Part shown: positions 1-1,307 of the stretch, piece after piece | Numbering within the stretch: position 1 is the stretch's first letter | Layout: each line of letters opens with the position of its first letter | Origin: Escherichia coli | GTDB taxonomy: Bacteria > Pseudomonadota > Gammaproteobacteria > Enterobacterales > Enterobacteriaceae | DNA length: 1,307 nucleotides | Reading direction: 5' to 3' (one strand) | NCBI RefSeq assembly: GCF_003334815.1 | Contig: NZ_QOWO01000101.1 | Made by a program: the position numbers and the translations under genes | Notes under the pieces: model-generated | The model's input: the letters and a program-made list of their open reading frames with translations, nothing else | Told to the model about the DNA's origin: nothing | Databases searched by the model: none

Positions 1-50
1 GACCCGCCGCAACGACGAAGAGCGCGTGCGCGAAACGGCGTTGCCCCTCA

Positions 51-76
51 CATCCCGGCGGCCTTTTGCCGGGATG
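51..76. other. GC-rich stem-loop (9-bp stem, 8-nt loop)
   Basis: CATCCCGGC (51-59) pairs with GCCGGGATG (68-76); loop GGCCTTTT. A second small hairpin GCGACCG-GAA-CGGTCGC lies at 111-127. Confidence 0.6.
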
Positions 77-290
77 CCGGGAGCGCAGGTCACGGCGCGA
101 CAGAGGCGGCGCGACCGGAACGGTCGCTGCAAGCCCGGGGTTTCGCGTCAGGGATGGAAGCCCGCCAGGGCGGAGACAGCTCCGCTGGCTCCGTTCACGA
201 CAGCCCGCCCCGCCAGGGGGACGCCCGGAAAAGGCATAAGCAGGAGAACAACAAAACAGACAGTAATCAGAGCAGCAGAAAAAAGAAGAA

Positions 291-353
291 CAGTAGCAGT
301 AGCAGTAGCAGTAGCAGTAGCAGTAGCAGTAGCAGTAGCAGTAGCAGTAGCAG
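291..353. repeat. perfect hexanucleotide tandem repeat (AGTAGC)x10, written CAGTAG x10 + CAG; simple-sequence repeat / VNTR-type tract
   Basis: Ten uninterrupted copies of a 6-bp unit at 292-351, with a partial copy on each side, read directly from the sequence. Imperfect AGC/AGA/AAG triplets precede it (271-290). It produces the poly-Ser, (Ala-Val)n, (Ala-Thr)n and poly-Leu runs seen in four ORF-track translations. Confidence 0.97.
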
Positions 354-425
354 GAACAACAACATCAGTAACAAACAAATGACAGGTCTGAAAAGACAGA
401 AGCCCACAGCAGAACGTCCGCGTAA

Positions 426-459
426 TGAAAGGGGCGGCGCGTCAGCGCGGCCCCTTTCA
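426..459. other. GC-rich stem-loop (10 bp + G.G mismatch + 4 bp stem, 4-nt loop)
   Basis: TGAAAGGGGC (426-435) pairs with GCCCCTTTCA (450-459); inner GCGC (437-440) pairs with GCGC (445-448); loop GTCA. Pairing checked base by base. No clean U-tract follows. Confidence 0.7.
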
Positions 460-605
460 GCGCCACCGGCGCGCGGTCTTTTCCCGGCGCGGGCAGACAG
501 GCATTTATCCTCCCGCCTGCCCGGCGTCTTCAGGCCCGCAGACGAATAATCATCATCGGAACACGTGTATAAGCAAACATGCCGCTCGACAGCTCCCCCG
601 GGAAT

Positions 606-637
606 GCAGAAGACGCCAGCAACGTCTTCTGCTGGCG
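606..637. terminator. terminator-like hairpin made of two overlapping, mutually exclusive palindromes; possibly bidirectional
   Basis: GCAGAAGACG (606-615) pairs with CGTCTTCTGC (623-632), 10-bp stem and 7-nt loop. Alternatively CGCCAGCA (614-621) pairs with TGCTGGCG (630-637). On the plus strand it is followed by TGATTTGTT (T-rich); on the minus strand it lies 9 nt past the stop of the 646..888 ORF and is followed by a pyrimidine-rich UCUUCUGCAUU. Neither U-tract is canonical. Confidence 0.35.
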
Positions 638-645
638 TGATTTGT

Positions 646-888
646 TCAGACCTCTGTCGAGCCGATCCATATACCATTCAGATAAGCATCAAATGCATCG
701 TTCCCCTCCTGCACTTCCTGCGGCTGAACAAGGTTCAGGCTTTCGTGTGTCCAGCCGGCTTCAGGTGCAGACACTTTCAGCAGAAGATGCCCATCAGAAT
801 CACGAATCTCCAGATCAGCAAACGTGTTCCCGGTCAGGATATCTGGTTCACCGGGTCGTTGATCTGTAACATATGTGATATATCCCAT
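646..888 (-). CDS. small acidic hypothetical protein, 80 aa
   Basis: Minus-strand ORF: ATG at 886-888 (complement), TGA stop at 646-648. A GGAG Shine-Dalgarno (plus 896-899, complement) lies 7 nt upstream of the ATG. Protein: MGYITYVTDQRPGEPDILTGNTFADLEIRDSDGHLLLKVSAPEAGWTHESLNLVQPQEVQEGNDAFDAYLNGIWIGSTEV, with 14 Asp/Glu against 3 Arg/Lys. The ORF track extends it to a GTG at 916-918, and an in-frame ATG at 901-903 is also possible, but neither has an RBS. A palindromic hairpin begins 9 nt past the stop. The overlapping plus-strand ORFs (565..906, 579..869) are Cys/Arg-rich and lack an RBS, so the minus frame is preferred. No family recognised. Confidence 0.5.
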   Translation of the reverse strand: MGYITYVTDQRPGEPDILTGNTFADLEIRDSDGHLLLKVSAPEAGWTHESLNLVQPQEVQEGNDAFDAYLNGIWIGSTEV

Positions 889-999
889 CCTTTCTCTCCA
901 CATTAAATATTTCAGCACTATCCGGGACGACGGTGCGGCCCGATTTTCGGTACTCCAGAGCCAGTTCAGCCATCAGAGCATCTTTCGCTTAATTTCCTG

Positions 1000-1039
1000 C
1001 CCCCTGATTGCCATTAACAAATCACCAACAATCAGGGGG
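1000..1039. repeat. perfect 11-bp inverted repeat CCCCCTGATTG / CAATCAGGGGG with an 18-bp spacer; function unknown (candidate protein-binding site or RNA stem-loop)
   Basis: Arm 1 at 1000-1010 and arm 2 at 1029-1039 are exact reverse complements; spacer 1011-1028 is CCATTAACAAATCACCAA. It lies 7 nt downstream (minus sense) of the stop of the 1047..1307 CDS. No U-tract follows on either strand, so it is not called a classical intrinsic terminator. Confidence 0.85.
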
Positions 1040-1046
1040 ATAATCA

Positions 1047-1307
1047 TCACACAGGACTGCTCATGGACTGACCGGCCTGTTGGCTGAAAAGCATCATCAG
1101 TGCACTCAAATCACTGGCTTTTTTTCTGATAACTGGCGTGTGATTTTCCACGCTGTCCAACAGCGCCCCCAGTTCATCATTGATTTGCCCTAACTGTTTC
1201 ATCAGCATTTCCGCATCCAGGCTGCTCTGGTATGCAAGATTTGCCTGAACAGCACGATTCTGCATGATGTCGATTTGTGCGATTGCGTCCTTCTGCTGAT
1301 CACCGGT
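1047..1307 (-). CDS. hypothetical protein, C-terminal portion (5' end probably lies beyond the right window edge); predicted alpha-helical
   Basis: Minus-strand frame is open from the window edge (1307) to a TGA stop at 1047-1049 (complement). Visible 86 residues: TGDQQKDAIAQIDIMQNRAVQANLAYQSSLDAEMLMKQLGQINDELGALLDSVENHTPVIRKKASDLSALMMLFSQQAGQSMSSPV. Codon choice looks like a genuine gene of a ~50% GC enterobacterial-like genome (CTG, CAG, GAA, AAA). The in-window ATG at 1263-1265 has no Shine-Dalgarno upstream, so it is probably an internal Met. No protein family recognised from the sequence. Confidence 0.6.
   Translation of the reverse strand, partial: TGDQQKDAIAQIDIMQNRAVQANLAYQSSLDAEMLMKQLGQINDELGALLDSVENHTPVIRKKASDLSALMMLFSQQAGQSMSSPV

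Follow-up and report, generated by a model that had tools for sequence, protein, structure and literature searches.

A GC-rich, T-poor segment as the probable flank of a single-stranded-DNA promoter repeat (Frpo/ssi) in the leading region of an F-like plasmid

Genes and features of the locus

The window, that is, the whole 1,307-nt stretch of Escherichia coli DNA analyzed here, carries GC-rich hairpins and an A-rich linker in its left part, and a gene remnant and two open reading frames (ORFs) of the − strand in its right part. Base counts gave a GC content of 0.72 over 1–240 (A.18, C.35, G.37, T.10), 0.45 over 241–420 (A.45, C.20, G.25, T.10), 0.71 over 421–540 and 0.49 over 541–1307. This recount agrees with the mosaic of GC-rich, A-rich and again GC-rich DNA that had been reported in a preliminary description of the sequence. 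The A excess of the middle part named there is real, but the peculiarity does not end with it, since T is scarce on the + strand across the entire 1–450, which had been overlooked. In L003 (19.3 kb, overall GC 0.527), the closest relative to match as a single piece (96.6% identity across the entire window), 200-nt windows with a GC content of at least 0.64 were found solely at the three copies of the module. Therefore, the composition pattern is a specific feature and not noise.

The features of the window are as follows; 46–240 is referred to as block 1, 241–420 as the linker and 421–528 as block 2.

1–45, + strand: 3′ arm (stem base) of a class 1 single-stranded-DNA promoter hairpin (Frpo/ssiD/ssp1), from the ssiD match, the fold of L003 and the consensus fold
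51–76, + strand: hairpin A (CATCCCGGC...GCCGGGATG), from the single-stranded-DNA (ssDNA) fold, kept across genera despite differing sequence
80–103, + strand: conserved GGGAGCGCAGGTCACGGCGCGACAG, the last bases of the published ColIb-P9 ssi/Frpo1-3, from comparison with Supplementary Table 2 of PMC11541004
111–127, + strand: hairpin B (GCGACCG-GAA-CGGTCGC), 7 pairs, 5 of them with compensatory changes, 99% of cells paired in 29 copies
172–192, + strand: hairpin D (GGAGACAGC-TCC-GCTGGCTCC), 9 pairs, 6 of them with compensatory changes
241–420, + strand: A-rich (45%), T-poor (10%) unstructured linker, from composition, fold and shuffles
291–353, + strand: (CAGTAG)10.5 microsatellite, a perfect array of variable copy number
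427–458, + strand: hairpin E with the apical 20-mer GGCGGCGCGTCAGCGCGGCC at 433–452, from the inverted repeat and fold, recurrence of the 20-mer and covariation of the outer stem
460–523, + strand: further GC-rich hairpins, GCGCC-ACC-GGCGC at 460–472 and arms at 490–501 and 512–523, from inverted repeats and fold
530–655, − strand: 3′ remnant of a class I SAM-dependent methyltransferase gene, stop codon at 530–532, from protein and DNA alignment to L003
646–888, − strand: 80-aa ORF, a leading-region gene upstream of the module, from the ORF list and synteny
1047–1307, − strand: C-terminal part of a 98-aa ygeA-like ORF with its start outside the window, from the ORF list, synteny and BLAST

The DNA after position 540 had been taken for coding sequence, but 541–645 is instead the remnant of the 3′ end of the methyltransferase gene. 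Scans against NCBIfam and PHROG gave no match for the 80-aa ORF, for the ygeA-like ORFs or for a 68-aa ORF that lies over the Frpo core. Positions 983–1307 of the window also align with the region of the 95/98-aa ORF beside the neighbouring Frpo copy.

Plasmid setting and transferred strand

The window matched at least 5000 plasmid records, typically at 3–4 places in each, and some 80% of these plasmids are typed as conjugative. The matching plasmids come mainly from Escherichia, Klebsiella, Salmonella and Shigella, and chromosomal places account for 141 of 12774 (about 1%) among the E. coli genome matches. In the annotated relatives L001 and L003, the tra genes, traM, oriT, an SLT transglycosylase gene, a DUF932 gene and a 95-aa ygeA-like ORF precede the window on its left side. 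On its right side follow hok, psiA and psiB, next a parB-like and a DUF905 gene, and finally ssb and the gene for a class I SAM methyltransferase. All leading genes lie on the window − strand. By this gene order, the source of the window is assigned to the leading region of an F-like (IncF, MOBF) conjugative plasmid; the window itself stops short of oriT, and the placement follows from relatives that are 95–98% identical to it. Block 1 occurs in four repeat copies in L001, three in L003 and two in F, and was found at about 2.7 places per plasmid, the block 2 type of the window at about 1.3.

The strand was assigned by the nick site of F, for which we take GCGTGGGGTGT/GGTGCTTT to be the motif, and its position in F was then located by search. 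It sits on the − strand of F (L002), which is the equivalent of the window + strand. The motif is absent from L001 and L003 at up to 3 mismatches, and the assignment of the transferred strand (T-strand) in these two relatives is made through their synteny with F. Because the F motif lies on the strand equivalent to window +, the window + strand is assigned as the T-strand and the template for the leading genes.

The arm of the promoter hairpin

Known ssDNA promoter sequences have been tabulated in Supplementary Table 2 of Samuel et al. (2024; PMC11541004). In comparison with this table, the 3′ end of F ssiD (Frpo, D90178), ...CCCGCCGCAACGACGTGAAGCGCGGTTTGCGAAACGGCGTTGCCCCTTA, equals window 3–50. 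The 3′ ends of the three ColIb-P9 ssi sequences (AJ238399), all closing on the conserved stretch listed above, equal window 80–103, and window 1–103 as a whole matches the ends of ssi1-3. In BLAST against the two Frpo copies of F, window 1–247 aligned at 94.8% and 2–296 at 90.7% identity, and across the relatives 1–250 (up to 296) was found at every Frpo copy, both F copies included, at 88–95% identity.

The T-strand of L003 between 8670 and 9250 folds as a long imperfect hairpin with a dG of −158.7 kcal/mol (z = −7.3 vs. shuffles), in which window 3–36 forms the base of the 3′ arm and pairs with L003 8718–8750. A consensus fold computed from 23 copies, which represent many genera, has the same stem. 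On the + strand, a hand tally of the 23-copy pair table gave about 117 G.T against about 14 A.C cells in the stem of the promoter core. Such G.T pairs are common and conserved in the stem. A G.T pair on the + strand is a mismatch on the other strand or in RNA, and this bias fits published work in which Frpo acts as a folded single DNA strand (PMC9849209; PMC12672017). From homology and fold, positions 1–45 are identified as the outer 3′ arm of a class 1 ssDNA promoter hairpin (Frpo/ssi). The homology, the position in the leading region and on the T-strand, the hairpin of about 330 nt (in L003) and the dispersed copies are all features of that class.

The promoter core with its −35 and −10 boxes would lie to the left of the window, as we infer from the relatives that are 95–98% identical, and within the duplex sequence of the window a promoter scan found no sigma-70-type promoter. 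There are two candidate pairs of box-like sequences in L003, namely TTGTGG-17 nt-TGGACT near the apex and TTGACG ... TATTAA on the 5′ arm, 33 nt apart. By its position and orientation, this Frpo promoter is predicted to drive the genes to the left, the ygeA-like ORF and the DUF932 gene. On the single strand, RNA polymerase initiates transcription or priming with stimulation by SSB, as described for F Frpo and ColIb-P9 ssi (PMC9849209; PMC12672017).

The hairpins of block 1

For the homologue search, one genome per species was scanned with an 18-mer from the arm. True homologues were found in Klebsiella, Raoultella, Pantoea, Erwinia, Cedecea, Edwardsiella, Buttiauxella, Entomohabitans, Intestinirhabdus, Enterobacter and Yersinia pestis. 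Matches of the 18-mer in GC-rich genomes (Streptomyces, Nocardia and MAGs) were due to chance and were dropped, as was a Brenneria locus (L069).

An alignment of 29 copies from about 12 enterobacterial genera underlies the covariation analysis of block 1. In hairpins A, B and D, 98.8% of the cells are in standard pairs, and 13 of the 21 pairs have changed on both sides while keeping the pairing. None of 500 column shuffles matched any of the five measures, and in the control in which the partner was slid by 1–3 columns, pairing fell to 22–48%. Together with hairpin E of block 2, these three hairpins have been retained across genera at 67–85% sequence identity. Block 1 is thus a conserved hairpin array that is joined to the promoter hairpin and belongs to the same dispersed repeat.

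In the comparison of strand energies, the + strand folds more stably in 31 of 31 copies for the core and in 29 of 31 for block 1. The difference for block 1 was −5.2 kcal/mol as observed vs. −2.5 kcal/mol in mononucleotide shuffles, so about half of it is compositional and it was given little weight; for the window's own blocks the difference was not significant against such shuffles. Since the asymmetry in energy is largely compositional, wobble-pair counts were used to tell the folding strand, and on the + strand of block 1 there are 10 G.T cells vs. 1 A.C cell. The folding molecule of block 1 is most likely the T-strand and not RNA. An unusual constraint or a structured RNA had been suggested at the outset for this DNA; the constraint is borne out by hairpin arrays with compensatory substitutions, but what folds is most likely the transferred DNA strand. 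A search of Rfam 15 at a permissive threshold returned best scores of 15–18 bits vs. family thresholds of 42–270, which is the level of chance, and no G-quadruplex motif (four runs of at least three G with short loops) was found on either strand of 1–600.

The linker and block 2

The linker is essentially unpaired in the predicted fold, and its minimum free energy is not below that of shuffles (z = +0.76). In most of the homologous copies, the linkers are 100–200 nt long with 30–53% A and 5–19% T, mostly 8–15%; the sequence varies between genera and the composition is kept. Among close relatives, the number of CAGTAG units varies from 3.5 to 10.5, with 10.5 in the window and 3.5 to 9.5 in the other copies. 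Other hexamer arrays occupy the linker elsewhere, such as GAAGAG in the copy upstream of ssb in F, CAACGA x9 in Intestinirhabdus and CAACGG in Cedecea. By its composition and predicted fold, the linker is a T-depleted, A-rich stretch that is unable to pair with its neighbours, and its hexamer array is prone to slippage. The rarity of T over 1–450 makes stop codons rare on the + strand, and therefore all three + frames are open over long distances.

In block 2, the apical 20-mer of hairpin E recurs at up to 3 mismatches in loci of Escherichia, Klebsiella, Raoultella, Buttiauxella and Entomohabitans, invariably on the T-strand side and about 380–420 nt 3′ of the Frpo arm. The outer stem of the hairpin covaries by compensatory substitution, and a related motif, GCGCCGCAGGCG, was seen in many copies at the position that corresponds to 460–523. 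In about 19 of 28 copies, the 100 nt beside the stop codon of the upstream gene have a GC content of 0.70–0.80, although the upstream genes differ. As a rule, block 2 starts immediately behind the stop codon of the gene before it, and some Frpo copies are without this block. A terminator scan of the − strand over 421–540 found no GC-rich stem of at least 5 pairs with an immediate T-run, and the sole terminator-like site of the + strand in this interval (460–472) is oriented wrongly for the genes.

The gene that precedes block 2 in the window is the dead methyltransferase. Its remnant shares 24 of 39 residues with the C-terminus of the L003 methyltransferase (E = 2e-12), and the DNA homology to the methyltransferase-ssb interval ends at about window position 655. 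Since this dead 3′ end has been retained at 530–655, the module copy of the window was derived from the methyltransferase-ssb interval (upstream of ssb), by duplication or gene conversion.

Nature of the segment

The GC-rich and A-rich part of the window (1–560) is very probably the non-coding flank of an Frpo/ssi repeat in the leading region of an F-like plasmid. Its GC-richness would then come from the selection of stable intrastrand hairpins in the incoming single strand and not from foreign origin. The preliminary description had considered foreign or acquired DNA as one option for the segment and named no match to a known element; the lack of a match can now be amended, as the segment is the flank of the Frpo/ssi ssDNA promoter repeat. 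The synteny comparison proposed there as a check on foreign origin was run, and the segment proved to be conserved in place and composition in at least 5000 plasmids and about 12 genera, with 3–4 copies per plasmid, so that the foreign reading fails. The composition does contrast sharply with that of the flanking genes, and the methyltransferase remnant points to copying of the unit within the plasmid. An insertion acquired from outside or a decayed mobile element (an IS end, an integron site or a REP-like sequence) is nevertheless very improbable, because the segment keeps a fixed position and orientation by every Frpo copy in thousands of plasmids, IncI1 plasmids too, with about 1% chromosomal places in E. 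coli genomes (141/12774), and because it has neither terminal inverted repeats nor a transposase and its internal conservation consists of hairpins with compensatory changes. Even less credible is a protein-coding gene on the + strand, for which a Ser-rich 131-aa ORF (154–549) and a 118-aa ORF (26–382) would be the candidates and for which the PGAP pseudogenes placed over each repeat copy (a frameshifted “hypothetical protein”) might be cited. The three + frames are open over most of 1–550 in every copy and the longest one varies by copy; they are open because T, and hence stop codons, are rare. Moreover, the indels between copies are not multiples of three, the substitutions preserve base pairs and not codons, the + ORFs have no NCBIfam or PHROG match, and the + strand is antisense to every leading gene.

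There are two further readings, which accept the repeat and differ in how the hairpins are understood. They might act at the RNA level, with block 2 and the U-rich copy of the linker as the terminator or 3′ UTR of the upstream gene and block 1 as an element of read-through RNA. In most copies, block 2 directly adjoins the stop codon of the gene before it, which would suit such a role, as would the U/C-rich tail that follows hairpin E in the RNA sense in some homologues, e.g., Entomohabitans. We consider this reading unlikely as the account of the conserved pairing, since G.T pairs of the + strand would become A.C mismatches in RNA and G.T exceeds A.C by about 10 to 1 in block 1 and in the core; furthermore, the simple terminator scan of the − strand at 421–540 was empty, the tails are non-U-rich in several genera and no Rfam family matched. 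An RNA terminator role of block 2 is possible alongside a role at the DNA level, with which it is compatible. The flanks could also be functionless passengers, spread by gene conversion among the Frpo repeats and subject to neutral drift. Copies within a plasmid are 90–97% alike, the microsatellite is free to vary, and recombination between the repeats is documented (PMC3817090). Neutral drift is quite improbable, however, given that hairpins A, B, D and E persist with compensatory changes at the 67–85% identity between genera, that the T-poverty of the linker persists while its sequence is not conserved, and that the layout is found in MOBP IncI1 plasmids as well. Of the readings considered, the Frpo/ssi flank with selected T-strand hairpins is the one followed below.

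A possible insulator role

As established for the repeat itself, the Frpo hairpin forms upon entry of the T-strand, host RNA polymerase transcribes the leading genes from it ahead of complementary-strand synthesis, and conversion to the duplex turns it off (PMC9849209; PMC12672017). We tentatively suggest that block 1, the linker and block 2 could together be an insulator for this ssDNA stage, which would block read-through and slow early conversion, and we regard this role as doubtful at present. An RNA polymerase that comes from the previous ssDNA promoter would move 3′ to 5′ on the T-strand and would thus meet block 2, the linker, block 1 and the promoter hairpin in this order. A DNA polymerase that extends a primer would follow the same path on the T-strand and meet the template hairpins, and stable GC-rich hairpins in the template would be natural obstacles to polymerases. 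The A-rich template of the linker would give a U-rich transcript with a weak rU:dA hybrid. The rU:dA hybrid is the weakest kind, and intrinsic terminators exploit a weak hybrid. In addition, the T-depleted linker would pair with neither side, so that both hairpin blocks could fold independently. If a polymerase is halted or slowed before it melts the Frpo hairpin, the single-stranded, active state of the promoter would be prolonged.

The near-invariant 20-mer GGCGGCGCGTCAGCGCGGCC is not accounted for by an insulator, and its conservation suggests sequence-specific recognition. This hairpin could be a specific binding or priming site, and we treat it as a putative one.

Through the Frpo/ssi system, resistance plasmids can express their genes for anti-defence, SOS inhibition and SSB within minutes of entry, when they are still single-stranded. 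If the flank indeed sets the single-stranded time of the promoter or protects it from read-through, plasmid establishment would have one more control point. Naming the element also ends a false lead, as the segment is neither an acquired island nor a new RNA. Furthermore, the element explains recurrent annotation artefacts, namely the frameshifted “hypothetical protein” pseudogenes of the + strand and a 68-aa “SSB” ORF that overlies the promoter hairpin. What is new, and modestly so, is the extent of conservation and compensatory change, which reach about 450 nt past the published promoter limits, with a fixed three-part layout in IncF and IncI1 plasmids.

Comparison with known systems

The counterpart in plasmid F is ssiD, which reportedly goes back to Masai and Arai in 1997. 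The window resembles F Frpo/ssiD in homologous sequence, in its location on the T-strand, and in where and which way round it lies within the leading region, upstream of ygeA-like and DUF932 genes. In contrast to F Frpo, the window carries the outer 3′ arm only, and 46–560 lies mostly beyond the published limits of 330–350 nt. The methyltransferase remnant and the (CAGTAG)n array are present in the window copy and not in F at the equivalent position. The two F copies have been called Frpo1 and Frpo2 and give early expression from ssDNA (Couturier et al., 2023; PMC9849209), while the names “ssp1” and class 1 ssDNA promoter are those of Wen et al. (2025; PMC12672017). In a recent preprint, GC-richness “for unclear reasons” is noted both for the leading region and for its ssDNA promoters.

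In the IncI1 (MOBP) plasmid ColIb-P9, the copies lie upstream of ssb and of another leading gene and extend past the published 328 nt. They correspond to ssi1-3, which are said to have been reported by Bates et al. in 1999. Past the ssi sequence, hairpin B is identical to that of the window, and after it come more hairpins, then an A-rich linker, which is short, and last a GC-rich hairpin cluster directly adjoining the upstream gene. The two differ in that another hairpin set, of a subfamily also found in Klebsiella, follows hairpin B in ColIb-P9, that the linker is shorter and that block 2 is without the 20-mer of hairpin E. The “R” repeats of pO26-CRL125 appear, from the incomplete spans given for them, to be about 460 bp long and thus longer than the 328-nt ssi (PMC3817090).

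Two other systems are alike in role or in part of the layout. The hairpin of F ssp2, a class 2 ssDNA promoter, has been reported as a roadblock to complementary-strand synthesis that prolongs early expression (bioRxiv 10.64898/2026.01.09.698686). As a stable T-strand hairpin of the leading region that delays the complementary strand, it is a precedent for the role suggested here. Unlike the flank hairpins, which are small and without promoter boxes, ssp2 is itself a promoter, and the likeness is one of role with no sequence kinship claimed. With intrinsic terminators, block 2 shares GC-rich hairpins right after a stop codon, followed by a pyrimidine/U-rich stretch in the RNA sense. It differs from them in having no canonical stem and U-tract, several hairpins, a tail of 180 nt vs. 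8 nt and an invariant apex, and the wobble-pair bias of the neighbouring elements favours the DNA strand.

The searchable literature yielded no description of a conserved flank architecture beyond the upstream limits published for Frpo, nor of termination or insulation in that position. The family as such, with Frpo/ssiD, ssi1-3, the “R” repeats and class 1, has been known since the 1990s and is being actively studied, and the window is one ordinary flank copy of it. The layout in three parts (block 1, linker and block 2) is a conserved trait of class 1 ssDNA promoter units and is common to IncF and IncI1 plasmids.

Conserved and variable parts of the hairpins

The apex of hairpin E (window 433–452) is the 20-mer GGCGGCGCGTCAGCGCGGCC, which is nearly invariant over five genera, unlike the hairpin's outer stem, which covaries. 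This combination of a near-invariant 20-mer and a covarying stem suggests sequence-specific recognition of the apex by some partner. The apex of the Frpo promoter hairpin, the class 1 ssDNA promoter repeat whose core lies outside the window, has three forms among genera (alignment A4 of Frpo-region copies, columns 214–292): an A/T-rich palindrome (F type), a longer insert (Klebsiella-type) and a short form without the A/T-rich part. In hairpin B, the loop is inverted from GGAA to TTCC in copy b of the plasmid relative L003 (10650–10885) while the stem stays the same, as expected for hairpin-mediated loop inversion.

The A-rich linker carries a (CAGTAG)n array, the unit number of which ranges from 3.5 to 10.5 among the near-identical plasmid copies compared, and the equivalent linkers of other plasmids hold period-6 arrays of differing unit.

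Period-6 arrays in the linker
Window 291–353: (CAGTAG)n
L001 (plasmid relative) 9291–9323 and 16322–16360: (CAGTAG)n
L003 9291–9335 and 16358–16414: (CAGTAG)n
Plasmid F: GAAGAG
Intestinirhabdus L063: CAACGA x9
Cedecea L011: CAACGG

Gene calls over the repeats

At every repeat copy, a 68-aa ORF within the Frpo core hairpin bears the label "single-stranded DNA-binding protein" or "hypothetical protein". This ORF matches no family, and its annotation is probably an artefact. Each GC-rich repeat of L001 is also overlaid by a frameshifted "hypothetical protein" pseudogene from the NCBI pipeline. Because T is rare in these repeats, their + strand is open in all three frames, and the pseudogene calls therefore look spurious.

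Gene calls over Frpo repeats
L003 8697–8903, 10351–10557, 15764–15970, − strand: 68-aa ORF
L001 8698–8904, 10340–10546, 15729–15935: 68-aa ORF
L001 8932–9414, 10616–10936, 15963–16454, 19304–19795, + strand: pseudogene

Flanking genes and further GC peaks

The right part of the window holds a methyltransferase remnant, the trace of a segment duplicated or gene-converted from the methyltransferase–ssb interval, and two leading-region ORFs without match in NCBIfam or PHROG. The ygeA-like gene is duplicated in this plasmid lineage, adjoining two Frpo copies.

Features in the right part of the window
530–655, − strand: 3′ relic of a class I SAM-dependent methyltransferase gene, covering its final 39 codons (62% identity)
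646–888, − strand: 80-aa ORF
1000–1039, between the two ORFs: perfect 11-bp inverted repeat, CCCCCTGATTG ... CAATCAGGGGG, arms 18 nt apart
1047–1307, − strand: 98-aa ygeA-like ORF

Outside its two Frpo copies, plasmid F (L002) shows further GC peaks, with 64% or more over 200 nt, at 1801–2100, 3601–3900 and 4401–4700. One of these is just upstream of the antirestriction gene and may be a candidate for the recently described class 2/3 ssDNA promoters.

What the first reader, a model, noticed from the sequence alone, without database searches (positions are those of the whole stretch)
1..549. Plus frame 1 is open from the window edge to TAA at 547-549 and would encode an Arg/Lys/Ser-rich low-complexity polypeptide with a Ser20 tract
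If real, this would be the C-terminal 182 residues of a protein whose poly-serine linker length is set by the hexanucleotide repeat (...KRHKQENNKTDSNQSSRKKKN-S20-RNNNISNKQMTGLKRQKPTAERPRNERGG...PADE*). However, in the GC-rich part all three plus frames and two of three minus frames are open for more than 75 codons, my manual GC3 estimates (about 70%, 78%, 68% for plus frames 1-3 over 1-240) do not single out a frame, and the translation looks like disordered, non-globular sequence. I therefore do not call it a CDS, but it should not be dismissed without a homology search.
Basis: partly seen in the sequence, partly recalled or inferred. Interest (0 to 1): 0.4.

Follow-up and report, generated by a model that had tools for sequence, protein, structure and literature searches.

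The report
Spurious ORF beside plasmid ssDNA promoter

Summary
Plus frame 1 is open from 1 to 546, TAA lies at 547-549, and (CAGTAG)10 encodes Ser20. The coding reading does not hold.

- **Location:** The window is the leading region of an IncF-like plasmid, and its + strand is the transferred (T) strand.
- **Anatomy:** Bases 1-48 are the 3' base of the Frpo/ssiD hairpin, whose core lies just left of the window. Bases 46-231 form further GC-rich hairpins. Bases 233-377 are a purine-rich tract holding the repeat. Bases 426-523 carry more hairpins, one with four compensatory pairs.
- **Frame not conserved:** I collected about 160 homologous copies. The frame-1 product from ATG154 varies from 20 to 217 aa. 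29 of 39 poly-Ser-type copies have TGA or TAA in a hairpin loop where the window has TCA. Seven copies shift to frame 2.
- **No coding signature:** Substitutions show no third-position excess (p=0.92, 0.22, 0.38). The neighbouring ssb, methylase and DUF905 genes in the same loci do (p down to 2e-15).
- **Database matches:** They exist for frames 1 and 2 under the names YubN, yddA, yehA and 'pilus protein'. All are ORF calls on this same plasmid DNA.
- **Repeat length:** It ranges from 2 to 16.5 units.

Verdict: an ordinary annotation artefact on a known element. Low interest.

The parts
1..549 (+). Open frame 1 (182 codons plus TAA). The internal ATG at 154 gives a 131-aa ORF. It is the same ORF that is annotated in F as WP_000388237.1 and elsewhere as YubN, yddA or 'pilus protein'. 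I judge it non-coding.
   Evidence: define the ORF and its database counterparts. Searches show it is not conserved and has no codon-position signal.
1..48 (+). 3' end of a class-1 single-stranded-DNA promoter (Frpo/ssiD type). This is the basal 3' arm of the long T-strand hairpin. The promoter core lies just left of the window.
   Evidence: Window 2-48 matches F ssiD positions 302-349 at 87.5%. In the fold of close relative L001, window 3-36 pairs with the Frpo 5' arm. Across 66 distinct copies, 95% of cells are paired against 43-46% in slid controls, and 8 pairs covary.
46..135 (+). Three local GC-rich hairpins (46-81, 83-98, 105-135). They include a 14-nt tandem unit, CGGCGCGACAGAGG, that is present in 1-3 copies among homologs. 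They also include a 5-nt inversion at 117-121 (GGAAC versus GTTCC).
   Evidence: Searches give the folds. Searches show the indels and the loop inversion.
141..231 (+). Compound hairpin that contains ATG154 and the conserved 'N-terminus' of the spurious ORF.
   Evidence: The stems are nearly invariant in 67 sequences.
1..296 (+). The part that is repeated with each Frpo copy of a plasmid (paralogs 91-96% identical). It is the distal extension of the repeated Frpo module.
   Evidence: It also matches the ends of the published 400-nt Frpo candidates Frpo'5, Frpo'6, Frpo*5 and Frpo*6.
233..377 (+). Purine-rich, T-poor low-complexity tract (72% purine, 10% T).
   Evidence: Every one of 117 distinct copies has such a tract (36-174 nt, 71-87% purine) at this position, built from at least two different repeat kinds plus a mixed remainder.
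291..353 (+). (CAGTAG)10.5 microsatellite. Its length is polymorphic, from 2 to 16.5 units among homologs.
426..459 (+). Conserved 15-bp GC-rich hairpin. The loop triplet at 442-444 is TCA here and TGA or TAA in most orthologs, which is a stop in frame 1.
   Evidence: Four compensatory base pairs separate the poly-Ser-type and F-type copies.
460..523 (+). Two further hairpins, at 460-472 and 490-523.
530..649 (-). 3' remnant (39 codons plus stop) of a class I SAM-dependent methyltransferase gene. The last 20 bases of the frame-1 ORF overlap it on the opposite strand.
   Evidence: PGAP annotation of L002 6243-6362, mapped through. The gene is intact at this position in L004-L007.
646..888 (-). 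Leading-region gene for an 80-aa hypothetical protein.
   Evidence: No family match was found.
1047..1307 (-). 3' part of a 98-aa hypothetical leading-region gene that runs off the window.

Best explanation
Positions 1-549 are non-coding DNA of the leading region of an F-like conjugative plasmid. The + strand is the transferred strand.

From left to right the region holds four things:
- the 3' base of a class-1 single-stranded-DNA promoter hairpin (Frpo/ssiD type; the core lies just outside the window);
- a block of GC-rich local hairpins that is repeated together with every Frpo copy;
- a purine-rich, T-poor tract whose centre is a slippage-prone (CAGTAG)n microsatellite;
- a second hairpin block, which ends at the remnant of the upstream methyltransferase gene.

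Frame 1 stays open because GC-rich palindromes and a T-poor tract contain few stop codons. Nothing selects for a protein.

Shown here: the homology, the orientation, the folding with covariation, and the absence of coding constraint.

Inferred: the extra hairpins and the non-pairing purine tract act at the DNA level. They may let the promoter hairpin fold on its own on the incoming single strand. They may also influence when the complementary strand is made. Repeat length probably drifts neutrally by slippage.
For: - **Context.** The window matches thousands of IncF-type plasmids. Annotated relatives place it between oriT and psiB/ssb, and all the leading-region genes beyond the oriT-adjacent transglycosylase gene lie on the opposite strand. 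The F nic sequence lies on the window-orientation + strand, upstream of the region.
- **Homology to published Frpo/ssi sequences**.
- **T-strand fold.** The fold of the full module has z = -8.2. The long hairpin is 95% paired in 66 copies and has 8 covarying pairs. Hairpin 426-459 has 4 compensatory pairs.
- **No coding constraint.** There are 91 distinct products of 20-217 aa from 142 copies. 29 of 39 poly-Ser-type copies carry a loop stop codon. Seven copies shift to frame 2.
- **Codon-position test.** The three frame-1 segments give 28/29/31, 18/23/30 and 23/33/26. The controls give ssb 42/30/115, methylase 29/23/68 and DUF905 23/12/44.
- **Indels.** Most are not multiples of three.
- **No support from libraries or signals.** No Pfam or NCBIfam family and no sigma-70-like promoter. 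The AGGG directly abuts ATG154.
- **Both frames are called.** Frames 1 and 2 each have database ORF calls, and five proteins are hybrids of the two frames.
- **The tract is general.** All 117 distinct copies carry a purine-rich tract built from different repeats.
Against: - The 131-aa ORF has an ATG, and the same frame is open in the F plasmid, where RefSeq annotates it.
- Codon positions in 154-288 lean weakly toward the third position (18/23/30, not significant).
- All homologs were retrieved with an exact 28-nt anchor inside the ORF's 5' part and are at least about 85% identical, so divergence is limited.
- Some 1-nt indels in metagenome contigs may be assembly errors. The methylase control also shows five.
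- No expression data were available here.
- The DNA-level roles proposed for the distal hairpins and the purine tract are untested.
Confidence: 0.88

Rival explanations
1. A real small, disordered, basic protein (the YubN-like ORF) is translated from ATG154. It would be transcribed from the complementary strand after the plasmid becomes double-stranded, and the repeat would set the length of a Ser linker.
For: The ATG and the first ~30 codons are conserved in nearly all copies. The ORF is open in F and annotated there. 712 database ORFs share it.
Against: The conserved 5' part coincides with hairpin stems of the repeated DNA module. Downstream of it the paralogs encode unrelated sequence. Length runs from 20 to 217 aa. 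74% of poly-Ser-type copies stop in a hairpin loop. Frameshifted copies exist. There is no third-position bias, unlike the neighbouring genes. There is no usable RBS spacing and no promoter. The ORF is antisense to the leading-region genes around it.
Confidence: 0.06
2. The frame is the C-terminal part of a longer protein whose start lies upstream of the window.
For: Frame 1 is open to the window edge. Some gene callers extend ORFs to 220-260 aa.
Against: Upstream lies the Frpo hairpin. Among orthologs, 10 of the 11 indel runs in window 1-153 are not multiples of three, including 1-nt and 14-nt events seen in complete plasmids. The substitution phase is flat at 28/29/31. PGAP can only fit this region as a 'frameshifted, incomplete' pseudogene.
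Confidence: 0.01
3. The region acts mainly at the RNA level on the other strand. It would be the 3' untranslated end of the upstream operon, with hairpin 459-426 and the following pyrimidine-rich stretch serving as a terminator or Rho-loading site ahead of Frpo.
For: The hairpin lies 70 nt past the methylase stop and shows compensatory changes that fit either strand. The minus-strand transcript of 233-377 would be pyrimidine-rich and poor in G. Both strands fold equally well.
Against: No T-run follows the hairpin on the minus strand. The same purine tract and hairpin block follow Frpo copies that have other upstream genes, as in F. The predicted stems contain many G-T pairs on the + strand, which would be A-C mismatches on the other strand. 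That last point is biased, because the structure was predicted on the + strand.
Confidence: 0.15
4. The hexanucleotide repeat is a contingency (phase-variation) switch.
For: Copy number varies from 2 to 16.5 among close relatives.
Against: A 6-nt unit cannot shift a reading frame. The repeat lies in no promoter spacer found here. Paralogous copies carry different purine repeats at the same place, which suggests that composition matters and not a counted length.
Confidence: 0.05

Closest known systems
Frpo / ssiD of plasmid F (Masai & Arai 1997, as cited in PMC9849209 and PMC11541004); Frpo1 and Frpo2, the class-1 ssDNA promoters (PMC12672017)
   Same: Window 2-48 is homologous to the 3' end of ssiD. 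Window 1-296 is 91-95% identical to the sequence following Frpo1 and Frpo2 of F. The strand, the orientation and the position upstream of leading genes are the same.
   Different: Only the basal 3' arm is inside the window. The -35/-10 hairpin core lies outside it. The window mostly covers flanking DNA that the papers I read do not discuss. I searched those papers by keyword and did not read them in full.
ssi1-3 / Frpo1-3 of IncI1 plasmid ColIb-P9
   Same: The last 29 bases of ColIb-P9 Frpo3 match window 75-103 (96.6%). The architecture is the same: a repeated hairpin promoter ahead of ssb, psiB and ardA.
   Different: Only about 77% identity over the core. The IncI flanks were not compared here.
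Annotated ORFs YubN / yddA / yehA / 'pilus protein' / WP_000388237.1 (F plasmid, 118 aa)
   Same: Same ATG and same first ~30 codons as the window's 131-aa ORF.
   Different: The F version continues through a Lys/Arg-rich tract (a GAA/GAG repeat) instead of poly-Ser and ends elsewhere. None has a tested function. Different records call different frames of the same DNA.
Frpo-containing imperfect repeats R1-R3 of pO26-CRL125 (PMC3817090)
   Same: Repeated modules several hundred bp long that contain Frpo and act as recombination substrates in leading regions. The window's locus is likewise rearranged: the methylase gene is truncated and an extra Frpo copy is present.
   Different: Those repeats are in an IncI-type leading region. 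No purine tract or ORF issue is described in the passages I retrieved.

Membership tests
Protein-coding gene | Reading frame and stop position are conserved among orthologs and paralogs | tested here: not met
   Products run from 20 to 217 aa, with 91 distinct products from 142 copies. 29 of 39 poly-Ser-type copies stop at the hairpin loop. Seven copies are frameshifted and two have an early stop.
Protein-coding gene | Excess of substitutions at the third codon position | tested here: not met
   Frame-1 segments give p=0.92, 0.22 and 0.38. Controls in the same loci give p=2e-15, 3e-7 and 4e-5.
Protein-coding gene | Ribosome-binding site and promoter in the right place | tested here: not met
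   AGGG directly abuts ATG154 with no spacer. No sigma-70-like site lies in the window. The ORF is antisense to the neighbouring leading-region genes.
Protein-coding gene | Homologs beyond the same DNA element, or a known domain | tested here: not met
   All 712 (frame 1) and 184 (frame 2) matches with a source name come from Escherichia, Klebsiella, Salmonella or Shigella records and are ORF calls on this plasmid DNA. No Pfam or NCBIfam family matches.
Class-1 ssDNA promoter (Frpo/ssi) | Sequence homology to F ssiD/Frpo | tested here: met
   Window 2-48 matches ssiD 302-349 at 87.5%. In relatives the full 351-nt element continues to the left at 92-96% identity. Only the 3' end is inside the window.
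Class-1 ssDNA promoter (Frpo/ssi) | Long stem-loop on the transferred strand | tested here: met
   The fold has z=-8.2. 95% of cells are paired and 8 pairs covary across 66 copies. Window 3-36 forms the basal stem.
Class-1 ssDNA promoter (Frpo/ssi) | -35 and -10 boxes reconstituted in the stem | not tested
   The core lies outside the window, so I did not map the boxes.
Class-1 ssDNA promoter (Frpo/ssi) | Lies on the T-strand upstream of leading genes transcribed toward oriT | tested here: met
   The nic sequence is on the + strand (the nic sequence itself is from my own knowledge).
Class-1 ssDNA promoter (Frpo/ssi) | RNA polymerase initiates on the single-stranded form | not testable with these tools
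   Shown for F by others (PMC9849209).
Phase-variable simple-sequence contingency locus | Repeat number is polymorphic | tested here: met
   2 to 16.5 units.
Phase-variable simple-sequence contingency locus | A length change switches a reading frame or a promoter spacing | tested here: not met
   The unit is 6 nt, there is no real CDS, and no promoter hexamers flank it.
Intrinsic terminator (hairpin 459-426, minus strand) | GC-rich stem followed by a U-run | tested here: not met
   The stem is present, but the terminator scan does not report it on the minus strand and no T-run follows it.

The most novel reading that the evidence does not exclude
The ~500 nt distal to each class-1 ssDNA promoter would be a working part of the zygotic-induction machinery. 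That stretch comprises the GC-rich hairpin block, the purine-only repeat tract and a second hairpin block with covariation. On the incoming single strand the non-pairing purine tract would insulate the promoter fold and load SSB. The hairpin blocks would slow complementary-strand synthesis, and the repeat length would tune the duration of early gene expression.
Probability: 0.2. Interest if true: 0.5.

Novelty: already known. Interest (0 to 1): 0.15.

Why it matters
Mainly as a correction. Thousands of plasmid records carry 'hypothetical protein', 'YubN', 'yddA' or even 'pilus protein' calls on this DNA. A 68-aa 'single-stranded DNA-binding protein' is also called inside the Frpo hairpin itself. 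Both are artefacts of open frames in structured, compositionally skewed non-coding DNA. Such calls inflate plasmid pan-genomes and can mislead searches for anti-defence genes in leading regions. A secondary point is that the conserved flank (hairpins, purine tract, covarying hairpin) marks out sequence that studies of ssDNA promoters could delete or swap.

Tried and rejected
- **Rfam.** Only chance-level matches, none near a gathering score.
- **Phage collection.** No match.
- **Genome-contig scan with the 28-nt anchor.** Only 4 loci, mostly contaminated MAGs and of little use. The metagenome scan supplied the data.
- **Literature search for 'yubN'.** Only noise.
- **RNAalifold on close relatives of blocks 1-240 and 395-560.** No compensatory pairs, because the sequences are too similar. 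Covariation appeared only when the F-type copies were added and in the Frpo core.
- **Strand choice by folding energy.** -134.5 versus -136.7 kcal/mol, so no discrimination.
- **Rejected readings.** A CDS entering from upstream, the minus-strand poly-Leu ORF 267-677 (another composition-driven frame, and not the methylase-remnant frame), a phase-variation switch and an intrinsic terminator.
- **Family searches for the two neighbouring small genes.** Nothing found.

Full report
**Observation.** Frame 1 of the + strand is open from base 1 to 546 and ends at TAA 547-549. The 182-residue translation is rich in Ser, Arg and Ala and holds a run of exactly 20 Ser. The Ser run comes from a perfect CAGTAG repeat of 10.5 units at 291-353. 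The + strand has only 10-14% T. In shuffles that keep local composition, a fully open frame among the six appears in 11-14% of trials, and the median longest open run is about 127 codons. So the frame is long but not remarkable for this composition.

**Where the window comes from.** The window matches thousands of Escherichia, Klebsiella, Salmonella and Shigella plasmids, mostly conjugative IncF types, and no phage. Annotated relatives place it in the leading region next to oriT. The order there is traM, oriT, a transglycosylase gene, DUF932 and small hypothetical genes, then hok, psiB, a ParB-like gene, DUF905 and ssb. Apart from the oriT-adjacent transglycosylase gene, these leading-region genes lie on the strand opposite to frame 1. 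The F nic sequence, which I know from memory, lies on the + strand in window orientation, upstream of the region. The + strand is therefore the transferred (T) strand, and the leading genes use it as template.

**Relation to the known single-stranded promoter.** Supplementary Table 2 of Samuel et al. (PMC11541004) lists the known Frpo/ssi sequences.
- F ssiD (351 nt) aligns at 92-96% to three places in the close relative L001. Its last 48 bases correspond to window 2-48 at 87.5%.
- The promoter core therefore lies just left of the window.
- The 207-nt CDS annotated there as 'single-stranded DNA-binding protein' sits entirely inside it.
- Window 1-296 is repeated with each Frpo copy, at 91-96% identity. 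This includes the regions following Frpo1 and Frpo2 of plasmid F.
- Frpo1 and Frpo2 fold on single-stranded DNA, recruit RNA polymerase and drive early leading-gene expression (PMC9849209). They are now classed as class-1 ssDNA promoters (PMC12672017).

**Structure.**
- Folding the T strand of L001 from the start of Frpo to the end of the GC-rich block gives -151.6 kcal/mol, z = -8.2.
- Window 3-36 forms the basal stem of the long Frpo hairpin. Local hairpins follow at 46-81, 83-98 and 105-135, and a compound one at 141-231 contains ATG154.
- On 66 distinct Frpo copies, 95.1% of cells are paired against 43-46% when partners are slid. Eight pairs change on both sides (154 cells), against one or two in the slid controls.
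- In the second GC block, hairpin 426-459 shows four compensatory pairs between 32 poly-Ser-type and 23 F-type copies.
- Variation concentrates in loops. A 5-nt inversion GGAAC/GTTCC lies at 117-121, the loop triplet at 442-444 is TCA, TGA or TAA, and a 14-nt unit is present one to three times.

**Is frame 1 a gene?**
- The same ATG154 ORF is annotated in F as WP_000388237.1, 118 aa. 712 database proteins match frame 1 under the names YubN, yddA, 'pilus protein' or hypothetical.
- All named matches come from Escherichia, Salmonella or Shigella records and are calls on this same plasmid DNA. Frame 2 has 184 matches as well, including another 'YubN' and a Klebsiella record. Five proteins hit both queries, so they are frame hybrids.
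- A 28-nt anchor retrieved about 120 metagenome loci, which gave 161 copies in all. Translating from the ATG gives 91 distinct products of 20-217 aa from 142 copies. Only the first ~30 codons are shared. After that come a poly-Ser, a Lys/Arg-rich or an SSNQSQ-repeat tract and unrelated ends. Seven copies shift into frame 2 and two stop at codon 21.
- Among 39 poly-Ser-type copies, 29 have TGA or TAA in the hairpin loop where the window has TCA. Only six read through to the window's stop.
- Substitutions by codon position are 28/29/31 (1-153), 18/23/30 (154-288) and 23/33/26 (355-546). In the same loci the adjacent ssb, methylase and DUF905 genes give 42/30/115, 29/23/68 and 23/12/44, with p from 4e-5 to 2e-15.
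- Indels that are not multiples of three dominate (10 of 11, 2 of 2, 4 of 5), and some are visible in complete plasmids.
- There is no Pfam or NCBIfam family and no sigma-70-like promoter. The only Shine-Dalgarno-like bases abut the ATG.
- PGAP can fit the region only as a frameshifted, incomplete pseudogene.
- I conclude that the frame is not coding, either from the window edge or from ATG154.

**The repeat and the tract.**
- The perfect CAGTAG run spans 2 to 16 units in the sample and 16.5 in plasmid pEc631_2. The window's 10 is near the top.
- A 6-nt unit cannot change a frame, so frame preservation across strains carries no information.
- Every one of 117 distinct copies has a purine-rich tract (71-87% purine, at most 13% T, 36-174 nt) directly after the conserved module, made of different repeats in different paralogs.
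- Composition, not sequence, is what is shared. I infer a non-pairing spacer on the T strand, but I could not test this.

**Right end.** Positions 530-649 on the minus strand are the last 39 codons of a class I SAM-dependent methyltransferase gene. In ordinary relatives this gene is intact, and the order is DUF3560, methylase, this region, Frpo2, ssb. The window's plasmid type is rearranged, which fits with Frpo repeats acting as recombination substrates (PMC3817090).

**Limits.**
- The homologs are close (85% identity or more) and were fetched with an anchor inside the ORF, so conservation of the anchor itself means nothing.
- Some single-base indels may be assembly errors.
- No expression data were examined.
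- The functional role of the flank is inference.

**Verdict.** The coding interpretation is rejected with about 0.9 confidence. What is there is the known Frpo-type promoter flank with a variable microsatellite. Interest is low. The modest open question is whether the conserved flank contributes to promoter function or to the timing of strand conversion (bioRxiv 10.64898/2026.01.09.698686).

Noticed in passing
L001 5697-5903 (-), L002 5372-5578 (-); just left of the window: A 207-nt CDS is annotated 'single-stranded DNA-binding protein' or 'hypothetical' (for example WP_000547944.1). It lies entirely inside the Frpo hairpin. Roughly half of the 66 distinct Frpo copies carry a 1-nt deletion that puts four stops in it. 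Substitutions by codon position are 20/19/11. It is probably another spurious, misnamed ORF.
   Followed up: partly
window 117-121 and 442-444: Hairpin tips vary by inversion and not by ordinary substitution. GGAAC alternates with GTTCC at 117-121, and TCA with TGA (also TAA) at 442-444. This is the pattern expected from template switching at DNA palindromes. The second case creates or removes the frame-1 stop.
   Followed up: partly
window 93-120: A 14-nt unit, CGGCGCGACAGAGG, is present in one, two or three tandem copies among homologs.
   Followed up: no
window 530-649 (-) and 646-1307 (-): The methyltransferase gene that normally precedes this region is reduced to a 39-codon 3' remnant. 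The remnant is fused behind two uncharacterised small leading-region genes (80 and 98 aa) that have no NCBIfam or PHROG match. The plasmid type carries three Frpo copies, which suggests recombination between Frpo repeats.
   Followed up: partly
window 26-382 (+, frame 2): Frame 2 (118 aa, poly-Ala-Val through the repeat) also has 184 database 'proteins', including a UniRef entry named YubN. Five database proteins match both the frame-1 and the frame-2 query.
   Followed up: yes
window 606-632: A perfect 10-bp hairpin (GCAGAAGACG / CGTCTTCTGC) lies just past the stop of the 80-aa minus-strand gene and inside the methylase remnant. No T-run follows it on the minus strand.
   Followed up: no
L009 (Streptomyces contig, 332 bp), L008 and L010 (Oscillibacter and Collinsella MAG contigs): Exact matches to the enterobacterial plasmid anchor occur in assemblies labelled as unrelated taxa. 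These are most likely contamination or mis-binned plasmid contigs.
   Followed up: no

Follow-up and report, generated by a model that had tools for sequence, protein, structure and literature searches.

The hexanucleotide repeat of an IncF-type Escherichia coli plasmid leading region is the catalogued typing locus VNTR-37 (O157-37)

Introduction

Routine public-health typing of Escherichia coli O157 has, since the mid-2000s, made use of a hexanucleotide tandem repeat called VNTR-37 or O157-37, the instability of which is well documented. The locus is credited to Keys et al. 2005 (PMC3768571) and is in use in the PulseNet protocol (Hyytia-Trees et al.) as well as in the Japanese 17-locus scheme. 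Among 202 German isolates it displayed 3-17 repeats in 11 alleles, with 2% null alleles and a diversity index of 0.82, and in a long-lived cluster the second commonest profile was different by one VNTR-37 unit (PMC3321953). In the Japanese scheme the O157 clade medians are 5-7 units (PMC10062581). During serial passage one insertion and one multi-unit deletion were observed in two of nine strains, which corresponds to about 4.3e-5 per generation (PMC3777172).

Two other described systems are relevant here. The Frpo/ssi class 1 promoters of plasmid leading regions (Masai and Arai 1997; Couturier et al. 2023; Samuel et al. 2024) are elements of roughly 330-350 nt that, by folding, rebuild -35 and -10 boxes and are enough for ssDNA to be transcribed; a 288-nt Frpo2 segment drives acrIIA4 in vivo (Samuel et al. 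2024). The contingency repeats of Neisseria, Haemophilus and Campylobacter switch genes on or off; they are placed either in the spacing between the -35 and -10 boxes or within an ORF, where the unit length is not divisible by 3.

The DNA analyzed here is a window of 1,307 nt from E. coli, to which all positions refer unless one of the comparison loci (L001, L002 and so on) is named. It carries a hexanucleotide array that is the catalogued VNTR-37 (O157-37) typing marker, and thus an already known and ordinary one. Very probably, the array is a non-coding microsatellite of an IncF leading region that changes length unit by unit through slippage, with length changes that are most likely neutral. 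As a typing marker with documented instability it is a familiar object, and the finding as such matters little. The locus is not specific to O157, however: it really marks the leading regions of IncF-type plasmids and can move horizontally, and this mobility bears on how MLVA profiles are to be read.

The array and its identity as a typing marker

Tandem Repeats Finder reports a period-6 array with 10.5 copies, 100% matches, 0% indels, a score of 126 and the consensus CAGTAG; the only other row for the window is an 8-mer with 2 copies. The extracted array consists of ten unbroken AGTAGC units at 292-351, and the perfect (AGTAGC)x10 tract of the first-pass annotation is borne out by both the program and the extraction. 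A perfect 63-nt array of period 6 cannot have a chance origin in 1.3 kb. The idea that the repeat was created by assembly or sequencing errors, or is a low-complexity run due to chance, can practically be dismissed: no supporting point was found for it, while thousands of complete plasmids, each sequenced independently, carry the array with its flanks, and the locus is routinely sized by PCR in public-health laboratories.

A full-text literature search found a 37-mer of the left flank printed as an MLVA primer. The VNTR-37 primer sequences are given in PMC8461963 and PMC3321953, and their sites bracket the tract (Table 1), so that the suspicion of the first-pass annotation that this might be an MLVA/VNTR typing locus proved correct. 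The two primers are convergent around the tract, and in-silico PCR predicts an amplicon of 199 bp (240-438). The published amplicon range is 157-274 bp (PMC8461963); both the 199-bp amplicon and the ten units of 6 bp fall inside the published allele ranges.

The comparison with pO157 was made on the RefSeq EDL933 plasmid (NZ_CP008958). Here, the array has seven units (L012 19043-19084), both primer sites are exact and the amplicon is 184 bp; it maps to the same locus and not elsewhere. The published allele of EDL933 at O157-37 is likewise 7 (PMC3777172) and is therefore reproduced. Since both primers are exact in this plasmid and the EDL933 allele is matched, the locus is VNTR-37, that is, O157-37. 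In a BLAST comparison, positions 2-651 of the window align with pO157 of EC4115 at 92% identity.

Table 1. Coordinates of the features in the 1,307-nt window
Feature	Position	Strand	Details and basis
VNTR	291..353	.	(CAGTAG)10.5; Tandem Repeats Finder, comparison with 9 other loci
VNTR-37 reverse primer site GCAGGAGAACAACAAAACAGACAGTAATCAGAGCAGC	240..276	+	Exact, 0 mismatches; 0 expected by chance; pattern search
VNTR-37 forward primer site GCCGCCCCTTACATTACGCGGACATTC	412..438	-	2 mismatches; none expected by chance; pattern search
Frpo/ssiD-type element, 3' (T-strand) part and conserved GC-rich extension	1..296	+	BLAST, folds
T-poor unstructured linker holding the VNTR	236..420	+ (transferred strand)	185 nt; 10% T, 45% A; composition
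GC-rich hairpin	426..459	-	15-nt arms, 93% complementary, 4-nt loop; alignment A1 columns 307-340
Class I SAM-dependent methyltransferase, 3' remnant	530..649	-	TGA stop 532-530; L002 6243-6362, annotated partial
Hypothetical 80-aa leading-region ORF	646..888	-	Window ORF 646-918, annotated ATG at 888; L001 6630-6872, L002 6359-6601
ygeA-like hypothetical ORF, runs past the window end	1047..1307	-	L001 7031-7327, L002 6760-7056

Copy-number variation

Unit counts were read exactly at 11 loci, where nearly all arrays are perfect. The lowest count is the degenerate 2-unit remnant of pVir68 (AGTAGA AGTAGC). Seven units are present in pO157 of EDL933, in Salmonella pESBL931 and in ETEC1737 (the latter with one AGTAAC interruption), nine in pO157 of EC4115 and in Klebsiella pJX8-2, ten in the window, 12 in p_STEC1586_1 and pEH01-18-04-A_2, 16 in pEc631_2 and 17 in pW24-1. 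Two of these plasmids, pESBL931 and pJX8-2, differ by two units while about 70 nt and about 95 nt immediately around the array are identical.

The amplicon was also used as a query against PLSDB and 5,426 complete E. coli genomes. It is matched in 3,901 PLSDB records (Escherichia 3,005, Klebsiella 635, Salmonella 123, Shigella 109) and is present in 2,658 of the E. coli genomes. The copy-number spread over the approximately 3,900 matching plasmid records was taken from samples. In evenly spaced samples of the match rankings the full-length spans step by 6 bp (184, 190, 196, 202 and 214), and partial alignments start at successive 6-nt phases within the array, from which between about 2 and at least 12 units per array can be inferred. 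Where a unit count inferred from a partial alignment was compared with the fetched locus, it held in 3 of 3 cases (H148 with 7, H141 with 10 or more, H176 with 2). Spans of the 184, 196 and 202 type occur among O157:H7 plasmids alone. The O157-37 locus was also seen on Citrobacter and Enterobacter plasmids, and the amplicon query was found at 26 chromosomal places, presumably in integrated plasmids.

The first-pass annotation took the tract to be hypermutable, its length varying by slipped-strand mispairing while the frame is kept. This is supported by the differences in copy number and by the published gains and losses during passage. It had also named an identical copy number in all related genomes as an argument against variability; with 2-17 units across 11 loci, this is clearly not the case.

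The tract itself displays no meaningful secondary structure on either strand: the minimum free energies are -4 and -3 kcal/mol, the centroid is unfolded and neither strand folds better than its shuffles. As there is no stable hairpin on either strand, simple slipped-strand misalignment best explains the change in length. Whole 6-bp units would be gained or lost by such misalignment during replication; the mechanism is taken from microsatellite biology, while the length changes themselves are documented. The contrast between pure arrays of 7-17 units and the degenerate 2-unit remnant of pVir68 fits the usual life cycle of a microsatellite.

Some variation is also present next to the array. A second, minor slippage site is found 10 nt to the right of it, in the form of a 3-nt CAT/CAA microrepeat (AACAACAACATCATCAG). 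The window (CATCAG at 362-368) is one CAT/CAA unit apart from L001, L002 and L004-L010, which have CATCATCAG. A change at this microrepeat moves the size of the MLVA amplicon by 3 bp, or half a repeat unit. In some plasmids, p_STEC1586_1 (L006 1100-1190) among them, the sequence to the left of the array has diverged (…CAGTAGTCAGAATCAGAGCGGCAGGAAAAAGAAGAGC) and the reverse-primer site is missing. Plasmids of this kind would yield VNTR-37 null alleles in the PCR despite their 12 units.

Coding potential of the tract

It had been left open by the first-pass annotation whether the repeat encodes a homopolymeric or dipeptide stretch or sets the spacing of a non-coding element. On the plus strand the frames over the tract read Ser-Ser, Val-Ala and one with TAG stops; on the minus strand they read Leu-Leu, Ala-Thr and Tyr-Cys, all open. 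The six-frame reading thus agrees with its statement that five of six frames are open and that only the plus CAG-TAG frame has stops. These open frames speak for a coding role, which could take two forms: a C-terminal poly-Leu segment of varying length (minus strand, CTA-CTG) in a small protein translationally coupled to the upstream methyltransferase gene, or an antisense poly-Ser ORF on the plus strand. Taken together, a coding tract is very unlikely.

The locus has been listed as within ORF L7083 (PMC3321953), which would be the plus-strand poly-Ser ORF. The annotation over the tract is inconsistent among records: a 'pilus protein' or hypothetical protein on the plus strand, a hypothetical protein on the minus strand, frameshifted pseudogenes, or nothing at all.

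For the poly-Leu ORF, a common ATG that overlaps the methyltransferase stop (TGATG), an arrangement typical of translational coupling, is present in six of nine loci (L004, L005, L006, L007, L008 and L010). The overlap is located at L004 5346-5350, with equivalents in L005-L010 (A1 columns ~409-413). In those six loci the ORF has a shared stop 25 nt past the array and a length of 82-102 aa, and in L006 it is annotated as a CDS. However, the ATG is missing in the window (TGAAG at 528-532), in L001 and in L002, where the array nevertheless stays at 7-16 units, and in pVir68 the ORF is cut to 8 aa. Over the 59 codons before the array the variable sites are distributed 5/6/2 by codon position, and 10 of the 13 variable codons are non-synonymous. 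The frame further runs through a conserved hairpin with invariant stems and a varying loop, as would be expected for a structural element. CTA is the rarest Leu codon in E. coli, and the poly-Leu frame alternates with precisely this codon. A micropeptide coupled to the methyltransferase was therefore judged unlikely, given the start and stop losses and the absence of coding conservation.

The poly-Ser ORF is annotated in pO157 of both EC4115 and EDL933 and is presumably the one cited as L7083. Its boundaries, however, are highly variable: it starts 138, 276, 318 or 555 nt before the array, stops 96, 198 or 201 nt after it, and is absent in L006. The stop in pO157 is a TGA made by the G variant of the polymorphic loop base of the hairpin. 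The nine variable flank sites are distributed 3/5/1 by codon position, with 0 synonymous against 6 non-synonymous codons. In addition, the ORF is antisense to every gene of the leading region, and PGAP flags a frameshift in L002 and L010. No NCBIfam match was found for the poly-Ser or the poly-Leu product. With its variable ends, its non-synonymous pattern and no NCBIfam match, the 'pilus protein' ORF was judged spurious.

For both ORFs it was thus found that start and stop are not conserved and that the third codon position shows no excess of variation. The codon-position tests are based on small samples (13 and 9 variable sites) and are suggestive rather than absolute. With all lines in agreement, albeit on these small samples, the tract is most likely non-coding. 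Of the two options that had been left open, the homopolymeric or dipeptide stretch is disfavored by the variable ORF ends and the anti-coding substitutions, and the non-coding option is favored. Where the literature and many of the records put the tract inside an ORF, be it L7083, a 'pilus protein' or a hypothetical protein, they probably reflect an annotation artefact.

The plasmid context

In a megablast search the window was matched in thousands of enterobacterial plasmids, the best at about 98% identity and none identical. A phage origin was considered and rejected, with no match in the phage collection. In L001 (CP122781) and L002 (pEc631_2) the neighborhood contains traK-traM, oriT, an SLT transglycosylase gene, a DUF932 gene, small hypothetical ORFs, hok, psiA/psiB, a ParB-like gene and ssb. 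These genes identify the window as leading-region DNA of a conjugative plasmid of IncF type (MOBF/MPF_F).

The genes of the leading region are all located on the minus strand of the window. In L002 the nic consensus of the F-type oriT, GTGGGGTGTGGTGCT, is found on the plus strand, at a position upstream of the leading genes. Because of its orientation, the plus strand of the window is the transferred T-strand, which is the template for the leading genes.

The usual order in the related plasmids is a DUF3560 gene, a class I SAM methyltransferase gene, 182 nt, the array, about 240 nt and the ssiD/Frpo element, followed by ssb, a DUF905 gene, a ParB-like gene and psiB. The methyltransferase gene is intact in L004-L010 and L012, with the VNTR 182 nt downstream of its end. 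The window and its closest relatives keep only a 120-nt 3' remnant of this gene. The 80-aa ORF adjoining it (Table 1) has no NCBIfam match, and the ygeA-like ORF is paralogous to the ORF next to the DUF932 gene.

In the lineage of the window, a module consisting of a Frpo-like element, a 68-aa ORF and a ygeA-like ORF is tandemly duplicated (L001 5385-7557, L002 5052-7287). The duplicated module and the methyltransferase remnant suggest recombination between Frpo paralogues, a danger to which Couturier et al. 2023 pointed in the case of F.

The spacer that holds the array has a peculiar composition (Table 1) and is hardly structured: the fold of 236-380 (145 nt) reaches only -4 kcal/mol and its centroid is unfolded. 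The flanks at 1-235 and 421-560, by contrast, have a GC content of about 70% and a significantly stronger fold than their shuffles (z of -2.9 and -3.5, respectively). The second flank contains a GC-rich hairpin (426-459), the stems of which are invariant across 10 loci while one loop base is C, G or A. In the sense of the genes the hairpin is followed by UUUCAUU, which suggests that it may act as terminator of the methyltransferase operon; it is not listed by a simple consensus terminator scan of the window.

The neighboring single-strand promoter

To place the tract relative to the promoter, the published Frpo/ssi reference sequences (Samuel et al. 2024, supplement 4) were mapped by BLAST. 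Positions 1-296 of the window recur 2-3 times per plasmid, and in F both Frpo1 and Frpo2 have them, at 91-95% identity. The ssiD of F covers only positions 2-48, and the end of the Frpo3 of ColIb-P9 covers 75-103. The 288-nt Frpo2 segment that is sufficient for activity, together with the core hairpin of the promoter, is located wholly to the left of the window, and in pO157 the array begins 241 nt past the end of ssiD. The array is consequently not part of the class 1 promoter element. Transcription proceeds to the left, which puts the array upstream of the single-strand promoter; the spacer that holds it separates two operons, each of which has been reported as induced early after transfer. 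The tract is spacer DNA adjoining a single-strand promoter.

A consensus scan of the window for -35/-10 boxes detected no sigma-70-like promoter, and an Rfam scan at E<=1 returned only noise, with scores far under the gathering thresholds. A pairing of the GC-rich flanks with the repeat in the loop of a Frpo hairpin was also considered and rejected: the flanks fold locally, and the published core is to the left of the window.

Several further observations were made on the element itself. A 68-aa ORF is located wholly inside the ssiD/Frpo element, just left of window position 1 (L004 4519-4725 and L002 5372-5578, both on the minus strand); in L001 there are copies at 5697-5903, 7351-7557 and 12764-12970 (minus strand). 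For comparison, ssiD extends over L004 4523-4872 and the sufficient Frpo2 segment over L004 4494-4780. The ORF spans the core hairpin AAAAGTTTTTGCC...GGCAAAAACTTTT, and many records label it 'single-stranded DNA-binding protein', others hypothetical. This ORF probably results from a mis-annotation of the non-coding ssDNA promoter. Directly 3' (on the T-strand) of the published ssiD end, positions 49-235 form a block of roughly 190 nt with 72% GC that folds strongly and is kept with every Frpo copy at 91-95% (L001 7700-7890; L003 6080-6270 and 11470-11660), outside the 288-nt segment sufficient for promoter activity. In the fold of L002 a long-range stem of ~5583-5600 with ~5880-5897 closes a domain of about 315 nt.

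This setting raises the question of whether the array is a functional cis-element, namely an unstructured ssDNA spacer of tunable length on the incoming T-strand, between the terminator hairpin and the folded Frpo domain. Such a spacer could modulate SSB loading, the firing or priming of Frpo2 or the read-through into ssb-psiB, and would then create heritable and reversible variation in plasmid establishment. The position of the tract is compatible with it, as the tract is on the T-strand, directly 3' of the strongly folded, conserved Frpo-associated block, in a nearly structureless stretch between two GC-rich domains. It was also published that SSB stimulates Frpo activity (Masai and Arai 1997, via a citing paper). 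The arrays are almost perfectly pure, but such purity is also expected from ongoing slippage alone. The distance of 241 nt from the ssiD end in pO157 speaks against a functional spacer, as does the 288-nt Frpo2 segment, which gives early expression in vivo without the whole region. F has both Frpo elements and no hexamer array, and pVir68 carries only its degenerate remnant in the same context. The number of units, finally, ranges from 2 to 17 with no compensating change in the length of the flanks. No sign that length matters was found in the position relative to the promoter segment, in F or in the linker lengths. A functional spacer is accordingly considered improbable.

In its strongest form, the array would act as a heritable and reversible 'length dial' in the entering ssDNA that tunes SSB occupancy, the firing of the ssDNA promoter or read-through. 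If true, the dial would set the expression of ssb-psiB in the first minutes after conjugation, which would amount to a phase-variation-like control of an ssDNA promoter. This form is less probable still and can be regarded as very doubtful.

The preferred reading remains that of a neutral microsatellite. The VNTR sits in the spacer between the operon of the DUF3560 and methyltransferase genes and the Frpo2/ssiD promoter that drives ssb-psiB. Because the promoter element does not include the tract and no genuine reading frame crosses it, the length changes are most likely neutral; we infer selective neutrality from these two observations. Neutral changes in length would in turn allow the locus to serve as an epidemiological typing marker.

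Comparison with known systems

With the contingency repeats of Neisseria, Haemophilus and Campylobacter the array has replication slippage as a common mechanism and an instability of a similar order. It differs from them in the features that would permit switching: the unit is 6 bp, there is no conserved ORF and over 240 nt separate the array from the promoter element. It is thus not a phase-variable contingency repeat.

Compared to the Frpo/ssiD class 1 promoters, the array is an immediate neighbor on the T-strand. The 3' end of the ssiD homologue corresponds to positions 1-48 of the window, and positions 1-296 accompany each Frpo copy. The array, in contrast, is outside all published Frpo/ssi definitions and occurs only with the Frpo copy that comes after the methyltransferase gene, F being without it.

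The closest described system is VNTR-37 (O157-37) itself. Some differences can be observed between the window and the locus of pO157: the window belongs to an IncF-like conjugative plasmid instead, its spacer is part of a duplicated Frpo module and has a remnant of the methyltransferase gene beside it, its forward primer site has two mismatches and its best database match is about 98% rather than 100% identical. What the two have in common is the 6-bp unit, the flanks, both primers, the plasmid location and a copy number within the described range.

Follow-up and report, generated by a model that had tools for sequence, protein, structure and literature searches.

Stem-loops of the REP/BIME type, located in 3'-UTRs or between cistrons, shield the upstream mRNA from 3' exonucleases. 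Within the leading region of pKM101, an IncN plasmid, the CUP (conserved upstream) repeats are said to be promoter/operator units. The leading region, the first part of a plasmid to enter the recipient, holds genes on which the establishment of a resistance plasmid depends, namely those for anti-defence, those for SOS inhibition, and ssb. Described neighbors of the locus studied here are the Frpo elements (ssi class 1), which are the single-stranded DNA promoters of the plasmids F and ColIb-P9, as the work of Masai and Arai (1997) is cited in PMC9849209, PMC11541004 and PMC12672017. Their function was shown with fragments that lack the module reported below, and the constructs are described in PMC11541004. 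In the layout of F, the klcA operon is found upstream of Frpo2 (PMC12672017). For ssp2, which is another hairpin in this part of F, a 2026 preprint reports that complementary-strand synthesis stalls at the stem (10.64898/2026.01.09.698686). The work published between 2023 and 2026 has focused on the single-stranded DNA promoters of this region, and what delimits such units is not described in the literature searched.

The DNA analyzed here, referred to as the window, is a stretch of 1,307 nucleotides from Escherichia coli (contig NZ_QOWO01000101.1). It contains a conserved cluster of hairpins of approximately 110 nt, referred to as the module, which has the hairpin designated A as its core. 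The positions of all features are collected in Table 1.

Location of the module in the leading region

The window matches thousands of plasmids of Escherichia, Klebsiella, Salmonella and Shigella, which are mostly of conjugative IncF types, and it has no match in the phage collection that was searched. It belongs to the leading region of an IncF plasmid. In the annotated relatives, it is placed in this region, with oriT/traM on one side, psiB/ssb on the other, and the genes on the - strand. Given that positions 302-349 of the ssiD of F (sequence from supplementary file 4 of PMC11541004) match positions 2-48 of the window on the + strand, and that positions 7690-8060 of the plasmid locus L002 fold into a long Frpo hairpin whose base includes window positions 1-48, we infer that the + strand of the window is the transferred strand and the template of the leading genes, in agreement with PMC11541004 and PMC9849209.

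Similarity to ssiD and to Frpo1-3 of ColIb-P9 was found only at window positions 2-48 and 75-103, and none was found at 412-529, where the module is located. Approximately 380 nt separate hairpin A from where the published Frpo fragment ends, and in gene sense hairpin A comes directly downstream of the methyltransferase stop codon. Given the lack of similarity at 412-529 and the fact that the ssiD fragment ends at window position 48, the possibility that the module is part of the published Frpo was rejected. A long hairpin of the Frpo type, which restores -35 and -10 hexamers, was not found in the module either: it has no promoter-like hexamers, and its stems are of 5-14 bp and consist almost purely of G and C.

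Within one plasmid, window positions 1-296 occur three times and positions 1 to about 640 occur twice, with the second long copy sitting between an intact methyltransferase gene and ssb; the spans that recur beside the intact gene are window positions 1-651 and 1-639. Judged from its sequence, the window copy is a duplicate of the methyltransferase-to-ssb intergenic unit, marked by the gene remnant, which is covered by an ORF of the - strand at 530-670. A sequence-only reading of this stretch had proposed that its GC-rich blocks might be the remnant of a repeat element. This holds in a limited sense, because the copy lies within an intra-plasmid duplication of approximately 640 bp that carries the methyltransferase remnant, but not in the sense of a dispersed repeat. 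When copies were searched for across complete E. coli genomes, the 111-nt core of the module was found at 3454 places on plasmids versus 26 on chromosomes, which are nearly free of it, and the genomes having any carry a median of one; about half of the complete E. coli genomes carry the module. Because it is plasmid-bound, with a median of one copy per genome, the module is considered an element of the leading region, and a dispersed extragenic palindrome of the REP/BIME type was rejected on the counts of plasmid and chromosomal places. The two further hairpins that the same reading had pointed out in the GC-rich flank (51-76 and 111-127) are both real. The latter covaries, with the variants GCGACC/GGTCGC, GCCTCC/GGAGGC and GCGGCC/GGCCGC, and the former is deleted in some lineages.

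Table 1. Positions of the features of the 1,307-nt window
Feature	Position	Strand	Description
Frpo/ssiD end	1-48	+	3' terminus of the F ssiD fragment; part of the 3' arm of the long Frpo hairpin, at its base; remaining promoter sequence left of the window
GC-rich flank of the Frpo repeat	49-235		Local hairpins at 51-76 and 111-127; three copies per plasmid
Spacer	236-425		Purine-rich on +, pyrimidine-rich on -; includes a (CAGTAG)x10.5 array at 291-353
Whole module	412-529	-	Covariance model R1: 114.1 bits, E = 1e-23
P1, one strand	418-421		Pairs with 473-476; tentative closing helix
Hairpin A (element under study)	427-458		13 pairs, one mismatch, 4-nt loop
Hairpin B	460-472		GCGCC-ACC-GGCGC; 5-bp GC stem, 3-nt loop
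First CCGGCGCG copy	466-473	+	Loop and 3' arm of hairpin B, first base of P1
P1, other strand	473-476		Pairs with 418-421
T-run/A-run	477-482	+/-	TCTTTT on +, GAAAAG-type run on -; directly 3' of P1 and B on +
Second CCGGCGCG copy	484-491	+	Linker beside hairpin C; kept in closer homologs only
Hairpin C	490-523	-	12 pairs including two G.U, 10-nt loop; 10 of 12 pairs Watson-Crick
Methyltransferase remnant	530-650	-	3'-terminal part of a class I SAM-dependent methyltransferase gene; stop codon at 530-532; PGAP pseudogene in L001

Structure and conservation of the module

The interrupted GC-rich stem noticed earlier at 426-459 was recovered as an inverted repeat with two arms of 15 nt (426-440 and 445-459), which are 93% complementary and stand 4 nt apart. 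In hairpin A, G427-C440 pairs with G445-C458 around the loop at 441-444, which reads GTCA on the + strand and UGAC on the - strand. The lower stem (GAAAGGGGC/GCCCCTTTC) and the upper stem (GCGC/GCGC) are separated by a conserved non-Watson-Crick position, which is G436.G449 on the + strand and C.C on the - strand. When folded alone, hairpin A gave -18.8 kcal/mol (z = -6.2) as DNA of the + strand, -26.5 kcal/mol (z = -5.9) as RNA of the - strand, and -29.3 kcal/mol (z = -6.6) as RNA of the + strand, and in each of these cases its stability was matched by none of 200 dinucleotide-preserving shuffles. Over both strands, in DNA and RNA form, z ranged from -5.8 to -6.6. The direct repeat that had been described around the TCTTTT run was also found, in the form of the two CCGGCGCG copies. 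Nonetheless, the second copy is missing from the Buttiauxella, the Erwinia and some of the Citrobacter homologs and, because it is not kept in distant homologs, an interpretation of the pair as iterons or as a conserved unit was rejected.

Hairpins B and C were not among the features of the sequence-only reading. In gene sense, the module is composed of hairpin C, an invariant A-run, and the helix P1 with hairpins B and A, after which a conserved CGCG is found. Hairpin C is complete on the - strand only and starts approximately 7 nt past the stop codon of the methyltransferase remnant. P1, B and A likely form a three-way junction. Three of the four pairs of P1 are retained in at least 19 of the 21 sequences, with single compensatory cases in Hafnia (CAC/GUG) and Erwinia (GGC/GCC); this helix stays tentative given that it is short and GC-rich. 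Among the unpaired motifs, only the AAA columns are invariant; they are held by the A-run, or T-run on the opposite strand, which extends up to 7 T in Hafnia and in Citrobacter L034 and has 4 T in most homologs.

Homologous loci were gathered by a scan of one genome per species and by tblastn searches of plasmids, with the addition of Enterobacter, Hafnia, Citrobacter, Raoultella, Buttiauxella, Erwinia, Edwardsiella, Salmonella and Erwiniaceae. The order in gene sense is the same in all of the gathered loci: stop codon, hairpin C, A-run, hairpin B, hairpin A and CGCG. The methyltransferases of the Klebsiella type are approximately 60% identical at the protein level to that of the E. coli type, and their 3' flanks retain the hairpins within surrounding DNA that is unalignable. 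From the alignment alone, RNAalifold predicted B, A and part of C, with compensatory changes in 9 of 21 pairs. A structure specified by hand, composed of C, the 4-bp P1, B and A, was tested on 21 distinct plasmid sequences of Enterobacterales. Pairing was observed in 83.5% of the cells, versus 37-54% when the partners were slid by 1-3 columns. The covariation score was 0.211, versus 0.148 in the shuffles, with none of 500 shuffles reaching the observed value, and 14 pairs were changed on both sides, versus a shuffle mean of 9.2, a number that was reached by 2 of 500 shuffles. Compensatory variants of hairpin A are found in Hafnia (AGCGGTGC/GCACCGCT), in Erwinia (ACAGTGC/GCACTGT) and in one Citrobacter (GGTGG/CCACC). 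For hairpin B, 99% of the cells are paired in the 21 sequences, and compensatory variants occur in Erwinia (GGGCC/GGCCC) and in second-site copies of Pantoea (GGCCC/GGGCC) and Erwinia (CCGCC/GGCGG). Since compensatory changes conserve the stems in homologous loci, it seems secure that the structure is under selection and did not arise by chance.

These observations uphold in part the earlier suggestion of a structured RNA: the stems are conserved through compensatory changes, and the neighboring GC-rich block also has the covarying hairpin at 111-127. The strand that folds may be RNA or DNA. A scan of Rfam 15 gave no match to any family; at a permissive E-value, the best overlapping match was mir-6827, with 18 bits versus a gathering score of 80 (E = 1.9), and all nine listed matches were far under their gathering scores.

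It could be argued that the module has no function of its own, and that its palindromes arose by chance and hitch-hike with the Frpo repeat, or are part of an ORF of the + strand. Hypothetical proteins are indeed placed by PGAP over this stretch in many plasmids, and the window copy lies in a duplicated segment. However, the compensatory changes, a degree of pairing far above that of the slid controls, and the conservation despite diverged flanks make this very improbable. A coding ORF of the + strand (window 154-549 or 425-640) was rejected given that frames and ends differ among 12 homologs; start codons are not conserved in these ORFs, and PGAP marks some of them as frameshifted. The absence of function and the coding ORF are thus largely excluded.

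The covariance model R1, built from this alignment of homologous loci, matched all of the copies in methyltransferase flanks at 63-115 bits; the match of the window sequence is by construction, because this sequence stood in the training alignment. In approximately 65 distant methyltransferase loci, from other phyla or outside Enterobacterales (L022-L087), R1 found only noise, with L073 at an E-value of at least 0.1. Every match of R1 is in gene-sense orientation. The copy of the F plasmid, which is outside the training set, was matched with 36.6 bits (L003 7836-7957, corresponding to NC_002483.1 57835-57956). The stop codon at which this copy starts is that of the final gene (63 aa) in the klcA operon. 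The copy is placed 310 nt before Frpo2 and has hairpin B replaced by a different hairpin of 7 bp with the same UGAC loop, the overall layout being intact. Second-site copies, likewise absent from the training set, were matched in Pantoea, after a 119-aa gene (56 bits), in Hafnia, directly after the stop codon of ORF 4-342 (35 bits), and in Erwinia (25 bits). In ColIb-P9 (IncI1), the full R1 model has no significant match. By eye and by folding, the sites of this plasmid fold as related multi-hairpins, with hairpin C, the A-run, a hairpin with the UGAC loop and a GCGCC-UGC-GGCGC apex, and ColIb-P9 carries reduced relatives of the module.

The module starts approximately 0-60 nt past the last stop codon of an operon, and in 16 loci a Frpo-like sequence begins 277-403 nt downstream of it. 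The motif of hairpin B, GCGCC-NNN-GGCGC, occurs three times in the 17 kb of L002, with one upstream of each Frpo copy, including the copy that follows hok (chance 0.05). It occurs once in the 18-kb F locus, 328 nt before Frpo1 (chance 0.01), and twice in the 50 kb of ColIb-P9, 278 nt before Frpo3 and 251 nt before Frpo2 (chance 0.14), where it is placed shortly past the stop codons of a klcA-operon gene and of ardA, respectively. All six motifs found in the three loci sit upstream of a Frpo, and upstream of Frpo1 of ColIb-P9 the motif was not found. It seems secure that the module is placed where the end of one leading-region operon meets the intergenic unit with the next single-stranded DNA promoter, and that its orientation is constant.

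The extent to which individual sequences are conserved bears on whether the module could be a sequence-specific site for a protein, in RNA or in single-stranded DNA, in which the GCGCC-UGC-GGCGC hairpin, the UGAC loop or both would be recognized. The tolerance of hairpin B for compensatory changes and for changes in its loop (GGU, UAC, GUU) argues against such a site. On the other hand, the stem of B is near-invariant across genera, the 13-mer recurs in the differing modules of F, R1-type and IncI1 plasmids, and the UGAC loop persists in F where another hairpin replaces B. The candidates would be an RNA chaperone of the ProQ/FinO type or a protein of the leading region, none of which is implied by the data, and we regard a site of this kind as improbable.

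Strand signals and candidate functions

Given that Watson-Crick covariation cannot separate the two strands, wobble pairs and mismatches were examined. For the whole module, folding energies and the G.U counts of the minimum free energy structures revealed no strand bias. The core of hairpin C has 33 G.U versus 1 A.C cells, with one G.U kept in 15 of the 21 sequences, and this hairpin is more stable in gene sense in all 21 homologs, by a mean of 6.5 kcal/mol; on the basis of these comparisons, the signals of hairpin C would indicate RNA. In 18 of 21 homologs, hairpin A has a slightly greater stability on the + strand. At its conserved non-Watson-Crick position, gene sense has C.C, C.U, U.C, A.C or C.A, and the transferred strand has G.G, G.A or G.T, mismatches of the kind that is more stable in DNA. 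Furthermore, on the + strand the T-run comes directly after P1 and B, which is a terminator-like arrangement on that strand. The signals from hairpin C, hairpin A and the A-run cannot be reconciled with folding on one strand, and because of this conflict a role as DNA of the transferred strand keeps some probability.

With respect to termination in gene sense, hairpin A is, in the RNA of the - strand, a stable GC-rich hairpin such as an intrinsic terminator has. Intrinsic terminators also have a U-rich tract, with approximately 5 or more U in 8 nt, right after the stem. The tail that follows its GC core is UUUCAUUA in the window and is mostly CU-rich in the homologs, with 1-6 U in 10 nt, and hairpin A was not called on the - strand by the terminator scan. 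The gene-sense tract after the module contains 65-82% pyrimidine and has a C:G ratio of 1.4-3.5, in at least one 60-nt segment in most homologs, versus approximately 0.5-1.6 for the methyltransferase coding sequence. By composition, this is a C-rich, G-poor tract of the Rho type, which in Rho-dependent terminators is untranslated, weakly structured and approximately 80 nt long.

Our tentative preference, to which we would give somewhat less than an even chance on the basis of sequence comparison, is that the module may be an insulator at the operon boundary, acting as a terminator, as a stabilizer of the mRNA 3' end, or as both. The transcripts of the upstream operon would end or be processed at the module. 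Hairpin A, with the A-tract and the U-rich flanks, would be a weak bidirectional terminator, the pyrimidine-rich tract after the module, with C in excess of G, could load Rho, and hairpin C, whose pairing is complete only in gene-sense RNA, would then shield the upstream mRNA at its 3' end. Transcription from upstream would be kept from running through the downstream Frpo hairpin, whereby the unfolding of the promoter during the single-stranded phase would be avoided, as would the expression of ssb and psiB from the double-stranded plasmid. The copy in the window is a duplicate that travelled with the Frpo repeat and the methyltransferase remnant.

An insulator of this kind is consistent with a structure that is selected, as judged by the pairing, the covariation and the 14 two-sided pairs. 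It is also consistent with the position of the module directly after the methyltransferase stop codon, although the flanking DNA no longer aligns, and after other genes (the 63-aa gene of the klcA operon, ORF 4-342 of Hafnia and the 119-aa gene of Pantoea), with a constant gene-sense orientation. The G.U pairs and gene-sense stability of hairpin C, the pyrimidine-rich downstream tract with C:G of up to 3.5, and the Frpo-like sequence placed 277-403 nt downstream in 16 loci point in the same direction, and the operon layout of F fits (PMC12672017). However, apart from the E. coli type, no canonical U-tract comes after hairpin A on the sense strand, it is the opposite (+) strand that has the best-conserved run (T4-7), the stability and the mismatch types of hairpin A favor the transferred DNA strand, and the G.U counts of the whole module favor neither strand. 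In addition, hairpin B and the UGAC loop are kept in sequence more strictly than a plain terminator would require, and the near-constant distance to Frpo fits a DNA function linked to Frpo equally well.

In such a function, which we consider somewhat unlikely, the module would act as single-stranded DNA of the transferred (+) strand and as part of the Frpo unit, in one of three ways. The GC hairpins may halt complementary-strand synthesis just before Frpo and so prolong the single-stranded promoter. They may instead lock the flanking DNA in local folds so that the 330-nt Frpo hairpin forms correctly, or they may be a priming signal, in the form of a primosome assembly site (PriA-type). The distance to Frpo is near-constant whichever gene precedes (methyltransferase, hok/flm, klcA-operon gene or ardA), and the B motif is present upstream of all three Frpo of L002, of Frpo1 of F and of two of the three Frpo of ColIb-P9, with a chance of 0.01-0.14 per locus. 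On the + strand, hairpin A is more stable and has a mismatch of the stable DNA type, and the spacer is purine-rich and therefore unstructured. The stall at the stem of ssp2 provides a precedent (10.64898/2026.01.09.698686). These points are set against hairpin C, which on the + strand carries conserved A.C mismatches and has the lower stability in all 21 homologs, against Frpo1 of ColIb-P9, which is without a B motif upstream, and against the fact that Frpo works without the module, the ssiD fragment stopping at window position 48 (PMC11541004). Moreover, the packing of genes in the same direction makes a position upstream of Frpo indistinguishable from one downstream of a gene.

The T-run allows a different interpretation, in which A, B, P1 and the T-run would constitute an intrinsic terminator for transcription of the + strand, antisense to the leading genes. 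The source of such transcription could be the Frpo hexamers once they are in duplex form, which would then point towards the window given that they lie on the transferred strand; the hairpin of Frpo has TTGACG in its 5' arm, on the + strand. An invariant run of 4-7 T comes directly after P1 and B, and the terminator scan flagged 460-472 plus GCGGTCTTTT as a terminator-like site of the + strand. Nonetheless, no promoter-like site that reads into it was found by the consensus scan on either strand of the window or of L002 7600-8700, most homologs have only 4 T, and a branched structure is atypical for a terminator. Hairpin C, the wobbles of the sense strand and the position after the stop codon would also be left unexplained, and we therefore see this interpretation as a doubtful one, with a low probability.

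The opposite strand signals within one element would be accounted for if the module were a device made of transferred-strand DNA and coupled to the single-stranded DNA promoters, which is unlikely in our estimation. As a timer, a programmed stall or a priming site may set the moment when the downstream Frpo turns double-stranded. As a dual terminator on a single-stranded template, hairpins A and B of the template may re-form behind the RNA polymerase and strip the transcript, which hairpin C would cap as RNA.

Comparison with known systems

No account of the module was found in the Frpo and leading-region promoter literature searched (PMC9849209, PMC11541004, PMC12672017, PMC3817090 and two bioRxiv preprints), and the module appears to be undescribed. 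It is a conserved, covarying element at every examined boundary in plasmids of the R1/R100 type and in F, with a reduced form in IncI1. If the module insulates operons, it may be the missing insulator, by which the zygotically induced genes are silenced in established cells. If, alternatively, it acts as DNA, it is a candidate timing device for the conversion of the plasmid to double-stranded DNA.

The module shares with intrinsic and bidirectional terminators a stable, GC-rich stem, a small loop and a position at the end of an operon, after the stop codon. As in bidirectional terminators, pairing is possible between the two flanks of hairpin A, GAAAG and CUUUC, and a T-run follows on the + strand. 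It differs from intrinsic terminators in that at least 6 U after the stem are not conserved on the gene-sense strand, and in that it is a cluster of three hairpins, probably with a three-way junction, in which the sequences of stems and loops are kept from genus to genus. Like the REP/BIME elements, it consists of GC-rich imperfect palindromes just past stop codons, and its hairpin C has G.U pairs that are specific to RNA. Unlike them, it is present at approximately one copy per plasmid and is almost absent from chromosomes, and the REP consensus is not known to be similar to it. With the CUP repeats, it has in common that it is a repeated, conserved, non-coding unit between genes of the leading region, and it differs from them in that they are described as promoter/operator units of another plasmid group.

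The module occurs in the same plasmids and in the same leading region as Frpo and follows the same strand logic, at a near-constant distance and duplicated together with it. Unlike Frpo, it has no similarity to ssiD or to Frpo1-3 of ColIb, no hexamers and no hairpin of approximately 330 nt. The resemblance to ssp2 is that of a stable hairpin on the transferred strand of the leading region, where a stall would likewise delay the conversion of Frpo to duplex; ssp2 is a promoter formed by one long hairpin, whereas the module is not a promoter (10.64898/2026.01.09.698686). We regard the module as a structured element of the operon-boundary or terminator-like kind, unusual in that its architecture is branched and conserved in sequence.

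Hairpins flanking Frpo and the reading frames that cover them

Across the flanks of Frpo (ssiD), the single-stranded-DNA promoter whose long hairpin has the base of its 3' arm at window 1-48, the hairpin at window 111-127 shows covariation, with its stem occurring as GCGACC/GGTCGC, GCCTCC/GGAGGC and GCGGCC/GGCCGC. The third copy in L002, a plasmid with three Frpo copies, has the loop of this hairpin inverted, from GGAAC to GTTCC. The hairpin at window 51-76 is deleted in two related loci, L005 and L088. Long plus-strand ORFs run over the GC-rich flank and hairpins, and are listed as "hypothetical proteins" in many records, that of the F plasmid included. No conserved frames or ends of these ORFs were found among the homologs, and because frames and ends vary, the sequence comparison indicates that the ORFs are likely spurious.

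Features of the window and of related plasmids (L003, F plasmid; L097, ColIb-P9)
Feature	Coordinates	Strand	Setting
Long ORFs	window 154-549, 26-382; L003 7808-8164	+ (window)	over GC-rich flank and hairpins
Perfect hexamer array, (CAGTAG)x10.5	window 291-353		within purine-rich spacer
Perfect 9-10 bp inverted repeats	window 606-638 (arms 606-615/623-632 and 613-621/630-638)		inside methyltransferase 3' remnant
Perfect 11-bp inverted repeat, CCCCCTGATTG / CAATCAGGGGG	window 1000-1010 / 1029-1039		gap between two small minus-strand genes
207-bp CDSs annotated "single-stranded DNA-binding protein"	L002 7697-7903, 9351-9557, 14764-14970		immediately to the left of window position 1
TTGACG, -35-like hexamer of Frpo	L002 7735-7740 region	transferred	5' arm of Frpo hairpin, left of window
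Related multi-hairpin structures	L097 27549-27690, 34603-34740		after klcA-operon gene; after ardA

Repeats in the spacer, the methyltransferase remnant and an intergenic gap

The number of CAGTAG units in the spacer varies among plasmids: L008 and L009 have about three, and L001, in which the corresponding stretch is 39 nt longer, has more. The array looks like a variable-number repeat prone to slippage. Its in-frame translation gives poly-Ser, poly-Ala-Val or poly-Leu within the apparently spurious ORFs. The inverted repeats in the methyltransferase remnant were scored by the terminator scan as a plus-strand terminator-like site with the tail GATTTGTT; in intact methyltransferase copies, the counterpart of this site would fall within the coding region and on its antisense strand. 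The 11-bp inverted repeat may be a further gene-end hairpin.

The Frpo arm to the left of the window

The ssiD matches in L002 lie at 7701-8048, 9355-9703 and 14768-15117, and all three 207-bp CDSs of this plasmid fall within the 5' arm of their Frpo hairpin; these CDSs are probably artefacts of annotation rather than genes. The consensus promoter scan at the L002 Frpo region passed no full promoter. In duplex DNA, we infer from the geometry that the Frpo hexamers would face the window, away from the leading genes.

Relatives of the module in F and ColIb-P9

In the classic F plasmid, the hairpin module (window 412-529) recurs as a divergent copy at L003 7836-7957 (NC_002483.1 57835-57956), after the klcA operon and upstream of Frpo2. 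A bare GCGCCTGCGGCGC motif lies in F at L003 13317-13329, between hok/flm and Frpo1. In the IncI1 plasmid ColIb-P9 (NC_002122.1), a search with R1, the covariance model built from the module alignment, placed both multi-hairpin structures below significance. Both carry GCGCCTGCGGCGC, each lies 250-280 nt before an Frpo, and the initial 70 nt of the site at 27549 are nearly identical to the F module copy.

Follow-up and report, generated by a model that had tools for sequence, protein, structure and literature searches.

A perfect double palindrome behind a small leading-region gene of IncF-type plasmids, derived by pair-perfecting changes in a methyltransferase pseudogene fragment

Why should two perfect palindromes overlap just behind the stop codon of a small plasmid gene, how did they arise, and do they end a transcript there? 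The DNA analyzed (1,307 nucleotides from Escherichia coli, contig NZ_QOWO01000101.1; hereafter the window) reads GCAGAAGACGCCAGCAACGTCTTCTGCTGGCGT at 606-638. A sequence-only reading had described two overlapping and mutually exclusive palindromes at this place, one at 606-632 with a 10-bp stem and one at 614-637 with an 8-bp stem. The pair was borne out, as both palindromes are perfect in sequence and an inverted-repeat finder gave 100% complementarity for the arms of each (Table 1). The first stands as described, whereas the second is one pair longer. Bases 613-615 and 630-632 are common to palindromes A and B, and therefore only one hairpin can form at a time. As gene-sense (minus-strand) RNA the two are nearly iso-energetic, with A at -15.3 kcal/mol (-17.3 with two extra loop pairs) and B at -15.6 kcal/mol. 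The DNA fold of 600-645 gave -11.2 kcal/mol (z -3.2) on the plus strand and -12.1 kcal/mol (z -4.7) on the minus strand. RNA folding of 595-650 on both strands, the check that the sequence-only reading had proposed, gave z scores of -2.3 (plus) and -2.1 (minus). Mononucleotide-shuffled windows had a mean of 0.046 perfect stems with 9 bp or more (loop 3-10), and 3.5% of shuffles had one or more of them. The double palindrome is real and beyond chance.

Table 1 Positions of the features discussed, in window coordinates
Feature	Position	Strand	Basis or structure
Frpo / ssi class-1 single-stranded DNA (ssDNA) promoter repeat	1-296	-	homology to F plasmid Frpo1 and Frpo2
Strong GC hairpin with flanking A-tract and T-tract	426-459	.	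TGAAAGGGGCGGCGC-GTCA-GCGCGGCCCCTTTCA
Pseudogene remnant, last ~40 codons of a class I SAM-dependent methyltransferase (ydcA / M.EcoGIX-like)	530-655	-	alignment with intact genes; translations
Palindrome A	606-632	.	arms 606-615 (GCAGAAGACG) and 623-632 (CGTCTTCTGC), 10 bp, 7-nt loop
Palindrome B	613-638	.	arms 613-621 (ACGCCAGCA) and 630-638 (TGCTGGCGT), 9 bp, 8-nt loop
GTCTGAA microhomology (plus strand TTCAGAC) at the junction of the 80-aa gene end and the methyltransferase fragment	645-651	-	sequence comparison
Conserved 80-aa leading-region gene	646-888	-	tblastn; annotated CDS in L001 and L002

Thousands of enterobacterial plasmids contain a match to the window, and of its 12,774 places in E. 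coli genomes 12,633 are plasmid-borne; the window is the leading region of IncF-type conjugative plasmids. In two annotated relatives (L001 and L002) it lies a few kb from traM/oriT and the SLT gene, with ssb, psiB, hok and a ParB-like gene as neighbors, all on the minus strand in window orientation. Every real gene of the window is likewise on the minus strand. Since the transferred strand serves as the template for leading genes (PMC9849209, PMC11541004), we infer from gene orientation and oriT synteny that the plus strand of the window is the transferred T-strand. The promoter repeat at the left end has 91% identity to Frpo1 of the F plasmid (NC_002483) over 2-296 and 95% identity to Frpo2 over 1-247, both of which have been characterized by experiment as ssDNA promoters, and it drives minus-strand transcription of the next operon leftward (PMC9849209, PMC12672017). 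Window positions 1 to ~650 are themselves a repeat present in ~3 copies per plasmid (L001, L002). Each Frpo-type copy of L002 is followed by a 68-aa ORF annotated as single-stranded DNA-binding protein (for example 8697-8903, 10351-10557 and 15764-15970), and L001 has the same layout except that one 68-aa copy is annotated as a truncated pseudogene. The Frpo element and its small ORF appear to have been duplicated as a cassette, and thus the methyltransferase 3' end would have travelled with one copy.

The gene behind which the palindromes lie is the last of a minus-strand mini-operon composed of a 68-aa SSB-like ORF, a 98-aa ORF and the 80-aa ORF. Searches of Pfam and NCBIfam gave no family for any of the three. 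By tblastn, homologues of the 80-aa gene were found in 459 plasmid records, including those of Vibrio, Citrobacter, Pseudomonas and Aeromonas. Among the species-representative genomes, in which such plasmids are nearly absent, a peptide-pattern scan for this gene found no relatives and a DNA-pattern scan found one true relative (L004) plus two unrelated chance matches. The stop codon occupies 646-648 and the stem begins at 638, 7 nt past the stop. The sequence-only reading had placed the palindromes immediately 3' of a small ORF. There is no real small ORF on the plus strand here; the plus-strand ORFs at 425-640 and 579-869 run antisense through the methyltransferase remnant and the real minus-strand gene. 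Public records call the 46-aa ORF of the remnant (530-670, minus strand) a "hypothetical protein" (P0001), and frameshifted plus-strand "hypothetical proteins" are annotated across the Frpo block, where the window has plus ORFs at 26-382, 154-549 and 425-640. These annotations look like artefacts. In practical terms the 46-aa protein is better read as a methyltransferase gene fragment and the plus ORFs across the Frpo block as spurious.

In other plasmids the 80-aa gene is followed by a terminator. In IncI1/IncK plasmids the homologue (90% amino acid identity) is followed by AAAAAGCAGGGTTGCCCCTGCTTTTC, a textbook intrinsic terminator, and in a Buttiauxella MOBF plasmid by AACCCCGCGCUGCGGGGUUUUU, a canonical intrinsic terminator 7 nt after the stop. 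As the homologues are followed by terminators and the window stem also lies 7 nt past the stop, the 80-aa gene seems often to be the last in its transcription unit. The IncI1/IncK plasmids (L126 and L127, ~2790-2850) also carry a second 9-bp hairpin, GCCGGATTT...AAATCCGGC, after the canonical terminator and ahead of the next small ORF.

In the window the stop codon is followed by something else. The junction was mapped by comparison of the window with the IncI1/IncK homologues, which are without the methyltransferase fragment, with an intermediate lineage described below (L128-type) and with methyltransferase genes. It falls at the heptamer GTCTGAA, which includes the TGA stop of the 80-aa gene, and what lies beyond is the 3' end of the methyltransferase gene. 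Repeat-copy alignment places the intact methyltransferase gene directly upstream of the Frpo2-type copy in these plasmids. Its C-terminus reads ...CLNGPRQQEKLLPFSDVREELPRGTFAYTDVPTMIIRLRA, that of the window minus strand ...GLNKSRQQKTLLASSAFPGELSSGMFAYTRVPMMIIRLRA, and the remnant retains a stop codon at 530-532. RefSeq labels the fragment of L001 an "incomplete... missing N-terminus" methyltransferase. When the remnant translation was compared with 5.8 billion proteins, the search returned only the 46-aa remnant ORF and no intact methyltransferase having a remnant-like C-terminus. The palindromes correspond to the codons QQKTLLASSA of a dead gene fragment, and the recombination behind the IncF arrangement removed the native terminator of the 80-aa gene.

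Given this parentage the palindromes could be compared with their source. A metagenome pattern scan gave 120 loci, ~100 of which had intact methyltransferase 3' ends. These ends are nearly uniform over the homologous 32 nt, 81 being TCAGAAAACGGTAACAGCTTCTCCTGCTGGCG and the others one or two bases off. In the intact gene 6 of the 10 pairs of A and 6 of the 9 pairs of B are Watson-Crick, with G-U pairs in addition in the RNA sense, and the DNA shows no significant fold (-4.9 kcal/mol, z +0.2). The 14 window-type copies that were fetched, 12 from metagenome contigs and the others from L001 and L002, all have GCAGAAGACGCCAGCAACGTCTTCTGCTGGCG apart from one singleton variant; they differ most often by a 1-nt change in a C-run that is not part of the stems. 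Both palindromes are perfect in these 14 copies and in 210 plasmid records (at least 98.3% identity over 590-655), and a perfect palindrome A is confined to this lineage. Seven of the eight differences between the window and the intact methyltransferase create Watson-Crick pairs, the eighth being in a loop. When eight random substitutions were simulated, the observed 19 pairs were reached in none of 2,000,000 runs. With outgroup methyltransferases (L132-L134, ~60% identity) polarity is ambiguous for four of the eight differences. When the simulation was repeated from the most conservative ancestor, which has the remnant state at the ambiguous sites, both palindromes became perfect in 29 of 3,000,000 runs.

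A second lineage stands between the two. This L128-type lineage (L128, L129 and the metagenome locus L030) comprises IncFIA-type plasmids found in 17 nearly identical plasmid records, in which a copy of the 80-aa gene with 82.5% identity precedes a shorter fragment, TGAACGGACCATGCCAGCAGGAGACGCTACTGGCATTTTCTGGCATCC, that starts from the same junction. It shares four differences from the methyltransferase with the window, including those that make the B arm complementary, and its hairpin B reads ATGCCAG...CTGGCAT followed by UUUUCUGG. Relative to the window B carries a double compensatory change, C-G to T-A. In this lineage the ancestral UUUU run is retained directly behind the stem (tail score -3.89), and a good hairpin A is missing (-4.2 kcal/mol). 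The stability of the RNA increases stepwise, from -6.4 kcal/mol in the methyltransferase to -11.4 in the L128-type and to -15.6 to -17.3 in the window. The aligned sequences show the recombination, the conversion of B before A and the pair-creating nature of the substitutions, with the reservation on polarity given above. The origin of the double hairpin, by the perfecting of pairs in a methyltransferase pseudogene fragment that had been joined to the stop of a small gene, is well supported by these comparisons. Only three discrete haplotypes exist, each internally near-invariant (window-type, 210 records; L128-type, 17 records; intact methyltransferase, thousands), and this rules out the usual covariation analysis.

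The pattern of change in B points to a mutational route. Positions 616, 617 and 619 of the 613-621 arm differ from the methyltransferase and now match the 630-638 arm, which is identical to it, although polarity is secure at 616 and ambiguous at 617 and 619. An imperfect ancestral inverted repeat lies at the same place. As the three changes are clustered in one arm and the other arm is unchanged, we infer replication template switching between the arms. Such switching creates and repairs perfect stems in single events (PMC8794818), and PMC5941160 and PMC7202029 likewise describe such stems and seemingly compensatory changes. That A and B exclude each other is probably incidental to the overlap of two quasi-palindromes and not the mark of a designed switch.

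Does the element terminate transcription? The stem of an intrinsic terminator is stable, contains GC, is 5-14 bp long and encloses a loop of 3-8 nt; it lies just downstream of a same-strand stop codon, and a U-tract follows it directly. On the gene-sense strand both A and B have such a stem and such a location. Neither has the U-tract: what comes after B is CUUCUGCAUU and after A AUUCCCGGGG, with tail scores of -2.65 and -2.35, where the canonical terminators nearby score -3.9 to -4.1. A loose terminator scan does not flag the minus strand. The window lineage broke the ancestral UUUU run when perfecting A. On the plus strand B is followed by the T-rich GATTTGTTCA, as the sequence-only reading had pointed out, and passes the loose scan with a tail score of only -2.45. 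The plus strand of the window has no gene and no sigma-70-like promoter.

A stronger candidate lies ~190 nt beyond the palindromes. The hairpin at 426-459 (-21.3 kcal/mol as DNA, z -6.5; tail scores -3.9 on the minus strand and -3.5 on the plus strand) is nearly invariant between the repeat copies. It has the form of a canonical bidirectional terminator-like element and is probably the methyltransferase gene's own terminator. It would stop transcripts of the 80-aa gene in any case, and the need for a terminator at 606-638 is not obvious. The proposal of a terminator for either strand is not supported, given the lack of a plus-strand gene or promoter in the window, the poor U-tract on the minus strand and this stronger hairpin. 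The companion proposal of a transcript boundary fared better, since the palindromes do sit at a gene boundary with the 80-aa gene on one side and the GC-rich Frpo block on the left, and the homologues bear terminators there; they do not, however, lie after a plus-strand ORF. Early-conjugation RNA-seq has been published for F and pESBL (PMC12672017), and the palindrome element is absent from F.

Polymorphism was scored in 15 sequences, the 14 fetched window-type copies and the window. The remnant outside the hairpins (76 nt, 530-605) has 12 variable sites, 10 of them non-singleton, whereas the 33-nt hairpin region has two, both singletons (Fisher one-sided p = 0.14 for all sites and 0.022 for non-singleton sites).

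The reading that we favor, to which we give a probability of roughly 0.4, is that pair-perfecting, template-switch-like substitutions made a 3' stem-loop that works in the gene-sense RNA, as a weak terminator or as a stabilizer of that RNA. Illegitimate recombination at GTCTGAA placed the final ~120 nt of a methyltransferase gene behind the stop of the 80-aa gene, and the joined fragment carried along the 426-459 hairpin and the Frpo promoter. In the fragment, by then non-coding, a weak quasi-palindrome became hairpin B in a step common to the second lineage, with hairpin A added in the window lineage, nearly all of the substitutions creating Watson-Crick pairs. In gene-sense RNA the stem-loop would then be a transcript-end hairpin, an inefficient stop or pause for polymerase and/or a shield of the mRNA 3' end against exonucleases. 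It would stand in for the canonical terminator that follows the 80-aa gene in other plasmids and may help to insulate the mini-operon from the downstream Frpo-driven operon. We favor this reading because of the position of the stem-loop, the intermediate lineage with its U-tract, the compensatory pair and the low polymorphism. With haplotypes so nearly invariant there is hardly any independent covariation, template switching could also have produced the one compensatory pair, and the invariance across 210 plasmids may reflect recent common descent.

The closest competitor, almost as probable, is a neutral origin. The arms would have been homogenized by template switching at two overlapping quasi-palindromes after coding ceased, with no function in RNA or DNA, and the regular single-strandedness of this DNA in conjugation would plausibly have favored the switching. 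The one-sided cluster of three substitutions in B is the classical signature of this process, which can yield a perfect stem together with apparent compensation in one event (PMC8794818). The palindrome at 1000-1010/1029-1039 shows a similar contrast, with perfect arms in the window and imperfect ones in related copies, and the missing U-tract and the canonical terminator already present at 426-459 also speak for this reading. A purely neutral history must, however, explain changes to A on both arms, which need several events, and a hairpin that lies exactly where homologous genes bear terminators. Retention of hairpin B in two lineages, one having the compensatory pair, and the reduced polymorphism of the hairpin relative to the flanking remnant (p = 0.02) also count against it.

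Several of the changes convert G-U wobbles of the gene-sense RNA into Watson-Crick pairs. As these wobble positions are C-A mismatches on the plus DNA strand, the changes matter most for DNA, and this raises the question of whether the hairpin acts in the incoming strand. If, as gene orientation and oriT synteny suggest, the plus strand is the one transferred, a T-strand hairpin could make complementary-strand synthesis or template-strand transcription halt for a time shortly ahead of the Frpo block, and so add to the Frpo roadblock and prolong the single-stranded state of early expression. In F a Frpo-type stem-loop stalls complementary-strand synthesis (bioRxiv 10.64898/2026.01.09.698686). 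We think such a role unlikely. A 10-bp hairpin of -11 kcal/mol as DNA is tiny versus the 426-459 hairpin and the stem of Frpo, it is missing from functional Frpo2 copies whose methyltransferase genes are intact, and the F plasmid has no counterpart.

A bolder proposal, which we consider distinctly improbable, is a translation-sensing or entry-checkpoint switch, its iso-energetic and exclusive hairpins recruited de novo from a dead gene fragment. In one version a ribosome stopping 7 nt upstream would block B and favor A, so that what becomes of the transcript would depend on translation of the small gene; a ribosome at the stop of the 80-aa gene would indeed be expected to cover part of the 5' arm of B. 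In the other version the hairpin of the incoming strand would be an added checkpoint for complementary-strand synthesis or ssDNA-templated transcription before the Frpo roadblock. Transcription attenuators have mutually exclusive hairpins in a 5' leader ahead of the gene that they regulate, together with a sensing event (ribosome, ligand or protein). The hairpins here are mutually exclusive and nearly equal in energy; their place is 3' of the gene, both are poor as terminators, and the operon that follows is served by an ssDNA promoter of its own. The simplest account of mutual exclusivity is two overlapping ancestral quasi-palindromes, and nothing here supports a translation-sensing switch.

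It is very unlikely that B followed by GAUUUGUUCA serves as a plus-strand intrinsic terminator that stops antisense transcription into the leading genes from the left: the loose scan flags it, as the sequence-only reading would have it, but its tail score is poor, the window offers no plus-strand gene or sigma-70-like promoter to supply a transcript, and any such transcript would meet the stronger bidirectional hairpin at 426-459 first. Least probable of all is an operator, in which a dimeric DNA-binding protein would recognize the 10-bp inverted repeat and its 7-bp spacer on the double-stranded plasmid, for which perfect dyad symmetry speaks and against which stand arms that do not recur in 20 kb bar chance matches with one mismatch, the lack of a nearby promoter, an origin from coding sequence and two overlapping dyads where one would be expected.

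The element also falls outside several known families. It is single-copy (211 places in 210 plasmid records), and in 20 kb of the leading and transfer regions of L001 and L002 the arms of A and B have no repeats apart from the chance matches just mentioned; we therefore rejected a dispersed repeat as well as an operator on the grounds of the single copy and non-recurring arm motif. An Rfam search of both strands found no credible family for the palindrome region. We also rejected a part of the Frpo promoter, because homology to F Frpo1 and Frpo2 stops at window position 296 and Frpo2-type copies are without the hairpins. Frpo / ssi class-1 promoters are defined by homology and by a long stem-loop that rebuilds the -35 and -10 boxes. 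The palindromes share with them the locus, the strand logic and the capacity to form a hairpin in the transferred strand, but their stems of only 9-10 bp are far too short for such boxes, and they lie outside the Frpo homology and are absent from functional Frpo2 copies.

Three other known systems come closer. With intrinsic terminators, including those of the IncI1/IncK and Buttiauxella plasmids, the element has in common a stable GC-containing stem-loop with a short loop, 7 nt past the stop at the end of a small operon, and the sister L128-type lineage has hairpin B with UUUUCUGG. The window lineage differs in having no U run after the stems, two competing stems of equal energy and a stronger terminator 190 nt downstream. 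mRNA-stabilizing 3' stem-loops (REP/BIME and intercistronic elements that block 3'-to-5' exonucleases) are similarly stable, free of a U-tract and placed right after a coding region, and the window has a second example after the neighboring ORF (1000-1039). REP/BIME elements are a dispersed family of many copies, whereas there is one copy of this element per plasmid. The third likeness is to quasi-palindrome template-switch products (the Ripley model; the E. coli thyA hotspot; Monttinen and Loytynoja 2022), in which an imperfect repeat is perfected by clustered changes in one arm and a sister lineage shows an apparently compensatory change. Here two overlapping repeats were perfected, and the event is read from natural plasmid variants with polarity partly resolved. 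The element may be summed up as a 3' intergenic stem-loop of known type with an instructive origin.

Leading-region genes are expressed in the first minutes after conjugative entry and many of them are anti-defence genes. If the stem-loop is functional, it shows how leading-region operons are insulated from each other and gives a clean natural case of a regulatory RNA or DNA structure that pair-perfecting mutation has made from a pseudogene. A stem-loop with no function would be a compact illustration from nature of how template switching perfects palindromes in DNA that becomes single-stranded again and again, and a warning that perfect hairpins, and even compensatory changes, in plasmid intergenic DNA need not imply function.

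Some minor observations concern the surrounding sequence. The second perfect palindrome, CCCCCTGATTG / CAATCAGGGGG at 1000-1010/1029-1039 (11 bp, 18-nt loop; DNA fold -11.2 kcal/mol, z -4.4), lies just past the stop of the neighboring 98-aa minus-strand ORF and is without a U-tract. The homologous repeat is imperfect (8/12 to 9/10 pairs) in F and in the other copies of L001 and L002, and it may be another quasi-palindrome perfected in the window lineage. Between the Frpo core and the GC hairpins, at 291-353, lies a perfect hexanucleotide tandem array, (CAGTAG)10.5, that produces long spurious ORFs on both strands. Its length differs between copies, that of L030 being ~45 nt shorter, and the region is absent from F. 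In the Frpo spacer (374-392), AACAAATGAC and AGGTCTGAA are complementary, in permuted order, to GTGATTTGTT (637-646) and TTCAGACCT (645-653), which lie at the gene end and the hairpin flank. In the whole-region DNA fold 384-395 pairs with ~645-656 to form a long-range stem around the remnant. The AAAT at 640-643 was found in the window lineage only.
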